NCBI RefSeq assembly: GCF_009931435.1
Contig: NZ_CP043414.1
Reading direction: 5' to 3' (one strand)
Length of the DNA stretch: 64,000 bases
Source: Escherichia coli
Lineage (GTDB): Bacteria > Pseudomonadota > Gammaproteobacteria > Enterobacterales > Enterobacteriaceae
In this document: positions 1-64,000 of the stretch, one piece after another
Layout of the letters: each line of letters starts with the position of its first letter
Numbering within the stretch: the stretch's first letter is position 1
Made by a program: the position numbers and the translations under genes
Notes under the pieces: model-generated
What the model was told of the DNA's origin: nothing
Databases searched by the model: none
Seen by the model: the letters and a program-made list of their open reading frames with translations, nothing else

Positions 1-2604
1 GTTTTTTTTCTACATCGTCACGCACTAGAATTGCTCATTAATCGAAAACTGGATGATTGCGAATGCATAGTTCATTCAGTGGCTAGTTTATTGCCAAAGA
101 AAGAAAAATATACAGATGATGATCCGTTTTCCGGACTTATCGGATACGACCGTAGTCTCCGTGATGCGGTAGAAAAAGGCCGCGCAGCGGTGCTCTATCC
201 CCACGGACTGCATGTGCTGTTAACCGGGGCATCTGGTGTTGGCAAAACATTCTTTGCTGAGTTAATGCATTGCTTCGCTTGTAAGCACACCATAGGTTCG
301 CCACCTCCGTTGGTTTACTTTAACTGTGCCGAATATGCTCATAATCCGGAGTTGCTTTCCTCTCATCTGTTTGGTCACCATAAGGGGGCATTTACCGGGG
401 CAAGCGAGAATAAAACGGGGCTGGTGGAGCAAGCTGACGGAGGTTATTTACTTCTGGATGAAGTGCATCGCCTCCCGTATGAAGGACAAGAGAAGCTCTT
501 TTCTATTCTCGATAAAGGTGAATACCGCCCGCTTGGTTCAAGTGGGCCAACATATTCAATTTCGGTGCGCCTTATTTGCGCCACCACAGAGTTGGTCAAC
601 TCCTCACTATTGCGTACCTTCCAGCGGCGTATCCAGGTGTATATCGACTTACCGGGTATTCGCCAGCGTTCGGTCGAGGAGCAACTCGAATTGATTGTCA
701 GCTTCTTCCAGCGCGAAAGTCGTAAAATTGAACGTACCATAAGCCTTGATAAAACCCTTTTGCACTGGTTGTTAAGTAAACCCCTGGAAGGCAATATCGG
801 CCAGCTTAAAAGCGATATTCAGTTCTTGTGCGCGCAGGCGTGGGCGTCGGGAATGACCGAGCGCAATGATACACTAGAGTTAGATAAACGACTGGCGGAG
901 ATGCCGTTTAATACCACGCCGGAGCAGCGCCTGCTGGTCGATGCGTTGTTTGGCGGTAAAGATCGTTTGAACGTGGATGCGCGTACGTTGCCCGCGTTAA
1001 AAAATTCGTTGGCGACCAGCGCGGAAATAGAAGAGAGCGATCTGTTTTACAGTTTCCTGACTCGTGAATATGTCAATCTGCGCAACAGTAACGTGCCGCC
1101 CGCAGAAACGCTGGCTATCCTGAAAAACAAACTCAGTTCGATTTTTGAATACGGTCTCTATAGCCGCCATAGTACGGCGCATCCACCGCGCTATGGCGAT
1201 CAAATTGAGGAGCGGGTGACGTTGCTGATCGGTTACGTGGAGCAGGTATTAGGATTTACGTTGCCAGAAAACCTGGCGAACCCGTTACGTAAACACTTTC
1301 TTGCGCTGATTGGCTATGTGCGGCGAGGGCTTATACCTCAACTCTATTCCTCCAGCTTGATTCTGGATCGCTGTAAAGATGAGTATGACAATGCCACGCT
1401 TCTGTGCCGCAAAATCAATGAGCTGCTGCATATTCAGTGCCCGGCGATGGAGGTGGTCTGGCTGTGCCTGTTCCTGAAAGAGTGTCGCCACTACCGCCAG
1501 CGCATCGACACCAGCCCGGATTGCGGCGTGATTCTAATCGCTCACGGTGCGACCACCGCAACGAGCCAGGCGCAATATGTGAATCGGGTGCTGGAGCGCG
1601 ATCTGTTCTACGCAATTGATATGCCATTTGAGCAGTCGGTGCATGACACCCTGGAAACCCTGACCCGGATGATTCAGGACCGGTGCTGGCAGCGGCTGAT
1701 ACTGATGGTGGATATCGGATCGCTGGTTCATTTTGGCAGCACCATCAGCAAGCTGTTCCAGATTGACGTTCTGTTGTTGCCAAATATCACTCTGACCAGC
1801 CTGCTGGAGGTGGGGCTGGATTTAAGCTACGAAACTGGGGATCTATCGCAATTGGCTGTGCTTATGCAGAGTAAAAATATCCCTTGTCGGCTCTGCACGC
1901 CGCAGCAAGAGAGCGGTGGCAAAGTGCTGGTTATCTCATGTATAACCGGAATGGGGACGGCAGAAAAGATCAAAAAAGTGCTGGAGGAGAGCTTTGGCGA
2001 GCTGATGTCGCAGGACACGCGTATGGTGATTCTCGACTATAACGAGGTGCGCAGCCTGGAGCGTATTCAGCAGGCGCTTAATGCCAGTGAACGGCTGGCA
2101 GGGATCGTCGGCACCTTCCAGCCGGGACTGCCGGATATTCCGTTTATCTCGCTGGAGGAACTGTTTTCCGAGCAAGGGCCGGAGCTGGTGCTTAGCCTGC
2201 TGACTCCGGATCTCTCAAGCAGCGAGCGCCGACTGGAGATGGAGCGCAGCGCCATGCGCTTTATCAGCGCGCTGACCATGGAGAGCATCATCAACCATAT
2301 TTCGGTGCTCAACCCGCAGCGAATTCTGAAAGAGATCGAGGACGTTCTGAACCACTTAACCAACACGCTCTCCCTGAAACCGAGCCGCCAGGTGACACTA
2401 CGTTTTCTGATCCATTGCTGCTGCATGGTCGAGCGTATCGTGATTAACCGCAAACCGTTACAGATGGCGCTGGAAAACCGGCTTGATCTGGACGCTCGTG
2501 CCTTTAGCGTCATCAAATCCTCCTTTTTGCCGATTGAAGAGGCTTACGCTATCCGTTTATCGGACGCAGAATATTTTTATATCTACGAACTGCTCTACAG
2601 CTGA
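1..2604 (+). CDS. dgaR: sigma54-dependent LevR-family transcriptional activator (DgaR-like); 5' end outside window
   Basis: Frame is open from nt 1 (ORF track begins at TTG 31). Walker A GASGVGKT and the GAFTGA sigma54-contact motif are present in the N-terminal AAA+ domain; long C-terminal regulatory region; sits directly upstream of a sigma54 promoter and mannose-family PTS genes. Confidence 0.75.
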   Translation, partial: VFFLHRHALELLINRKLDDCECIVHSVASLLPKKEKYTDDDPFSGLIGYDRSLRDAVEKGRAAVLYPHGLHVLLTGASGVGKTFFAELMHCFACKHTIGSPPPLVYFNCAEYAHNPELLSSHLFGHHKGAFTGASENKTGLVEQADGGYLLLDEVHRLPYEGQEKLFSILDKGEYRPLGSSGPTYSISVRLICATTELVNSSLLRTFQRRIQVYIDLPGIRQRSVEEQLELIVSFFQRESRKIERTISLDKTLLHWLLSKPLEGNIGQLKSDIQFLCAQAWASGMTERNDTLELDKRLAEMPFNTTPEQRLLVDALFGGKDRLNVDARTLPALKNSLATSAEIEESDLFYSFLTREYVNLRNSNVPPAETLAILKNKLSSIFEYGLYSRHSTAHPPRYGDQIEERVTLLIGYVEQVLGFTLPENLANPLRKHFLALIGYVRRGLIPQLYSSSLILDRCKDEYDNATLLCRKINELLHIQCPAMEVVWLCLFLKECRHYRQRIDTSPDCGVILIAHGATTATSQAQYVNRVLERDLFYAIDMPFEQSVHDTLETLTRMIQDRCWQRLILMVDIGSLVHFGSTISKLFQIDVLLLPNITLTSLLEVGLDLSYETGDLSQLAVLMQSKNIPCRLCTPQQESGGKVLVISCITGMGTAEKIKKVLEESFGELMSQDTRMVILDYNEVRSLERIQQALNASERLAGIVGTFQPGLPDIPFISLEELFSEQGPELVLSLLTPDLSSSERRLEMERSAMRFISALTMESIINHISVLNPQRILKEIEDVLNHLTNTLSLKPSRQVTLRFLIHCCCMVERIVINRKPLQMALENRLDLDARAFSVIKSSFLPIEEAYAIRLSDAEYFYIYELLYS

Positions 2605-2668
2605 TCCCCTGATTTACGGGGCTTAAGGCCTCATCCAATCTCTTTTCCTCTGAGCGTGACACAAATTC

Positions 2669-2684
2669 TGGCACGTCCTTTGCT
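2669..2684 (+). promoter_or_regulatory. sigma54 (-24/-12) promoter TGGCAC-N5-TTGCT for the PTS operon
   Basis: ctGGcacgtcctttGCt with exactly 10 nt between GG and GC, about 40 nt upstream of the EIIA start. Confidence 0.75.
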
Positions 2685-2722
2685 CCTGACGAAATGTAAA
2701 CACTGGAGCAAAGGAGGCTATT

Positions 2723-3151
2723 TTGACCACAACTGTATCTATTCATCCGTTACCTGAAATTTTGCTGCTAACTCACGGCGGCTGGGGGCTGCAGCTCTGC
2801 AACAGTCTGCGCATGGTGATGGGCGAAATCGAAGGCGTGACGGAAATCGCGCTGATGCCTGTCGATACGCTGGGCGAGTTTTACCAGCGCGTCGAAGCCG
2901 TGGTGAAAACCATGCCAGAAGGTTCGCTTATCGTGACCGATTTTATCGGCGGCACCACCTCTAACGTGGCGGCGCGGCTGAGCGCCGATTATCCGGTGGC
3001 GGTGATCTCCGGGCTTAATGCCTCGCTGCTGCTGGAGGCGCTGGACAAGCGCGAACATGGCCCACTGACCGCCTGCGTGGCCGATCTGGTGGAAGCTGGG
3101 CGCAACAGTTGCCTGGACGTCGTCTCCCATATTCGTCAATTACAACAGTAA
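2723..3151 (+). CDS. dgaA: PTS mannose-family EIIA component
   Basis: 142 aa; LLLTHGG N-terminal His motif typical of EIIA-Man; TTG start 5 nt after AAGGAGG; the first ATG would delete the His motif. Confidence 0.8.
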   Translation: MTTTVSIHPLPEILLLTHGGWGLQLCNSLRMVMGEIEGVTEIALMPVDTLGEFYQRVEAVVKTMPEGSLIVTDFIGGTTSNVAARLSADYPVAVISGLNASLLLEALDKREHGPLTACVADLVEAGRNSCLDVVSHIRQLQQ

Positions 3152-3161
3152 GGAAAATCGT

Positions 3162-3647
3162 ATGGCAAACATCGTGTTATGTCGCATTGACAGCCGTCTT
3201 ATCCACGGACAGGTGGTGACGAAGTGGGTGGGGCAATCCCAGGCCAACCGTATTGCGGTGGTCAGCGACGAGCTGGATGCCGATCCGTTTATGAAAAATA
3301 TCTACCTGATGGCCGCGCCGCCGAATATCAAAGTGGACTGCTTCAGCAACCAGAGCTTCGCGGCCGCGTGGAAAGACAACCAGCTGGGCGACGGCAACGT
3401 GCTGGTGCTGTTCCCGTCGCTGGCGGCGATTCAGGAAGCGGTGCAGCAGGGCTTTGACGTGGCTGATATTCAGGTTGGCGGCTTAGGCGGCGGGCCAAAC
3501 CGTAAAGCGGTGTTCCAGAACATAACTCTGGATGAAAAAGACGTTGGCATTCTTAACGATTTGAAAAGTCGCGGCATTAAGGCTGTTTTCCAGACCATCC
3601 CGGAAGATAAGCCGCAGTCGCTGGACGATATCCTGAAAAAATTCTGA
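3162..3647 (+). CDS. dgaB: PTS mannose/sorbose-family EIIB component
   Basis: 161 aa; N-terminal CRIDSRLIHGQV phospho-His motif of EIIB-Man. Confidence 0.85.
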   Translation: MANIVLCRIDSRLIHGQVVTKWVGQSQANRIAVVSDELDADPFMKNIYLMAAPPNIKVDCFSNQSFAAAWKDNQLGDGNVLVLFPSLAAIQEAVQQGFDVADIQVGGLGGGPNRKAVFQNITLDEKDVGILNDLKSRGIKAVFQTIPEDKPQSLDDILKKF

Positions 3648-3672
3648 CCCTCTGAACATGGGATAACAAATT

Positions 3673-4422
3673 ATGGATACCTTACTTTTTGCAAGCCTGA
3701 TGGGGCTGTATTACTGGTTTGCCCGGTTGCGCCTTGGCTATACCTTCTCCGCCATGCTGTTACAGCCAGTGGTGGTGGCGGTCTTTGTCGGCCTGCTGCT
3801 CGGCAACATGCCTGCGGCGATGATTATCGGCGCGGGGATGCAGTTGGTATATCTGGGTGTGACCTCAACGCCAGGCGGCAATGTGCCGTCAGACCCGGCG
3901 CTGGCGGCCTGTATCGCCATTCCTATCGCCGTTAAGGCCAATATGGACCCGAACCTGGCGATTGCACTGGCGATTCCATTTGGCGTTATCGGCGTATTCC
4001 TCGACCAGTTGCGTCGCACGCTAAATGCGGCCTGGGTGCATATGGCCGATAAACACGCGGAAACGGCCAATATGTCAGCCATTATGCGCTGCGCCTTTCT
4101 CTACCCGGCGCTGCTGGGGCTGGTGCTACGTTTCCCAGTGGTGTTCGCCGCCAACTACTTCGGCCAGAACGTAGTGGAAAGTTTCCTCAAGCTGATGCCG
4201 CACTGGCTGACCCACTCGTTTGAAATCATGGGCGGGATTCTCCCGGCGCTGGGCTTCGCCATCACCATTATGGTGATTGGTAAAAAGAGCCTACTGCCGT
4301 GGTTTATCGGCGGATTCTTCGCGGTGCTGTACCTCAAGGTGGACATCATGGCGATGGCGATTTTCGGCACCTGCGTGGCCTTCCTGATTAAAGGCCTGGC
4401 GAAAAATGAAGGAGCGGCATAA
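3673..4422 (+). CDS. dgaC: PTS mannose-family EIIC membrane component
   Basis: 249 aa hydrophobic protein in EIIC position of the operon. Confidence 0.8.
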   Translation: MDTLLFASLMGLYYWFARLRLGYTFSAMLLQPVVVAVFVGLLLGNMPAAMIIGAGMQLVYLGVTSTPGGNVPSDPALAACIAIPIAVKANMDPNLAIALAIPFGVIGVFLDQLRRTLNAAWVHMADKHAETANMSAIMRCAFLYPALLGLVLRFPVVFAANYFGQNVVESFLKLMPHWLTHSFEIMGGILPALGFAITIMVIGKKSLLPWFIGGFFAVLYLKVDIMAMAIFGTCVAFLIKGLAKNEGAA

Positions 4423-5279
4423 TGAGCGGCGGCGTAATGCAGCATGAACTGGTGGAGCGCGCGCGGGAGTCCGGGGCGCTGACCAAAGCGGATATCACCA
4501 AAGCGTGGTTTATCTACTGGCTTGGCGCGGAAGTTTCCAGCTCCTATGAGCGTTTACAGAGCCTGATTTTCTGCGCCTCGATGACGCCGATTATTAAAAA
4601 GCTCTATCCGCAAAAGGAGGAGCAGGTGGAGGCGTTAAAACGCCATCTGAACTTCTTCAACTCAGAGCAGACGTTTGGCGCGGTGATCCAGGGGATCTCC
4701 ATCGCCATGGAAGAGCAAAAGACCCGCGGCGAGGCGATTAACGATGCCTCTATCACCGGGATTAAAACCGGCCTGATGGGGCCGCTGGCCGGAATGGGCG
4801 ACTCCATCATCTGGGCGGCCGTGATGCCGCTGTTGATTGCTATTTTTATCCCGTTCGCCGCCAATGGCAGCGCAATGGGCGGTATTTTGCCGCTGATTCT
4901 CTACCCGGCGATTACGCTGGCAATCAGCTACGGCATGGTGCACAAGGGCTATACGCTAGGGCGCGATTCGATTATCAGCCTGCTGCAGGGGGGGCGCATC
5001 AAGGAGCTTATCTACGGCGCTAACGTACTGGGGCTTATCATGATGGGTGCGCTATCCGCGAGCTTTGTCAAGATAACCTCACCTTTAAAAATTAGCGCAC
5101 TGAAAGGCTCTGAAGTGGTGGTACAGCAGATTCTTGACTCCATCGCGCCCGGCCTACTGCCGCTGGCGGCAGTGTTCGCGATCTACTTCTATCAGGTGAA
5201 AAAGGGACCGCGTTACACCACGATTTTGCTGTCAATTGTGGCGTTGAGCGTGGTCTGCTCGCTGCTGGGAGTGCTGTAA
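4422..5279 (+). CDS. dgaD: PTS mannose-family EIID membrane component
   Basis: 285 aa; ATG overlaps the dgaC stop (ATAATG); EIID-like membrane protein. Confidence 0.8.
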   Translation: MSGGVMQHELVERARESGALTKADITKAWFIYWLGAEVSSSYERLQSLIFCASMTPIIKKLYPQKEEQVEALKRHLNFFNSEQTFGAVIQGISIAMEEQKTRGEAINDASITGIKTGLMGPLAGMGDSIIWAAVMPLLIAIFIPFAANGSAMGGILPLILYPAITLAISYGMVHKGYTLGRDSIISLLQGGRIKELIYGANVLGLIMMGALSASFVKITSPLKISALKGSEVVVQQILDSIAPGLLPLAAVFAIYFYQVKKGPRYTTILLSIVALSVVCSLLGVL

Positions 5280-5282
5280 GCC

Positions 5283-6392
5283 ATGACGCAGAATATCTAT
5301 CAACAACTGGGGCTGAAACAAGTGATTAACGCTTGCGGTAAGATGACGATTCTCGGCGTCTCCAGTGTCGCGCCGGAGGTGATGCAGGCCACCGCGCGTG
5401 CGGCATCCTCTTTCGTGGAGATTGATCAGCTGGTGGACAAAACCGGCGAGCTGGTCTCTCGCTTTACCGGGGCGGAGGATAGCTACGTTACCTCCTGCGC
5501 CTCGGCAGGGATCGCCATCGCTATCGCCGCCGCCATTACCCGCGGCGACAAGGCCCGGGTGGCGCTCATGCCGGATAGCTCCGGCATGGCCAATGAAGTG
5601 GTGATGCTGCGCGGCCATAACGTCGATTACGGCGCATCGATCCTCAGCGCGATCCGCTTAGGCGGCGGGCGCGTGGTGGAGGTGGGGTCAAGTAACCTGG
5701 CGGCTCTCTGGCAGCTGGAGAGTGCCATTACCGACGCGACCGCCGCGCTGCTGTATGTGAAGTCGCATCACTGCGTGCAGAAGGGGATGTTGAACATCGA
5801 GGACTTCGCCCAAGTCGCGCAGATGCACAACCTGCCGTTGATTGTCGATGCCGCCGCCGAAGAGGATTTACGTGCCTGGGTGGTGAGCGGAGCGGATATG
5901 GTGGTCTACAGCGGCGCAAAAGCCTTTAACGCGCCTACCTCCGGGTTTATCACTGGTAAAAAAATCTGGATTGCAGCCTGTAAAGCGCAGCATTACGGCA
6001 TTGCCAGGGCGATGAAAATCGGCAAGGAGAACATGGTTGGGCTGGTTTACGCGCTGGAGAATTATCACCAGGGGCAGGCAATCATCACCGCGGAACAGCT
6101 CCAGCCAGTGGTTGAAGCGATTTCTGCGATTCACGGGTTAACGGCTGATATTGAGCAGGATGAAGCCGGGCGTGCAATCTGGCGTATTCGTATTCGGGTA
6201 AATGCGCAAGAATTTGGAGTTGCCGCTCGCGTCGTCGAAGCGCAACTGCGTGGTGGCGATATCGCGATTTATACACGGCGGTATAACCTCCACCAGGGCG
6301 TTTTTAGCCTTGATCCGCGTACGGTGGCGGATGGGGAGATGGCGCTTATCGTGGCGCGACTGAAGGAGATTGCAGATCATGCAAAAGATTAA
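5283..6392 (+). CDS. dgaE: SelA-like PLP-dependent enzyme (D-glucosaminate-6-phosphate ammonia-lyase-like)
   Basis: 369 aa; SGAKAF-type PLP-lysine region; position after EIID matches the Salmonella dga operon order. Confidence 0.7.
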   Translation: MTQNIYQQLGLKQVINACGKMTILGVSSVAPEVMQATARAASSFVEIDQLVDKTGELVSRFTGAEDSYVTSCASAGIAIAIAAAITRGDKARVALMPDSSGMANEVVMLRGHNVDYGASILSAIRLGGGRVVEVGSSNLAALWQLESAITDATAALLYVKSHHCVQKGMLNIEDFAQVAQMHNLPLIVDAAAEEDLRAWVVSGADMVVYSGAKAFNAPTSGFITGKKIWIAACKAQHYGIARAMKIGKENMVGLVYALENYHQGQAIITAEQLQPVVEAISAIHGLTADIEQDEAGRAIWRIRIRVNAQEFGVAARVVEAQLRGGDIAIYTRRYNLHQGVFSLDPRTVADGEMALIVARLKEIADHAKD

Positions 6393-7122
6393 TTTCTATC
6401 ATAATCGTGTGGCAATTAATGTGCTGGCGAAAGATATCGCCAATGCCCGTGAAATCTATGACGCCGCCGAAGGCCACGCGGTGATTGGCGTGCTTTCCGC
6501 GCAGTTCTCCTCGGTGGATGAGGGGATCCAGGAAGTTAAACGTTGGATGGCGGAAATACCGTCCATTTCAGTAGGTCTGGGGGCGGGTGACCCGGCGCAG
6601 TATTACAAAGCTGCGATGATTGCGGCGCAGATTCATCCAGCACACGTTAACCAGACCTTTACCGGTTGTGGTTTCGCGGCAGGCGCGCTTGCGACGACGG
6701 GCGGTGAGCAGACCCATGTCAACGCGCTGGTTAGCCCGACGGGAACGCCGGGCGAAGTGCTGATTTCCACTGGCGTTAGCAGCAGCCAGGGTACGCCTGC
6801 CCGCGTATCCTGCGATACGGCAGTGCGAATGATGCTAGATATGGGCGCACACGCGGCGAAGTTCTTTCCGATGGGCGGCGAGAAGTCGCTTCCGGAGCTA
6901 TACGCGCTGGCGACCACGGCGGCGCGCAATGGTATGACGCTGATTGAGCCAACCGGCGGGATTGATTTGGATAACTTCAGTGTGATTCTAAAAACTTGTC
7001 TGGAGGCGGGTGTGCCGCGCATTATGCCGCATGTTTACAGCTCGATTATAGACCCTGATACGGGATATACCCGACCGGATGATGTAGCCGTTTTGCTGAA
7101 TAAAGTGAAATCACTACTCTGA
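6379..7122 (+). CDS. dgaF: KDPG-aldolase-family protein
   Basis: AKFFPMGG and EPTGGI motifs resemble Eda FKFFPA and CPTGGI; ATG 6379 preceded by GAAGGAG (ORF track starts at TTG 6370). Confidence 0.7.
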   Translation: MQKINFYHNRVAINVLAKDIANAREIYDAAEGHAVIGVLSAQFSSVDEGIQEVKRWMAEIPSISVGLGAGDPAQYYKAAMIAAQIHPAHVNQTFTGCGFAAGALATTGGEQTHVNALVSPTGTPGEVLISTGVSSSQGTPARVSCDTAVRMMLDMGAHAAKFFPMGGEKSLPELYALATTAARNGMTLIEPTGGIDLDNFSVILKTCLEAGVPRIMPHVYSSIIDPDTGYTRPDDVAVLLNKVKSLL

Positions 7123-7138
7123 TCGGGGATTCAGGCGT

Positions 7139-7169
7139 TACCGACCTACAATTATGTTGTAGATCGGTA
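7139..7169. terminator. 13-bp stem hairpin between convergent dgaF and loiP (candidate bidirectional terminator)
   Basis: taccgacctacaa / ttgtagatcggta inverted repeat with one mismatch (G-U on the minus strand), followed by a T-rich stretch on the plus strand. Confidence 0.5.
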
Positions 7170-7177
7170 TGTCTGAC

Positions 7178-7936
7178 TTATTTTATCCCATCCGCGCTCA
7201 TACGATCGCGAATATGCTGGGCGCGTTCGGCGGATGCCGGATGGTCGTCAAACATTGAGCTTTGGCGGCCTTCTTCCAGTTTCGCCAGTTTTTCAAAGCT
7301 GGTGGCAAGACCAGCCGGGCTGATGCCGCGTTGGCGCAGAAGATCGTAAGAATAATCATCGGCTTCTGCTTCCTGGCGCTGGGAGAATTGCGAATTGACT
7401 AATTTCTCGCCCAGATCACCAAGTTGCGATTGCGATAAACTGCCGACAATCCCGCCCGCAGAGGCTGCCGCGACTCTCACGGCGTTGGTACCTAATGCAA
7501 CTTGCATCCCTTTCTTCACATGGCCTAACGCGACGTGCCCCATTTCGTGACCGATCACCGCTTCGACTTCGTTATCCGTCATCATATCCATTAGCCCGCT
7601 ATAGACGCGGATACAGCCGTTAGCCATTGCAAAGGCGTTCACATCCTTCGCCATATACACTTTGTAATTCACCGGCTGACCGTTGATATTGTTGCCTAGC
7701 GCATTGGCAATAGTTGTCAGACGTTTAGCGTATTCGCTATTGGCTGGCGCAATCGTCGCCTTGCTGTCCATCTCCTGACATGCCTGATCGCTCAGGGCTT
7801 TCACCTGCGCATCACTCAAACTGTAAGCCTGAAAAGCTTCCGCTCCTGATGAGAGCAGTCCGTTGGAGTCCATATTCTGGCAACCGGTCAGTACCGTTGC
7901 CACGCTCATTGCTACCAATAAGGCGCGAATTTTCAT
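7178..7936 (-). CDS. loiP: periplasmic M48 metalloprotease LoiP (YggG), lipoprotein
   Basis: 252 aa from MKIRALLVAMSVATVLTGC lipobox; HEMGH zinc motif; the 325-aa ORF-track version is an upstream over-extension. Confidence 0.9.
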   Translation of the reverse strand: MKIRALLVAMSVATVLTGCQNMDSNGLLSSGAEAFQAYSLSDAQVKALSDQACQEMDSKATIAPANSEYAKRLTTIANALGNNINGQPVNYKVYMAKDVNAFAMANGCIRVYSGLMDMMTDNEVEAVIGHEMGHVALGHVKKGMQVALGTNAVRVAAASAGGIVGSLSQSQLGDLGEKLVNSQFSQRQEAEADDYSYDLLRQRGISPAGLATSFEKLAKLEEGRQSSMFDDHPASAERAQHIRDRMSADGIK

Positions 7937-8213
7937 GTTTTCTCTTCCGCACAAGGTCAGGATTATTCTAAAAATGCGCCGTTTGCAGGTGAATCGACGC
8001 TCAGTCTCAGTATAAGGAAAAGCGCAGCGGACGGGCGAGCAGATTGCGCAACATGCGAGCATGATCCAGAGATTTCTGAAGCGGCAAAAGGATGTTCCAT
8101 GTACATGACGCGCGGCTTGCGGTAAATTGTTGGCAAATTTTCCGGCGTAGCCCAAAACGCGCTGTCGTCAAGTCGTTAAGGGCGTGCCCTTCATCATCCG
8201 ATCTGGAGTCAAA

Positions 8214-10205
8214 ATGTCCTCACGTAAAGAGCTTGCCAATGCTATTCGTGCGCTGAGCATGGACGCAGTACAGAAAGCCAAATCCGGTCACCCGGGTGCC
8301 CCTATGGGTATGGCTGACATTGCCGAAGTCCTGTGGCGTGATTTCCTGAAACACAACCCGCAGAATCCGTCCTGGGCTGACCGTGACCGCTTCGTGCTGT
8401 CCAACGGCCACGGCTCCATGCTGATCTACAGCCTGCTGCACCTCACCGGTTACGATCTGCCGATGGAAGAACTGAAAAACTTCCGTCAACTGCATTCCAA
8501 AACTCCGGGCCACCCGGAAGTGGGTTACACCGCTGGTGTGGAAACCACTACAGGTCCGCTGGGTCAGGGTATTGCCAATGCAGTCGGTATGGCGATTGCA
8601 GAAAAAACGCTGGCGGCACAGTTTAACCGTCCGGGCCACGACATCGTCGACCACTACACCTACGCCTTCATGGGCGACGGCTGCATGATGGAAGGCATCT
8701 CCCATGAAGTTTGCTCTCTGGCGGGTACGCTGAAGCTGGGTAAACTGATTGCGTTCTACGATGACAACGGTATCTCTATCGATGGTCACGTTGAAGGCTG
8801 GTTCACCGACGACACCGCAATGCGTTTCGAAGCTTACGGCTGGCACGTTATTCGCGGCATCGACGGTCATGACGCGGCATCCATCAAACGCGCAGTAGAA
8901 GAAGCGCGCGCAGTGACTGACAAACCGTCCCTGCTGATGTGCAAAACCATCATCGGTTTCGGTTCACCGAACAAAGCCGGTACGCACGACTCCCACGGTG
9001 CGCCGCTGGGCGACGCTGAAATTGCCCTGACCCGCGAACAGCTGGGCTGGAAATATGCACCGTTCGAAATCCCGTCTGAAATCTATGCTCAGTGGGATGC
9101 GAAAGAAGCAGGCCAGGCGAAAGAATCCGCATGGAACGAGAAATTCGCTGCTTACGCCAAAGCTTATCCGCAGGAAGCCGCTGAATTTACCCGCCGTATG
9201 AAAGGCGAAATGCCGTCTGACTTCGATGCCAAAGCGAAAGAATTCATCGCTAAACTGCAGGCTAATCCGGCGAAAATCGCCAGCCGTAAAGCGTCTCAGA
9301 ATGCGATTGAAGCGTTCGGCCCGCTGTTGCCGGAATTCCTCGGCGGCTCTGCTGACCTGGCACCGTCTAACCTGACCCTGTGGTCTGGTTCTAAAGCAAT
9401 CAACGAAGATGCTGCGGGTAACTACATCCACTATGGTGTTCGCGAGTTCGGTATGACCGCGATTGCTAACGGTATCTCCCTGCACGGTGGCTTCCTGCCG
9501 TACACCTCCACCTTCCTGATGTTCGTGGAATACGCACGTAACGCCGTACGTATGGCTGCGCTGATGAAACAGCGTCAGGTGATGGTTTACACCCACGACT
9601 CCATCGGTCTGGGCGAAGATGGCCCGACTCACCAGCCGGTAGAGCAGGTCGCTTCTCTGCGCGTGACCCCGAACATGTCCACATGGCGTCCGTGTGACCA
9701 GGTTGAATCCGCGGTCGCGTGGAAATACGGCGTTGAGCGTCAGGACGGCCCGACTGCGCTTATCCTCTCCCGTCAGAACCTGGCGCAGCAGGAACGCACT
9801 GAAGAGCAGCTGGCAAACATCGCGCGCGGTGGTTATGTGCTGAAAGACTGTGCCGGTCAGCCGGAACTGATCTTCATCGCTACCGGTTCTGAAGTTGAAC
9901 TGGCGGTTGCTGCCTACGAAAAACTGACTGCTGAAGGCGTGAAAGCGCGCGTGGTTTCCATGCCGTCTACCGACGCATTCGACAAGCAGGATGCGGCTTA
10001 CCGTGAGTCTGTACTGCCGAAAGCGGTTACTGCACGCGTTGCGGTGGAAGCTGGCATTGCTGACTACTGGTACAAGTATGTTGGCCTGAACGGTGCTATC
10101 GTCGGCATGACCACCTTCGGTGAATCTGCTCCGGCAGAGCTGCTGTTTGAAGAGTTCGGCTTCACCGTTGACAATGTTGTTGCGAAAGCAAAAGAACTGC
10201 TGTAA
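8214..10205 (+). CDS. tktA: transketolase 1
   Basis: 663 aa starting [12 protein letters not shown]; ATG 8214 with GGAG upstream; the ORF-track start at 8184 is an over-extension. Confidence 0.97.
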
Positions 10206-10227
10206 TCGGTAAGATGCTTTGTGAGAA

Positions 10228-10423
<196 letters not shown>

Positions 10424-10425
<2 letters not shown>

Positions 10426-11332
10426 ACTTAGTAGAGATAAACGGAACTGTACTGCCGGGGATCATGGTATCGGGTAGCTTACCGTCCCAACGCTCAGCAG
10501 TGGTGAGGGCAACAAGTCCGGGATTATCCCGCAGAGCTTCACCGCGCAGGCGGATCGCTTCTGCTTCAGCCGCACTTTTTAAACGAATAGTTTCAGCCTC
10601 TGCCGCGCCTCTTACGCGAATAGTCTCAGCTTCTGCTTTGGCTGCCGCCAGTTTACTGTCTGCTTCTGCCTGGGCCTGAGTTACCGCTATTTGCGCCTGG
10701 ATTTTCTCTGTTTCCAGATTTTGCTTACGTGTGGCAATGGCGACTTCTGCTTTCATTCGATCTTCAATCGATTTTTCATAAGCGTCAGAAAAATCAATAT
10801 TTTCAATCTGGACACCATCAATCACCACCGGGCCAACAACGGCTTTACGCATTGCATTTTGCAGATCCTGAACCAGTTTTGTACGATCCTGTACCGCGCT
10901 GATGGCGGTATATTGGCCGAAAACGTTCTCCAGTTGGGTTGGCAGCTGGCGGACGATCAGACGCTCTTTTAAAGATTCAATGGTGTTGTAGGTTGTATAA
11001 ACTGCGCCAGCTTCTGAAGGCTTAATATGAAAACTAACCGACACGGTCATTTGTGCCGGTTGCTGGTCGCGGCTGTAGGCCTGTAATCCCTGATAAACCA
11101 CAGCCTGATTACGCGTGGAAATTTTCTCTACGCTTTCCATAAAAGGGATCTTAAAACCCAGACCCGGCTCGGCAACTTTTACGATTTTTCCGTAGCGCAG
11201 CAAAATGCCGCGTTCACCTTCATTAACGGTGTAATACGAGAGAAATGGCAGCACAACCACGGTAAGCACGCCAATGGCGATAGCAATAGATTTTTGTGGG
11301 CGAAATGAGGTTATTGAAACAGGCGCTTTCAT
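10424..11332 (-). CDS. SPFH/band-7 (prohibitin/stomatin-like) membrane protein
   Basis: 302 aa; N-terminal TM segment, SPFH-like core, C-terminal Ala/Glu-rich repeats (AEAETIRVRGAAEAETIRLKSAAEAEAIRLRGEA); not in the K-12 tktA-cmtB gap as I recall it. Confidence 0.8.
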
Positions 11333-11707
11333 GAGAATCTTCCTTGAGTAAAGTGTGGGAATATGTCACATGAGGTGAGGAGAAAACAGCCAACAGGTGA
11401 GAATTCAGAATCTATAAAGGGGGAGAGCGAAAAACATCGGCTAAAAAAGTATGTTTTCGAACATTCAATAGATAAATAGAGATATGCATCACAAATACAT
11501 AGGCAGATAAAACATTGGTTTTGTGATAAACATAACAAACACAAACTTGACTTTATAAGTATAAATTTCATGTTGTTGTTATTTAACATTTTATTATTTT
11601 GGTTCATGTTTTTTTTCTTCTCGCGTGCCCAATTGCTTTCATTAAATCGCACGAGTATTTTATTTTTACCGCCGGACGGTACCCTAAAAATAAAATAAGG
11701 ATAATTT

Positions 11708-12151
11708 ATGCGGCTTATTGATTATTTTCCAGAATCATCAATCTCAGTTATACATTCAGCAAAAGATTGGCAGGAAGCTATCAATTTCTCGATGGCATCA
11801 TTGCTGGATAAAAACTATATCAGCGAGAATTACATTCAGGCTATTAAAGATTCCACCATTAACAATGGCCCTTATTATATTCTCGCACCAGGCGTGGCAA
11901 TGCCTCATGCGCGACCGGAATGTGGGGCGCTTAAAACCGGGATGTCTTTGACGTTACTTAAACAAGGCGTTTATTTTCCGGGGAATGACGAACCGATTAA
12001 ATTACTTATCGGTCTTTCTGCTGCCGATGCCGATTCGCACATTGGCGCTATTCAGGCGTTAAGTGAATTGCTGTGCGAAGAAGAAATACTTGAACAACTC
12101 TTAACTGCAACATCAGAAAAACAATTAGCGGACATTATCAGCCGCGAATAA
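11708..12151 (+). CDS. cmtB: cryptic mannitol-family PTS EIIA
   Basis: 147 aa; synteny with cmtA. Confidence 0.9.
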   Translation: MRLIDYFPESSISVIHSAKDWQEAINFSMASLLDKNYISENYIQAIKDSTINNGPYYILAPGVAMPHARPECGALKTGMSLTLLKQGVYFPGNDEPIKLLIGLSAADADSHIGAIQALSELLCEEEILEQLLTATSEKQLADIISRE

Positions 12152-12178
12152 TGACTCTCTCCTCTACAGGATAATATT

Positions 12179-13567
12179 ATGGAAAACAAGTCTGCTCGTG
12201 CAAAGGTCCAGGCTTTTGGGGGCTTTTTGACGGCAATGGTCATCCCCAATATTGGTGCTTTTATTGCCTGGGGTTTTATTACTGCATTATTTATTCCTAC
12301 TGGTTGGCTGCCTAACGAACATTTCGCCAAAATTGTCGGCCCGATGATTACCTATTTATTGCCCGTAATGATTGGTTCTACCGGTGGCCATTTAGTCGGC
12401 GGTAAACGCGGCGCAGTCATGGGCGGAATAGGGACAATTGGTGTAATCGTCGGCGCAGAAATCCCGATGTTCCTTGGTTCAATGATCATGGGACCGTTAG
12501 GTGGGCTGGTCATAAAATATGTCGATAAGGCACTGGAAAAACGCATACCTGCTGGTTTTGAGATGGTTATCAATAACTTCTCATTAGGTATCACCGGGAT
12601 GCTCCTTTGTCTGCTGGGTTTTGAAGTTATCGGCCCGGCGGTGTTAATTGCCAATACTTTCGTCAAAGAGTGTATTGAGGCGCTGGTACATGCGGGCTAT
12701 CTGCCTTTGCTGTCAGTCATCAATGAACCGGCGAAAGTGCTTTTCCTCAATAACGCGATAGATCAGGGCGTCTATTACCCGTTGGGGATGCAACAGGCTT
12801 CAGTTAACGGTAAATCCATCTTCTTTATGGTGGCGTCCAACCCTGGGCCTGGCTTAGGACTGCTGCTGGCGTTTACTTTGTTTGGTAAAGGGATGAGTAA
12901 ACGTTCTGCGCCCGGGGCGATGATTATTCACTTCCTCGGTGGGATCCACGAACTGTATTTCCCGTATGTGCTGATGAAGCCGCTGACCATTATTGCCATG
13001 ATTGCCGGCGGTATGTCTGGCACCTGGATGTTTAACTTACTGGACGGTGGTCTGGTGGCTGGTCCAAGTCCGGGGTCTATCTTTGCTTACCTTGCACTGA
13101 CGCCGAAAGGCTCGTTCCTGGCGACAATTGCCGGTGTTACGGTAGGTACCCTGGTGTCCTTTGCTATCACTTCCGTAATACTGAAGATGGAAAAAACGGT
13201 GGAAACGGAGAGCGAAGATGAGTTTGTGCAGTCCGCCAATGCGGTTAAGGCGATGAAACAAGAAGGTACATTCTCGTTAAGCCGGGTTAAGCGTATCGCC
13301 TTTGTTTGCGATGCGGGAATGGGCTCTAGCGCGATGGGCGCAACCACCTTCCGTAAGCGCCTGGAAAAAGCGGGGCTGGCAATAGAAGTAAAACATTACG
13401 CGATAGAAAACGTGCCTGCAGATGTGGATATCGTCGTTACTCACGCTAGTCTGGAAGGGCGCGTGAAACGTGTGACGGATAAACCGCTGATATTGATTAA
13501 TAACTATATTGGCGATCCCAAACTCGACACTTTATTTAATCAATTAACCGCTGAACATAAAAACTGA
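12179..13567 (+). CDS. cmtA: cryptic mannitol-family PTS EIICB
   Basis: 462 aa membrane protein with C-terminal EIIB domain. Confidence 0.9.
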   Translation: MENKSARAKVQAFGGFLTAMVIPNIGAFIAWGFITALFIPTGWLPNEHFAKIVGPMITYLLPVMIGSTGGHLVGGKRGAVMGGIGTIGVIVGAEIPMFLGSMIMGPLGGLVIKYVDKALEKRIPAGFEMVINNFSLGITGMLLCLLGFEVIGPAVLIANTFVKECIEALVHAGYLPLLSVINEPAKVLFLNNAIDQGVYYPLGMQQASVNGKSIFFMVASNPGPGLGLLLAFTLFGKGMSKRSAPGAMIIHFLGGIHELYFPYVLMKPLTIIAMIAGGMSGTWMFNLLDGGLVAGPSPGSIFAYLALTPKGSFLATIAGVTVGTLVSFAITSVILKMEKTVETESEDEFVQSANAVKAMKQEGTFSLSRVKRIAFVCDAGMGSSAMGATTFRKRLEKAGLAIEVKHYAIENVPADVDIVVTHASLEGRVKRVTDKPLILINNYIGDPKLDTLFNQLTAEHKN

Positions 13568-13581
13568 TTGCCGAGGTAAAA

Positions 13582-14859
13582 ATGAAAACCAAAGTTGTTG
13601 CTATTTATGGCAAGCGGGATGTCCGTCTGCGCGAATTTGAACTGCCCAAAATTACCGATAATGAACTGCTGGTGAGTGTAATTTCTGACAGTGTGTGTTT
13701 ATCGACCTGGAAAGCGGCGTTACTCGGTAGCGAACATAAACGCGTGCCCGACGATTTAGAAAATCATCCGGTCATTACCGGGCATGAATGTGCCGGGATT
13801 ATTGTTGAAGTGGGGAAAAATCTTACCGACAAATATAAAAAAGGCCAACGTTTTGTATTGCAACCGGCGATGGGGCTACCAAGCGGGTATTCTGCGGGAT
13901 ACAGCTACGAATATTTTGGCGGTAACGCCACCTATATGATTATTCCAGAGGTAGCCATTAATTTGGGCTGCGTATTACCGTATCACGGATCTTATTTTGC
14001 TGCGGCGTCGCTGGCAGAGCCGATGTGCTGCATTATTGGCGCTTATCATGCCAATTATCACACCACGCAATATGTTTATGAGCATCGCATGGGCGTCAAA
14101 CCTGGCGGCAATATTGCGCTGCTGGCGTGTGCGGGCCCGATGGGGATAGGCGCTATCGATTACGCTATTCACGGCGGCATACAACCGTCGCGGGTAGTGG
14201 TGGTCGATATCGACGACAAACGCCTGGCACAGGTGCAGAAGCTGCTGCCGGTGGAGCTGGCGGCCAGCAAAGGCATTGAGCTGATATATGTGAATACCAA
14301 AGGAATGGCCGATCCGGTACAGAAGCTGCGGGCGCTGACAGGAGATGCTGGGTTCGATGACATTTTTGTTTATGCGGCGGTGCCTGCTGTCGTTGAGATG
14401 GCTGACGAATTACTGGCGGAAGATGGCTGCCTGAACTTCTTTGCCGGGCCGACGGATAAAAACTTCAAAGTGCCGTTTAATTTCTACAACGTCCATTACA
14501 ACAGCACGCACGTCGTCGGTACATCGGGTGGTTCAACGGACGATATGAAAGAGGCGATTGCCCTGAGCGCCACGGGGCAGTTGCAACCGTCGTTTATGGT
14601 GACGCATATCGGTGGCCTGGATGCAGTGCCAGAAACCGTTCTCAATTTACCGGATATCCCCGGTGGTAAAAAACTCATTTACAACGGCGTTACCATGCCG
14701 CTCACCGCCATTGCCGATTTTGCCGAAAAAGGCAAAACCGATCCGCTGTTTAAAGAGCTGGCGCGGTTAGTTGAGGAAACGCACGGCATCTGGAATGAAC
14801 AGGCCGAGAAATATCTGCTGGCACAATTTGGCGTTGATATCGGGGAGGCCGCGCAATGA
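13582..14859 (+). CDS. yggP: zinc-type alcohol/polyol dehydrogenase family protein
   Basis: 425 aa; MDR-family features; synteny. Confidence 0.85.
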   Translation: MKTKVVAIYGKRDVRLREFELPKITDNELLVSVISDSVCLSTWKAALLGSEHKRVPDDLENHPVITGHECAGIIVEVGKNLTDKYKKGQRFVLQPAMGLPSGYSAGYSYEYFGGNATYMIIPEVAINLGCVLPYHGSYFAAASLAEPMCCIIGAYHANYHTTQYVYEHRMGVKPGGNIALLACAGPMGIGAIDYAIHGGIQPSRVVVVDIDDKRLAQVQKLLPVELAASKGIELIYVNTKGMADPVQKLRALTGDAGFDDIFVYAAVPAVVEMADELLAEDGCLNFFAGPTDKNFKVPFNFYNVHYNSTHVVGTSGGSTDDMKEAIALSATGQLQPSFMVTHIGGLDAVPETVLNLPDIPGGKKLIYNGVTMPLTAIADFAEKGKTDPLFKELARLVEETHGIWNEQAEKYLLAQFGVDIGEAAQ

Positions 14860-15821
14860 TGTCCCTGGCGTGGCCATTATTTCGCGTTACGGAGCAGGCA
14901 GCGTTGGCTGCCTGGCCGCAAACCGGATGTGGCAACAAAAATAAAATTGATGGCCTGGCGGTCACCGCGATGCGCCAGGCATTAAACGATGTCGCTTTTC
15001 GTGGGCGAGTGGTTATCGGCGAGGGAGAAATTGACCATGCGCCGATGCTGTGGATTGGCGAAGAGGTGGGCAAAGGCGATGGGCCAGAAGTCGATATCGC
15101 GGTTGATCCCATTGAAGGTACGCGGATGGTGGCGATGGGGCAGAGCAATGCGCTGGCGGTCATGGCTTTCGCCCCTCGAGATAGCCTGTTACACGCGCCC
15201 GATATGTATATGAAAAAACTGGTTGTTAATCGGCTGGCGGCGGGCGCGATTGATCTGTCTTTGCCTCTGGCGGACAACTTGCGCAACGTGGCGAAAGCGT
15301 TGGGCAAACCGCTGGACCAGCTACGTATGGTTACGCTAGATAAACCGCGCCTGAGAGCCGCAATTGAGGAAGCGACACAACTGGGCGTGAAGGTTTTTGC
15401 CCTGCCGGATGGCGATGTCGCCGCCAGCGTGCTGACCTGCTGGCAAGATAATCCTTACGACGTGATGTACACCATCGGTGGCGCGCCGGAAGGTGTTATT
15501 TCTGCCTGTGCTGTTAAAGCATTGGGTGGGGATATGCAGGCCGAGCTGATTGATTTTTGTCAGGCAAAAGGGGATTACACGGAAAATCGGCAGATTGCAG
15601 AGCAGGAGCGCAAGCGTTGCAAGGAAATGGGCGTTGACGTTAACCGTGTGTACTCGCTCGATGAACTGGTGAGGGGGAACGATATCCTCTTTAGCGCTAC
15701 GGGCGTGACGGGCGGTGAGTTGGTGAACGGTATCCAACAGACGGCGAATGGGGTGCGGACGCAGACATTACTGATCGGCGGCGCGGACCAAACGTGTAAT
15801 ATAATAGACTCCCTGCATTGA
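14856..15821 (+). CDS. yggF: class II fructose-1,6-bisphosphatase (GlpX paralog)
   Basis: 321 aa; start overlaps yggP stop (ATGATG); GlpX-like. Confidence 0.85.
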   Translation: MMSLAWPLFRVTEQAALAAWPQTGCGNKNKIDGLAVTAMRQALNDVAFRGRVVIGEGEIDHAPMLWIGEEVGKGDGPEVDIAVDPIEGTRMVAMGQSNALAVMAFAPRDSLLHAPDMYMKKLVVNRLAAGAIDLSLPLADNLRNVAKALGKPLDQLRMVTLDKPRLRAAIEEATQLGVKVFALPDGDVAASVLTCWQDNPYDVMYTIGGAPEGVISACAVKALGGDMQAELIDFCQAKGDYTENRQIAEQERKRCKEMGVDVNRVYSLDELVRGNDILFSATGVTGGELVNGIQQTANGVRTQTLLIGGADQTCNIIDSLH

Positions 15822-15842
15822 TGGTGATCTATCGGAAGACCA

Positions 15843-16352
15843 ATGGCGACGCTGACAGAAGATGATGTGCTTGAGCAACTGGACGCACAGGACAATTTAT
15901 TGTCATTTATGAGAACTACACATGTCATTTTGCTCCAGGGGATACGCCAGTTTCTGCCGTCGCTGTTTGTCGATAATGATGAAGAGATCGTGGAATATGC
16001 AGTGAAGCCGTTACTCGCTCAAAGCGGCCCGCTTGACGATATTGATGTTGCGCTACGTTTGATTTTTGCGCTGGGGAAAATGGACAAATGGCTGTATGCC
16101 GATATCACGCACTTTTCCCAGTTCTGGCATTACCTGAATGAACAGGATGAAACGCCCGGATTTGCCGATGACATTACCTGGGATTTTATCAGCAACGTCA
16201 ATAGCATAACCCGCAATGCGACGCTCTATGACGCGTTAAAAGCGATGAAGTTCGCTGATTTCGCCGTCTGGTCAGAGGTGCGTTTTAGTGGGATGGTCAA
16301 AACGGCGCTGACGCTGGCAGTAACGACCACCTTAAAGGAATTAACGCCGTGA
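15843..16352 (+). CDS. yggD: MtlR-like transcriptional regulator
   Basis: 169 aa; synteny. Confidence 0.8.
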   Translation: MATLTEDDVLEQLDAQDNLLSFMRTTHVILLQGIRQFLPSLFVDNDEEIVEYAVKPLLAQSGPLDDIDVALRLIFALGKMDKWLYADITHFSQFWHYLNEQDETPGFADDITWDFISNVNSITRNATLYDALKAMKFADFAVWSEVRFSGMVKTALTLAVTTTLKELTP

Positions 16353-17062
16353 AAATCGAACTGACGGTGAATGGATTGAAGGTACAGGCGCAGTACCCGA
16401 ACGAAGAGATTGAAAATGTGCATAAACCGTTGCTGCGTATGCTGGCAGCCTTACAGACGGTAAATCCGCAGCGGCGTACCGTGGTTTTTCTTTGCGCTCC
16501 GCCGGGGACGGGTAAATCTACCCTAACCACTTTCTGGGAATATCTCGCGCAACAAGACCCGGAACTACCCGCTATTCAGACGCTGCCGATGGATGGTTTT
16601 CACCATTACAATAGCTGGCTGGATGCGCATCAATTGCGCCCCTTTAAAGGCGCACCAGAGACATTCGATGTGGCAAAACTGGCGGAAAATCTGCGCCAGG
16701 TAATGGAAGGGGATTGTACGTGGCCGCAGTACGATCGACAAAAGCATGATCCTGTTGAAGATGCGTTGCACGTTACCGCACCACTCGTCATCGTCGAAGG
16801 AAACTGGTTGTTGCTGGATGACGAGAAGTGGCGCCAGCTTGCGCAATTTTGTGATTTCTCGATCTTTATCAACGCGCCAGCTACTGCGTTGCGGGAACGA
16901 CTGGTGGGGCGCAAGCTGGCGGGAGGGTTATCGCTGGCAGACGCAGAAGCCTTTTATGACCGTACCGATGGGCCGAATGTTCGCCGGGTGCTGGAAGAGA
17001 GTCTGCCTGCAAATTTGACCTTAATGATGACCGCTACGGGTGAATATCGTCTGGTGGATTAA
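16349..17062 (+). CDS. yggC: P-loop nucleoside/sugar kinase-family protein
   Basis: 237 aa; GTG start; Walker A PPGTGKST. Confidence 0.85.
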   Translation: MKIELTVNGLKVQAQYPNEEIENVHKPLLRMLAALQTVNPQRRTVVFLCAPPGTGKSTLTTFWEYLAQQDPELPAIQTLPMDGFHHYNSWLDAHQLRPFKGAPETFDVAKLAENLRQVMEGDCTWPQYDRQKHDPVEDALHVTAPLVIVEGNWLLLDDEKWRQLAQFCDFSIFINAPATALRERLVGRKLAGGLSLADAEAFYDRTDGPNVRRVLEESLPANLTLMMTATGEYRLVD

Positions 17063-17711
17063 CGTTCCTGATTACACCATCTTCCAGTCGCACCACACGA
17101 GAGAAATGACGCCGGGTAAATGCGGCGTCATGACTGATTGCTACGACGCTCGTGCCTCGCTGGCGGCACTTTTCCAGCCAGCTTTCAAACACGCTCATCC
17201 AATTTTCGTCAAAATCCCGACTCGGCTCGTCCAGCAGCAATAGCGGCGGAGAGAGTGCTTCCAGGCAGGCGACGGCGACCATCCGTCGCTGCGCACTATG
17301 CAGATCTAACGGATGCGCGCTGGCAGTGTCTGCTAACTGACAGCATTGCAGGGCAGCATTGGTACGTTGAGTGATTTCATCCGCCAGGCATTTTTGCAGT
17401 TTCAAACCAAATGCGATCTCGTCAGCGACGGTGCTGTGAAAAAGCTGGTTTTCCGCTTCCTGAAACAGTACGCCAATCTTTGCTGCACGTTGGCGGTTTT
17501 TCAGGTTTTTCATCGCCTGTTGTTGCAGCATAACCGTACCGGCTGTGGGCGTAAGAAGACCTGCCATTACTCGTAACAGCGTCGATTTTCCCGCGCCATT
17601 GTCGCCGGTCAGCGCCAACCATTCACCTTGTTTGAGTTGCAGAGAAATGTCGCAAAGACAATCCGTTGCCGCGCCAGGCCAGCGATAAGACATCTGATTT
17701 AACGTTAACAT
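17034..17711 (-). CDS. ABC/ECF transporter ATPase subunit with degenerate signature motif
   Basis: Walker A GDNGAGKST; signature position reads LHSAQ instead of LSGGQ; Walker B LLLLDEPS; ATG 17711 (ORF track starts at GTG 17744); 3' end overlaps yggC by 29 bp. Confidence 0.8.
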   Translation of the reverse strand: MLTLNQMSYRWPGAATDCLCDISLQLKQGEWLALTGDNGAGKSTLLRVMAGLLTPTAGTVMLQQQAMKNLKNRQRAAKIGVLFQEAENQLFHSTVADEIAFGLKLQKCLADEITQRTNAALQCCQLADTASAHPLDLHSAQRRMVAVACLEALSPPLLLLDEPSRDFDENWMSVFESWLEKCRQRGTSVVAISHDAAFTRRHFSRVVRLEDGVIRNVNPPDDIHP

Positions 17712-18382
17712 AGTGGCTGGAGCGCTCCGTTTTGCAATTGCCACGCTTGCTGGCAGTAGTTCAGGAAAGGTGTGCGATGACGTTCAAAAAGAATAATCAG
17801 CGAACCACGTTCAAACGCCCAGTGTTGTAAGCGCTGCAACAGCATTTCGCTGGCCTGCGGCGTCAGGCGACTAAAGGCTTCATCAAGAATTAATAGTTTT
17901 GGCTGCATCGCGATGGCGCAGGCGATGACCACGCGCTGTGTCTCTCCACCGGAGAGTGTTGCCGGGTGACGATGGCGCAACGGCTGGCACTCGGTCAGAG
18001 TCAGGGCAGCATCAATCCGCGCCATAATCTCCTCTTCAGCAAGACACAGATTTTCTGGCCCAAAGGCAACTTCTTCTTCCACGCTAAAGGTACAGCCGGA
18101 GAGCTGCAAATAGGGCGATTGCTGAACGAGCTGGATGGTGGCGGATTGTTCATTAAGCGGGAGATACCCAATGGGCGTACCGAGAAGCGTCCCCGTGCCG
18201 GTTATCTCTCCTGGCAGAAAGTCCGGATACCAGCCCGCCATCAGTTGCGCCAGCGTACTTTTGCCACTGCCGTTGTCACCAAAGATGGCGACTATCCCCG
18301 GTTTGACATAGTGAAAGTCATAACAGAACGGAGGGTGCGTTGAGTGTGTCGGGCAATAGCGAAACTGTTCTAACGTAACCAT
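17705..18382 (-). CDS. ABC/ECF transporter ATPase subunit (near-canonical)
   Basis: Walker A GDNGSGKST, signature LSGGETQR, Walker B LLILDEAF; start either ATG 18382 or GTG 18388, both overlapping the upstream T gene. Confidence 0.8.
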   Translation of the reverse strand: MVTLEQFRYCPTHSTHPPFCYDFHYVKPGIVAIFGDNGSGKSTLAQLMAGWYPDFLPGEITGTGTLLGTPIGYLPLNEQSATIQLVQQSPYLQLSGCTFSVEEEVAFGPENLCLAEEEIMARIDAALTLTECQPLRHRHPATLSGGETQRVVIACAIAMQPKLLILDEAFSRLTPQASEMLLQRLQHWAFERGSLIILFERHRTPFLNYCQQAWQLQNGALQPLC

Positions 18383-19077
18383 ATCCACGCTCCGAATTCT
18401 GCCAGCATCAGCAAGATCATGGCGTAACGTGCCACTTTTTCCAGGTTACTGTCAGGCGGTGCCCATAACGTAGTGCGCCGGTTGTGGATCCGAAATGCCC
18501 GCATATCCAGCGCCGCACCACGGATAGCCAGATCGTTTAGCGCATTGTGTGTTAGCGGAATAATTAGCGCGGGTATAGCACGTAAACGCTGATACCAGCC
18601 CTCATCCAGCGGCACCCCACGGGCGCGCTGCGCTTCATGAATAATCGCTAATTGCCGTTTTAACTGCTCAACGACCAACAAAGGCCCAGCGAACAGATAA
18701 GCGACGCCCGGCGGCAGGCGAGAAGCAAACAAAGCGCGGATAAAACGTTGCACTGGGACGAATTGCATCCACAACTGCGAGGTTGAAACAATCGCCAGAA
18801 TCCGCAACCAGAGCGTAATAGCATGCGTCCACCGTTCTGGCGAGCGTGGCGTGCCGCTTAGCCATTCTGTCAGCCAGCCACCGTGTACCAGCCACAGTCC
18901 AGCCCCCAGCGAGAACATCAGCCAGACAACATATTTTACCCGCCGCCGCGTGGCCTTTAGCGCAATAAGGCAGAAAAAGGTCGCCGCGCTATAGAATGGC
19001 AGTATTGTCTGTGTGGGCAGGATAAGCGTGGTGCAGGCCGCCAGCGCCCACAGCGTTAGGGATGTAAACGGATGCAT
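18370..19077 (-). CDS. ECF transporter transmembrane (T/CbiQ-family) component
   Basis: 235 aa polytopic membrane protein with Ala-Arg-Gly-type coupling motifs (QRARGVP, AIRGAALD); ATG directly follows the upstream TAA. Confidence 0.75.
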   Translation of the reverse strand: MHPFTSLTLWALAACTTLILPTQTILPFYSAATFFCLIALKATRRRVKYVVWLMFSLGAGLWLVHGGWLTEWLSGTPRSPERWTHAITLWLRILAIVSTSQLWMQFVPVQRFIRALFASRLPPGVAYLFAGPLLVVEQLKRQLAIIHEAQRARGVPLDEGWYQRLRAIPALIIPLTHNALNDLAIRGAALDMRAFRIHNRRTTLWAPPDSNLEKVARYAMILLMLAEFGAWIWLR

Positions 19078-19656
19078 TTAGCGCACGGCAGCCATTGCCG
19101 GAAAATGGCGCGTGGTGCGAATCGGCAGCTGACGCAGTAAAAGCCAGACAATCACCGCTGTAAGAATTTTATCGACCAGGTTTGCGCCTATCACCGTAAT
19201 CGCCACCGACTCCACCAGGTTTTGCCCCATAGAGTGCATCCAGGCAACGAACAAATCGGCTCCGCTACCGGTGACACCGCCGAACAGCGCAGTACGCAGC
19301 GGTACAGCGACGACCGTTACTGCAAGCGTAATAATCACGCCGCTGACAACGACTTTTGGCAGGGTGCGAAACCAACCCGCTCGCGCCAGCCAACCGGCGA
19401 CCAGGCCAATAACCATCGCCACGGGGGCAAAGGCGGCGGCGATCGGGTCGGTGAGCAATCCCCAGAGTAAATTGGTCAGTAAGCCGGTCAGCATCCCGAT
19501 CACCGGACCAAGCAGTACCGCGCTAATAAGTGTGCCGATGGAGTCGAGAAATATAGGTAATTTGACCATGCTGGCCAGTTGCCCGCCAATCATATTGATG
19601 GCGATAGAGATAACAATCAACACCAGTGCTTGACTGGAAAAGTGGCGACGCGCCAT
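19078..19656 (-). CDS. ECF transporter substrate-capture (S) component, substrate unknown
   Basis: 192 aa from MARRHFSS (ATG 19656, GAGAGG upstream); about 6 predicted TM segments; AVLLGPVIG motif as in S components; the ORF-track N-terminal extension would overlap the upstream gene. Confidence 0.7.
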   Translation of the reverse strand: MARRHFSSQALVLIVISIAINMIGGQLASMVKLPIFLDSIGTLISAVLLGPVIGMLTGLLTNLLWGLLTDPIAAAFAPVAMVIGLVAGWLARAGWFRTLPKVVVSGVIITLAVTVVAVPLRTALFGGVTGSGADLFVAWMHSMGQNLVESVAITVIGANLVDKILTAVIVWLLLRQLPIRTTRHFPAMAAVR

Positions 19657-19678
19657 AAGAAAACCTCTCTGAAAGTAG

Positions 19679-20110
19679 TTATTTAACGGGGGAAATATGC
19701 AATTCGTCGTAACCAGAAAGCGCGCAAGGTTGGCGGCTAAACGCCAGCTCCTCAAGGCAGCCGATCACCAGTTCAAGCGTGGTCCGCACGGTACAGCCGG
19801 GCATCATATGACCGCCAAGCATCGTGCCGTGTGGATCGGAAACGCAGAGATGAAGATGTTCACCACTCTGTTCCAGTGTGCCGTTCAATGCGATGACTTC
19901 GAACTTACCGCTTAGTAGGGCCGTGTTTTCTTGCCCGGCATAGCGTAAGGCGACGTCAGTCAGACTGCCGGTACAACCTGCAATCCACGCGGCGTGGAGT
20001 TGTTGTTGCTGCGCGAAGGCGCGTAATTGGGAGAGAACTTCCTGCCCTGGGAGCAGGCGCAGCGCGTAAAAGCGTGCGGAGGAAGAATATGGGTAGGGCA
20101 ATGTCATCAT
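19679..20110 (-). CDS. PPC/DUF296-domain protein (predicted DNA-binding)
   Basis: 143 aa; first gene of the operon, GGAG upstream of ATGATG; my recollection is that this resembles bacterial PCC-domain proteins. Confidence 0.6.
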   Translation of the reverse strand: MMTLPYPYSSSARFYALRLLPGQEVLSQLRAFAQQQQLHAAWIAGCTGSLTDVALRYAGQENTALLSGKFEVIALNGTLEQSGEHLHLCVSDPHGTMLGGHMMPGCTVRTTLELVIGCLEELAFSRQPCALSGYDELHISPVK

Positions 20111-20238
20111 TGGAGTACTCCGAAACTCGGACGTATTGCGGATAATATCGACGCTGCATCAGTCATATTCTGATATAAGTCAGGGTTTGTGACGGCACAA
20201 CGAAAAGATTTTGCTACGCTTATTCGTGATTCTGCAAA

Positions 20239-20254
20239 GTGGAATAAATTCCAC
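20239..20254. promoter_or_regulatory. candidate operator: perfect palindrome GTGGAAT-AA-ATTCCAC
   Basis: 7-bp perfect inverted arms in the divergent region; an extra ATTCCAC half-site at 20323-20329; second palindrome TTGTG-N4-CACAA at 20187-20200. Confidence 0.4.
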
Positions 20255-20481
20255 AGGGGCGGGGATGAAAACGTGACGTAAGTCAGATAATTGTCTTCTT
20301 TGACTGGACAATCATTCCTTTTATTCCACGTTTCGCTTATCCTAGCTGAAGCGTTTCAGTCGATTAAATGTTCGACAATTAACCAATCAGTCGCAGTTTG
20401 CGACAGGTAAGGTTTCCCCGGACGATTTGCTGGATTACTCTGTCTGGCAAATTTGCTCAGGGAAAACCTTGCAGGAGATCT

Positions 20482-21501
20482 ATGACCGTACGCGTAGCGA
20501 TAAATGGCTTCGGTCGCATCGGGCGTAATGTGGTTCGTGCTTTGTATGAATCCGGACGCCGGGCGGAAATTACCGTGGTGGCAATCAACGAACTGGCGGA
20601 TGCTGCGGGCATGGCGCATTTGTTGAAATATGACACCAGTCATGGCCGTTTTGCATGGGAAGTACGACAGGAACGCGATCAACTTTTTGTTGGTGATGAC
20701 GCCATCCGCGTATTGCATGAACGTTCACTGCAATCGCTCCCATGGCGTGAACTGGGCGTCGATGTGGTTCTCGACTGCACCGGCGTATATGGCTCCCGCG
20801 AGCATGGCGAAGCACATATTGCCGCCGGGGCCAAAAAAGTGCTCTTTTCACATCCTGGCAGTAACGATCTCGATGCGACCGTTGTTTACGGCGTCAATCA
20901 GGATCAACTTCGTGCGGAACACCGCATCGTTTCTAACGCTTCCTGTACCACGAATTGCATAATTCCCGTCATCAAATTGTTAGATGATGCGTACGGTATT
21001 GAGTCCGGCACTGTGACCACAATTCACTCCGCCATGCACGATCAACAGGTTATTGATGCATACCATCCTGACCTGCGTCGCACCCGGGCAGCCAGCCAGT
21101 CGATCATTCCGGTCGATACTAAACTGGCCGCCGGTATCACACGATTTTTTCCGCAATTTAACGATCGCTTTGAAGCGATTGCGGTACGTGTGCCAACCAT
21201 AAATGTGACGGCAATCGATTTAAGCGTGACGGTGAAGAAACCTGTAAAAGCCAATGAAGTCAACCTGTTGCTGCAAAAAGCAGCACAAGGTGCATTTCAT
21301 GGTATAGTTGACTATACGGAATTGCCGTTGGTCTCTGTAGATTTTAACCACGATCCGCACAGTGCCATTGTCGATGGCACCCAAACCCGGGTCAGTGGCG
21401 CACACCTGATCAAAACGTTGGTCTGGTGCGATAACGAATGGGGCTTTGCTAACCGAATGCTCGACACGACGTTAGCTATGGCTACTGTTGCTTTCAGGTA
21501 A
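20482..21501 (+). CDS. epd: D-erythrose-4-phosphate dehydrogenase
   Basis: 339 aa starting [15 protein letters not shown]; AGGAG upstream; ORF-track start at TTG 20398 is over-extended. Confidence 0.95.
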
Positions 21502-21550
21502 GACGCAAGCAGCGTCTGCAAAACTTTTAGAATCAACGAGAGGATTCACC

Positions 21551-22714
21551 ATGTCTGTAATTAAGATGACCGATCTGGATCTTGCTGGGAAACGTGTATT
21601 TATCCGTGCGGATCTGAACGTACCAGTAAAAGACGGGAAAGTAACCAGCGACGCGCGTATCCGTGCTTCTCTGCCGACCATCGAACTGGCCCTGAAACAA
21701 GGCGCGAAAGTGATGGTAACTTCCCACCTGGGTCGTCCTACCGAAGGCGAGTACAACGAAGAATTCTCTCTGCTGCCGGTTGTTAACTACCTGAAAGACA
21801 AACTGTCTAACCCGGTTCGTCTGGTTAAAGATTACCTCGACGGCGTTGACGTTGCTGAAGGTGAACTGGTTGTTCTGGAAAACGTTCGCTTCAACAAAGG
21901 CGAGAAGAAAGACGACGAAACTCTGTCCAAAAAATATGCTGCACTGTGTGACGTGTTCGTAATGGACGCATTCGGTACTGCTCACCGCGCGCAGGCTTCT
22001 ACTCACGGTATCGGTAAATTCGCTGATGTTGCGTGCGCAGGCCCGCTGCTGGCAGCTGAACTGGACGCGCTGGGTAAAGCACTGAAAGAACCTGCTCGCC
22101 CGATGGTGGCTATCGTTGGTGGTTCTAAAGTATCTACCAAACTGACCGTTCTGGATTCCCTGTCCAAAATCGCTGACCAGCTGATCGTGGGTGGTGGTAT
22201 CGCTAACACCTTTATCGCGGCACAAGGCCACGATGTGGGTAAATCCCTGTACGAAGCTGACCTGGTTGACGAAGCAAAACGTCTGCTGACCACCTGCAAC
22301 ATTCCGGTTCCGTCTGACGTTCGCGTAGCAACTGAGTTCTCTGAAACTGCACCGGCTACCCTGAAATCTGTTAACGATGTGAAAGCTGACGAGCAGATCC
22401 TGGATATCGGCGATGCTTCTGCGCAGGAACTGGCTGAAATCCTGAAGAATGCGAAAACCATTCTGTGGAACGGCCCGGTTGGCGTGTTCGAATTCCCGAA
22501 CTTCCGCAAAGGTACTGAAATCGTGGCTAACGCTATCGCAGACAGCGAAGCGTTCTCCATCGCTGGTGGCGGTGACACTCTGGCAGCAATCGACCTGTTC
22601 GGCATTGCTGACAAAATCTCCTACATCTCCACTGGCGGCGGCGCATTCCTCGAATTCGTGGAAGGTAAAGTACTGCCTGCAGTAGCGATGCTCGAAGAGC
22701 GCGCTAAGAAGTAA
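21551..22714 (+). CDS. pgk: phosphoglycerate kinase
   Basis: 387 aa starting [25 protein letters not shown]. Confidence 0.97.
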
Positions 22715-22723
22715 AAAATCACA

Positions 22724-22747
22724 GGGCAGGGAAACCTGCCCTTGTTG
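22724..22747 (+). terminator. hairpin after pgk (partial terminator/attenuator before fbaA)
   Basis: gggcagg-gaaa-cctgccc followed by ttgttg. Confidence 0.5.
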
Positions 22748-22776
22748 CAGCGCGCTTTTAGAGCACGCATTTTTTC

Positions 22777-22902
22777 ATACTCTAAATAATTCGAGTTGCA
22801 GGAAGGCGACAAGAGAGTGAATCCTCAGGAGCTTACATAAGTAAGTGACTGGGGGGAGCGAACGCAGACGCAGCACATGCAACTTGAAGTATGACGAGTA
22901 TA
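22777..22902. repeat. ERIC (enterobacterial repetitive intergenic consensus) element in the fbaA leader
   Basis: Contains GTGAATCC-CAGGAGCTTACA and AAGTAAGTGACTGGGG-GAGCG cores (the ERIC1R/ERIC2 primer sites); about 126 bp imperfect palindrome; about 97 percent identical to the reverse complement of 34763-34889. Confidence 0.9.
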
Positions 22903-22928
22903 AGGCCCGACGATACAGGACAAGAGAC

Positions 22929-24008
22929 ATGTCTAAGATTTTTGATTTCGTAAAACCTGGCGTAATCACTGGTGATGACGTACAGAAAGTTTTCCAGGTA
23001 GCAAAAGAAAACAACTTCGCACTGCCAGCAGTAAACTGCGTCGGTACTGACTCCATCAACGCCGTACTGGAAACCGCGGCTAAAGTTAAAGCGCCGGTTA
23101 TCGTTCAGTTCTCCAACGGTGGTGCTTCCTTTATCGCTGGTAAAGGCGTGAAATCTGACGTTCCGCAGGGTGCTGCTATCCTGGGTGCGATCTCTGGTGC
23201 GCATCACGTTCACCAGATGGCTGAACACTATGGTGTTCCGGTTATCCTGCACACCGACCACTGCGCGAAAAAACTGCTGCCGTGGATCGACGGTCTGCTG
23301 GACGCGGGTGAAAAACACTTCGCAGCTACCGGTAAGCCGCTGTTCTCTTCTCACATGATCGACCTGTCTGAAGAATCTCTGCAAGAGAACATCGAAATCT
23401 GCTCTAAATACCTGGAGCGTATGTCCAAAATCGGCATGACTCTGGAAATCGAACTGGGTTGCACCGGTGGTGAAGAAGACGGCGTGGACAACAGCCACAT
23501 GGACGCTTCTGCACTGTACACCCAGCCGGAAGACGTTGATTACGCATACACTGAGCTGAGCAAAATCAGCCCGCGCTTCACCATCGCAGCGTCCTTCGGT
23601 AACGTACACGGCGTATACAAGCCGGGTAACGTTGTTCTGACTCCGACCATCCTGCGTGACTCTCAGGAATATGTTTCCAAGAAACACAACCTGCCGCACA
23701 ACAGCCTGAACTTCGTATTCCACGGCGGTTCCGGTTCTACTGCTCAGGAAATCAAAGACTCCGTAAGCTACGGCGTAGTGAAAATGAACATCGATACCGA
23801 TACCCAATGGGCAACCTGGGAAGGTGTTCTGAACTATTACAAAGCGAACGAAGCTTATCTGCAGGGTCAGCTGGGTAACCCGAAAGGCGAAGATCAGCCG
23901 AACAAGAAATACTACGATCCGCGCGTATGGCTGCGTGCCGGTCAGACTTCGATGATCGCTCGTCTGGAAAAAGCATTCCAGGAACTGAACGCGATCGACG
24001 TTCTGTAA
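22929..24008 (+). CDS. fbaA: fructose-bisphosphate aldolase class II
   Basis: 359 aa starting MSKIFDFVKPGVITGDD. Confidence 0.97.
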   Translation: MSKIFDFVKPGVITGDDVQKVFQVAKENNFALPAVNCVGTDSINAVLETAAKVKAPVIVQFSNGGASFIAGKGVKSDVPQGAAILGAISGAHHVHQMAEHYGVPVILHTDHCAKKLLPWIDGLLDAGEKHFAATGKPLFSSHMIDLSEESLQENIEICSKYLERMSKIGMTLEIELGCTGGEEDGVDNSHMDASALYTQPEDVDYAYTELSKISPRFTIAASFGNVHGVYKPGNVVLTPTILRDSQEYVSKKHNLPHNSLNFVFHGGSGSTAQEIKDSVSYGVVKMNIDTDTQWATWEGVLNYYKANEAYLQGQLGNPKGEDQPNKKYYDPRVWLRAGQTSMIARLEKAFQELNAIDVL

Positions 24009-24034
24009 GATATTCCTTTCTGCTTACCTCAAGG

Positions 24035-24223
24035 CCCGCTCTGCGGGTCTTTTTTTCGCCAAAAGCAAAATTGCCTGATGCGCTACGCTTATCAGGCCTA
24101 CATGTATCCTGCAATATACTGAATTTACAGGCTTTTGTAGGCTGGATAAGGCGTTCACGCCGCATCCGGCATGACAAAGTGCACATTGATATCTGTCTGA
24201 GCCCCGCTCTGCGGATCTTTTTT
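24035..24223. repeat. BIME (two inverted REPs) between two copies of the fbaA terminator hairpin
   Basis: cccgctctgcgg hairpin plus T-run at 24035-24056 and again at 24203-24223; REP palindromes at about 24073-24103 and 24137-24173. Confidence 0.8.
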
Positions 24224-24365
24224 CACCATAAGCAAGGTGATGCAGATGAGAAATCTGTGATCTATTTGGCAAAATTATGCTTTATTGTTTACCCTTGTCA
24301 GACTGCCCGTCATAAGGCGGCGGAGTGTATTTCTCCATTTTGAGTCAGTTGAAAAGGAATATTGA

Positions 24366-25226
<861 letters not shown>

Positions 25227-25234
25227 TCAACGCT

Positions 25235-25276
25235 GAGGCCAGATAATACTCTCTGGCCTCTCTCTTATTAGTTTTT
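25235..25276 (+). terminator. rho-independent terminator after mscS
   Basis: gaggccagataatactctctggcctc followed by a T-rich tail. Confidence 0.5.
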
Positions 25277-25364
25277 CTGATTGCCAATTAATATTATCAA
25301 TTTCCGCTAATAACAATCCCGCGATATAGTCTCTGCATCAGATACTTAATTCGGAATATCCAAC

Positions 25365-26000
25365 GTGTTTTCTTATTATTTTCAAGGTCTTGCACTTGGG
25401 GCGGCTATGATCCTACCGCTCGGTCCACAAAATGCTTTTGTGATGAATCAGGGCATACGTCGTCAGTACCACATTATGATTGCCTTACTTTGTGCTATCA
25501 GCGATTTGGTCCTGATTTGCGCCGGGATTTTTGGTGGCAGTGCGTTATTGATGCAGTCGCCGTGGTTGCTTGCGCTGGTCACCTGGGGCGGCGTAGCCTT
25601 CTTGCTGTGGTATGGTTTTGGCGCTTTTAAAACAGCAATGAGCAGTAATATTGAGTTAGCCAGTGCCGAAGTCCTGAAGCAAGGCAGATGGAAAATTATC
25701 GCCACCATGTTGGCAGTGACCTGGCTGAATCCGCATGTTTACCTGGATACTTTTGTTGTACTGGGCAGCCTTGGTGGGCAGCTTGACGTCGAACCAAAAC
25801 GTTGGTTTGCGCTCGGGACAATTAGCGCCTCTTTCCTGTGGTTCTTTGGTCTGGCTCTTCTCGCAGCCTGGCTGGCACCGCGCCTGCGCACGGCAAAATC
25901 ACAGCGCATTATCAATCTGGTAGTGGGATGTGTTATGTGGTTTATTGCCTTGCAGCTGGCGAGAGACGGTATTGCGCATGCACAAGCCTTGTTCAGTTAG
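25365..26000 (+). CDS. argO: arginine exporter
   Basis: 211 aa LysE-family membrane protein; GTG start. Confidence 0.93.
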
Positions 26001-26092
26001 GCGCTATCTGATGGAAAAATAAAACAGAGGCGCTAAGCTTGCCTCCAGAGGTCCTGAATTTTGGGCAAGTCAATTAACACGGAGAGACTAAC

Positions 26093-26833
26093 GTGAAGTT
26101 CAAAGTTATCGCCCTGGCGGCATTAATGGGTATTAGCGGGATGGCAGCGCAGGCTAACGAATTGCCGGATGGACCGCATATTGTCACCTCCGGTACGGCA
26201 AGCGTGGATGCGGTGCCAGACATTGCCACTCTTGCGATTGAAGTCAACGTGGCCGCGAAGGATGCCGCTACTGCCAAGAAACAGGCGGATGAGCGCGTCG
26301 CACAATACATTTCCTTCCTTGAACTCAATCAGATCGCGAAAAAAGATATCAGCTCAGCGAACTTACGCACCCAGCCAGATTATGATTATCAGGATGGTAA
26401 AAGTATCCTGAAAGGCTACCGTGCTGTGAGAACGGTGGAAGTCACGCTCCGTCAGTTAGACAAACTGAATTCCTTGCTGGATGGTGCGCTGAAGGCGGGT
26501 CTTAACGAAATTCGTTCTGTATCGCTGGGCGTGGCGCAGCCGGATGCCTATAAAGACAAAGCGCGTAAGGCAGCGATTGATAACGCGATTCATCAGGCGC
26601 AGGAACTGGCGAACGGCTTTCATCGTAAACTAGGGCCGGTATATAGCGTGCGCTACCATGTTTCCAACTATCAGCCCAGCCCAATGGTGCGGATGATGAA
26701 AGCCGATGCCGCGCCGGTCTCAGCCCAGGAAACTTACGAGCAGGCTGCTATTCAGTTTGATGATCAGGTCGATGTGGTCTTCCAGTTAGAACCTGTGGAT
26801 CAACAACCCGCTAAAACACCTGCCGCACAATAA
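26093..26833 (+). CDS. yggE: DUF541/SIMPL-family periplasmic protein
   Basis: 246 aa with signal peptide; GTG start. Confidence 0.9.
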   Translation: MKFKVIALAALMGISGMAAQANELPDGPHIVTSGTASVDAVPDIATLAIEVNVAAKDAATAKKQADERVAQYISFLELNQIAKKDISSANLRTQPDYDYQDGKSILKGYRAVRTVEVTLRQLDKLNSLLDGALKAGLNEIRSVSLGVAQPDAYKDKARKAAIDNAIHQAQELANGFHRKLGPVYSVRYHVSNYQPSPMVRMMKADAAPVSAQETYEQAAIQFDDQVDVVFQLEPVDQQPAKTPAAQ

Positions 26834-27000
26834 TACTTGTAGCCCGACGTATTGGTCGGGCTAATGCCTTTACCCGATATTGCCTCCTTTTTCTGTAATT
26901 TTCTGTAAAACCATGACGTAATCACCTATCTTTGCTCGCGGTTTCATCAAGGATAGGCTAACTGAAACGGTTAAGCGGACAAGGATGCGGGGGAGCTGGG

Positions 27001-27897
27001 ATGGACATTTTTATTTCGAAAAAGATGCGCAATTTCATTTTATTAGCGCAAACTAATAATATTGCCCGGGCGGCAGAAAAAATCCATATGACGGCTTCGC
27101 CATTTGGCAAAAGCATTGCCGCGCTGGAAGAACAAATTGGCTATACGCTATTTACCCGCAAAGATAATAATATCAGCCTCAATAAAGCCGGGCAGGAACT
27201 GTATCAAAAACTGTTCCCGGTTTATCAACGGCTTTCTGCGATTGATAATGAAATCCATAACTCAGGACGTCGTTCACGAGAAATTGTGATAGGCATAGAT
27301 AATACTTATCCGACCATTATTTTTGATCAGTTGATTAGTCTCGGAGATAAGTACGAAGGCGTGACCGCCCAGCCAGTTGAGTTCAGCGAAAACGGCGTTA
27401 TCGATAATCTTTTTGACCGTCAGTTAGATTTTATAATCTCCCCACAGCATGTATCTGCACGAGTTCAGGAACTGGAAAATCTGACTATCAGTGAACTACC
27501 ACCGCTGCGATTGGGCTTTCTCGTTTCTCGCCGTTATGAAGAGCGACAAGAGCAAGAGTTGCTTCAGGAGCTACCCTGGCTACAAATGCGCTTTCAGAAC
27601 CGGGCCAACTTCGAAGCAATGATTGATGCGAATATGCGTCCTTGTGGGATCAATCCCACCATTATTTATCGACCTTACAGTTTTATGGCCAAAATCAGCG
27701 CCGTGGAGCGCGGACATTTTCTGACGGTGATCCCGCATTTTGCCTGGCGACTGGTGAATCCGGCAACGCTGAAATATTTTGATGCGCCGCACAGGCCGAT
27801 GTATATGCAGGAATATCTTTATTCAATCAGAAATCATCGTTATACCGCCACGATGCTTCAGCATATTGCTGAAGATCGTGACGGGACGAGTCATTAA
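27001..27897 (+). CDS. ygfI: LysR-family transcriptional regulator
   Basis: 298 aa; N-terminal LysR HTH. Confidence 0.85.
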   Translation: MDIFISKKMRNFILLAQTNNIARAAEKIHMTASPFGKSIAALEEQIGYTLFTRKDNNISLNKAGQELYQKLFPVYQRLSAIDNEIHNSGRRSREIVIGIDNTYPTIIFDQLISLGDKYEGVTAQPVEFSENGVIDNLFDRQLDFIISPQHVSARVQELENLTISELPPLRLGFLVSRRYEERQEQELLQELPWLQMRFQNRANFEAMIDANMRPCGINPTIIYRPYSFMAKISAVERGHFLTVIPHFAWRLVNPATLKYFDAPHRPMYMQEYLYSIRNHRYTATMLQHIAEDRDGTSH

Positions 27898-29372
27898 CCC
27901 AGCATCGAGCCGGTTGCAATTAAATTACGGTGTAAATCGAAGACGTGGCTAAGATCGTGGTGAATATGTCCGCCGGGCGCATTTTCCAGATAGCGATGCA
28001 GATAATCCCGATACATAGGATGTGCACAATTATCAATGATGGTGCGGGCGCGTTGAAGCGGGGAAAGACCACGCAGATCGGCGATCCCTTGTTCGGTGAT
28101 GATCACTTTGACGCTGTGTTCGCTGTGATCAACATGGCTGCACATTGGCACGACGGTTGAGATCTTGCCTTCTTTAGCAATCGACGGGGCCATAAAGATC
28201 GACAGATACGCGTTGCGTTCAAAATCACCGCTGCCACCGATGCCGTTCATCAGATCGACCCCGGCTACGTGCGTTGAGTTGGCATGCCCGTAAATATCAA
28301 ACTCCAGGCCGACGTTCAGAGCGATGACGCCCAGACGACGGATGATTTCCGGGTTATTGGAAATCTCCTGCGGACGCAACACAATGCGGCTGGCAAAGTA
28401 ATCCATATTGTCGTAAATCTTGCGCAGGGAATCGGCCGAGATAGTCAGGCTGGAGGCGCTGGCCCCGCTGATTTTGCCCGTTTCCAGTAAATGCACCACC
28501 GATTCCTGTAGCACTTCCGAATACATCATGAACGGAGGAATTTCCGGGTTTTCCCCTAGTCGCGCCATGACTGCATTATTGATATTGCCCACGCCACTTT
28601 GCAGCGGCAGAAATTCCGGCGGAATACGCCCATGCGCCATTTCCTGCAACAAGAACGTGACCACGTTATCGGCAATCTGCTGGCACATGGGATTTTGCTT
28701 ATCCAGCATATTACCGGCGTCGGGCAAGTTGGTTTCCACGACGGCGACAATCTTTTTCGGATCGATTTGCACATAGCGGGTACCGACGCGATCCATTGCA
28801 TGGAAGATCGACACGCTATTGCGCCGCGGTGGCGCGCCAGGAATCACAATATCCGCCAGTTCTGCAACGCGCGGATCGTGATAGTGATTGAGTTCAATGA
28901 TCACTTTCTTCGCCCGCAGCAGCCAGGTCGGCGCATTACCGATCCCGCTGGTTAACCAGACTCGACCATCCGGTGCCAGTGCCGATGCTTCAATGACGGC
29001 AACATCAATTTCGCCGAAGAAACCGTAATTGACCATTTGCGCCACTTCGCTCAAATGCAGGTCAACGAAACTCACCGCGCCCTGATTGATCTTTTTACGT
29101 AAACCGGACGATGTTTGATATGGCGCACGCCAGGAAACAGCATCGGCGTCAGAAAGTACATCGTCAGCGGCGGCGCTGATTGACGCCCCCGTCAGTAGGC
29201 GGATTTGATACGGCTTTTTGGCCTCATGCTGTTCGTTAGCTCTGCGGGCAATGGCGGTGGGAAGGGCTTTCGGCGAACCCGCCGGGGTAAAGCCGCTAAA
29301 TGCCACCATGTCGTTATGCTGGATAATTTCTGCCGCTTCATCGGCGGTCATCCTTGTCCACTGAGTTTCCAT
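27894..29372 (-). CDS. scpC: propionyl-CoA:succinate CoA transferase
   Basis: 492 aa; synteny with scpA-argK-scpB. Confidence 0.93.
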   Translation of the reverse strand: METQWTRMTADEAAEIIQHNDMVAFSGFTPAGSPKALPTAIARRANEQHEAKKPYQIRLLTGASISAAADDVLSDADAVSWRAPYQTSSGLRKKINQGAVSFVDLHLSEVAQMVNYGFFGEIDVAVIEASALAPDGRVWLTSGIGNAPTWLLRAKKVIIELNHYHDPRVAELADIVIPGAPPRRNSVSIFHAMDRVGTRYVQIDPKKIVAVVETNLPDAGNMLDKQNPMCQQIADNVVTFLLQEMAHGRIPPEFLPLQSGVGNINNAVMARLGENPEIPPFMMYSEVLQESVVHLLETGKISGASASSLTISADSLRKIYDNMDYFASRIVLRPQEISNNPEIIRRLGVIALNVGLEFDIYGHANSTHVAGVDLMNGIGGSGDFERNAYLSIFMAPSIAKEGKISTVVPMCSHVDHSEHSVKVIITEQGIADLRGLSPLQRARTIIDNCAHPMYRDYLHRYLENAPGGHIHHDLSHVFDLHRNLIATGSMLG

Positions 29373-29395
29373 TTTTACTCCTTCGTTCGCAGGGA

Positions 29396-30181
29396 TTAAT
29401 GACCAACGAAATTAGGTTTACGTTTTTCGAGGAAAGCGTTCATCCCTTCCTGGTAATCTTCGCTGTCATAAACCGCGCGGCGCATCCCCTGAATACGTTC
29501 AAATTCATCGGAGTTCATGGTGTGCGCTTCGCCCAGTACACGCAGTTCTTCTTTGATAACGGCAATGGCTAACGGCGCTTTCTCAGAGATGTGGTGCGCC
29601 ATTTGTAAGGTGAAATCTTCCAGTTCTTCCACTTCCACAACATGGTTGAGGATGCCGACAGCCAGCGCGCGCTGGGCTGTGATTGGCGAAGCGGTAAAAA
29701 TCAGCTCTTTGACAATGTGGAAGCCCGCGTCGCGGGTCAGGTTGTGAATGCCGACCAGGTTATACGGGACGCCGAGGTTTACAGGCGTCATTGAGAAGGT
29801 TGAGGTACTGGCGGCGATGATCAGATCGGAACTCATGATCATTTCAAATGCGCCCCCCCAAACACTACCTTCCACCATCGAAATGATCGGTTTCGGGAAT
29901 TTTTGGATCATGCGGGTGATTTGACGCAACGGATCATCATAGGAGAGCGGATCGCGACCGCCAGACGGCAGTTCGTGAATATCGTGACCTGCGGAGAAGA
30001 CTTTGGATCCACTCGGCGCGCGCAAAATGATACAGCGAATTTCCGGCCGGTTGAGATCGCTTAATGCCTGCATAAGATCATCAATAAAGACTTTACTTAA
30101 GGCATTAAGTTTTCGGCCATAGTTAAACTCAATGACCGCCACTTTGTTGATAGTGACAACGTTCACATACTGATAAGACAT
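29396..30181 (-). CDS. scpB: methylmalonyl-CoA decarboxylase (crotonase family)
   Basis: 261 aa from MSYQYVNVV; ORF-track start is over-extended. Confidence 0.93.
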   Translation of the reverse strand: MSYQYVNVVTINKVAVIEFNYGRKLNALSKVFIDDLMQALSDLNRPEIRCIILRAPSGSKVFSAGHDIHELPSGGRDPLSYDDPLRQITRMIQKFPKPIISMVEGSVWGGAFEMIMSSDLIIAASTSTFSMTPVNLGVPYNLVGIHNLTRDAGFHIVKELIFTASPITAQRALAVGILNHVVEVEELEDFTLQMAHHISEKAPLAIAVIKEELRVLGEAHTMNSDEFERIQGMRRAVYDSEDYQEGMNAFLEKRKPNFVGH

Positions 30182-30191
30182 AAAAATTCCT

Positions 30192-31187
30192 TTAATCAAA
30201 ATATTGCGTCTGGATAAATTCACTGAGCTGTCGCAGGCCGGTGCGCGGTGAGAGCGTATTGTTTTTGACCGCTAAAAGCGTCTGGCGGTAATAGCGATCG
30301 AAATCTTCATTCGCGAACAGGTGATTCAGTACTTCTTCTTCGGTTTGTTTACGCAGCCATTCCACCGATTGTTGTTGCCGCACTTGCTGTAAACGACCAC
30401 TGGCAGTTAGCGCGGTTTTGAAGTCGATGATGGCGTGCCAGATCTCATCGATTCCACGTTTTTCCAGTGCGCTACAAGTCAGAACTCGTGGCTGCCATTC
30501 GTCGTATTTACGTCGCAGAATATGCAGGGCACTCTCGTACATATGCCGGGCAATGGCGACATTGGTATGGTTATCGCCATCGTCTTTGTTGATAACGATC
30601 AGATCTGCCACTTCCATCAGCCCCTTTTTAATCCCCTGCAGATCATCGCCGCCACCGGCAATTTGCAACGAGATAAAACAGTCCACCATGCGGGCGACTT
30701 CCGTTTCCGACTGTCCGACGCCAACCGTTTCGACAATCACTACGTCATAACCCGCCGCTTCGCATAACAGCATTAATTCCCGCGCTCGCTGACTGGCACC
30801 GCCCAGATGGCCGGAGGATGGTACCGGGCGAATAAACGCCGCCTCGGCACGCGCCAGGTCATTCATGCGGGTTTTATCTCCGAGAATGCTACCGCCAGTG
30901 ACCGGGCTGCTGGGATCGACCGCAATAACTGCAACCTTTAATCCCTCACGAATCAACAACATGCCAAAGGCTTCAAGAAAGGTGCTTTTCCCCGCACCGG
31001 GTGTGCCAGTAACGCCCAGTCGCAGGGCGTTACCGCAGTACGGCATAATGGCATCAAGTAGTTGCGTACTTAGCGCCTGATGACGCGGGTGACGGCTTTC
31101 CACCAGCGTCATGGCCTGGGCGAGCGTGGCACGCTCACCCTGACGTAAGCGGCGAATACTTTCTGCCAGCGTGGCTTCATTAATCAT
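30192..31187 (-). CDS. argK: GTPase (MeaB/ArgK family) of the methylmalonyl-CoA mutase operon
   Basis: 331 aa; P-loop GTPGAGKST; start overlaps scpA stop. Confidence 0.93.
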
Positions 31188-43191: not shown

Positions 43192-43219
43192 TCTCCCGGT
43201 TTTTTCGCCGGGAGATTTT
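43192..43219 (+). terminator. rho-independent terminator after ubiI
   Basis: tctcccgg-ttttttcg-ccgggaga followed by tttt. Confidence 0.6.
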
Positions 43220-43594
43220 CCTCATTTGAAATAAACTAATTTCACCTCCGTTTTCGCATTATATTTTCTAATGTCACGAATTTTTGATTTAGTGTTTTTT
43301 GACATTTTTTCAGTTCTTAATGTTGTCTTATTCAAATTAACTTTCTCATCTAATTATCTTTGTATAGAGAATGGTCGTTTTTTGGTTTTTTATTCTGTTG
43401 CAATTTTGACGTTTTTTAACCATAAGCTAATGTGATGTTTAATTTTACCTTATGGTTAACAGTCTGTTTCGGTGGTAAGTTCAGGGAAAAGAGAACGATT
43501 GCGTTGGGGACCGGGAGTGGCTCCGATGCTGGGTTTCGTGGTGATAATTTCACCATGAAAAAGTTGTCAGCCCCGCTTATTCAATGAGGACAAG
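43220..43594 (+). promoter_or_regulatory. long AT-rich gcvTHP control region
   Basis: 375-bp AT-rich leader upstream of gcvT; the gcv promoter is known to carry multiple regulator sites, but individual sites were not mapped here. Confidence 0.4.
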
Positions 43595-44689
43595 ATGGCA
43601 CAACAGACTCCTTTGTACGAACAACACACGCTTTGCGGCGCTCGCATGGTGGATTTCCACGGCTGGATGATGCCGCTGCATTACGGTTCGCAAATCGACG
43701 AACATCATGCGGTACGTACCGATGCCGGAATGTTTGATGTGTCACATATGACCATCGTCGATCTTCGCGGCAGTCGCACCCGGGAGTTTCTGCGTTATCT
43801 GCTGGCTAACGATGTGGCGAAGCTCACCAAAAGCGGCAAAGCCCTTTACTCGGGGATGTTGAATGCCTCTGGCGGTGTGATAGATGACCTTATCGTCTAC
43901 TACTTTACTGAAGATTTCTTCCGCCTCGTTGTTAACTCCGCCACCCGCGAAAAAGACCTCTCCTGGATTACCCAACACGCTGAACCTTTCGGCATCGAAA
44001 TTACCGTTCGTGATGACCTCTCCATGATTGCCGTACAAGGGCCGAATGCGCAGGCAAAAGCTGCCACACTGTTTAATGATGCTCAGCGTCAGGCGGTGGA
44101 AGGGATGAAACCCTTCTTTGGCGTGCAGGCGGGCGATCTGTTTATTGCCACCACCGGTTATACCGGTGAAGTGGGCTACGAAATTGCGCTGCCCAATGAA
44201 AAAGCGGCGGATTTCTGGCGTGCGCTGGTGGAAGCGGGCGTTAAGCCCTGCGGTCTGGGCGCTCGTGACACACTGCGTCTGGAAGCGGGTATGAATCTGT
44301 ATAGCCAGGAGATGGACGAAACTATTTCTCCTTTAGCCGCCAACATGGGCTGGACCATCGCCTGGGAACCGACTGATCGTGACTTTATCGGTCGTGAAGC
44401 TCTGGAAGCGCAGCGTGAACATGGCACAGAAAAACTGGTTGGTCTGGTGATGACCGAAAAAGGCGTGCTGCGTAATGAACTGCCGGTACGTTTTACCGAT
44501 GCGCAGGGCAATCAGCATGAAGGCATTATCACCAGCGGTACTTTCTCCCCGACGTTGGGTTACAGCATTGCGCTGGCACGCGTGCCGGAAGGTATTGGCG
44601 AAACGGCGATTGTGCAAATTCGCAACCGTGAAATGCCGGTAAAAGTGACGAAACCTGTTTTTGTGCGTAACGGCAAAGCCGTCGCGTGA
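43595..44689 (+). CDS. gcvT: glycine cleavage system T protein (aminomethyltransferase)
   Basis: 364 aa. Confidence 0.97.
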
Positions 44690-44711
44690 TTTACTTTTTG
44701 GAGATTAATTG

Positions 44712-45101
44712 ATGAGCAACGTACCAGCAGAACTGAAATACAGCAAAGAACACGAATGGCTGCGTAAAGAAGCCGACGGCACTTACACTGTTGGCATCAC
44801 TGAGCACGCTCAGGAGCTGTTAGGCGATATGGTGTTTGTTGACCTGCCGGAAGTGGGCGCAACAGTTAGCGCGGGCGATGACTGCGCGGTTGCCGAATCG
44901 GTAAAAGCGGCGTCAGACATTTATGCGCCAGTAAGCGGTGAAATCGTGGCGGTAAACGACGCACTCAGCGATTCCCCGGAACTGGTGAACAGCGAACCGT
45001 ATGCAGGCGGCTGGATCTTTAAAATCAAAGCCAGCGATGAAAGCGAACTGGAATCACTGCTGGATGCGACCGCATACGAAGCATTGTTAGAAGACGAGTA
45101 A
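44712..45101 (+). CDS. gcvH: glycine cleavage system H protein
   Basis: 129 aa from [16 protein letters not shown]. Confidence 0.97.
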
Positions 45102-45218
45102 CGGCTTTATTCCTCTTCTGCGGGAGAGGATCGGGGTGAGGATATTTACGCCTCACCCTCACTCTCTTCGCAAGGAGAGAGGTTCACAATTCACTGCACG
45201 TTTCAGGAACCATCGCTC

Positions 45219-48092
45219 ATGACACAGACGTTAAGCCAGCTTGAAAACAGCGGCGCTTTTATTGAACGCCATATCGGACCGGACGCCGCGCAACAGCAAG
45301 AAATGCTGAATGCCGTTGGCGCACAATCGTTAAACGCGCTGACCGGCCAGATTGTGCCGAAAGATATTCAGCTTGCGACCCCGCCGCAGGTTGGCGCACC
45401 GGCGACCGAATACGCCGCGCTGGCGGAACTCAAGGCTATTGCCAGTCGCAATAAACGCTTCACGTCTTACATCGGCATGGGTTACACCGCCGTGCAGTTA
45501 CCGCCGGTTATCCTGCGTAACATGCTGGAAAATCCGGGCTGGTATACCGCGTATACTCCGTATCAACCTGAAGTCTCCCAGGGCCGCCTTGAAGCACTGC
45601 TCAACTTCCAGCAGGTAACGCTGGATTTGACTGGCCTGGATATGGCTTCGGCTTCTCTTCTTGACGAAGCCACCGCTGCCGCCGAAGCAATGGCGATGGC
45701 GAAACGCGTCAGCAAACTGAAAAATGCCAACCGCTTCTTTGTTGCTTCTGACGTGCATCCGCAAACGCTGGATGTGGTACGTACTCGTGCCGAAACCTTT
45801 GGTTTTGAAGTGATTGTCGATGACGCGCAAAAAGTGCTGGATCACCAGGACGTCTTCGGCGTGCTGTTACAGCAGGTCGGCACTACCGGTGAAATTCACG
45901 ACTACACCGCGCTTATCAGCGAACTGAAATCACGCAAAATTGTGGTCAGCGTTGCCGCCGATATTATGGCGCTGGTGCTGTTAACTGCGCCGGGTAAACA
46001 GGGCGCGGATATTGTCTTTGGTTCGGCGCAACGCTTTGGCGTACCGATGGGCTACGGTGGCCCGCACGCGGCATTCTTTGCGGCGAAAGATGAATACAAA
46101 CGCTCAATGCCGGGCCGTATTATTGGTGTATCGAAAGATGCTGCGGGCAATACCGCGCTGCGCATGGCGATGCAGACTCGCGAGCAACATATTCGCCGTG
46201 AGAAAGCGAACTCCAACATTTGTACTTCCCAGGTACTGCTGGCAAACATCGCCAGCCTGTATGCCGTTTATCACGGTCCGGTTGGCCTGAAACGTATCGC
46301 TAACCGCATCCACCGTCTTACTGATATCCTGGCTGCAGGTCTGCAACAAAAAGGTCAGAAGCTGCGCCATGCGCACTATTTCGATACTTTGTGTTTGGAA
46401 GTGGCCGACAAAGCGGGCGTGCTGGCGCGTGCCGAAGCGGCTGAAATCAACCTGCGTAGCGATATTCTGAATGCGGTGGGGATCACCCTTGATGAAACCA
46501 CCACGCGCGAAAACGTGATGCAGCTTTTCAGCGTACTGCTGGGCGATAATCACGGACTGGACATCGACACGCTGGACAAAGACGTGGCTCACGACAGCCG
46601 TTCTATTCAGCCTGCAATGCTGCGCGATGACGAAATGCTCACCCATCCGGTGTTTAATCGCTACCACAGCGAAACCGAAATGATGCGCTATATGCACTCG
46701 CTGGAGCGTAAAGATCTGGCGCTGAATCAGGCGATGATCCCGCTGGGTTCCTGCACCATGAAACTGAACGCCGCCGCCGAGATGATCCCAATCACCTGGC
46801 CGGAATTTGCCGAACTGCACCCGTTCTGCCCGCCGGAACAGGCCGAAGGTTATCAGCAGATGATCGCGCAACTGGCTGACTGGCTGGTGAAACTGACCGG
46901 TTACGACGCCGTCTGTATGCAGCCGAACTCTGGCGCTCAGGGCGAATACGCGGGGCTGCTGGCGATTCGTCATTATCATGAAAGCCGCAACGAAGGACAT
47001 CGCGATATCTGCCTGATCCCGGCTTCTGCGCATGGCACTAACCCGGCTTCCGCGCATATGGCAGGAATGCAGGTGGTGGTTGTGGCGTGTGATAAAAACG
47101 GCAACATCGATCTGACTGACCTGCGCGCGAAAGCGGAGCAGGCGGGCGATAATCTCTCCTGCATTATGGTGACCTATCCTTCCACCCACGGCGTGTACGA
47201 AGAAACGATCCGTGAAGTGTGTGAAATCGTGCATCAGTTCGGCGGTCAGGTTTACCTTGATGGCGCGAACATGAACGCCCAGGTTGGCATCACTTCGCCG
47301 GGCTTTATTGGCGCGGACGTTTCGCACCTTAACCTGCATAAAACTTTCTGCATTCCGCACGGCGGTGGTGGTCCGGGTATGGGACCGATCGGCGTGAAAG
47401 CGCATTTGGCACCGTTTGTTCCGGGTCATAGCGTGGTGCAAATCGAAGGCATGTTAACCCGTCAGGGCGCGGTTTCTGCGGCACCGTTCGGTAGCGCTTC
47501 TATTCTGCCAATTAGCTGGATGTACATCCGCATGATGGGCGCAGAAGGGCTGAAAAAAGCAAGCCAGGTGGCAATCCTCAACGCCAACTATATTGCCAGC
47601 CGCCTGCAGGATGCCTTCCCGGTGCTGTATACCGGTCGCGATGGTCGCGTGGCGCACGAATGTATTCTCGATATTCGCCCGTTGAAAGAAGAAACCGGCA
47701 TCAGCGAGCTGGATATTGCCAAGCGTCTGATCGACTATGGTTTCCACGCGCCGACCATGTCGTTCCCGGTGGCGGGGACGCTGATGGTAGAACCGACTGA
47801 ATCTGAAAGCAAAGTGGAACTGGATCGCTTTATCGACGCGATGCTGGCTATCCGCGCAGAAATTGACCAGGTGAAAGCCGGTGTCTGGCCGCTGGAAGAT
47901 AACCCGCTGGTGAATGCTCCGCACATTCAGAGCGAACTGGTCGCCGAGTGGGCGCATCCGTACAGCCGTGAAGTTGCAGTATTCCCGGCAGGCGTGGCAG
48001 ATAAATACTGGCCGACAGTGAAACGTCTGGATGATGTTTACGGGGACCGTAACCTGTTCTGCTCCTGCGTACCGATTAGCGAATACCAGTAA
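45219..48092 (+). CDS. gcvP: glycine dehydrogenase (decarboxylating), P protein
   Basis: 957 aa. Confidence 0.97.
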
Positions 48093-48114
48093 TTTACTGA
48101 TTCGACTATCTTCT

Positions 48115-48316
48115 AAAGGCGCTTCGGCGCCTTTGACACTGATGTCAAACTCAACATTGCCTGATGCACCTCGTTTATCAGGCCTACATAGTCTGTGCAA
48201 TGTATTGAATTTGCACGATCTTGTAGGCTGGATAAGGCGTTCACGCCGCATCCGGCATAATAAAAGCACTTTGTCATCAATAATTTGAAAGGCGCTTCGG
48301 CGCCTTTATTTTTTTA
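48115..48316. repeat. BIME (two inverted REPs) between two copies of the gcvP terminator hairpin
   Basis: aaaggcgcttcggcgccttt at 48115-48134 and 48288-48307 (second followed by atttttttt); REPs at about 48159-48187 and 48223-48258. Confidence 0.8.
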
Positions 48317-48325
48317 GGAAAACAA

Positions 48326-49069
48326 ATGACTATAGCACTTGTGACCGGTGGCAGTCGCGGCATCGGGCGGGCAACTGCATTACTGTTGGCGCAAGAAGGG
48401 TATACGGTGGCGGTTAATTATCAGCAAAACCTCCACGCGGCGCAGGAAGTGGTGAAGTTAATCACGCAAGCCGGTGGCAAGGCATTCGTGCTTCAGGCGG
48501 ATATCAGCGACGAAAATCAGGTCATCGCAATGTTTACAGCAATCGATCAGCACGATGAACCGCTAGCCGCGCTGGTCAATAACGCCGGGATCTTGTTTAC
48601 CCAGTGCACCGTAGAAAACCTTACCGCAGAGCGAATCAACCGGGTACTTTCCACCAATGTGACGGGATATTTTCTCTGCTGCCGCGAGGCGGTAAAGCGC
48701 ATGGCGCTTAAGAACGGCGGTAATGGCGGTGCTATCGTCAATGTCTCGTCAGTGGCTTCACGGCTGGGATCGCCGGGAGAATACGTTGACTATGCGGCAT
48801 CGAAAGGGGCGATTGATACGTTAACCACAGGGCTGTCACTGGAAGTCGCCGCGCAGGGGATCCGCGTTAACGGCGTGCGGCCAGGGTTTATTTATACCGA
48901 AATGCACGCCAGCGGTGGCGAACCTGGACGCGTTGATCGCGTTAAGTCGAACATCCCCATGCAGCGTGGCGGACAGGCGGAAGAGGTCGCGCAGGCCATC
49001 GTCTGGCTGTTAAGTGATAAAGCCTCTTATGTCACGGGAAGTTTTATCGATTTGGCGGGTGGAAAATAA
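48326..49069 (+). CDS. ygfF: short-chain dehydrogenase/reductase
   Basis: 247 aa; TGGSRGIG cofactor motif. Confidence 0.9.
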   Translation: MTIALVTGGSRGIGRATALLLAQEGYTVAVNYQQNLHAAQEVVKLITQAGGKAFVLQADISDENQVIAMFTAIDQHDEPLAALVNNAGILFTQCTVENLTAERINRVLSTNVTGYFLCCREAVKRMALKNGGNGGAIVNVSSVASRLGSPGEYVDYAASKGAIDTLTTGLSLEVAAQGIRVNGVRPGFIYTEMHASGGEPGRVDRVKSNIPMQRGGQAEEVAQAIVWLLSDKASYVTGSFIDLAGGK

Positions 49070-49125
49070 AACAGGAAAGTTATCTGACCGGATGCAACGA
49101 GTATTGCATCCGGTACTTCATCGAC

Positions 49126-50586
<1,461 letters not shown>

Positions 50587-50603
50587 TTACAGGAAATAGT
50601 ACC

Positions 50604-50915
50604 ATGCAGCCAAACGACATCACTTTTTTTCAACGTTTCCAGGATGACATTCTGGCTGGTCGTAAAACCATCACCATCCGCGACGAGTCTGAATCGCACT
50701 TCAAAACGGGTGATGTGCTTCGTGTCGGGCGTTTTGAAGATGACGGTTATTTTTGCACGATTGAAGTCACCGCAACCTCAACCGTAACGCTGGATACACT
50801 GACGGAAAAACATGCAGAGCAGGAAAATATGACCCTGACTGATCTGAAAAAGGTCATTGCCGATATCTATCCCGGCCAGACACAGTTTTATGTGATTGAA
50901 TTTAAATGCCTTTAA
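50604..50915 (+). CDS. yqfB: ASCH-domain protein
   Basis: 103 aa. Confidence 0.9.
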
Positions 50916-51075
50916 ATTGAACTCACGCCTGTTAGTTGAAATTTCGCATTTAATTTCATGATTTTTCGGAGATTAGTCTCAAATCAGAATTTATTTTAGC
51001 TAACAGGTGTTCACTGGAACTATTCTCAGTTACGCTGGAGAGGTATACATGTGCGTGTACGTTTCTCCGGAGTAA

Positions 51076-51738
<663 letters not shown>

Positions 51739-51750
51739 TGGGTGTGCCTT

Positions 51751-51908
51751 TGTAGGCCTGATAAGACGCGTCAGCGTCGCATCAGGCATCGGATCGCAAC
51801 TGCCGGATGCGGCGTGAACGCCTTATCCGGCCTACGGGCCGCGTCCTTGGTGTGATAAAGGCACCAAATCCCAGGCATGATAAGACGCGTCAGCGTCGCA
51901 TCAGGCAA
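51751..51908. repeat. BIME: three REP elements between convergent yqfA and ygfZ
   Basis: gcctgataagacgcgtcagcgtcgcatcaggc occurs twice (direct) flanking an inverted gccggatgcggcgtgaacgccttatccggcctac. Confidence 0.8.
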
Positions 51909-51932
51909 TAGTCGCCGGAGCGATACAGAGAT

Positions 51933-52913
51933 TTACTCTTCGAGCGAATACGGCAGCGGCTCGATATGCAATGTATTCGCATCGTCACGTACGCGGAAGA
52001 TGCTGTCCGGTTCCATATCGTTATTCATGACGACCTGTACCACGACCTGACCATCTTCCAGTTTTACCGCAGCCAGCACCGTACCGGTACGACGCCAGTT
52101 CTCGCCCATTTTCAGCTCTAAATCTTCACCCGCTTCCGGCAGTCGGCTGGCGCTACCTGCCAGCAGCCAGAGGGCACGTTTGTTGGCACCGCGGAATTTA
52201 GCTCGTGCCACCATCTCTTGTCCGGTATAACAGCCTTTTTTAAAGCTGATGCCGCCCAGCGCCTGGAGGTTGGTCGCCTGTGGGATAAACTGCCCGCTGT
52301 TGGCGGCATCAATCACCGGAAAACCCGCTTCAATGTTTAATGCCAGCCACTGTTGGCTATTGTTCAGTTCTGCTTCACCGCGCAGTTTATCGGTCAGCGT
52401 ATTGGCGGTAGCTTCATCGGTTACGATCAGGAAACGTTCTGCTGGGTGTTCAAACCATAGCAGGGTAGTCGCACCTTCTCTGATAACCTGCTTTTCCTTC
52501 GAAGGTAATTCACTAAAGAGGTTAGCCAGCGCAGCGCGTGCCTGAAAACCGGCAACACCAAGCAGCACACGTTCATCGTCTGGCGCGATGGTCACTTTAG
52601 AGAACACCGCATATTTTTTCAGTTCAGTCAGTTGTGACTCGCGCACGCTGCGCCGTTCAATCCACGCAAAGCCATCGCCGTCGCGGAACAGACGTAAATT
52701 GCTCCACATTTTGCCTTTGGCGTCGCAATGGGCGGCGAGCAGGTGCTGATCTTCTGTCATCTGGCTGACATCTGCTGTCACCTGACCCTGCATATATTTT
52801 TCGCTGTCCGCGCCAGTAATGGTGGCAAGCGCCCAGTCATCAAGCGTCATCAGCGTCAGCGGTAAACGGGCAGAAGCCGTAGGCTGACGGGGAGGAAAAG
52901 GTGTAAAAGCCAT
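51933..52913 (-). CDS. ygfZ: folate-binding tRNA-modification/Fe-S cluster repair protein
   Basis: 326 aa from [11 protein letters not shown]; ORF-track start is over-extended. Confidence 0.93.
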
Positions 52914-53152
52914 AATGGAGTCCTGTTTTACAAACGGCGTATTTATGACTAATGGTAAAAGAGCTATGAGGCAATGCAAGTGCTTTCACTACGCGATCTG
53001 TGCCTTCTGATATGCTTTGCGAGGCGACTACCAAAAAAATGAAGCCCTTGAAATATTGTGGGTTAATTTCGCGATCGCGATTGTGTTTACTGATATTCCC
53101 GCAAAAGAAGTCGAAAAACACGTTACAATAGCCTGGTACTGGATTTTCGTGA

Positions 53153-53819
<667 letters not shown>

Positions 53820-53858
53820 AGATGACGGCAAAGGCTGTGTGCTAAGCCGTCAGTGACA

Positions 53859-54380
53859 TCAGGCGTAATGCTCTGCCATTTCGTTGAGGATTTGCTCGCA
53901 CCAGCTCTGAATACGCTCGTCGCTAAGGTCATACTGGTTAGTTTCGTCCAGTGCCAGACCCACGAACAGTTGCCCGTCAGCAATCACCGGTTTCGGGCTG
54001 GTAAACTCATATCCTTCCGTTGGCCAGTAGCCGACGAACTTCACGCCTTTGGTCGAGAGTTTGTCATGCAGCATGCCGAGCGCATCGAGGAACCACTCGC
54101 CGTACCCCAGTTGATCGCCAAGCCCATACAGCGCAACAATTTTACCTTCGAGATTCAGGTCGTCGAGCTGATCCCAGATGGCTTCCCAGTCTTCCTGGAT
54201 TTCGCCAAAATCCCAGGTCGGGATACCCAGAATGAGCACATCGTACTGCTCCATTAATTTCGGGGAGTCGTCCTTGAGGTTATGTAAGGTCACCAGTTCT
54301 GGGCCGATAATATCGCGGATTTTTTCTGCCGCCATTTCGGTGTAACAGGTGCTGGAACCGTAAAAAAGACCCATATTCAT
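53859..54380 (-). CDS. fldB: flavodoxin 2
   Basis: 173 aa. Confidence 0.95.
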
Positions 54381-54491
54381 AACGTAAGCTTCTCGATTCT
54401 GCTGTGGCTTTTGCGGCTAGTGTATCAGAATCGCTTTAGTCACGGCACAATAAGGCATAATGGATCAAATGAGTGACCATAAGGGGCGCAA

Positions 54492-55388
54492 GTGAAACAG
54501 GATCTGGCACGCATCGAGCAGTTTCTTGATGCTCTGTGGCTGGAAAAAAATCTGGCTGAAAATACGTTGAACGCATACCGTCGCGATCTGTCAATGATGG
54601 TGGAGTGGTTGCATCACCGCGGGTTGACGCTGGCGACGGCGCAAAGTGACGATTTGCAGGCATTACTGGCAGAACGGCTGGAGGGTGGGTATAAAGCCAC
54701 CAGCTCAGCGCGTTTGCTGAGTGCAGTGCGCCGATTGTTCCAGTATCTTTATCGCGAAAAGTTTCGTGAAGACGATCCCAGCGCGCATCTCGCTTCGCCG
54801 AAATTGCCCCAGCGTTTGCCAAAAGATTTAAGCGAAGCGCAGGTCGAACGATTATTACAGGCACCATTAATTGATCAGCCACTGGAGCTGCGCGATAAAG
54901 CCATGCTTGAAGTGTTGTATGCTACCGGGCTGCGAGTCTCTGAACTGGTCGGGCTGACAATGAGTGATATCAGCCTGCGTCAGGGCGTAGTGCGGGTCAT
55001 TGGTAAAGGCAACAAAGAACGCCTTGTGCCGTTAGGTGAAGAGGCGGTTTACTGGCTGGAAACTTATCTGGAACACGGGCGACCGTGGTTGCTAAACGGT
55101 GTGTCAATTGACGTGTTGTTTCCCAGTCAGCGCGCGCAGCAGATGACGAGACAAACCTTCTGGCACCGCATTAAACATTATGCTGTGCTGGCGGGTATCG
55201 ACAGCGAAAAGCTGTCACCGCATGTGTTGCGTCACGCTTTTGCCACTCATTTATTAAATCATGGTGCGGATTTACGCGTGGTGCAGATGCTACTGGGCCA
55301 CAGCGATCTCTCCACCACGCAAATTTATACGCATGTCGCTACCGAGCGACTGCGGCAACTTCATCAACAGCATCACCCGCGGGCGTGA
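54492..55388 (+). CDS. xerD: site-specific tyrosine recombinase XerD
   Basis: 298 aa; GTG start; C-terminal catalytic HxxR...Y region. Confidence 0.97.
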   Translation: MKQDLARIEQFLDALWLEKNLAENTLNAYRRDLSMMVEWLHHRGLTLATAQSDDLQALLAERLEGGYKATSSARLLSAVRRLFQYLYREKFREDDPSAHLASPKLPQRLPKDLSEAQVERLLQAPLIDQPLELRDKAMLEVLYATGLRVSELVGLTMSDISLRQGVVRVIGKGNKERLVPLGEEAVYWLETYLEHGRPWLLNGVSIDVLFPSQRAQQMTRQTFWHRIKHYAVLAGIDSEKLSPHVLRHAFATHLLNHGADLRVVQMLLGHSDLSTTQIYTHVATERLRQLHQQHHPRA

Positions 55389-55412
55389 TGTCTGAAAAGA
55401 ACGGGAAGATTT

Positions 55413-56123
55413 ATGAAGAAAGGTTTTATGTTATTTACGTTGTTGGCGGCGTTTTCAGGCTTTGCTCAGGCGGATGACGCGGTAATTCAACAGACGTTAG
55501 CCAAAATGGGCATCAAAAGCAGCGATATTCAGCCTGCACCCGTGGCTGGCATGAAGACAGTTCTGACTAACAGCGGTGTGTTGTACATCACCGATGACGG
55601 TAAACATATCATTCAGGGGCCAATGTATGACGTTAGCGGAACGGCTCCGGTCAATGTCACCAATAAGATGCTGTTAAAGCAACTGAACGCGCTTGAAAAC
55701 GAGATGATCGTTTATAAAGCGCCGCAGGAAAAACACGTCATTACCGTGTTTACTGATATTACCTGTGGTTACTGCCACAAACTGCATGAGCAAATGGCAG
55801 ACTACAACGCGCTGGGGATCACCGTGCGTTATCTTGCTTTCCCTCGCCAGGGGCTGGAGAGCCAGGCTGAGCAACAAATGAAAGCCATCTGGTGTGCGAA
55901 AGATAAAAAGAAAGCGTTTGATGATGTGATGGCGGGTAAAGCTGCCACTCCGGCAAGTTGCGATATCGATATTGCCGATCATTACGCACTTGGCGTCCAG
56001 CTTGGCGTTAGTGGCACTCCGGCAATTGTGCTGAGCAATGGCACACTTGTTCCGGGTTACCAGCCGCCGAAAGAGATGAAAGAATTCCTCGACGAACACC
56101 AAAAAATGACCAGCGGTAAATAA
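55413..56123 (+). CDS. dsbC: periplasmic disulfide isomerase DsbC
   Basis: 236 aa; CGYC active site; signal peptide. Confidence 0.97.
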   Translation: MKKGFMLFTLLAAFSGFAQADDAVIQQTLAKMGIKSSDIQPAPVAGMKTVLTNSGVLYITDDGKHIIQGPMYDVSGTAPVNVTNKMLLKQLNALENEMIVYKAPQEKHVITVFTDITCGYCHKLHEQMADYNALGITVRYLAFPRQGLESQAEQQMKAIWCAKDKKKAFDDVMAGKAATPASCDIDIADHYALGVQLGVSGTPAIVLSNGTLVPGYQPPKEMKEFLDEHQKMTSGK

Positions 56124-56128
56124 TTCGC

Positions 56129-57862
56129 GTGAAACAACAGATACAACTTCGTCGCCGTGAAGTCGATGAAACGGCAGACTTGCCCGCTGAATTGCCTCCC
56201 TTGCTGCGCCGTTTATATGCCAGCCGGGGAGTACGCAGTGCGCAAGAACTGGAACGCAGTGTTAAAGGTATGCTGCCCTGGCAGCAACTGAGCGGCGTCG
56301 AAAAGGCCGTTGAGATCCTTTACAACGCTTTTCGCGAAGGAACGCGGATTATGGTGGTCGGTGACTTCGACGCCGACGGTGCCACCAGCACGGCTCTAAG
56401 CGTGCTGGCGATGCGCTCGCTTGGTTGCAGCAATATCGACTACCTGGTACCAAACCGTTTCGAAGACGGTTACGGCTTAAGCCCGGAAGTGGTCGATCAG
56501 GCCCATGCCCGTGGCGCGCAGTTAATTGTCACGGTGGATAACGGCATTTCCTCCCATACGGGGGTTGAACATGCTCGATCGTTGGGCATTCCGGTTATTG
56601 TTACCGATCACCATTTGCCGGGCGAAACATTACCCGCGGCGAAAGCGATCATTAACCCTAACTTGCGCGACTGCAATTTCCCGTCGAAATCACTGGCAGG
56701 CGTGGGGGTGGCGTTTTATCTGATGCTGGCGCTGCGCACCTTTTTGCGCGATCAGGGCTGGTTTGATGAGCGCGGCATCGCAATTCCTAACCTGGCAGAA
56801 CTGCTGGATCTGGTCGCGTTGGGGACAGTGGCGGACGTCGTGCCGCTGGATGCTAATAATCGCATTCTGACCTGGCAGGGGATGAGTCGCATCCGTGCCG
56901 GAAAGTGCCGTCCAGGGATTAAAGCGTTGCTGGAAGTGGCCAACCGCGATGCGCAAAAACTCGCCGCCAGCGATTTAGGTTTTGCGCTGGGGCCACGTCT
57001 CAATGCAGCCGGGAGACTGGATGATATGTCCGTTGGTGTGGCGCTGTTGCTGTGCGACAATATCGGCGAAGCGCGAGTACTGGCAAATGAACTCGATGCG
57101 CTAAACCAGACGCGAAAAGAGATCGAACAGGGAATGCAGGTTGAAGCCCTGACCCTGTGCGAGAAACTGGAGCGCAGCCGCGACACGCTACCCGGCGGGC
57201 TGGCAATGTATCACCCGGAATGGCATCAGGGCGTTGTCGGTATTCTGGCTTCGCGTATTAAAGAGCGTTTTCACCGTCCGGTTATCGCTTTTGCGCCTGC
57301 GGGTGACGGTACGCTGAAAGGTTCCGGTCGCTCCATTCAGGGGCTGCATATGCGTGATGCGCTGGAGCGGCTAGACACACTCTACCCCGGCATGATGCTG
57401 AAGTTTGGCGGTCATGCGATGGCGGCAGGCCTGTCGCTGGAAGAGGATAAATTCGAACTCTTTCAGCAACGGTTTGGCGAACTGGTTACTGAGTGGCTGG
57501 ACCCTTCGCTATTGCAAGGCGAAGTGGTGTCAGACGGTCCGCTAAGCCCAGCCGAAATGACCATGGAAGTGGCGCAGCTGCTGCGCGATGCTGGCCCGTG
57601 GGGGCAGATGTTCCCGGAGCCGCTGTTTGACGGTCATTTCCGTCTGCTGCAACAGCGGCTGGTGGGCGAGCGTCATTTGAAAGTCATGGTCGAACCGGTC
57701 GGCGGCGGTCCGCTGCTGGACGGTATTGCTTTTAATGTCGATACCGCCCTCTGGCCGGATAACGGCGTGCGCGAAGTGCAACTGGCTTACAAGCTGGATA
57801 TCAACGAGTTTCGCGGCAACCGCAGCCTGCAAATTATCATCGACAATATCTGGCCAATTTAG
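56129..57862 (+). CDS. recJ: ssDNA-specific 5'-3' exonuclease RecJ
   Basis: 577 aa; GTG start; DHH motif (VTDHH). Confidence 0.97.
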   Translation: MKQQIQLRRREVDETADLPAELPPLLRRLYASRGVRSAQELERSVKGMLPWQQLSGVEKAVEILYNAFREGTRIMVVGDFDADGATSTALSVLAMRSLGCSNIDYLVPNRFEDGYGLSPEVVDQAHARGAQLIVTVDNGISSHTGVEHARSLGIPVIVTDHHLPGETLPAAKAIINPNLRDCNFPSKSLAGVGVAFYLMLALRTFLRDQGWFDERGIAIPNLAELLDLVALGTVADVVPLDANNRILTWQGMSRIRAGKCRPGIKALLEVANRDAQKLAASDLGFALGPRLNAAGRLDDMSVGVALLLCDNIGEARVLANELDALNQTRKEIEQGMQVEALTLCEKLERSRDTLPGGLAMYHPEWHQGVVGILASRIKERFHRPVIAFAPAGDGTLKGSGRSIQGLHMRDALERLDTLYPGMMLKFGGHAMAAGLSLEEDKFELFQQRFGELVTEWLDPSLLQGEVVSDGPLSPAEMTMEVAQLLRDAGPWGQMFPEPLFDGHFRLLQQRLVGERHLKVMVEPVGGGPLLDGIAFNVDTALWPDNGVREVQLAYKLDINEFRGNRSLQIIIDNIWPI

Positions 57863-57952
57863 CGTCATATTATCTATAAAAAAGAGCGTGGATTGGGTAC
57901 AATCCCGCTCTTATCACCGCATTTTGACTAGCTCAATAAAAGAAATCAGACC

Positions 57953-59051
57953 ATGTTTGAAATTAATCCGGTAAATAATCGCATTCAGGACCTCACGGAA
58001 CGCTCCGACGTTCTTAGGGGGTATCTTTGACTATGACGCCAAGAAAGAGCGTCTGGAAGAAGTAAACGCCGAGCTGGAACAGCCGGATGTCTGGAACGAA
58101 CCCGAACGCGCACAGGCGCTGGGTAAAGAGCGTTCCTCCCTCGAAGCCGTTGTCGACACCCTCGACCAAATGAAACAGGGGCTGGAAGATGTTTCTGGTC
58201 TGCTGGAGCTGGCTGTAGAAGCTGACGACGAAGAAACCTTTAACGAAGCCGTTGCTGAACTCGACGCCCTGGAAGAAAAACTGGCGCAGCTTGAGTTCCG
58301 TCGTATGTTCTCTGGCGAATATGATAGCGCCGACTGCTACCTCGATATTCAGGCAGGTTCTGGCGGTACGGAAGCACAGGACTGGGCGAGCATGCTTGAG
58401 CGTATGTATCTGCGCTGGGCTGAATCGCGTGGTTTCAAAACTGAAATTATCGAAGAGTCGGAAGGTGAAGTGGCGGGTATTAAATCCGTGACTATCAAAA
58501 TCTCCGGCGATTACGCTTACGGCTGGCTGCGTACAGAAACTGGCGTTCACCGCCTGGTGCGTAAGAGCCCGTTTGACTCCGGCGGTCGTCGCCACACGTC
58601 GTTCAGCTCCGCGTTTGTTTACCCGGAAGTCGATGATGATATCGATATCGAAATCAATCCGGCGGATCTGCGCATCGACGTTTATCGCGCATCCGGCGCG
58701 GGTGGTCAGCACGTTAACCGTACCGAATCTGCGGTGCGTATTACTCACATCCCAACCGGGATCGTGACCCAGTGCCAGAACGACCGTTCCCAGCACAAGA
58801 ATAAAGACCAGGCCATGAAGCAGATGAAAGCGAAGCTTTATGAACTGGAGATGCAGAAGAAAAATGCCGAGAAACAGGCGATGGAAGATAACAAATCCGA
58901 CATCGGCTGGGGCAGCCAGATTCGTTCTTATGTCCTTGATGACTCCCGCATTAAAGATCTGCGCACCGGGGTAGAAACCCGCAACACGCAGGCCGTGCTG
59001 GACGGCAGCCTGGATCAATTTATCGAAGCAAGTTTGAAAGCAGGGTTATGA
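57953..59051 (+). CDS. prfB: peptide chain release factor 2 (requires +1 frameshift at 58025-58029)
   Basis: Frame 0 runs 57953-58027 (25 codons) into in-frame TGA; the +1 frame continues 58029-59051; together 365 aa; GGQ motif ([11 protein letters not shown]). Confidence 0.95.
58016..58031 (+). other. prfB programmed +1 frameshift site with internal Shine-Dalgarno
   Basis: AGGGGG TAT CTT TGA C: SD-like AGGGGG 3 nt upstream of the CUU-UGA slippery site. Confidence 0.9.
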
Positions 59052-59060
59052 GGAACCAAC

Positions 59061-60578
59061 ATGTCTGAACAACACGCACAGGGCGCTGACGCGGTAGTCG
59101 ATCTTAACAATGAACTGAAAACGCGTCGTGAGAAGCTGGCGAACCTGCGCGAGCAGGGGATTGCCTTCCCGAACGATTTCCGTCGCGATCATACCTCTGA
59201 CCAATTGCACGCAGAATTCGACGGTAAAGAGAACGAAGAACTGGAAGCGCTGAACATCGAAGTTGCCGTTGCTGGCCGCATGATGACCCGTCGTATTATG
59301 GGTAAAGCCTCCTTCGTTACTCTGCAGGACGTTGGCGGCCGCATTCAGCTGTACGTTGCCCGTGACGATTTACCGGAAGGCGTTTACAACGATCAATTCA
59401 AAAAATGGGATCTCGGCGATATCCTCGGCGCGAAAGGTAAACTGTTCAAAACCAAAACGGGTGAACTGTCTATCCACTGTACCGAGCTGCGTCTGCTGAC
59501 CAAAGCACTGCGTCCGCTGCCGGACAAATTCCACGGTTTGCAGGATCAGGAAGCGCGCTATCGTCAGCGTTATCTGGATCTCATTTCTAACGATGAATCC
59601 CGCAACACCTTTAAAGTGCGTTCGCAGATCCTCTCTGGCATTCGCCAGTTCATGGTGAATCGTGGCTTTATGGAAGTTGAAACGCCGATGATGCAGGTGA
59701 TCCCAGGCGGCGCGGCGGCGCGTCCGTTTATCACCCATCACAATGCGCTGGATCTCGACATGTACCTGCGTATCGCGCCGGAACTGTACCTCAAGCGTCT
59801 GGTGGTTGGTGGCTTCGAGCGTGTATTCGAAATCAACCGTAACTTCCGTAACGAAGGTATTTCCGTACGTCATAACCCAGAGTTCACCATGATGGAACTC
59901 TATATGGCTTACGCGGATTACAAAGATCTGATCGAGCTGACCGAATCGCTGTTCCGTACTCTGGCACAGGATATTCTCGGTAAGACGGAAGTGACCTACG
60001 GCGACGTGACGCTGGACTTCGGTAAACCGTTCGAAAAACTGACCATGCGTGAAGCGATCAAGAAATATCGCCCGGAAACCGACATGGCGGATCTGGACAA
60101 CTTCGACTCTGCGAAAGCGATTGCTGAATCTATCGGCATCCACGTTGAGAAGAGCTGGGGTCTGGGCCGTATCGTTACCGAGATCTTCGAAGAAGTGGCA
60201 GAAGCACATCTGATTCAGCCGACCTTCATTACTGAATATCCGGCAGAAGTTTCTCCGCTGGCGCGTCGTAATGACGTTAACCCGGAAATCACTGACCGCT
60301 TTGAGTTCTTCATTGGTGGTCGTGAAATCGGTAACGGTTTTAGCGAGCTGAATGACGCGGAAGATCAGGCGCAGCGCTTCCTGGATCAGGTTGCCGCGAA
60401 AGACGCAGGCGACGACGAAGCGATGTTCTACGACGAAGATTATGTCACCGCACTGGAACACGGCTTACCGCCGACAGCAGGTCTGGGAATTGGTATCGAC
60501 CGTATGGTAATGCTGTTCACCAACAGCCATACCATCCGCGACGTTATTCTGTTCCCGGCGATGCGTCCGGTGAAATAA
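59061..60578 (+). CDS. lysS: lysyl-tRNA synthetase (constitutive)
   Basis: 505 aa. Confidence 0.97.
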
Positions 60579-60596
60579 GCATTACGTTATGCTCAC

Positions 60597-60624
60597 AACC
60601 CCGGCAAATGTCGGGGTTTTTTAT
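60597..60624 (+). terminator. rho-independent terminator of lysS (overlaps idi stop)
   Basis: aaccccgg-caaatgt-cggggtt followed by ttttt. Confidence 0.8.
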
Positions 60625-61169
60625 TTAAGCTGGGTAAATGCAGATAATCGTTTTCTGGCTTCGCGATTTGTCGCCTGCATCACCATCCACGGACTGAACG
60701 CCCACGGCGTGGCATCAATACCGCGTAAAACCGCTGCTAAATCACACCATTGATAATCCATCACTTCATCATCGTTGATCTGTAACGCACTGGTCGTGCG
60801 TGCGGCAAATACCGGACATACTTCATTTTCTACAATGCCATTCGGATCGGTGGCGCGGTAGCGAAAGTCAGGATAGACCGGTTCTGGTGCTGTTATTTCC
60901 ACACCCAGTTCAAAGCGGCAACGGCGGATCACCGCGTATTCGTTGCTTTCGCCCAGTTGTGGGTGCCCACAAACCGAGTTAGTCCACACGCCCGGCCATG
61001 CTTTTTTGCTAAGGGCGCGGCGGGTAACTAATAATTGCCCTTTGGCATTAAACAGCCAGCAGGAGAACGCGAGATGTAAGAGAGTGTCTGCCGTGTGTGC
61101 GGCATACTTTTCCAGCGTACCCGTGGGAACTCCCTGTGCATTCAATAAAATGACGTGTTCCGTTTGCAT
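60621..61169 (-). CDS. idi: isopentenyl-diphosphate delta-isomerase
   Basis: 182 aa; Nudix-like fold. Confidence 0.95.
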
Positions 61170-61417
61170 AATTTCTCACATGTAATTCTAATCACTCATC
61201 ATTATAGATAATTGAAGAGTGAAATGATTAACCAAGTGAGCGTTTATCGACAACCGCCCGTTTTGAGCGGATGTCGACAGGTAAAACCATTTAAAAAAGC
61301 AGCATCATATATTTGAAGCGACTTTCAATGGCCATTGCAACACAGTCAGAAATGACAGGAATAGAGAGAGTAAAAAGCAACAACAGACTGAATATAGCGC
61401 GCATTAAAAGATTCATA

Positions 61418-62866
61418 TTATTCTCCATGCTCATTTTTCTTCAGCTTGCGCATCAGAAGCCACATACGTACTGTCCTGACTTTTAAATCTTTATCAGAGA
61501 CGGATTCCTTCACCAGATCAGCATGATGCTGATAGCCATTAAAGAAGACGTTCAGCACAACGGCGCTAAGGGTTGCGAGCATAATGCCGCTATGCAGCAA
61601 CGGTTGCAGTACGGCCGGTAACTTAGAAAAGAAATCGTGTGAGAGCGTCGGAGTCATGCCAACGCCGAGACTGATCGCCACAATATAGAGGTTGTAACGG
61701 TTAGTGGTGTAGTTACAGCGCGACAGAATTCGAATCCCCGTCGCCAGTACCATGCCGAACATCACCAGCCCTGCGCCGCCAAGCACAAATTGCGGAATCG
61801 AGGCTACCAGCACCGCCATTTTGGGCACCATGCCAAACATGATTAATATGATCCCCGAAGAAATACACACCCAGCGACTATGAACGCGAGTCACGCTAAC
61901 CAGGCCAACGTTTTGAGAAAATGACGTGTGGGGGAAGCTGTTAAACGTTCCGCCTATCATTGTCCCTACACCATCGACACGCAGCCCGCGAATAATATCG
62001 TGCGAAGAGAGTTTACGACCGACTATTTCACCCAGTGCCAGGAACATCCCCATCGACTCGATAAACACGATGATTAACACAGCGGTCATGGTTAGAATAG
62101 AAACGGGGTCAAATACCGGCATACCAAACGACATTGGGGTGACAATCGCAAACCACGAAGCATCATGTAGCCCGGACAAATTGACTTCATTCATCATCCA
62201 CGAAAGTAAAAAGCCAAATACAATCCCCAGTAATACGGCGACGTTGGACATAAATCCTTTCGCATAGCGAGTAATGAGCAAGATAAAAATTAAGACGGCA
62301 AAGGAGATACCTAAATAAACGGGATTACCATATTGCGGATTCCCTTTACCTCCAGCGGCCCAGTCAATACCGACCTGAATAATGCTAAGCCCGATAGAAG
62401 TAATAACCACACCGGTAACCAGTGGCGGGAATAAAGGCATTAAGCGACCGATAAGTGGTGCTAATAATGTGGTGATAAATCCCGCGGCGATAGTGGCACC
62501 AAATATCCCCAGCAGGCCGATATCCGGGTTCATGCCAATGGCTATCATTGGTGTTACAGCAGCAAAGGTTACCGACATAATCACCGGCAGACGGATCCCC
62601 ATAAAGCGGCCGATACCGATACATTGTAATAATGTGACGATCCCGCAGCAAAAGAGATCCGAGCTAATGAGCATCGCAATAGCTTCTTTTGAGAGGCCCA
62701 GTCGGTCACCAATCATAAGAGGAACAGCGACTGCACCTGCGTACATTACAAGGACGTGTTGCAGACCGAGTATGATCAGCTTTCCTGGTGATAATATGCG
62801 GTCAACCTCATCAGTTGGGCGGTCTTGCCCTGAAGATGAGGGAAGTTGGGAATCTATGGCGCTCAT
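61418..62866 (-). CDS. uacT: nucleobase:cation symporter-2 family transporter (uric acid permease)
   Basis: 482 aa from MSAIDSQLPSSSG; AAGGAG upstream; the ORF-track version has a 43-codon upstream extension. Confidence 0.9.
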   Translation of the reverse strand: MSAIDSQLPSSSGQDRPTDEVDRILSPGKLIILGLQHVLVMYAGAVAVPLMIGDRLGLSKEAIAMLISSDLFCCGIVTLLQCIGIGRFMGIRLPVIMSVTFAAVTPMIAIGMNPDIGLLGIFGATIAAGFITTLLAPLIGRLMPLFPPLVTGVVITSIGLSIIQVGIDWAAGGKGNPQYGNPVYLGISFAVLIFILLITRYAKGFMSNVAVLLGIVFGFLLSWMMNEVNLSGLHDASWFAIVTPMSFGMPVFDPVSILTMTAVLIIVFIESMGMFLALGEIVGRKLSSHDIIRGLRVDGVGTMIGGTFNSFPHTSFSQNVGLVSVTRVHSRWVCISSGIILIMFGMVPKMAVLVASIPQFVLGGAGLVMFGMVLATGIRILSRCNYTTNRYNLYIVAISLGVGMTPTLSHDFFSKLPAVLQPLLHSGIMLATLSAVVLNVFFNGYQHHADLVKESVSDKDLKVRTVRMWLLMRKLKKNEHGE

Positions 62867-63300
62867 CAGTGTTTCTCCTTTCGCCCGCCAGAGTAAAAAG
62901 CAACCGTTTACGTTCATGAAACTGTTTAAACACATGCTCGTGGAGTGCCAGTTTTTGCAAGGAAGGGGAGTTAGAGACAGGAATTGCGGAGGCAATCACA
63001 TAATCGTGATTAAACTACGAAAATGAGAAGAGAACCAGACAGTGGAATTATCTGCAATTTTCTCATATTGATATTTTATTAATCATTCTGGCATGTAGCT
63101 CTCTCGCATTTAATCAAGTTTATCTGGATAGCTCTCTTTTGGACCTTGATGTTGAAATAATGAAAGCGGCACAGATTGAGGGGTAATAATTTGAACTTAG
63201 TCACAAACTTATAATTAAAAAGTCATTCTACCTAATATATGCCCGTTTATTGCATCGCGAACTTTGAGAAGACATAACTCATTAAATGAAAGGGATGCAA

Positions 63301-64000
63301 ATGAATAAGTTTATCGCTGCTGAAGCTGCGGAATGTATAGGCTGTCATGCTTGTGAAATTGCCTGTGCGGTGGCACACAATCAAGAAAACTGGCCGCTGA
63401 GTCACAGTGACTTTCGACCGCGTATCCACGTTGTAGGGAAAGGCCAGGCTGCGAATCCGGTGGCCTGTCATCACTGCAACAATGCTCCTTGCGTTACGGC
63501 TTGTCCGGTTAATGCTCTGACTTTCCAGCCCGATAGCGTACAACTGGACGAGCAAAAATGTATTGGTTGTAAAAGATGCGCAATCGCTTGCCCCTTTGGC
63601 GTCGTTGAGATGGTCGATACGATTGCGCAGAAATGCGACCTTTGTAACCAGCGCAGTTCCGGCACGCAAGCCTGTATTGACGTATGCCCAACACAGGCGT
63701 TACGGCTGATGGACGATAAAGGGTTGCAGCAGATAAAGGTGGCCCGCCAGCGCAAAACGGCAGCAGGAAAAGCGTCATCAGACGCTCAGCCATCTCGCAG
63801 TGCAGCGTTGCTCCCCGTTAACTCGCGTAAAGGCGCAGATAAAATTTCAGCGAGTGAACGGAAAACCCACTTTGGCGAAATTTATTGCGGGCTGGATCCA
63901 CAACAAGCGACTTATGAGAGTGACCGCTGTGTTTATTGCGCCGAAAAAGCTAACTGCAACTGGCATTGCCCGCTGCATAACGCTATTCCGGATTACATCC
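63301..64000 (+). CDS. ygfT: fused ferredoxin-like / pyridine-nucleotide oxidoreductase (AegA paralog); 3' end outside window
   Basis: ATG 63301 with AAGGGA upstream; CIGCHACEIAC and CIGCKRCAIACP 4Fe-4S cluster motifs; open to the window end. Confidence 0.8.
   Translation, partial: MNKFIAAEAAECIGCHACEIACAVAHNQENWPLSHSDFRPRIHVVGKGQAANPVACHHCNNAPCVTACPVNALTFQPDSVQLDEQKCIGCKRCAIACPFGVVEMVDTIAQKCDLCNQRSSGTQACIDVCPTQALRLMDDKGLQQIKVARQRKTAAGKASSDAQPSRSAALLPVNSRKGADKISASERKTHFGEIYCGLDPQQATYESDRCVYCAEKANCNWHCPLHNAIPDYI

Follow-up and report, generated by a model that had tools for sequence, protein, structure and literature searches.

A five-gene ECF importer operon of Escherichia coli with one predicted degenerate ATP site

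A dedicated ECF operon between yggC and epd

The window analysed here, a stretch of 64,000 nucleotides of an Escherichia coli chromosome, contains a five-gene operon on the minus strand between yggC and epd. Its genes encode, in order, a PPC-domain protein, an ECF S component, a T component and two ATPases, hereafter A1 and A2; they are tightly packed or overlapping, and all five reading frames are intact. A second, independent genome holds a 99.9% identical locus. The operon is not found in K-12, and across complete E. coli genomes it is present in ~61% and absent from ~39%. Its gene order is kept in 80 genome loci, the PPC gene stands before the S gene in 8/8 distant lineages examined, and no neighbouring genes beyond the five of the operon are common to eight lineages.

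The first gene (19679..20110, minus strand) encodes a 143-aa PPC (DUF296/PCC) domain protein (Pfam PF03479, E=2.4e-27), orthologous to the solved Salmonella structures 2HX0 and 2NMU (E=1.5e-70). The second (19078..19656, minus strand; 192 aa from the RefSeq start) encodes the S component, the substrate-binding membrane subunit, which scores over the cut-off of Pfam PF12822 (ECF_trnsprt; E=2.4e-8) and under that of the NCBIfam CD3073-family S component (135.5 bits against 180). Its AF2 model (pLDDT 83) matched FolT, RibU, ThiT and PanT at TM 0.55-0.65, and ECF S components (FolT, RibU, ThiT, PanT and BioY) were its only structural matches; as FolT, RibU, ThiT and PanT were matched equally, specificity is not inferable from the fold. 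The T component (18370..19077, minus strand; 235 aa, EcfT/CbiQ-like) bears the RefSeq name ‘energy-coupling factor transporter transmembrane component T’ and shows two Ala-Arg-Gly-like coupling motifs, QRARG and AIRG. It falls slightly under the 25-bit cut-off of Pfam CbiQ (E=1.6e-4, 21.8 bits) and has no match in NCBIfam; a homologous T-A1-A2 fusion, P0251, clears the CbiQ cut-off at 29.8 bits.

Both ATPases, A1 (17705..18382) and A2 (17034..17711), are 225-aa products of the minus strand and match Pfam ABC_tran (E=2.1e-21 and E=3.5e-27, respectively). Their best NCBIfam models are TIGR04521, TIGR04520 and cbiO, with scores of 149 and 120 bits against equivalog cut-offs of 315-330. With ATPases under the EcfA equivalog cut-offs and a T component under its Pfam threshold, this is a divergent ECF module. 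No SBP gene lies in the operon or is conserved close by, and in its S component and its lack of an extracytoplasmic binding protein the system fits an ECF-type (type III) importer; its S gene shares an operon with its own A-A-T module, which places it in the dedicated group (group I).

An orthologous five-gene operon occupies the same chromosomal context in Salmonella enterica (STM3071-STM3075), where it is labelled a putative ‘cobalt’ ECF transporter. A published description (PMC11481890) treats it as a putative five-gene ECF system, activated under anaerobic conditions and kept in pathogenic E. coli. Comparison with S. enterica subsp. diarizonae gave 71-94% aa identity per gene for S, T, A1 and A2, the PPC gene lying outside that locus. 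The hallmarks of a CbiMNQO-type system, namely a CbiM/NikM S unit with an N-terminal metal-binding loop together with CbiN, are lacking: there is no CbiN-like gene in the operon, the S component matches PF12822 and the CD3073-like S family and not CbiM, and resemblance to CbiQ/CbiO is confined to the T and A subunits and is generic. The ‘cobalt’ label on the orthologues, which rests on CbiO/CbiQ homology only, is unsupported.

As the Salmonella operon is reported to be anaerobically induced, we searched upstream of the PPC gene for an FNR box and found none with two or fewer mismatches in 20111-20397. Rfam searches revealed no riboswitch around the operon at a permissive threshold, and none adjoining it in 11 distant loci at the gathering threshold. 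The sole Rfam match in the distant loci was a guanidine-II element in L076, ~1.2 kb upstream and not adjoining the operon.

Signature and catalytic motifs of the two ATPases

An earlier note on this DNA had pointed to a degenerate ABC signature in a minus-strand open reading frame at 17034-17744. The frame is present in the window, but its implied start, a GTG at 17744, is rejected: in RefSeq and in the orthologues the protein (225 aa, MLTLNQ...) starts from an ATG at 17711, giving a 7-nt overlap with the A1 stop (ATGTTAA). Reading along the minus strand, Walker A (GDNGAGKST, 17580-17606) and Walker B (LLLLDE, 17226-17243) of A2 are as had been claimed and, like the Q-loop (FQ, 17454-17468) and the H-switch (ISHD, 17127-17138), are canonical; the D-loop RDFD (17208-17219) keeps its Asp. 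At the C-loop, LHSAQ replaces LSGGQ (aa 137-141 in the 225-aa numbering; 17289..17303, minus strand, CTGCATAGTGCGCAG).

Three independent alignments agree that LHSAQ does occupy the C-loop position. HMMER comparison with ABCB4/ABCB1 pairs ‘lhsaqrrmvava’ of A2 with ‘LSGGQKQRIAIA’, BLASTP of A2 against its partner A1 sets LHSAQ opposite LSGGE, and MAFFT alignment with E. coli LolD sets it opposite the LSGGE of LolD; direct reading of the A2 sequence found no other SGG-like motif. LHSAQ is invariant in all full-length Escherichia protein clusters, which amount to thousands of sequences, and the Salmonella protein reads LHAAQ, not LSGGQ, while those of Citrobacter/Klebsiella read LHTAQ. This Escherichia-wide fixation, together with the variants found in relatives, rules out the sequencing or strain-specific artefact that had been raised as a caveat. 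A degenerate site in the Salmonella STM3071-STM3075 operon is not mentioned in the literature searched.

The description of A1 as near-canonical (LSGGETQR) held for its signature, LSGGE at 17942..17956, and failed elsewhere. Walker A (18254-18280) and Walker B (LLILDE, 17879-17896) are followed, again on the minus strand, by a D-loop at 17861..17872 that reads SRLT (aa 171-174) against SxLD, the canonical Asp being replaced by Thr, and by an H-switch region, LFERH (aa 198-202; 17777..17791), in which alignments with A2, LolD and the family place Arg201 in the canonical His column. HMMER can force His202 into alignment with the H-switch; we rejected this His as a conserved feature since most genera have Asn or another residue there. 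Judged by its motifs, the catalytic site of A1 itself is degenerate though its signature is canonical.

Motif asymmetry across split and fused relatives

We surveyed A1/A2 loci for these motifs, taking 74 species loci with a readable signature for A2 and 77 species for A1. From Enterobacterales to Synergistaceae and Chloroflexi, the A2 signature is non-LSGG in 74/74 readable species. LHTAQ is the variant in 21, LHAGQ in 16, and LHSAQ and LHVAQ in 6 each, alongside LNxxE, LDAGQ, LSLAW and others, and the deviant motif is kept across phyla as L-[HND]-x-[AG]-[QE]-R-R. The rest of A2 shows Walker B DE in 75/75 species and an H-switch [SC]HD in 75/75, and the A1 signature is LSGG[EQ] in 77/77 (LSGGE in 72, LSGGQ in 5), so that the reciprocal site, made up of the A2 Walker A, Q-loop, Walker B and H-switch with the A1 LSGGE, conforms to the canonical motifs in practically every species (75-77 of 75-77).

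A1 retains its Walker A Lys in 77/77 species and its Walker B Glu in 72/77, E. coli included; Walker B reads DQ in 4 Hafnia/Aeromonas species. Its H-switch column shows E-R in 60+/77 species, and the residue that follows the Arg (H202 in E. coli) is N in 33 species and H in 8/77 only (ERH). The D-loop is SRLT in 60 species, and SRLT or a close variant in 72/77, a canonical xxLD being kept only by 5 Chloroflexi and Proteobacteria fusions. Chloroflexi A1 proteins also keep the canonical H-switch His although the A2 signature is deviant. The A-loop aromatic residue is Y/F in 72/78 A1 and Y/F/W in 76/77 A2 sequences.

The two ATPases are joined in some relatives, as an A1-A2 fusion (P0243) in the same operon context and as a CbiQ-A1-A2 (T-A1-A2) fusion in Synergistaceae, which supports a 1:1 A1/A2 pair. 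We read the geometry from the AF2 model of this natural fusion homologue, P0243 (pLDDT 88, pTM 0.82), not from an E. coli heterodimer. LSGGE and LHAGQ lie at equivalent loop-to-helix N-termini in the model, and the model can be superposed along its entire length on Mtb OppD/DppD, importer ATPases with two fused NBDs (TMq 0.70-0.75). Fused two-NBD ECF-type ATPases are also the nearest relatives of A2 in the library searched, and among 134 two-NBD ECF-type representatives, 89 (66%) combine a canonical N1 signature with a deviant N2 signature. All of these (89/89) have a canonical Walker B and H-switch in N2; in N1, 30 have lost the H-switch His and 59 keep it. This distribution suggests a widespread asymmetry in ECF ATPases of the fused or dedicated kind.

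A proposed pairing of one catalytic and one degenerate site

The A1/A2 pair shows the pattern of a degenerate/consensus-site ABC protein: the A2 signature deviation is conserved, the partner NBD has Arg201 in its H-switch His column and SRLT as its D-loop, and at the reciprocal site the A2 catalytic motifs and the A1 LSGGE are canonical. A1 and A2 would pair head to tail in the NBD sandwich typical of ABC proteins, enclosing two composite nucleotide sites, a geometry that we infer from ABC structural knowledge and the natural-fusion model. Site 1 would comprise the Walker A/B, Q-loop and H-switch of A1 with the signature of A2, and the A1 H-switch, D-loop and Walker B changes and the A2 signature all map to this one composite site. 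It would be degenerate by virtue of the A2 LHSAQ, the A1 H-switch His to Arg201 and the A1 D-loop Asp to Thr174. It retains the A-loop aromatic residue and Walker A Lys41 of A1, and most likely binds ATP with very slow or no hydrolysis, putatively as a stable hinge or glue holding the two NBDs together. Site 2, which would be formed by Lys42, Glu162 and His194 of A2 with the A1 LSGGE, is fully canonical and predicted to be catalytic; its closure and hydrolysis would drive the T coupling helices and the toppling or release of S, with about one ATP expected to be hydrolysed per cycle. On these motifs, ATP consumption by the pump is probably confined to one of the two sites. We therefore favour, with reasonable though not full confidence, a dedicated (group I) ECF importer whose A1/A2 heterodimer has a degenerate hinge at site 1, with little or no hydrolysis, and a catalytic site 2; the earlier note had predicted such a head-to-tail dimer, with a single competent site beside a degenerate one, and the prediction withstood all computational tests run.

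An alternative that we regard as unlikely, though deserving of attention, is a two-ATP machine with kinetic asymmetry, in which both sites hydrolyse and the deviant motifs (A2 signature, A1 H-switch) do no more than adjust how fast site 1 works. The near-universal Walker B Glu and Walker A Lys of A1 speak for it: E. coli A1 keeps Glu168 and has a His, H202, one past the H-switch column, which HMMER aligns with the P-glycoprotein H-switch at the cost of a small gap, so that residual hydrolysis at site 1 may occur. Moreover, Chloroflexi A1 and the 59 of 89 fused relatives keep the H-switch His despite a deviant N2, and in them the signature change by itself need not abolish catalysis; in some ABC proteins (TAP, MRP-type sites) a deviant signature lowers hydrolysis without eliminating it. 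However, His202 is not conserved, Asn being commonest at its position, and three elements of one site deviate together, namely the signature of A2 and both the H-switch and the D-loop of A1. The Glu-to-Gln change in Walker B, usually engineered to obtain a hydrolysis-dead site, occurs naturally in A1 of Hafnia and Aeromonas and not in A2, which shows that family members can do without the catalytic base in site 1, and never in site 2.

Far less probable is decay of the operon as an accessory island in E. coli, with the odd motif stemming from relaxed selection or pseudogenisation. Its absence from K-12 and many other genomes would fit decay, as would a premature stop in A1 of E. albertii NBRC 107761 and the faster divergence of the ATPases, which share ~70% identity with other genera against ~90% for S. 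Against this, dN/dS is 0.07-0.19 for A1 and A2 and 0.01-0.26 over all five genes (in comparisons with seven genera and E. whittamii), values indicative of purifying selection on every gene of the operon; 75/75 species have every catalytic motif of the consensus site intact, the deviant motif too is kept across phyla, and the window holds five intact frames. Decay is thus largely refuted. We found nothing in favour of a misalignment or sequence error, with the true signature elsewhere or LHSAQ a strain-specific mutation, and this reading is refuted to near certainty by the agreement of three alignment methods, by a secondary-structure position in the homologue model equal to that of LSGGE, and by the identity of the motif in all full-length Escherichia clusters and the near-identity of the locus in an independent genome.

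The single-catalytic-site importer that we favour would differ from the ECF systems compared here. Group II EcfA-EcfA'-EcfT modules (L. brevis 4HUQ/4RFS, L. delbrueckii 5JSZ, T. maritima 4HLU) likewise combine two different ATPases with T and S, and among ECF proteins of solved structure they come closest in sequence to A1/A2 (E=1e-25 to 1e-30). To our knowledge, every characterised ECF module has two canonical sites. The group II A subunits, whose two NBDs both carry classical motifs (PMC6828968), have C-terminal dimerisation domains of ~50 residues that Enterobacteriaceae A1/A2 lack; a group II module also serves many S components, whereas the E. coli operon has its own S gene and one degenerate site. 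The dedicated group I system YkoEDC, in which YkoD consists of two fused NBDs, also has its S, T and A genes in one operon, but E. coli has separate, shortened ATPase genes and, in the operon, an obligatory partner gene for a PPC-domain protein; the paper on the YkoE structure contains no discussion of a degenerate site in YkoD (PMC5037267).

Degenerate nucleotide-binding sites are established in the exporters TM287/288, TAP1/2, CFTR, MRP1 and Pdr5 (PMC3971661, PMC7756269), and are built alike: the signature deviates in one NBD and the H-switch or catalytic residues in its partner, all within a single composite site, and the other site is consensus. Those proteins are type IV/V exporters with fused transmembrane domains, whereas the E. 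coli operon encodes a type III (ECF) importer, in which the Walker B Glu is mostly kept and the altered A1 elements are the H-switch and D-loop. Among importers, one site has been noted as degenerate from sequence in the fused-NBD ATPases RbsA and NupO, which belong to SBP-dependent systems classed as type II (PMC11466899). The second NBD of RbsA/NupO is without the Walker A Lys, so that ATP cannot bind there; both Walker A lysines and both A-loops are kept in A1/A2, which predicts binding without hydrolysis. Full-text literature searches and targeted reading found no earlier description of degenerate sites in ECF transporters: the degenerate/consensus pairing is well known in ABC exporters, but we did not find it described for ECF importers.

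The proposed asymmetry bears on the number of ATP molecules used per ECF cycle and on whether the two sites are equivalent. It is natural and conserved in E. coli and Salmonella, where genetics is easy and the roles of the sites come pre-labelled by evolution, and would thereby allow a direct test of whether one hydrolytic site suffices for S toppling. The strictly co-inherited PPC-domain protein, with its structure solved, offers a lead to the substrate. More speculatively, and as a tentative extension that we hold to be improbable at present, a large clade of dedicated ECF systems with split or fused A1-A2 may have a single hydrolytic site, the second being a permanently ATP-occupied hinge or ATP sensor that made the C-terminal dimerisation domains dispensable in Enterobacteriaceae, with the PPC (DUF296) protein an obligatory partner in the PPC-linked family, for example as a cytoplasmic substrate acceptor or regulator. 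If true, this would define a mechanistically distinct ECF subclass and provide a function for the bacterial PPC domain.

The five-gene locus and its relatives

The region 16900-20400 matches E. coli 2020CK-00188 at 99.9% identity, and the window is E. coli chromosome. Between cmtBA-yggP-glpX-fumE-yggC and epd-pgk-fbaA lie five minus-strand genes, which encode a PPC/DUF296 protein (19679-20110), an ECF S component (19078-19656), an ECF T component (18370-19077) and two ABC ATPases, A1 (17705-18382) and A2 (17034-17711). Adjacent genes either abut or overlap, by 13 nt between T and A1 and by 7 nt (ATGTTAA) between A1 and A2, as in a translationally coupled operon. In K-12 MG1655 the entire operon is absent and the yggC-epd spacer is only 284 bp (NC_000913.3 3073692-3073975, locus L082, versus 17034-20110 in the window), whilst 3,319 of 5,426 complete E. 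coli genomes have 80% or more of the region; the locus is therefore accessory but common. The operon varies by presence or absence at one fixed chromosomal position, and no obvious mobility genes flank it. The 3' ends of the convergent genes yggC (plus strand, ending at 17062) and A2 (ending at 17034) share 29 bp (17034-17062). In the type strain of E. albertii, NBRC 107761, A1 (L002:7269-7960) is a pseudogene carrying an in-frame stop between signature and Walker B (…QRVVIA*AIAM…), the remaining operon being intact. Rfam gathering-level matches elsewhere in the window (38097-38280, 37298-37448, 51755-51832, 10312-10354, 24094-24136 and 48180-48222) are normal E. coli elements with no bearing on the ATPases: 6S RNA (ssrS), Sib antitoxin RNA and REP-derived naRNA4/ES036.

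The S protein has a Pfam match above cut-off and a fold like FolT, RibU and ThiT, and is a genuine S component; T and both ATPases are divergent, scoring under curated cut-offs. Using the S component as bait and one genome per species, we collected 80 loci with PPC-S-T-A1-A2 order from Enterobacteriaceae, Morganellaceae, Hafnia, Budvicia, Aeromonas, Synergistaceae, Chloroflexi (Anaerolineae/Ardenticatenaceae), two alphaproteobacteria (Kaistia and a MAG of Hyphomicrobiales) and a Proteobacteria MAG without finer classification. The PPC gene (~5400-6000 in loci L040-L080) lies directly before the S gene in each of the lineages examined, which range from Enterobacterales through Synergistaceae and Chloroflexi to Alphaproteobacteria, and no other gene is co-conserved with S-T-A1-A2. 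The PPC product is orthologous to 2HX0/2NMU, structural-genomics entries labelled 'putative DNA-binding protein', and may act with the transporter as a functional partner. The Salmonella orthologues STM3071-75 have been described as a putative five-gene ECF operon, anaerobically activated, conserved in pathogenic E. coli and suggested to import cobalt (PMC11481890). The cobalt label was not supported, neither CbiM nor CbiN being present, and a search for a riboswitch, an FNR box or conserved neighbour genes as substrate clues found none.

ATP-site asymmetry in the A1/A2 pair

An earlier note had described A2 as combining Walker A GDNGAGKST and Walker B LLLLDE with a degenerate signature, LHSAQ, and these motifs are as claimed, with LHSAQ at 17289-17303. 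The ORF assigned to it (17034-17744) exists, but RefSeq and orthologues start at ATG 17711, giving 225 aa, rather than at GTG 17744. Three independent alignments agree that LHSAQ occupies the signature position: HMMER sets it opposite LSGGQ of ABCB4 and ABCB1, BLASTP opposite LSGGE of A1, and MAFFT opposite LSGGE of E. coli LolD. Across the species set, A2 keeps an invariant Walker A, Q-loop, Walker B D-E (75/75) and H-switch [S/C]HD (75/75).

A1, held to be near-canonical, does retain LSGG[EQ] and the Walker A Lys in 77/77 species each, and an A-loop aromatic residue in 72/78, but its own H-switch, D-loop and sometimes Walker B are altered. Alignments with A2 and LolD put Arg201, inside a conserved F/L-E-R motif, in the H-switch His column; in E. 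coli a His (H202) comes next, but most genera have Asn or some other residue there. The D-loop reads SRLT versus SxLD, with Thr for Asp in most species, and Walker B has become D-Q, the classical hydrolysis-dead mutation, in two species each of Hafnia and Aeromonas. This natural replacement of the catalytic Glu by Gln was seen only in A1, the NBD feeding the degenerate site; the text is LLVLDQA or LLILDQA (L045 and L049, Hafnia; L065 and L066, Aeromonas).

In a head-to-tail ABC dimer, the P-loop, Walker B and H-switch of one NBD face the signature of the other, so that every deviation maps to a single composite site, formed by A1 catalytic motifs and the A2 signature (site 1). The reciprocal site 2, with A2 catalytic residues and A1 LSGGE, is fully canonical. 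The proposal of one competent and one degenerate site is thus supported and sharpened. The same pattern, a degenerate site paired with a consensus one, is known in heterodimeric exporters (PMC3971661, PMC7756269).

Gene fusions and a structural model support a predicted A1-A2 dimer. A1 and A2 form a single polypeptide in L075 (Chloroflexi), L076 (Kaistia), L080 (Proteobacteria MAG) and the metagenomic protein P0243, which lies in the same PCC-S-T context, and Synergistaceae carry a CbiQ(T)-A1-A2 triple fusion of 650-830 residues directly after S (L069:6581-8680, L070:6568-9051, L074, L078, L079; P0251, P0269). The AlphaFold2 model of P0243 (pLDDT 88, pTM 0.82) places LSGGE (152-156) and LHAGQ (422-426) at equivalent predicted loop-to-helix N-termini, and superposes as a whole on M. 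tuberculosis OppD and DppD, fused two-NBD importer ATPases (TMq 0.70-0.75). Proteus, Providencia, Budvicia and Chloroflexi ATPases run ~235-245 residues past Walker A (compare L042:7259-8107, L044:8094-8915), and Enterobacteriaceae A1 and A2 end at ~190; a ~50-residue C-terminal extension is lost from both subunits here, and in Hafnia from A2 only. In EcfA/EcfA' this extension is the dimerisation domain, which Enterobacteriaceae A1 and A2 lack.

We propose that site 1 would bind ATP, because the A1 A-loop and Walker A are intact, yet would hydrolyse it poorly or not at all, serving as a stable hinge. The engine would be site 2 (A2 K42, E162 and H194 with A1 LSGGE), which would move both the S component and the coupling helices of T and use about one ATP per transport cycle. 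Reduced rather than abolished activity at site 1 is the main alternative, and the retention of Glu168 in E. coli A1 speaks for it; we nevertheless regard it as unlikely.

Conservation of the asymmetry and its meaning

Among the 120 closest protein clusters, LHSAQ is present in all full-length Escherichia proteins, with LHAAQ at the same position in Salmonella and LHTAQ in Citrobacter/Klebsiella. The A2 signature is non-canonical in all 74 loci where it is readable, with variants including LHTAQ, LHAGQ, LHSAQ, LHVAQ, LNAGQ, LDAGQ, LNSAE, LSLAW and LTHAQ. Comparison with seven genera and E. whittamii gave dN/dS of 0.01-0.26 over the five genes (0.07-0.19 for A1 and A2). The deviant signature is on these grounds an ancient and selected trait that defines the family. 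Operon decay is essentially excluded as its origin, as is a strain-specific or sequencing artefact, given 74/74 deviant loci and fixation in full-length Escherichia proteins.

Most of the proteins found in an exhaustive HMMER search with A2 as query are two-NBD fusions, and their best-scoring NCBIfam models are those of ECF ATPases. We classified 134 two-NBD representatives (library P0241-P0390): the first NBD (N1) had a canonical and the second (N2) a deviant signature in 89, both were canonical in 31, both deviant in 10, and only N1 was deviant in 4. Deviant N2 signatures among the 89 include LSRGQ, LSKGQ, LTRGE and LGKGQ; all 89 keep a canonical Walker B and H-switch in N2, 30 have lost the H-switch His of N1 and 9 have a deviant N1 Walker B. 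E. coli A1/A2 thus belongs, in split and shortened form, to a large clade whose asymmetry has a consistent polarity.

Reviews place degenerate sites mainly in exporters (PMC3971661), and such sites have been noted for the fused importer ATPases RbsA and NupO, with ECF systems explicitly left out (PMC11466899). In the literature searched we found no ECF transporter described as having a degenerate ATP site, a silence that is no proof of novelty. Polarised site asymmetry looks widespread in fused two-NBD ECF-type ATPases, and the same literature yielded no discussion of it. A2 is an ordinary-looking gene, and its asymmetry with A1 is real, conserved and mechanistically meaningful. E. coli A1/A2 is best classed as an ECF-importer case among ABC systems with one degenerate site, and offers the ECF field a natural, genetically tractable system with a predicted single active site.

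Follow-up and report, generated by a model that had tools for sequence, protein, structure and literature searches.

Convergent gene pairs whose coding sequences overlap at their 3' ends are an arrangement of a known kind, and the lengths of such overlaps have been explained by the random extension of a 3' end to the next stop codon (Kingsford et al. 2007, as presented in PMC3887535). The longer ones among them (>4 nt) are most often in phase 1 (bioRxiv 10.1101/2025.11.07.687268). For one convergent pair of Escherichia coli, mscL and arfA, an antisense interaction between the two transcripts has been reported (PMC10070815). The second body of earlier work that bears on the locus described here concerns O island 119 (OI-119) of EHEC O157:H7, a 3.12 kb block consisting of z4267 (lmiA), z4268, z4269 and the ATPase genes z4270 and z4271 (PMC7667037). 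In that study lmiA is an activator of the LEE that is induced by PhoP/low Mg, the island is regarded as horizontally acquired, and the deletion of z4268-z4271 had no phenotype in the assays used (PMC7667037). The same paper makes no mention of yggC or of its overlap, and it contains no operon or 3'-end mapping for OI-119.

The window that we have analysed is a stretch of 64,000 nt from an E. coli genome (contig NZ_CP043414.1), and two unrelated operons meet within it. The gene yggC (16349..17062, + strand) is the final member of a tightly packed plus-strand array, cmtB-cmtA-yggP-glpX(yggF)-fumE-yggC, and encodes a protein of 237 aa that belongs to a nucleoside/nucleotide kinase family (NCBIfam NF006742, 520 bits over residues 1-237). 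The block next to it, on the minus strand, is O island 119. The first gene of this opposing array is the lmiA (z4267) orthologue (19679..20110), which encodes a PPC/DUF296 DNA-binding protein (Pfam PCC, 2.4e-27). It is followed by the z4268 orthologue for an ECF S component (19078..19656; Pfam ECF_trnsprt, and 136 bits against the CD3073-family model NF045596, below its cutoff), the z4269 orthologue for the T (transmembrane) component (18370..19077; so named in RefSeq, with a weak Pfam CbiQ match of 21.8 against a cutoff of 25) and the genes of two ABC ATPases. These are A1, the z4270 orthologue (17705..18382; an ABC_tran match and the RefSeq annotation), and A2, the z4271 orthologue (17034..17711; 225 aa; ABC_tran at 3.5e-27, with the NCBIfam ECF ATPase models below cutoff). 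In O157:H7 the same five genes are found in the same order, at about 95% nucleotide identity and at the same position between epd and yggC. The block without a K-12 counterpart extends structurally from 17063 to 20198 (~3.1 kb), in agreement with the description of OI-119 as five genes of ~3.12 kb that are absent from K-12.

The gene content of the island is that of an ECF transporter: S, T and two ATPases stand together, with PF12822 at 34.6 bits (cutoff 30.7) and two ABC_tran matches. The first-pass annotation had called the gene that faces yggC the last ECF ATPase gene, and it is indeed the last gene of an ECF-type operon. The ATPases are short, however, by comparison with canonical ones (EcfA/EcfA', ~270-290 aa). 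Both have 225 aa and lack the canonical EcfA C-terminal domain; their matches to the 279-position ECF_ATPase models are confined to positions ~17-231 (149 and 120 bits versus cutoffs of 315-330), and the solved EcfA1 chains run some 50 residues beyond their end.

Both the list of open reading frames and the sequence itself show that yggC and the second ATPase gene share 29 nt (17034-17062). The yggC stop codon, TAA, occupies 17060-17062 and the ATPase stop codon, TAG, occupies 17036-17034 on the minus strand. The plus strand of this doubly coding stretch specifies YggC from part of A229 to D237 plus TAA, while the minus strand specifies (V)NPPDDIHP of the ATPase plus TAG. An identical 29-nt overlap is found in the RefSeq annotation of a 99.9%-identical strain, of O157:H7 and of three more strains spread across the identity range; RefSeq has the same overlap in all of the island-positive E. 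coli examined. The convergent overlap proposed from the letters alone is therefore confirmed by the ORF list, the sequence and RefSeq. A different true stop or start could in principle have removed it. The RefSeq start of the ATPase is indeed at 17711 (225 aa) instead of the 17744 given earlier, but a shift of the start leaves the 3' overlap unaffected. As to the stops, YggC aligns residue for residue with the K-12 and O157 proteins through the last amino acid, and the ATPase can be aligned with solved ABC domains and with its orthologues to about residue 214 of 225. Because homology supports both frames nearly to their ends, an alternative stop cannot abolish the overlap. Profile matches and orthologues alike identify the two overlapping frames as real, conserved protein-coding genes.

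The anatomy of the shared stretch was examined in an alignment of 31 ATPase orthologues. Their conserved core ends with RVVRLExGxI/L at residue 214, or window position 17070, which is 8 nt outside yggC; the tails that follow range from 0 to 36 aa and are not conserved in sequence. Similarly, the solved NBDs can be aligned with A2 only as far as residues ~212-218. In A2 the tail that follows the core (...RLEDGVI) is RNVNPPDDIHP (17037..17069, - strand), of which the last 8 codons and part of the ninth are antisense to yggC. The overlapping part of the ATPase is, in other words, a non-conserved extension past the functional core. Tail length is 0-10 aa in 13 of the 15 cases where yggC is not adjacent, and 7-21 aa where yggC abuts. 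On the other side, the genera share a conserved YggC end (..EMTxxGEYR plus 2-4 residues). The PDB homologue 3c8u aligns with YggC only to residue 225. The partial conservation that can be discerned in the ATPase tail, 'DIHP' or 'DIRP', is the antisense reading of the YggC GEYR codons, and each of the three substitutions that occur within the overlap across Escherichia alters the ATPase tail.

The length of the overlap calls for no special explanation. The first antisense stop encountered by the ATPase frame is CTA on the plus strand, which arises from the yggC codons GCT|ACG (Ala229-Thr230). Antisense stops in this phase amount to 4.6% per codon in the neighbouring genes, for a mean run of ~21 codons; since such a stop comes only every ~21 codons or so, the observed run of 9 codons is ordinary and the length is compatible with a chance distance to the next antisense stop. 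As for the phase, codon position 1 lies opposite position 1 and the length is 2 mod 3. Nor is the overlap the only one in the vicinity: of seven convergent junctions within the 50 kb around it, two have overlapping genes, the other being scpC/srsR with 4 nt (27894-27897). The pair thus shares with the described 3'-extension overlaps two real genes, a non-conserved C-terminal extension that enters the partner, a length that fits the density of stops and a phase of the commonest type. Nothing essential sets it apart from them, except that it exceeds the usual 4 nt in length and is retained across several genera with drifting stops. It is real but ordinary, a convergent overlap of a known kind.

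How old this arrangement is can be judged from other genomes. A scan of one genome per species found relatives of the ATPase encoded at 39 loci, and all of those with a downstream yggC homologue (15 genomes, from other Escherichia species and from other genera) are both convergent and overlapping. These 15 genomes have in common the order epd-[lmiA-S-T-A-A]-yggC-fumE. The overlap is again 29 nt in E. albertii, E. whittamii and an Escherichia-like metagenome-assembled genome (MAG), and it is 32 nt in Salmonella enterica subsp. arizonae and diarizonae, 44 nt in five genomes of the Citrobacter freundii complex, 26 nt in Silvania confinis, 41 nt in two Superficieibacter, 68 nt in C. koseri and 92 nt in an unclassified enterobacterial MAG. 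All 15 values, from 26 to 92 nt, are 2 mod 3 and hence place the two genes in the same relative frame; the length has shifted (26, 29, 32, 41, 44, 68, 92 nt) through changes of stop codon with the frame kept. Such constancy of frame in all 15 genomes could be a hint at constraint instead of neutrality. The ATPase is 98, 94 and 71-73% identical to its counterparts in E. albertii, E. whittamii and Salmonella, respectively, and the corresponding values for YggC are 94, 92 and 72-74%. Because the overlap is present in other genera, the divergence of the island tracks that of its flanks and the GC content of the island is close to that of the window (54.7% versus 52.0%), we conclude that the arrangement was inherited and not recently assembled in E. 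coli.

Within E. coli the island is polymorphic. It is present in 3317 of 5426 complete genomes; about 39% of the genomes are without it, and ~2090 have the arrangement of K-12, in which yggC is followed by epd after 284 nt. The yggC gene has 237 codons both in K-12 and in the island types, and the stop codons align. The alleles of K-12 and of the window are 92-95% identical over nt 1-480 but merely 58-63% identical over nt 481-714, where K-12 is as distant as any other genus. The change is abrupt: mismatches rise from 0-3 to 12-15 per 30 nt at yggC nt ~465-485, which places the left recombination breakpoint of the K-12-type allele at 16813..16833, in a conserved VIVEGNWLLLDD-coding stretch of the gene. 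Past the K-12 yggC stop there are ~30 unalignable bases, and then a sequence whose similarity to the lmiA-epd intergenic region (window ~20198-20311) ranges from weak to 85%. The right transition zone (20245..20311) is ~85% identical to K-12, and from 20312 the two are identical, which puts the right breakpoint at ~20311; homology between K-12 and the window thus returns ~170 nt upstream of epd. At the protein level, the last ~78 residues of K-12 YggC are ~55% identical to the ancestral ones. The alignments identify the K-12-type strains as having lost the island through an allelic replacement, in which a foreign, ~40%-diverged 3' third of yggC came in together with an island-less spacer; by the same evidence the K-12 YggC is a chimera.

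Two other island-negative strains have the same left breakpoint, but within the tract their sequences are 5-10% different from that of K-12. A single recent introgression fits poorly because of this 5-10% difference among the island-negative alleles, which suggests either that related donors contributed to it more than once or that the polymorphism is old. Searches for the donor of the K-12 3' tract returned little. A word-indexed protein search with YggC residues 155-237 found E. coli fragments only, and an exhaustive phmmer run against 1.84 billion cluster representatives found nothing above 58% identity except E. coli fragments, although a donor within the same 50% cluster would be hidden from such a search. 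A paralogue as the source of a gene conversion was considered and rejected, as the K-12 tract occurs at one place per E. coli genome. The K-12 yggC-epd spacer contains no intrinsic terminator.

These observations bear on the origin of the island as well. While OI-119 is considered a horizontal acquisition in PMC7667037, the comparative data presented here make it look ancestral in Escherichia, and not horizontally acquired by EHEC; it would have been lost from the K-12-type strains by allelic replacement.

The 3' ends leave no room for a terminator between them, as the first-pass annotation had pointed out, and indeed there is no site resembling an intrinsic terminator at or near the junction. 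None was detected on either strand in 16850-17250, and a scan of 16300-20500 called none near the junction. A search of Rfam over 15800-21000 gave no match either, apart from two sub-threshold chance matches. The situation is different in genera that do not have the cmt-yggC array (the Klebsiella oxytoca group, Kluyvera, Buttiauxella, some Citrobacter, Silvania hatchlandensis and Pseudescherichia). In these genomes the ATPase gene converges on tkt across a spacer of 40-110 nt (40-65 nt in most), and most of these spacers contain a GC-rich hairpin between an A-run and a T-run (AAAAAAACGGGCCGCCTGAGCGACCCGTTTT). In Kluyvera the scan calls this hairpin as a terminator in the tkt direction, the T-run in the ATPase direction being only four bases long. 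The two sorts of junction, as seen for example in the Klebsiella oxytoca group, Kluyvera, Buttiauxella and some Citrobacter, are alike in that the same ATPase meets a convergent gene at its 3' end, but those with tkt have a spacer, usually a hairpin, and a short ATPase tail, whereas at the junction in the window both the spacer and a hairpin of that sort are absent. Since the orthologous junctions without yggC carry a terminator hairpin, the lack of a terminator is specific to the arrangement in which yggC abuts. The Klebsiella-type terminator sequence was also sought in the window, where it is absent even with 3 mismatches allowed; in E. coli, tkt is followed by a different hairpin.

Because no intrinsic terminator fits the junction, each transcript must end inside the partner gene, and it is plausible from the gene arrangement that the convergent transcripts read through into each other. 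Past its stop, the yggC-sense RNA has a C-rich, G-poor tract (17128..17244, + strand) in which the C/G ratio reaches 2.55, above the 99th percentile of the 78-nt windows in the 64 kb; the ATPase-sense RNA likewise has a C-rich tract past its stop (16864..16994, - strand; C/G 1.6-1.76, about the 95th percentile). The plus-strand tract is compatible with a role as a candidate Rho loading site, though an excess of C over G is a general property of RNA antisense to coding sequence and such tracts are weak evidence for Rho. Rho-dependent termination of both operons on untranslated C-rich antisense RNA would nevertheless be the most likely mode of ending.

One rival reading sees in the overlap the scar of an indel in E. 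coli, in which either the insertion of OI-119 beside yggC or its deletion from K-12 left a breakpoint in the yggC 3' end that fused the ATPase frame to it. The first-pass annotation expected the indel boundary in or at the yggC 3' end and proposed that an alignment of the yggC C-terminus and downstream sequence with K-12 would locate it. That alignment does locate a breakpoint, and the structural gap with respect to K-12 does begin directly after the yggC stop; together with the treatment of OI-119 as horizontally acquired in PMC7667037, this speaks for a scar. The boundary of the recombination, however, is ~235 nt upstream of the stop and involves a foreign tract of yggC, and K-12 shows no clean deletion at the stop, its last ~235 nt of yggC being ~40% diverged. 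Moreover, E. albertii, E. whittamii, Salmonella arizonae and diarizonae, Citrobacter, Silvania and Superficieibacter have this junction too, with the frame unchanged, so the overlap itself does not reflect an E. coli indel, and neither the divergence of the island, which parallels that of the flanks, nor its unremarkable GC content fits a recent arrival. The comparative sequence data largely refute this reading, which we consider very improbable. Still less credible is an artefact of annotation, in which the ATPase gene would be a decaying pseudogene or would end earlier and there would be no true overlap of two genes. It is true that both ATPases are short (225 aa versus the ~280 aa of a canonical EcfA) and score below the NCBIfam cutoffs, that the signature motif of A2 is degenerate (LHSAQ) and that some strains have frameshifts in the transporter genes A1 or S. 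Yet the A2 frame is intact, with identities of ~60-98% among over 30 genomes from many genera, it retains Walker A, Walker B and the H-loop, its in-frame stop is unambiguous, and RefSeq has it as an intact CDS.

Also unlikely is the view that the overlap is a selected regulatory device, with antisense RNA or polymerase collisions coupling the two operons inversely, the lmiA operon silencing cmt-yggC for example. In its favor, no terminator separates the operons, the arrangement and its frame have been kept in several genera, and the terminator hairpin found at the orthologous junctions without yggC makes the absence here a peculiarity of this arrangement. The mscL-arfA pair provides a precedent for antisense crosstalk between convergent genes, though in that pair the interaction was demonstrated by experiment (PMC10070815); at the present locus it is no more than possible, and it is the coding regions that overlap. 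The inducibility of lmiA by PhoP at low Mg (PMC7667037) would supply a signal. In a more explicit version, which we put forward as a long shot, PhoP-induced lmiA-ECF transcription would enter yggC as antisense and lower the expression of the cmt-yggP-glpX-fumE-yggC sugar operon, or the reverse, with a partly conserved hairpin at 17107-17132 setting the ends. Against regulation as the reason for the overlap, neither its length nor the sequence of the tail is conserved, the island is missing from ~39% of E. coli genomes and its transporter genes are frameshifted in some strains, and the z4268-z4271 deletion was without phenotype in the assays of PMC7667037. The hairpin just mentioned is a 9-bp inverted repeat of about -15 kcal/mol that lies 45 nt past the yggC stop, inside the H-loop codons of the ATPase gene. 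It might serve the ATPase transcript as a weak intrinsic terminator (in that direction UUUCUCUC comes next) and/or form a protective stem at the 3' end of a processed yggC mRNA; the two transcripts would then barely interpenetrate. This too we hold to be improbable, even though the hairpin has several points to recommend it. Windows of 51 and 61 nt on the two strands give z-scores of -3.9 and -2.8, a C:G to U:A double change has preserved the hairpin in Salmonella and C. freundii, and it ranks in the top 0.4-0.7% among synonymous recodings of the same peptide. In addition, the mean hairpin dG is -10.7 in 15 yggC-abutting genomes (the window and 14 other loci) against -4.7 in 15 non-abutting ones, although this contrast is confounded by phylogeny and Superficieibacter, where yggC abuts, is without the hairpin. 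The stronger hairpin where yggC abuts could mean a selected 3'-end element. On the other hand, equally strong hairpins occur ~1.9 times per kb in the window, this one was found by eye and multiple testing removes its significance, the yggC-sense strand has no U-run after it, the terminator scan does not call it, and, if it did terminate the ATPase transcript, the mRNA would be truncated ~70 nt short of the stop codon. Given that background of ~1.9 per kb, we have left the hairpin as a suggestive but unproven element.

The explanation that we prefer, and regard as probable, is that of an old tail-to-tail overlap that has been kept passively. In this account, two unrelated operons, cmtBA-yggP-glpX-fumE-yggC on the plus strand and lmiA with ECF S, T, A1 and A2 on the minus strand, meet end to end without a spacer. 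The ATPase frame would simply run past its core, through a dispensable tail of 11 residues, to the first antisense stop; the conserved C-terminus of YggC would dictate the sequence of the shared stretch, and the non-conserved ATPase tail would follow. Among the genera the stops of either gene would have drifted, giving overlaps of 26-92 nt with the frame constant, and the transcript of each operon would end inside the other gene, most likely in a Rho-dependent manner. The presence or absence of the island in E. coli would be a separate and later event, with the island ancestral in Escherichia and the replacement allele recombined in between yggC nt ~480 and a point ~170 nt upstream of epd.

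Several consequences may be drawn for those who work with these bacteria. The island carries lmiA, a virulence regulator of EHEC, and its apparently ancestral status may be useful to EHEC workers, as may the chimeric nature of the K-12 yggC. On the practical side, a deletion of z4271 or of the whole of OI-119 must leave the last 29 nt in place, as otherwise YggC is truncated. If there were a functional collision between the two operons, then the loss of the island in the K-12-type strains would also have removed this control. Finally, the locus offers a natural test case, in that the same operon either ends in a terminator hairpin or runs into a convergent gene according to the genus, and it could reveal how convergent operons that have no terminator bring their transcripts to an end.

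The yggC gene (+, 16349-17062) converges on the gene for ATPase A2 (-, 17034-17711) with a 29-nt 3' overlap, and 45 nt beyond the yggC stop, within the ATPase H-loop codons, there is a perfect inverted repeat of 9 bp, ATGACGCCG...CGGCGTCAT (17107-17132). The hairpin is stronger in genomes where yggC directly adjoins the ATPase gene (mean dG -10.7) than elsewhere (-4.7); it ranks in the top 0.4-0.7% among synonymous recodings, and a compensatory change preserves it in Salmonella and C. freundii. Measured against the background of the window, with about 1.9 such hairpins per kb, it is unexceptional. Where the cmtB-to-yggC array is lacking, Klebsiella, Kluyvera, Buttiauxella, Citrobacter and Silvania have in common a near-invariant hairpin, AAAAAAACGGGCCGCCTGAGCGACCCGTTTT, in the spacer between the ATPase gene and tkt, about 40-110 nt 3' of the ATPase stop (comparison loci L010-L035). 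The window contains a second convergent overlap, the 4 nt shared by scpC and srsR (27894-27897) in the RefSeq annotation of a near-identical strain.

With respect to the comparison loci, one metagenome-assembled contig named "Citrobacter sp." (L004, DXKH01000034.1) is probably mis-binned or mis-named, since its proteins are 94-100% identical to those of the Escherichia locus, whereas true Citrobacter reach only about 70%.

The glpX-fumE-yggC flank (14849-16993) is unusually diverse within E. coli. Its identity to K-12 is 93.4% overall, as against 98.9-100% on the epd side, and within nt 1-90 of yggC (16349-16440) the window departs from O157:H7 at 16 positions. The alleles are mosaics: strain MFDS1022581, for instance, has a window-like yggC 5' part and a K-12-like 3' part.

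Farther upstream, the region between tkt and cmtB (10205-11400) carries a prohibitin/SPFH-family gene (-, 10424-11332), a REP-like sequence near it, and two copies of a hairpin, GGGCCGCGAAAGCGGCCC, that bracket the gene (~10229-10246 and ~10403-10420), the second copy overlapping its 3' end. Strain PS3Tanimalfeces2 (L046) lacks the prohibitin/SPFH gene, its tkt-cmtB spacer being just 313 nt. The same strain represents a third structural allele: a deletion running from mid-cmtA to the initial codons of the lmiA orthologue (right end at window ~20092) leaves tkt, cmtB and a truncated cmtA immediately upstream of epd.

As for the transporter encoded by the island, both of its ATPases, A1 and A2 (17034-18382), are only 225 aa long; the C-terminal domain that canonical EcfA proteins possess is missing from them, so they score under the NCBIfam cutoffs. 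The degenerate signature motif of A2 (LHSAQ, as opposed to LSGGE in A1) suggests that the two form an asymmetric ATPase pair. The family closest to the S component is CD3073, which is uncharacterised. Judging from the frameshifts annotated by RefSeq in the first ATPase gene of strain HCP4S3_I4 (L043 1657-2327, orthologous to window 17705-18382) and in the S-component gene of strain A30 (L044 3030-3607, orthologous to window 19078-19656), some strains have an O island 119 whose transporter part is decaying.

Follow-up and report, generated by a model that had tools for sequence, protein, structure and literature searches.

A duplicated fbaA terminator around a BIME-1 element in Escherichia coli, probably a target-site duplication made at insertion

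The intrinsic terminator of fbaA is present twice in the Escherichia coli DNA analyzed here (one whole stretch of 64,000 nucleotides, hereafter the window), once on either side of a BIME-1 element, and this arrangement most probably (we would put it at about 80%) represents a target-site duplication that arose when BIME-1 integrated at the terminator in an ancestor of the genus Escherichia. An earlier sequence-only reading of the region had pointed to cccgctctgcgg(g/a)tc plus a T-run at 24035-24056 and again at 24203-24223, to two inverted REPs between these copies, and to about 35 bp of similarity shared by them. These observations proved accurate: the positions are exact, the REPs are of the Y type (plus strand) and the Z1 type (minus strand), and the similarity extends over ~35 nt (24033/24034-24068 versus 24201-24235), both copies comprising the same hairpin and T-run with a BIME-1 between them (Table 1). 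The comparative analysis that had been proposed also came out in favor of the idea, in that alleles without the BIME contain one terminator, which indicates that the duplication was made at BIME-1 insertion.

REP and BIME sequences were described ~40 years ago and account for a noticeable share of enterobacterial intergenic DNA. BIME-1, also called the RIP or RIB element, consists of an A motif, a Y REP, an L linker with an IHF site, an inverted Z1 REP, and a B motif. As of 2021, the spread of REP/BIME sequences was not understood (PMC8266576).

Table 1. Positions of the features in and around the fbaA-mscS spacer, together with the duplicated hairpins at tktA and gcvP (coordinates are those of the window)
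Feature	Coordinates	Strand	Basis
fbaA CDS (class II fructose-bisphosphate aldolase)	22929..24008	+	translation; fbaA annotation in matching E. coli records
Direct-repeat copy 1, the fbaA intrinsic terminator (duplicated part begins at ~24033)	24031..24068	+	terminator scan, fold, repeat detection
Hairpin of copy 1, AAGGCCCGC-TCT-GCGGGTCTT	24031-24051		
T-run of copy 1	24050-24056		
12-nt native tail of copy 1, CGCCAAAAGCAA	24057-24068		
AATT, sole remnant of the BIME-1 outer A motif	24069..24072	+	alignment to A-motif consensus
Y-type REP (palindromic unit); minus strand reads GTAG-REP	24073..24101	+	0 mismatches to pattern
BIME-1 L linker, 35 nt, core TGCAATATACTGAATTTACA	24102..24136	+	core common to ~50 BIME-1 elsewhere (among the matches listed)
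Z1-type REP, inverted relative to Y; plus strand reads GTAG-REP	24137..24170	-	1 mismatch to pattern
BIME-1 outer B motif TGACAAAGTGCACATTGATATCTGTCTGA, 30 nt; its end ..ATCTGTCTGA is the right end of the element	24171..24200	+	B-consensus alignment, E. whittamii comparison
Direct-repeat copy 2: GCCCCGCTCTGCGGATC, T6, CACCATAAGCAA	24201..24235	+	repeat detection, allele alignment, fold
mscS CDS, downstream neighbor	24366..25226	+	ORF list; annotation in matching records
tktA locus (10226..10421), hairpin AAGGGCCGCGAAAGCGGCCCTT twice	10226-10247 and 10400-10421	+	100% identical, 174 bp apart
gcvP locus (48115..48307), hairpin AAAGGCGCTTCGGCGCCTTT twice	48115-48134 and 48288-48307	+	100% identical, 173 bp apart

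The element downstream of fbaA, the gene whose terminator served as the insertion target, is extragenic and single, lying between the fbaA stop codon and the mscS start without tandem repetition, and it comprises one Y REP and one Z1 REP in inverted orientation, as is characteristic of BIME-1. The Y REP matches its pattern perfectly where none would be expected by chance, and GTAG is present on both REPs (plus strand, GTAGGCTGG at 24134; minus strand, GTAGGCCTG, the reverse complement of 24093-24101). The long conserved sequence between the REPs contains the core of the BIME-1 L linker, the region in which the literature places the presumed IHF site of RIP/RIB elements. In general, BIME-1 is non-coding, nearly palindromic, and about 130-150 bp in size; 5'-T(G/C)AGAYTG begins both of its strands and was used to fix the element ends, and its consensus ends, TGAGACTGATGACAAA... 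and ...TTTGTCAGCAATCTGA, form terminal inverted repeats. At fbaA the B end alone is intact, the B motif as a whole having diverged and the A motif being reduced to AATT plus microhomology to the target. The Y REP/linker part also matches the Rfam family ES036 (CssrF sRNA; window 24094-24136, minus strand; 39.9 bits versus a gathering threshold of 37.6), and the Z1 REP gives a match to naRNA4 (window 24140-24175, plus strand) that is below threshold. Both appear to be models of REP/BIME sequence rather than of one specific gene, and we discarded them as a clue to the duplication, on which such REP/BIME-derived families are uninformative.

The two terminator copies form a direct repeat of 35-37 nt (24033-24068 versus 24201-24235) that is 86% identical with one 1-nt gap; the joined alignment has 32 matches in 37 columns, and the gap is located in the T-run. 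Repeat detection returned two blocks, 24032-24055 versus 24200-24223 (24 nt, 92%) and 24051-24068 versus 24218-24235 (18 nt, 89%), which are shifted by one base because the T-runs are T7 and T6, and the boundary of the duplicated segment was set by the end of the B motif (24200). Copy 1 has the GC-rich hairpin and immediate T-run of an intrinsic terminator, with a 9-bp stem of -14.1 kcal/mol and T7 according to the terminator scan and the fold. Copy 2 of this strain was not picked up by the terminator scan; its stem is weakened to GCGGATC (-8.8 kcal/mol, T6), and in typical E. coli it forms a clean 6-bp stem followed by T6 (-11.6 kcal/mol). Relative to copy 1, changes in both arms of copy 2 turn a G.T pair into C-G (GGCCCGC..GCGGGTC versus CCCCGC..GCGGGG; window 24201-24217), and such a compensated change suggests that the second hairpin has remained functional in E. 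coli.

The structure recurs in 3725 complete E. coli genomes, and an assembly artefact can therefore be ruled out. A short GC-rich hairpin followed by a T-run is a common motif, and two terminators might resemble each other by chance, a reading to which we give practically no credence here. Local alignment of one fbaA flank against the other scores 23.0, whereas a null distribution built from 297 non-cognate pairings, in which the left and right flanks came from different BIME-1 elements, has a mean of 7.6, a 99th percentile of 10.5, and a maximum of 12.5. In addition, the similarity extends 12 nt past the T-run, and there is an allele from which precisely one repeat unit is missing. Chance similarity was thus rejected by this flank permutation.

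In a spread sample of 40 rows, 12 (~30%, consistent with ~1700 of 5425 E. coli genomes) have an empty fbaA allele, which is exactly 167-168 bp shorter and contains one terminator and no BIME, and all 12 of these non-filled rows show precisely joined flanks. In the alignment, the empty allele reads hairpin, T7, and CGCCAAAAGCAA directly joined to GGTGATG.., the same bases that follow copy 2 on its 3' side in the filled allele, and the whole stretch of copy 1 (hairpin, T-run, and tail) occurs in it once. Considering that tandem terminators do exist in bacteria, fbaA might have possessed two of them from an unrelated duplication before BIME-1 landed between them. We regard this as very improbable: no sampled allele has two copies without the BIME, both the BIME-less alleles and Klebsiella have one, and an identical coincidence would be required at tktA, gcvP, agp, metE, and eight or more other loci, each time with repeat boundaries that abut the element ends.

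With regard to the direction of change, both E. whittamii and E. albertii have BIME-1 at the same fbaA site with an identical left junction (..AAGCAA|AATTGCCTGATG). The E. whittamii B motif matches the consensus (..TTTGTCAACAATCTGA), and the hairpin of its copy 2 has decayed (GCCGCCAGGATAGAGGGGA), with TTTTTTCGCCAAAAGCAA (T-run plus 12-nt tail) still perfect. Klebsiella pneumoniae has a single terminator and no BIME, and the spacer that leads up to its conserved CTGTGATC..TTTGGCAAAA block near mscS is comparable in length; the outgroups were found through the FbaA cluster, as a search for MscS homologues gave only E. coli variants. Because E. albertii and E. whittamii share both the filled allele and its odd left junction, and because Klebsiella has a single terminator, the insertion of BIME-1 at fbaA is old and would predate the split of E. 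albertii and E. coli, unless the allele passed from one species to another. These shared filled alleles and their odd junction also led us to reject, as the main interpretation, an ancestral empty allele, introgression being a residual possibility. The most likely origin of the short E. coli alleles is a later, precise deletion between the repeats; these alleles occur on two upstream haplotypes, GTAAGATATT and GTAAGTCATT, for both of which the filled form is known. The 12-nt tail CGCCAAAAGCAA is native target sequence and not a footprint of the element. It resembles CAAACGCAA, and an origin as an excision footprint of the A motif was considered but is unlikely, given that the BIME-less Klebsiella has a spacer of similar length between the T-run and CTGTGATC.

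A palindrome located between short direct repeats stimulates their deletion by slipped misalignment, and deletion of the element is expected at fbaA because 35-bp direct repeats flank a long palindrome. The insertion is therefore reversible, and ~30% of E. coli genomes have lost one repeat together with the BIME. Slipped misalignment accounts for this loss but not for the origin of the repeats. Whole-BIME-1 excisions have been reported at other loci (Bachellier 1997, as cited in PMC1187871).

The sequence-only reading had also described the same pattern at tktA, where we found an identical architecture, and gcvP is organized likewise, that is, all three BIME-1 elements in the window (fbaA, tktA, and gcvP) are flanked by a duplicated hairpin. 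The tktA element is in the opposite orientation (REPs at 10278-10311 and 10347-10375), and the empty E. coli tktA allele has the hairpin once and then the T-run; the REPs of the gcvP element are located at 48159-48187 and 48223-48256. At both loci, the T-run has been lost from copy 1 and kept by copy 2.

Several further observations were made in these regions. For window 10207-10560, similarity to most E. coli genomes ends at the tktA stop codon (query position 147), and the segment 3' of tktA, including a gene for a prohibitin family protein, is a variable region present in only part of E. coli. The gcvP terminator was hit independently in different E. coli lineages (window 48093-48330; L005, 243-510; L006, 743-909): in the lineage of this window (8 genomes only), a BIME-1 is flanked by a hairpin duplication of 20 nt; in K-12 W3110, a B-motif-like remnant precedes a repeat of the boxC type; and in O157:H7, where bglA takes the place of ygfF as the neighbor, the T-run is immediately followed by a degenerate, oppositely oriented BIME-1. 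Another REP cluster (window 51754-51907) contains two copies of a 35-nt REP, AGGC[CA]TGATAAGACGCGTCAGCGTCGCATCAGGCA (97% identical, 119 bp apart), with a Z-type REP at 51802-51835 between them; this cluster lacks an L linker, and its flanks revealed no duplicated hairpin.

The pattern extends beyond the window. A scan with the linker core over one genome per species provided ~50 usable BIME-1 among the matches listed, which came from E. albertii, E. whittamii, two divergent E. coli, and two Pseudocitrobacter genomes, more than half of the 120 loci listed being chance matches in unrelated taxa. Flank similarity was above the null 99th percentile for 17-19 of the 50 BIME-1, and in an anchored test restricted to the 47 nt adjoining each end, 14 of 41 were above the 99th percentile and 12 above the null maximum (both counts among the matches listed). 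About 60% of the sampled BIME-1, many of them with a hairpin at one end only, have no significant duplication, which weighs against insertion at a hairpin foot; the one-ended hairpins could reflect decay or a second, duplication-free mode of insertion. Where duplications are present, the junction table shows that the flanking repeats abut the element termini within 1-2 bases and that most of them are complete palindromes, a typical junction being aaaa-HAIRPIN-|TGAGACTGATGACAAA...TTTGTCAGCAATCTGA|-HAIRPIN-tttt. At no fewer than 10 loci, an entire palindrome of 12-28 nt that is specific to the locus has been duplicated (such as GGCGGGGAACTCCCCGCC and AGCACCG..CGGTGCT), and at a few others the duplication is short (4-7 nt) and non-palindromic (TAGCA, ATAC, and GCTT).

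Matched empty sites with the hairpin present once were found at four loci (fbaA, tktA, agp, and metE). Between agp and yccJ, E. whittamii is filled and has the hairpin twice, and E. coli is empty and has AAAACTCCCCCGCGTGAAGCGGGGGAGT once; between metE and ysgA, E. albertii is filled with the hairpin twice, and E. coli DH1 is empty with AAACCGGGTGGTAATACCACCCGGT once. Sequences adjoining the two BIME-1 ends fold more strongly (means of -10.2 and -9.0 kcal/mol) than sequences 120-320 nt away (-5.5 kcal/mol; Mann-Whitney p = 1e-7 and 3e-5), and a strong hairpin was observed at one or both ends of 63% of loci (among the matches listed). Furthermore, 28 of 53 intact ends have C plus 0-3 further T before the element, i.e., C-T(1-4)-N-AGA. 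The ends of BIME-1 are constant, its insertion sites lie at the foot of a hairpin, mostly that of an intrinsic terminator, and the target is present in duplicate around it. The possibility that the hairpin is part of the mobile unit was rejected, as the hairpins differ at every locus and are single in empty sites.

Alternatively, a replication fork stalled by the terminator hairpin might have switched templates, copied the element, and then replicated the hairpin a second time on switching back. Hairpins and palindromes do stall replication and promote slippage, and one fbaA junction lies at a 9-nt microhomology. However, the unit termini TGAGACTG...CAATCTGA are constant to the base at dozens of unrelated loci without microhomology to the target, which implies end recognition rather than copy choice, and we consider template switching quite improbable.

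Clean, near-identical hairpin duplications were far more common in Pseudocitrobacter than in the two E. coli-labeled genomes of the scan, SCPM-O-B-8794 and E69, which hints at more recent BIME-1 activity in Pseudocitrobacter. The scan also returned perfect enterobacterial BIME-1 on very short contigs labeled Desulfosporosinus, Methylobacterium, Alkalicoccobacillus, and Collinsella; their presence in assemblies of these four unrelated taxa is most likely due to enterobacterial contamination.

Compared with the usual duplication of the hairpin only, the fbaA duplication is atypical, since it also includes the T-run and 12 further bases and thus reaches 17 nt beyond the hairpin, and since the A motif is truncated, both of which count against a simple insertion at the hairpin foot. 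The outer ~19 nt of the A motif are absent, the alignment beginning at position 10 of the A consensus (AGACTGATGACAAACGCAAAATT), and the target bases 24060-24068 (CAAAAGCAA) are similar to the inner A motif CAAACGCAA, which gives the 9-nt microhomology at the left junction. Two histories could have produced this junction, in which the end was either joined at the microhomology or converted later, and the data are compatible with either of them. If converted, the insertion would have duplicated the hairpin only, and the T-run and CGCCAAAAGCAA would later have been transferred onto the upstream copy from the downstream copy by a tract that ended at the A-motif microhomology, overwrote the outer A motif, and restored a complete terminator after fbaA. 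Junctions elsewhere typically read hairpin|TGAGACTGATG.. with an intact A motif, it is exactly the outer portion of this motif that is replaced by target-like sequence at fbaA, and the E. coli copies seem to have evolved in a concerted or compensated manner, all of which would fit a conversion. On the other hand, the same junction already exists in E. albertii and E. whittamii, no intermediate was seen, and one-step insertion joined at the microhomology yields an identical product; conversion is therefore possible but, in our judgment, rather unlikely.

The two kinds of duplication may have different consequences for transcription. At tktA and gcvP, copy 1 has no T-run and copy 2 has one, and termination is therefore expected at copy 2; transcripts of these genes should run through the BIME, which would place the element inside the 3' UTR. 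This is the usual outcome of a hairpin-only duplication, after which the element is preceded by a hairpin that lacks a T-run and followed by the real terminator. The fbaA copies have both kept their T-run, and the element is thus located between two predicted terminators: the gene keeps a full terminator upstream of the element and has a second one downstream, and, judging from its predicted stability, copy 1 should end most transcripts before the BIME.

The best reading of these results is that BIME-1 acts in the manner of a MITE, integrating at the base of terminator hairpins and duplicating each hairpin in full. For fbaA, we propose that BIME-1 integrated at the intrinsic terminator in the Escherichia ancestor, that one target strand would have been linked to the element on one side of the terminator hairpin and the second strand on the other side, and that repair synthesis would then have copied the intervening target (hairpin, T-run, and 12 nt) to both sides, generating the duplication of ~35 bp. 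We infer that the target palindrome may have been extruded, as a hairpin or a cruciform, when it was cut, and that the stagger would then equal the hairpin, as cuts made a few bases apart across the base of such a structure would be a whole hairpin apart in the linear sequence. Palindrome extrusion would thereby give duplications of either 4-7 nt or a complete palindrome of 12-28 nt. As for the enzyme, the REP-associated HUH transposase TnpA_REP and a MITE-type, DDE-like transposase are equally open candidates. C^T is the sole sequence requirement reported for cleavage by TnpA_REP, which cuts single strands at a variable distance from the REP (PMC3333891). The C^T signal at the junctions is weak evidence for this enzyme because terminator stems end in C before the T-run. 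IS200/IS605-type HUH transposition, the usual model for REP/BIME, makes no target duplication (PMC2817692), and the duplications of ~35 nt at fbaA and of 12-28-nt hairpins elsewhere do not conform to it; they argue against an IS200/IS605-style mechanism but not against the involvement of TnpA_REP.

More tentatively, BIME-1, and by extension REP doublets and Yersinia YPAL, may integrate into double-stranded DNA at the base of an extruded hairpin or cruciform, with duplication of the palindrome. If this were true, REP/BIME dissemination would be a structure-targeted, two-strand integration rather than the single-strand "peel and paste" of IS200/IS605, and intrinsic terminators would be specific landing pads, hence the location of the elements at the 3' ends of genes. 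The duplication of a complete, locus-specific terminator hairpin would be a footprint of the integration step itself (landing at the hairpin foot, with strands joined a hairpin apart), and the same footprint would explain the easy reversal of BIME-1 insertions. A general rule of hairpin duplication, if unpublished, bears directly on the open question of how REP/BIME sequences spread. The mechanism of this spread is treated as unknown in PMC3333891, PMC8266576, PMC2817692, PMC3116915, and PMC3733652, and none of these five mentions duplicated target hairpins at REP/BIME. The flanking repeats may already have been described, since the "excisions of a whole BIME-1" of Bachellier (1997) point that way.

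Among known systems, BIME-1 (RIP/RIB) itself agrees with the fbaA element in its REP types, their orientation, the linker core, its occurrence as an extragenic single copy at a gene's 3' end, and polymorphism among strains, and differs in that the A motif is truncated at fbaA. Presence/absence polymorphism of BIME-1 among strains was reported by Bachellier et al. (1997), as summarized in PMC1187871. The closest precedent that we found for the duplication is YPAL (RU-2) of Yersinia, which is described by De Gregorio et al. (2006), as summarized by Delihas (2008, PMC2229807), as a ~168-bp, not AT-rich, highly structured element in intergenic regions downstream of genes, with target-site duplications of 3-26 bp and targets that span or adjoin dyad symmetry. 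Its variable duplications and dyad-symmetry targets match those of BIME-1 (4-7 nt, 12-28 nt, and ~35 nt at fbaA), which are likewise close to the 3' ends of genes; this likeness is drawn from the description of YPAL rather than from its sequence, and YPAL is classified as a MITE separate from REP/BIME. In the REPIN-RAYT system, REP doublets are mobilized by TnpA_REP, an IS200/IS605-like Y1 HUH transposase. BIME-1 is also a REP doublet with a GTAG-tagged REP on each strand and C^T steps at many junctions, but IS200/IS605 elements move as single strands without duplication, whereas the whole-hairpin duplications of BIME-1 imply that both strands were joined in a staggered manner. REP dimers "inserted within small palindromes" have been reported in Thermomicrobium roseum, Halothiobacillus neapolitanus, and Anabaena variabilis (Di Nocera et al. 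2013, PMC3733652). These are likewise REP doublets with palindromic targets; however, there the palindrome is of a repeated consensus and is split with one arm on each side, whereas at BIME-1 a locus-specific hairpin is complete on both sides. With MITEs, BIME-1 shares terminal inverted repeats and a target-site duplication with single-copy empty sites, and differs from most DDE MITEs in the variable length of its duplication. The element, its position, and its presence/absence polymorphism are known already; the present comparisons document the duplication, its co-occurrence with the element, the single-copy empty sites, and the generality of the pattern. The fbaA case is thus a known type of element that joins a known class of behavior.

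Follow-up and report, generated by a model that had tools for sequence, protein, structure and literature searches.

The question raised by this locus is why a perfect 20-bp palindrome, AAAGGCGCTTCGGCGCCTTT, stands twice between gcvP and ygfF in the 64-kb stretch of Escherichia coli DNA analysed here (the window), and what each of the two copies is likely to do. The original prediction was of a terminator duplicated around a BIME, as at tktA, with the palindrome at 48115-48134 and 48288-48307; both positions proved exact, the duplication was found at both loci, and no third match was present in the window when up to three mismatches were allowed. The chance expectation for the palindrome was 0.01 and two or more copies were obtained in 0 of 100 shuffles. 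The copies are separated by 153 nt (48135-48287), in which the two inverted REPs that had been predicted were located at about 48159-48187 and 48223-48256. The features of the locus, in window coordinates, are:

45219..48092, + strand, gcvP (957 aa), from the ORF list and the RefSeq annotation of the identical allele of strain 24A16CRGN010
48115..48134, + strand, hairpin copy 1 (left duplicate), from the sequence; a local hairpin in the DNA-parameter fold
48135..48159, unstranded, left end ('A'-type) motif GACACTGATGTCAAACTCAACATTG (consensus GAGACTGATGACAAACGCAAAATTG), from the match to the consensus end
48159..48187, unstranded, Y-type REP (palindromic unit) GCCTGATGCACCTCGTTTATCAGGCCTAC, from the inverted repeat and columns 90-99% conserved
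48188..48222, unstranded, L linker of 35 nt, from an Rfam ES036/CssrF match
48223..48256, unstranded, Z1-type REP in inverted orientation, GTAGGCTGGATAAGGCGTTCACGCCGCATCCGGC, from the sequence, conserved columns and the Z1-containing search pattern
48257..48287, unstranded, right end ('B'-type) motif ATAATAAAAGCACTTTGTCATCAATAATTTG (consensus TGAACAAAGCGCACTTTGTCAGCAATCTG), from the consensus match and the alignment
48288..48316, + strand, hairpin copy 2 (right duplicate, 48288-48307) followed by A-T7-A, a terminator-like site in the terminator scan
48326..49069, + strand, ygfF (SDR family oxidoreductase), from the ORF and the annotation of identical alleles

The genes gcvT and gcvH lie upstream with gcvP, all on the + strand in the window, and by the ORF layout the gcvP transcript continues into the hairpin/BIME-1 region. 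Copy 1 forms a hairpin with an 8-bp stem (AAAGGCGC/GCGCCTTT) and the loop TTCG; it is followed by GACACTG without a T-run, the sole TTT there belonging to the stem. It lacks the U-tract of an intrinsic terminator, was absent from the terminator scan output (48115-48134) and, judged on these features, is probably not an efficient terminator. Copy 2 was recovered by the scan with 8 pairs, 5 of them G-C, and the tail ATTTTTTTAG, with A and T7 at 48308-48315, and thus has the G+C-rich stem-loop and following U-tract by which an intrinsic terminator is predicted from sequence. That only the second copy carries a T-run and that it directly precedes the ygfF start had both been claimed, and both were borne out, the ygfF ATG at 48326 lying 18 nt past copy 2. 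Copy 2 and its T-run are identical to the single hairpin and T-run of the empty allele (see below), and together they are the intact predicted intrinsic terminator of the gcvTHP transcript. Because copy 1 has lost the U-tract and copy 2 keeps it, gcvP transcripts are predicted to read through, probably passing copy 1 and BIME-1 and ending at copy 2 just before ygfF. A promoter-like arrangement, TTGAAA-16 nt-TATTTT, was observed at 48285-48312, spanning the junction of the BIME-1 end and copy 2 just 5' of ygfF; it was rejected as a promoter, such sites being expected once per 600 bp by chance.

The 216-nt region 48105-48320 gave an RNA fold of -83.8 kcal/mol (z = -7.4 against shuffles) and a DNA fold of -46.5 kcal/mol (z = -6.9 against shuffles). 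With DNA parameters the fold consists of two local hairpins and a long BIME-1 hairpin. The palindrome copies are also complementary to each other, and in the RNA fold copy 1 was paired with copy 2, so that the whole of BIME-1 is enclosed in one long helix.

The 153-bp insert is a canonical BIME-1 (RIP/RIB), with inverted Y and Z1 REPs, the L linker and flanking end motifs, and it is extragenic, in single copy and at the 3' end of a transcription unit (48092 to 48326). It is therefore more than the two REPs originally predicted, namely a complete BIME-1 with defined ends. The end motifs carry the names A and B, which we take to follow Gilson 1991 and Bachellier 1994. At the left end, 28 of 32 positions matched over the search motif (the A motif and the first 7 nt of the Y REP). 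The right end motif terminates in GCACTTTGTCATCAATAATTTG and pairs with the A motif in both DNA and RNA folds, the last 15 nt of the element being an imperfect inverted repeat of its first 15 nt. Between the REPs, the Rfam ES036/CssrF match extends over 48180-48222 on the minus strand and scored 38.4 bits (gathering score, 37.6); the L linker is conserved across the loci of the 39-locus alignment. Its minus strand carries AATTCAATACATTG, by eye 1 mismatch from the IHF consensus WATCAANNNNTTR, and it is on this basis a putative IHF site; no exact match to the IHF consensus was found at the three BIME-1 loci of the window. In published descriptions BIME-1 consists of z1 and y REPs with a long conserved linker containing an IHF site, in single copy, and the L linker binds IHF (Ton-Hoang 2012, PMC3333891).

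Comparative analysis, which the original prediction had proposed as its check, yielded exact one-hairpin alleles at both gcvP and tktA. A synthetic query consisting of the gcvP-ygfF spacer minus 173 bp was run against complete E. coli genomes and matched in a single piece in three E. coli genomes, with 99.7% flank identity; strain MFDS1022581, for example, reads ...TTCTAAAGGCGCTTCGGCGCCTTTATTTTTTTAGGAAAACAAATG..., that is, one hairpin straight into the T-run and then ygfF. The filled gcvP allele is exactly 173 bp longer than the empty one (153 + 20). The allele of the window is itself rare, being present in 8 of 5,426 complete E. coli genomes. At tktA, the empty allele was found in FORC_031 and GPEC673 and the window is filled, with an addition of 174 bp (a 152-bp element and a 22-bp repeat); at fbaA-mscS, the one-hairpin allele is that of IHE3034 and the window is again filled; at aspC-gloC, K-12 is filled and O157:H7 is empty. 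The one-hairpin alleles at gcvP, tktA, fbaA-mscS and aspC carry no BIME, and in the empty alleles of gcvP, tktA and aspC the repeated sequence is, by our own reading, the maximal palindrome within about 1 nt. At the zapB locus (GTDB 'E. coli' SCPM-O-B-8794) no filled allele was present among complete E. coli genomes, which makes this locus uninformative.

Other arrangements were also observed at these sites. K-12-type genomes have a single hairpin after gcvP, followed by a different, GC-rich repeat: in the spacer (L001 486-700, L002) the hairpin is followed by CAGATGACAAAGT, a short remnant resembling a BIME-1 end motif, and beyond it by a GC-rich imperfect palindrome of about 150 bp (…GGGGAGAGGGTTAGGGTGAGGGG…CCCTCACCCCGGCCCTCTCCC…). 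This palindrome had no match in Rfam and may, as a guess, be a boxC-type repeat; the MG1655 RefSeq record has no REP features annotated in the stretch compared. In B2-type genomes ygfF is missing and the single hairpin is followed by a degenerate inverted BIME-1, which in strains LR-28 (L003) and 536 (L004) runs straight into the end of bglA. E. coli strains thus differ in whether they carry ygfF, and the two flanks of the gcvP-ygfF junction were contiguous in no more than 3,052 of 5,425 genomes. The whole 3' neighbourhood of tktA is likewise polymorphic, since K-12 (C600, L123 857-1170) has another terminator hairpin, GGTCGCTTCGGCGACC, and the cmtBA genes, and the window (10205-10450) and about 1,200 genomes have a prohibitin-family gene in place of cmtBA. 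In strain RMDEC465 (L134 7882-8476) an IS621-family (IS110-like) transposase gene is found past trhA, where others have ygfZ. REPs are known targets of IS621, and this gene may have inserted in a local REP cluster.

The Rfam ES036 linker also occurs in the window at 10312-10354 and 24094-24136, and all three BIME-1 copies of the window (3 of 3) are surrounded by a duplicated, locus-specific hairpin. The two further loci are:

10226..10421, unstranded, tktA 3' side: AAGGGCCGCGAAAGCGGCCCTT at 10226-10247, BIME-1 at 10248-10399 and AAGGGCCGCGAAAGCGGCCCTT at 10400-10421, with a T-run
24032..24235, unstranded, fbaA-mscS BIME-1, with diverged repeat copies at 24032-24068 and 24200-24235

The tktA BIME-1 is 152 bp long and opposite in orientation to the gcvP copy, and the T-run sits after the second copy of AAGGGCCGCGAAAGCGGCCCTT. 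At fbaA-mscS, the direct repeat of about 37 bp comprises the fbaA terminator hairpin, its T-run and CGCCAAAAGCAA (12 more bases), so that it extends 17 nt beyond the hairpin, and the element is non-canonical, its left end motif being truncated and cut at a short similarity (CAAAAGCAA vs CAAACGCAA). The E. albertii orthologue of this locus (L014) is filled and has the same structure, which is therefore old. A BIME-2-type cluster at about 51751-51835 had no flanking repeat; an Rfam naRNA4 match at 51755-51832 corresponds to this BIME-2-type REP pair, 3' of the next operon. Other Rfam matches at gathering score in the window were 6S RNA (ssrS; 38097-38280, minus strand) and a Sib antitoxin RNA (37298-37448, minus strand).

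Species-representative genomes were scanned with an exact 24-base BIME-1 pattern, giving 114 stretches, mostly from E. albertii, E. whittamii, two other Escherichia species, two E. coli and three Pseudocitrobacter genomes. After removal of tandem arrays and clustering of orthologues, the survey set comprised 89 copies in 66 locus clusters and, having been drawn with an exact pattern from about 9 genomes, is biased towards well-conserved copies. A flanking repeat was scored as a significant local alignment between the 45 nt outside each element end, and the scan was anchored on the element ends, as an unanchored scan was contaminated by orthologues and tandem arrays. A locus-specific repeat abutting both ends was found in 40 of the 89 copies (unrelated pairs, 1.2%) and is thus missing in about 55% of them; counted by cluster, it was present in 31 of 66, and in 22 of 39 with both ends canonical. 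Stable hairpins abutted 61% of left ends and 53% of right ends, compared with 15% for controls 70-100 nt away. Repeat and hairpin were present on both sides in 31 copies, a hairpin on one side only in 33 and none in 14. The repeat is 13-29 nt long and runs from foot to foot of a stem-loop, with an unpaired overhang of mostly 0-2 nt and up to 4. Judged by asymmetric loops, the repeat is direct in 23 of 24 loci, and at no locus did an inverted arrangement fit better. T-runs or A-runs occurred only outside the hairpin pair, the two orientations of BIME-1 relative to the terminator were equally common, with no orientation bias, and the hairpin sequences differed at every surveyed locus.

The same test gave a flanking repeat in 0 of 31 REP singletons and in none of the true BIME-2-type clusters; the only 'non-BIME-1' positives were a variant with the same end motifs and one tandem BIME-1. 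Hairpin duplication therefore goes with the end motifs and not with REPs as such. The ends themselves are sharp: when 39 independent loci were aligned together with 30 nt of flank, conservation per column stepped up from 30-40% to 70-99% precisely at the first and last positions of a 152-bp consensus of the layout GAGACTGATGACAAACGCAAAATTG-[Y]-[L]-[Z1]-TGAACAAAGCGCACTTTGTCAGCAATCTG, and the length of the element was constant at 151-153 bp in every genome surveyed. The consensus ends, GAGACTGATGACAAA ... TTTGTCAGCAATCTG, match by eye as inverted repeats at about 11 of 15 positions, and these terminal inverted repeats are imperfect and shorter than many IS ends. In 946 kb of compared sequence the end motifs occurred only with BIME-1, and neither an autonomous element nor a parent insertion sequence sharing these ends was recovered.

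At loci with diverged hairpin copies (L012, L015/L078 and L008, from E. albertii and Escherichia sp.), the stems are kept by paired substitutions, for example GGTGGT...ACCACC vs GGTGGC...GCCACC, which suggests that both copies have been under selection, or maintained, as hairpins. Tandem arrays of [BIME-1 + hairpin] were present in L082 (173-bp unit), L084 (137-429), L015 and L085, with hairpins differing by 1-2 nt, as expected from unequal exchange between flanking repeats. One of these is at the gcvP site of Escherichia sp. E1V33, which reads hairpin-BIME-hairpin-BIME-hairpin (L082 1690-2070). Exact BIME-1 matches in records labelled as a Bacteroides MAG, Desulfosporosinus, Bacillus coahuilensis, a Collinsella MAG, Methylobacterium and Alkalicoccobacillus (L018, L019, L059-L061, L091-L093) lie on very short contigs and look like Escherichia contamination or mis-binning.

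In our reading, the two palindromes are most likely a target-site duplication of the gcvP terminator hairpin around the 153-bp BIME-1, because the direct repeat abuts sharp ends and exact empty alleles exist, and because the pattern recurs at dozens of loci in two genera. Against it stand the roughly 55% of copies without a two-sided repeat, the failure to find an autonomous partner element in the 946 kb compared, and a few non-canonical junctions, such as that of the fbaA locus with its 37-bp repeat and truncated end. The presence of a hairpin-sized duplication at about half of the surveyed BIME-1 copies suggests insertion at the foot of terminator hairpins. The unusual feature is that the length of the duplication follows the structure of the target and is not fixed by an enzyme; to our knowledge, a structure-defined stem-loop target duplication has been described for no transposon. 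A cruciform-foot model, drawn from geometry only, could account for this. In an extruded cruciform the feet of the hairpin would be neighbours in space and a palindrome length apart in sequence; two symmetric strand transfers, one per strand, at the hairpin feet would then give a cut stagger equal to the hairpin length, and gap repair would copy the whole hairpin. The central IHF site could bend BIME-1 and so join its two ends. It is proposed that the duplication varies in length (13-29 nt) because the stagger is set by target structure, and that the inner hairpin copy loses its U-tract because insertion occurs at the hairpin foot. The wider proposal, that BIME-1/RIP, which belong to the most frequent repeats of E. 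coli, are past or present MITE-like units integrating at the feet of extruded terminator hairpins with a variable, stem-loop-sized duplication, is offered tentatively, as a possibility that we would not yet put at even chances.

Four other explanations were weighed against a target-site duplication. One is that a RAYT (TnpA-REP, a Y1 HUH transposase) inserts single-stranded BIME-1 at a hairpin foot on both strands, followed by loop repair. No enzymes other than RAYTs have been linked to REP/BIME, their substrate is hairpin DNA of either strand, BIMEs hold REPs in both orientations, and the target at gcvP is likewise a hairpin on both strands; we nevertheless consider this route unlikely, since IS200/IS605-type transposition leaves no target duplication, two coordinated single-strand insertions and loop repair would be required, the published model expects REP-bearing targets, and cleavage in vitro is at the CT of the GTAG/CTAC box and linkers and not at the outer end motifs (PMC3333891). 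Replication template switching, in which a polymerase stalled at the hairpin would copy a BIME-1 elsewhere and return upstream, would need no transposase, and none was found as a partner in the 946 kb compared. Hairpins are known polymerase stall sites, and the fbaA-mscS junction, inside the end motif at CAAAAGCAA vs CAAACGCAA and with a repeat reaching 17 nt past the hairpin, would fit such a switch. Ragged ends would be predicted, yet the unit is constant at 151-153 bp, the junctions fall on the same nucleotide at both ends in 39 independent loci, and the flanking hairpins have nothing in common by which the switches could be guided in sequence, all of which makes this explanation distinctly improbable.

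Nor is there much probability that BIME-1 was first beside the terminator and that the second hairpin arose by later tandem duplication, through slippage or unequal crossing-over. The [BIME-1 + hairpin] arrays (L082, L084, L015, L085) and the 33 copies with a one-sided hairpin are in its favour, but tandem duplication of hairpin and BIME gives H-B-H-B, so that about 31 loci would each have to undergo an extra exact deletion; alleles with one hairpin and no BIME exist (gcvP, tktA, fbaA-mscS, aspC), and in one-sided copies the end motif is often truncated where the hairpin is missing, which fits later decay. Least credible of all, and given almost no weight, is that the hairpins are carried by the element or that the second copy came from fold-back synthesis (an inverted duplication). 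A perfect palindrome that is repeated directly is at the same time repeated in inverted form, and copy 1 is paired with copy 2 in the RNA minimum-energy fold, as fold-back would have it; the hairpins were rejected as part of the element, being locus-specific in sequence and each single in the empty alleles, and inverted duplication was rejected on the asymmetric loops, which are direct in 23 of 24 loci.

If the duplication marks an insertion, that insertion appears to be old. Haplotypes at gcvP were compared over flanks of 2.8 kb and 2.3 kb: the three empty genomes represent two haplotypes, 1.3-1.9% apart, interspersed among filled haplotypes that are themselves 1.0-2.9% apart, and the outgroup Escherichia sp. 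E1V33, 5-7% distant, is filled. The most parsimonious history of these sequences is an old insertion, with the empty alleles arising by at least two precise deletions via the 20-bp repeats; the present polymorphism at gcvP thus looks like repeated precise loss and not gain. Such a history would fit the 'excisions of a whole BIME-1' which are reportedly mentioned in the abstract of Bachellier et al. from 1997. No insertion event itself was observed in the alleles compared. BIME-1 copies within one genome are only 83-95% identical, so the insertions are old and nothing points to a recent burst. From the empty alleles and the E1V33 array we infer that the 20-bp direct repeats make the gcvP insert precisely deletable and amplifiable, respectively.

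The spread of REP/BIME repeats has been a question for about 40 years, and the authors of the current RAYT model call the mechanism unknown. Sharp ends, inverted-repeat termini and a hairpin-sized duplication lead to concrete, testable predictions: the target would be a terminator stem-loop flanked by AA...TT, the junctions would lie at the feet of the stem, and the product would be hairpin-element-hairpin. Each insertion would leave an upstream hairpin without a U-tract and place BIME-1 in the 3' UTR ahead of the real terminator. If true, integration at hairpin feet would explain the location of BIME-1 at operon 3' ends, terminator hairpins being the proposed target. The flanking repeats would render the insert reversibly deletable and amplifiable, explaining part of the small-scale intergenic polymorphism in E. 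coli. For annotation, paired terminator-like hairpins are to be expected around BIME-1, and both should not be called terminators.

Among known systems, the element at gcvP is no different from the known BIME-1 (Gilson 1991; Boccard & Prentki 1993; Oppenheim 1993; Bachellier 1994; via Ton-Hoang 2012, PMC3333891): BIME-1/RIP/RIB have the same Y and inverted Z1 REPs, the L linker, a single copy and a location at the 3' end of a transcription unit. Duplication of a hairpin or terminator, or inverted-repeat ends of BIME-1, were not found in the accessible literature, outside which lie the original descriptions of the 1990s (Boccard & Prentki 1993; Gilson 1991; Bachellier 1997). The element is thus a textbook BIME-1, and the flanking duplication and end repeats are apparently new, although they may have been described in the 1990s. 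Naville & Gautheret 2010 reported that upstream of mscS, among other genes, terminators occur in association with BIMEs, with no mention of a duplication.

REPINs, mobilised by RAYTs, resemble BIME-1 in being mobile, non-autonomous REP doublets that form old, slow populations (Nunvar 2010; Bertels & Rainey 2011; Ton-Hoang 2012). The one enzyme proposed in print for REP/BIME is the RAYT/TnpA-REP transposase, and in E. coli tnpA-REP is located in the yafL-fhiA region, beyond the window (Ton-Hoang 2012, PMC3333891). The REPIN/RAYT model follows IS200/IS605, with no terminal inverted repeats and no target duplication, and Y1 HUH transposases, the REP-linked family, are described as leaving no target duplications. 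BIME-1 differs in both respects, having a duplication in 40 of 89 copies and sharp, inverted-repeat-like ends; unlike a REPIN, its unit reaches about 25-30 nt past each REP to defined ends and is flanked by the duplication.

Bacterial MITEs such as Correia elements (Delihas 2011, PMC3184786) are like BIME-1 in being about 150 bp long and non-coding, with a flanking direct target duplication and the possibility of a long hairpin fold, and Correia elements, too, have a central IHF site. The terminal inverted repeats of MITEs have an imperfect counterpart in the ends of BIME-1 (about 11 of 15 positions). MITE duplications are short and of a length fixed by the transposase, whereas the BIME-1 repeats are 13-29 nt (37 once), are not of fixed length and follow the stem-loop. 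IS1397 and ISKpn1 (in REP loops) and IS621 and ISPpu9-10 (in REPs) have extragenic targets chosen by DNA secondary structure, as BIME-1 appears to have. The target duplication of IS1397 is 3-4 bp, and group IIC introns insert after terminators. Such hairpin-targeting elements insert within or beside the hairpin without duplicating the whole structure, in contrast to BIME-1, at which the stem-loop is repeated from foot to foot.

Follow-up and report, generated by a model that had tools for sequence, protein, structure and literature searches.

An intact programmed +1 frameshift cassette in the release factor 2 gene prfB of an Escherichia coli not derived from K-12

In the 64-kb window, by which we mean the whole stretch of Escherichia coli DNA that was analyzed, the prfB locus is almost certainly a functional gene whose product, release factor 2 (RF2), is made only by means of a +1 shift at codon 25/26. 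An earlier sequence-only reading had called the programmed frameshift of prfB intact on the basis of a CUU UGA C slippery site with an upstream AGGGGG, and each of these elements was found exactly where it had placed them. It had also presented the site as known biology of low interest, an appraisal that we share: RefSeq already annotates the identical protein as a two-piece coding sequence, and the prfB frameshift site is textbook biology, with nothing new in it, that is annotated in thousands of genomes.

The complete RF2 gene spans 57953..59051 on the plus strand and is distributed over two frames that together encode 365 aa, as supported by translation, by alignment to K-12, by TIGR00020, by Pfam, and by PDB 1GQE. 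When the plus strand is read and translated, frame 0 opens at ATG 57953 and proceeds for 25 codons (57953..58027, a segment present in the list of open reading frames [ORFs] and the same as in K-12) before reaching TGA at 58028-58030. Between a TAA at 57972-57974 and the TGA at 59049-59051, the +1 frame contains no stop and is thus open from 57975; read from 58029 (GAC), it supplies 340 codons, which bring the joined product to 365 aa. This second segment (58029..59051), which holds codons 26–365 and the TGA stop, is delimited by translation and by the codon phase of the substitutions relative to K-12. The signals lie at the junction. An internal Shine–Dalgarno (SD)-like AGGGGG (58016..58021), recovered by sequence reading and by motif scan, stands 3 nt 5′ of the slippery codon, from which it is separated by the spacer TAT (58022..58024), itself the codon of Tyr24, with the same spacing as in the published motif (PMC12421855). 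The slippery run CTTT (58025..58028) combines the Leu25 codon CTT with the first base of the stop (PMC12421855); the RF2-specific in-frame stop TGA (58028..58030), seen in the sequence and in the ORF list, occupies codon 26 of frame 0, and the C that follows it at 58031 creates the weak termination context UGA-C (PMC12421855). An early in-frame TGA, a CTTT, an AGGGGG exactly 3 nt before CTT, and a 3′ C are hence all present, and the +1 frame encodes the remainder of RF2 in continuity with the frame-0 N-terminus. With up to one mismatch allowed and both strands searched, the 64-kb window has a single occurrence of AGGGGGNNNCTTTGAC, when shuffled sequences lead one to expect 0.03.

The identity of the joined product leaves little ambiguity. 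The 365-aa protein is identical in sequence to WP_001701073.1 (RefSeq, e.g., strains 2013C-4282 and N96). Against TIGR00020, the NCBIfam model of prfB, it obtains 525.9 bits for a cutoff of 370 over residues 12–362, when with the RF1 models it reaches about 305 bits, under their own cutoffs; its whole-protein score, over the RF2 cutoff and ahead of RF1 and PrfH, identifies it as RF2 among class I release factors. Pfam recognizes PCRF (207.5 bits) and RF-1 (146 bits) in the joined product, and the solved E. coli RF2 (PDB 1GQE and others) aligns with it from 1–365 to 1–365, unbroken over the junction. The translation further reveals the RF2 motifs SPF at residues 205–207 (58566-58574) and GGQ at residues 250–252 (58701-58709).

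An alignment with K-12 prfB had been put forward by the sequence-only reading as the way to check the site, and it bears the claim out: 1099 nt face 1099 nt with 0 indels, and the whole cassette is identical. The two genes differ by 23 substitutions (97.9% identity), none of them in the first 81 nt, cassette included; when the sequence is read in its two frames, 22 of these are synonymous changes of a third codon position. In K-12 MG1655, whose prfB (b2891, NP_417367.1) is the original programmed +1 frameshift, the site likewise reads AGGGGG-TAT-CTT-TGA-C, and the neighbors are alike, with recJ upstream, lysS 9 nt downstream, and then idi; the intergenic leader differs by 2 bases. The sole change in the protein lies at residue 246, which is Ala here (GCA, 58689-58691) and Thr in K-12 (ACA). 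Thr246 is confined to K-12, where it makes RF2 less active, and other E. coli and other bacteria carry Ala or Ser at this position (PMC5373646). Since Thr is specific to K-12, the Ala246 of the present protein implies that the window is not derived from K-12 and that the RF2 it encodes is the common, fully active variant found outside K-12, not the weakened Thr246 form.

One of the synonymous differences is located close to the cassette: the Tyr27 codon is TAT here and TAC in K-12, and the TAT produces a second frame-0 TGA at 58034-58036, two codons past the regulatory TGA, which is common to the closest E. coli genome. Tyr27 lies just 3′ of the shift site, second among the codons decoded after the shift. 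One could imagine that this change slightly alters how efficiently ribosomes shift or what becomes of those that read through, and hence the RF2 set-point of this lineage with respect to K-12, but this seems very unlikely to us, and nothing in the data suggests such an effect.

Beyond K-12, of 5,426 complete E. coli genomes, 5,425 match the region as recJ–prfB–lysS. Of these 5,425, 5,406 reproduce the 59 nt over the cassette (57975-58033) with 100% identity, and the other 19 differ at one position. Among complete E. coli genomes, identity reaches at most 99.3% over the prfB region and at most 98.5% over 24 kb (40001-64000); the window looks to come from a lineage that has no near neighbor among these genomes, or from a near relative such as Shigella. 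The genomes that carry WP_001701073.1 encode the same protein, and the prfB of the closest one is 7 synonymous nucleotides apart. Separately, we observed a cassette with one G fewer (AGGGG, hereafter G4) in three of the 5,426 complete genomes (NZ_CP031355.1, NZ_CP029973.1, and NZ_CP024650.2), which correspond to unrelated assemblies, namely O145 RM8995-C1 (NZ_CP031355.1, prfB at 1279-2376 of the retrieved record), 51008369SK1, and BH100 MG2014. In the G4 alleles, prfB forms one continuous frame of 365 codons (..RGIFDYD..), and in the one record inspected, that of O145 RM8995-C1, RefSeq gives it as an ordinary coding sequence. Either these assemblies contain a homopolymer error or RF2 autoregulation has truly been lost in the genomes concerned. 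They belong to the same family as the present gene and are single ORFs devoid of autoregulation, whereas the window keeps both the G5 and the TGA. The prfB of Actinomycetota, where the motif has been lost naturally, is also a single ORF without autoregulation, when both frames are present in the window (PMC12421855).

The cassette is in fact shared far beyond the species. A bacteria-wide prfB frameshift motif was described by Baranov et al. 2002 (as cited in PMC12421855); the motif is reported in 8,164 of 12,753 genomes (64%), with the consensus AGGGGG, 3 nt, CTTT, TGA, C, and a stop that is never TAG (PMC12421855). The site of the window fits this consensus exactly and has nothing distinctive. 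Our own scan for TAGGGGGNNNCTTTGAC, conducted with one genome per species, returned at least 120 loci, and the matches listed span many groups, among them bacilli, Clostridia, Gammaproteobacteria, and Gemmatimonadetes. Among the listed sites with a complete downstream frame, 76 of 97 are RF2 genes endowed with SPF and GGQ, and all 76 share the same layout, i.e., a frame-0 ORF of ∼24–25 codons that ends in ..RGYL or ..RGSL at a TGA, followed by ∼340 codons in the +1 frame. RF2 genes of Gammaproteobacteria have, as here, a frame-0 ORF of about 24–25 codons ending in ...LRGYL, when those of Bacillota have a TCT spacer (..RGSL) instead of the TAT found here. The matches of the scan that are not RF2 genes have unrelated spacers and were set aside as chance occurrences.

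These cross-species loci were picked by an exact match to the cassette, which by construction does not vary among them; the figures of PMC12421855 given above are independent of this choice. In 96 cassette-anchored loci, the most variable position upstream is position 3 of frame 0 (entropy of 1.73 vs. 1.44 and 1.06 for the other two), and the most variable position downstream is position 3 of the +1 frame (1.74 vs. 1.22 and 0.91). The variable codon phase thus switches at the cassette, which shows that translation passes into the +1 frame there.

These comparisons weigh directly on a more trivial account of the frame break, according to which it would be a 1-nt insertion, caused either by a sequencing or assembly error or by an inactivating mutation that would have turned prfB into a pseudogene. 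Such an account has some appeal: the break involves a single base in a homopolymer-rich spot (GGGGG, TTT), which is a typical place for errors, and a length difference of 1 nt, G4 for G5, does exist in 3 of 5,426 complete E. coli genomes. However, it is the window that holds the majority state, with the 59 nt over the cassette identical in 5,406 of 5,425 genomes, K-12 included; the same layout recurs in many phyla; the break is located exactly at a canonical cassette made of an SD-like element, a 3-nt spacer, and CTTTGAC; and the gene body is under purifying selection, as judged from the 22 synonymous substitutions out of 23. Moreover, no release factor other than RF2 recognizes UGA, and a null allele of prfB is therefore not to be expected. 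We consequently regard an error or a pseudogene as a highly improbable origin of the break and retain a functional prfB with a programmed frameshift.

Another account arises from the way in which ORFs are called. The sequence-only reading had warned that naive calling splits prfB, and this is what happens: on the sense strand, the mechanical ORF list contains only a 25-aa ORF (57953-58030) and a 293-aa ORF (58170-59051) at the locus. It had also named a contiguous single-frame ORF as the observation that would contradict the frameshift; we searched the ORF list and the translation for one, and none exists at the locus. The 293-aa ORF begins at 58170 because this is where the first ATG of the +1 frame is found, and the 47 genuine codons 26–72 (58029-58169) consequently belong to no listed ORF. 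Taken at face value, this output would describe two genes translated without any frameshift, a 25-aa leader peptide (57953-58030) and a shorter RF2 of 293 aa initiated at ATG 58170. The 293-aa piece by itself does pass the cutoff of TIGR00020, with 474.5 bits, albeit over profile positions 64–353 only. Yet the stretch 58029-58169 encodes residues 26–72 of RF2, which are present in the solved protein and are covered by positions 2–63 of the TIGR00020 profile; the substitutions in this stretch and beyond it keep the +1 codon phase; and ATG 58170 is nearly deprived of SD pairing (−2.8 kcal/mol). Met73, for its part, is presumably an internal residue of the helix-rich domain 1 in the RF2 structure. 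Because residues 26–72 figure in the structure and the profile, because the region evolves in the +1 phase, and because no SD precedes ATG 58170, we exclude the two-gene reading, to which we would grant next to no probability.

Finally, the mechanical list includes a 334-aa antisense ORF (58014-59018, minus strand) that exceeds both sense pieces in length and is the longest of the locus, but the notion that it would be the real gene can be dismissed: Pfam gives no match for it even at E ≤ 1, 22 of the 23 K-12 substitutions hit its codon position 1 and change 22 residues, and it is unannotated in all four genomes inspected, so that we rejected it as a shadow ORF opposite a conserved gene, in view of its lack of family match and of these first-position substitutions.

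With the programmed frameshift as the retained reading, one that nothing in the sequence contradicts, the mode of operation of the site can be outlined on the model of K-12, in which frameshifting and its decrease with rising RF2 have been shown experimentally (literature summarized in PMC12421855); the dynamics described hereafter are transposed from K-12, which has the identical site, when the anatomy is read here from the sequence. The ribosome would read 25 codons until UGA-C, a poor stop context, enters the A site. When RF2 is abundant, termination would occur at the UGA and a 25-aa peptide would be released. When RF2 is scarce, the ribosome would pause, and the AGGGGG located 3 nt 5′ of the P-site codon would pair with the anti-SD of the 16S rRNA and thereby help displace the E-site tRNA, while the P-site Leu-tRNA would slip from CUU to UUU. 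GAC would then be decoded as Asp26, and 340 further codons (this one included) would complete the 365-aa RF2. Given that the shift depends on RF2 scarcity, RF2 would set its own rate of synthesis.

Computations on the RNA are in line with this scheme. The predicted duplex between the SD-like AGGGGG and the canonical 16S 3′ tail reaches −10.7 to −12.6 kcal/mol, when the predicted anti-SD pairing is −1.3 kcal/mol at the prfB start, −2.8 upstream of ATG 58170, and −6.3 at lysS. Since the window contains no 16S gene, these calculations used the canonical E. coli anti-SD. A search for a stimulatory RNA structure over 57985-58085 indicated that this segment folds no more stably than its shuffled versions (z = −0.53), so that we put forward no stimulatory structure, and the Rfam scan of the whole window placed no RNA family over the frameshift site. 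Both outcomes are what one expects if the signal resides in the linear sequence and not in a fold. As a side observation, a second stretch of prfB that is complementary to the anti-SD was found at ∼58687-58716 (−13.6 kcal/mol) and corresponds to the GGQ-coding GGTGGTCAG. This complementarity is probably forced by the codons, and it comes with neither a slippery nor a stop context.

Regarding the genomic context, lysS, which encodes the lysine-tRNA ligase, starts 9 nt past the prfB stop (59061..60578, plus strand), according to the ORF list and to the RefSeq annotation of colinear genomes, and the prfB–lysS order is the same in K-12 and in every genome inspected. On the basis of this arrangement, prfB and lysS likely form one operon with lysS in the downstream position. 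After lysS, a terminator-like hairpin followed by a T-run (60597..60618, plus strand; nine pairs, six of them G-C, with the tail TTTTATTT), which is a consensus match only, likely marks the end of the transcription unit. A simple scan of 57600-60800 yielded no consensus match to a sigma-70 promoter for prfB. In the recJ–prfB spacer, we also observed an imperfect inverted repeat (AGAGCG-T-GGATTG / CAATCC-CGCTCT, 57883-57911) that is conserved in K-12 and may be a terminator or an attenuator of recJ.

At a larger scale, the gene order of the window is standard for Escherichia (pepP ... xerD-dsbC-recJ-prfB-lysS-idi-uacT), and a few features apart from prfB can be reported from comparisons with E. 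coli N96 and from Rfam. A D-glucosaminate utilization cluster (31-7122, plus strand), absent at that position in E. coli N96, comprises genes for the sigma-54 activator DagR (cut by the window start), the mannose-family PTS components IIA/IIB/IIC/IID, the ammonia lyase DgaE, and the aldolase DagF; we tentatively take it for ordinary accessory cargo. A segment of ∼3.3 kb between yggC and epd (16994-20261) is also missing from E. coli N96. Two ECF/cobalt-type ABC ATPase genes are among the minus-strand ORFs of this segment, as is a 234-aa ORF for which no NCBIfam match was found. Conversely, at the point corresponding to ∼10350, E. coli N96 has beside tkt an IS621 element (IS110-like) that is absent from the window, and an ES036/REP-type Rfam match (10312-10354) coincides with this junction point. 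Other REP-derived Rfam matches are naRNA4 at 51755-51832 and ES036 at 24094-24136 and 48180-48222. Rfam additionally identified, both on the minus strand, the 6S RNA (ssrS, 38097-38280, 139.8 bits) and a Sib antitoxin RNA (37298-37448, 133.6 bits), and an Ibs toxin gene is annotated in E. coli N96 at the matching position.

As for the frameshift site itself, its value is one of annotation quality only. An ORF-based caller delivers a truncated RF2 of 293 aa that has lost its 72 N-terminal residues, and may even favor the 334-aa antisense shadow ORF. RefSeq, for its part, presents prfB as a two-piece join in K-12 (b2891) and in the non-K-12 genomes inspected, and the non-K-12 prfB records inspected carry the note “programmed frameshift.” The correct record for the present gene is accordingly join(57953..58027,58029..59051), accompanied by a ribosomal-slippage note.
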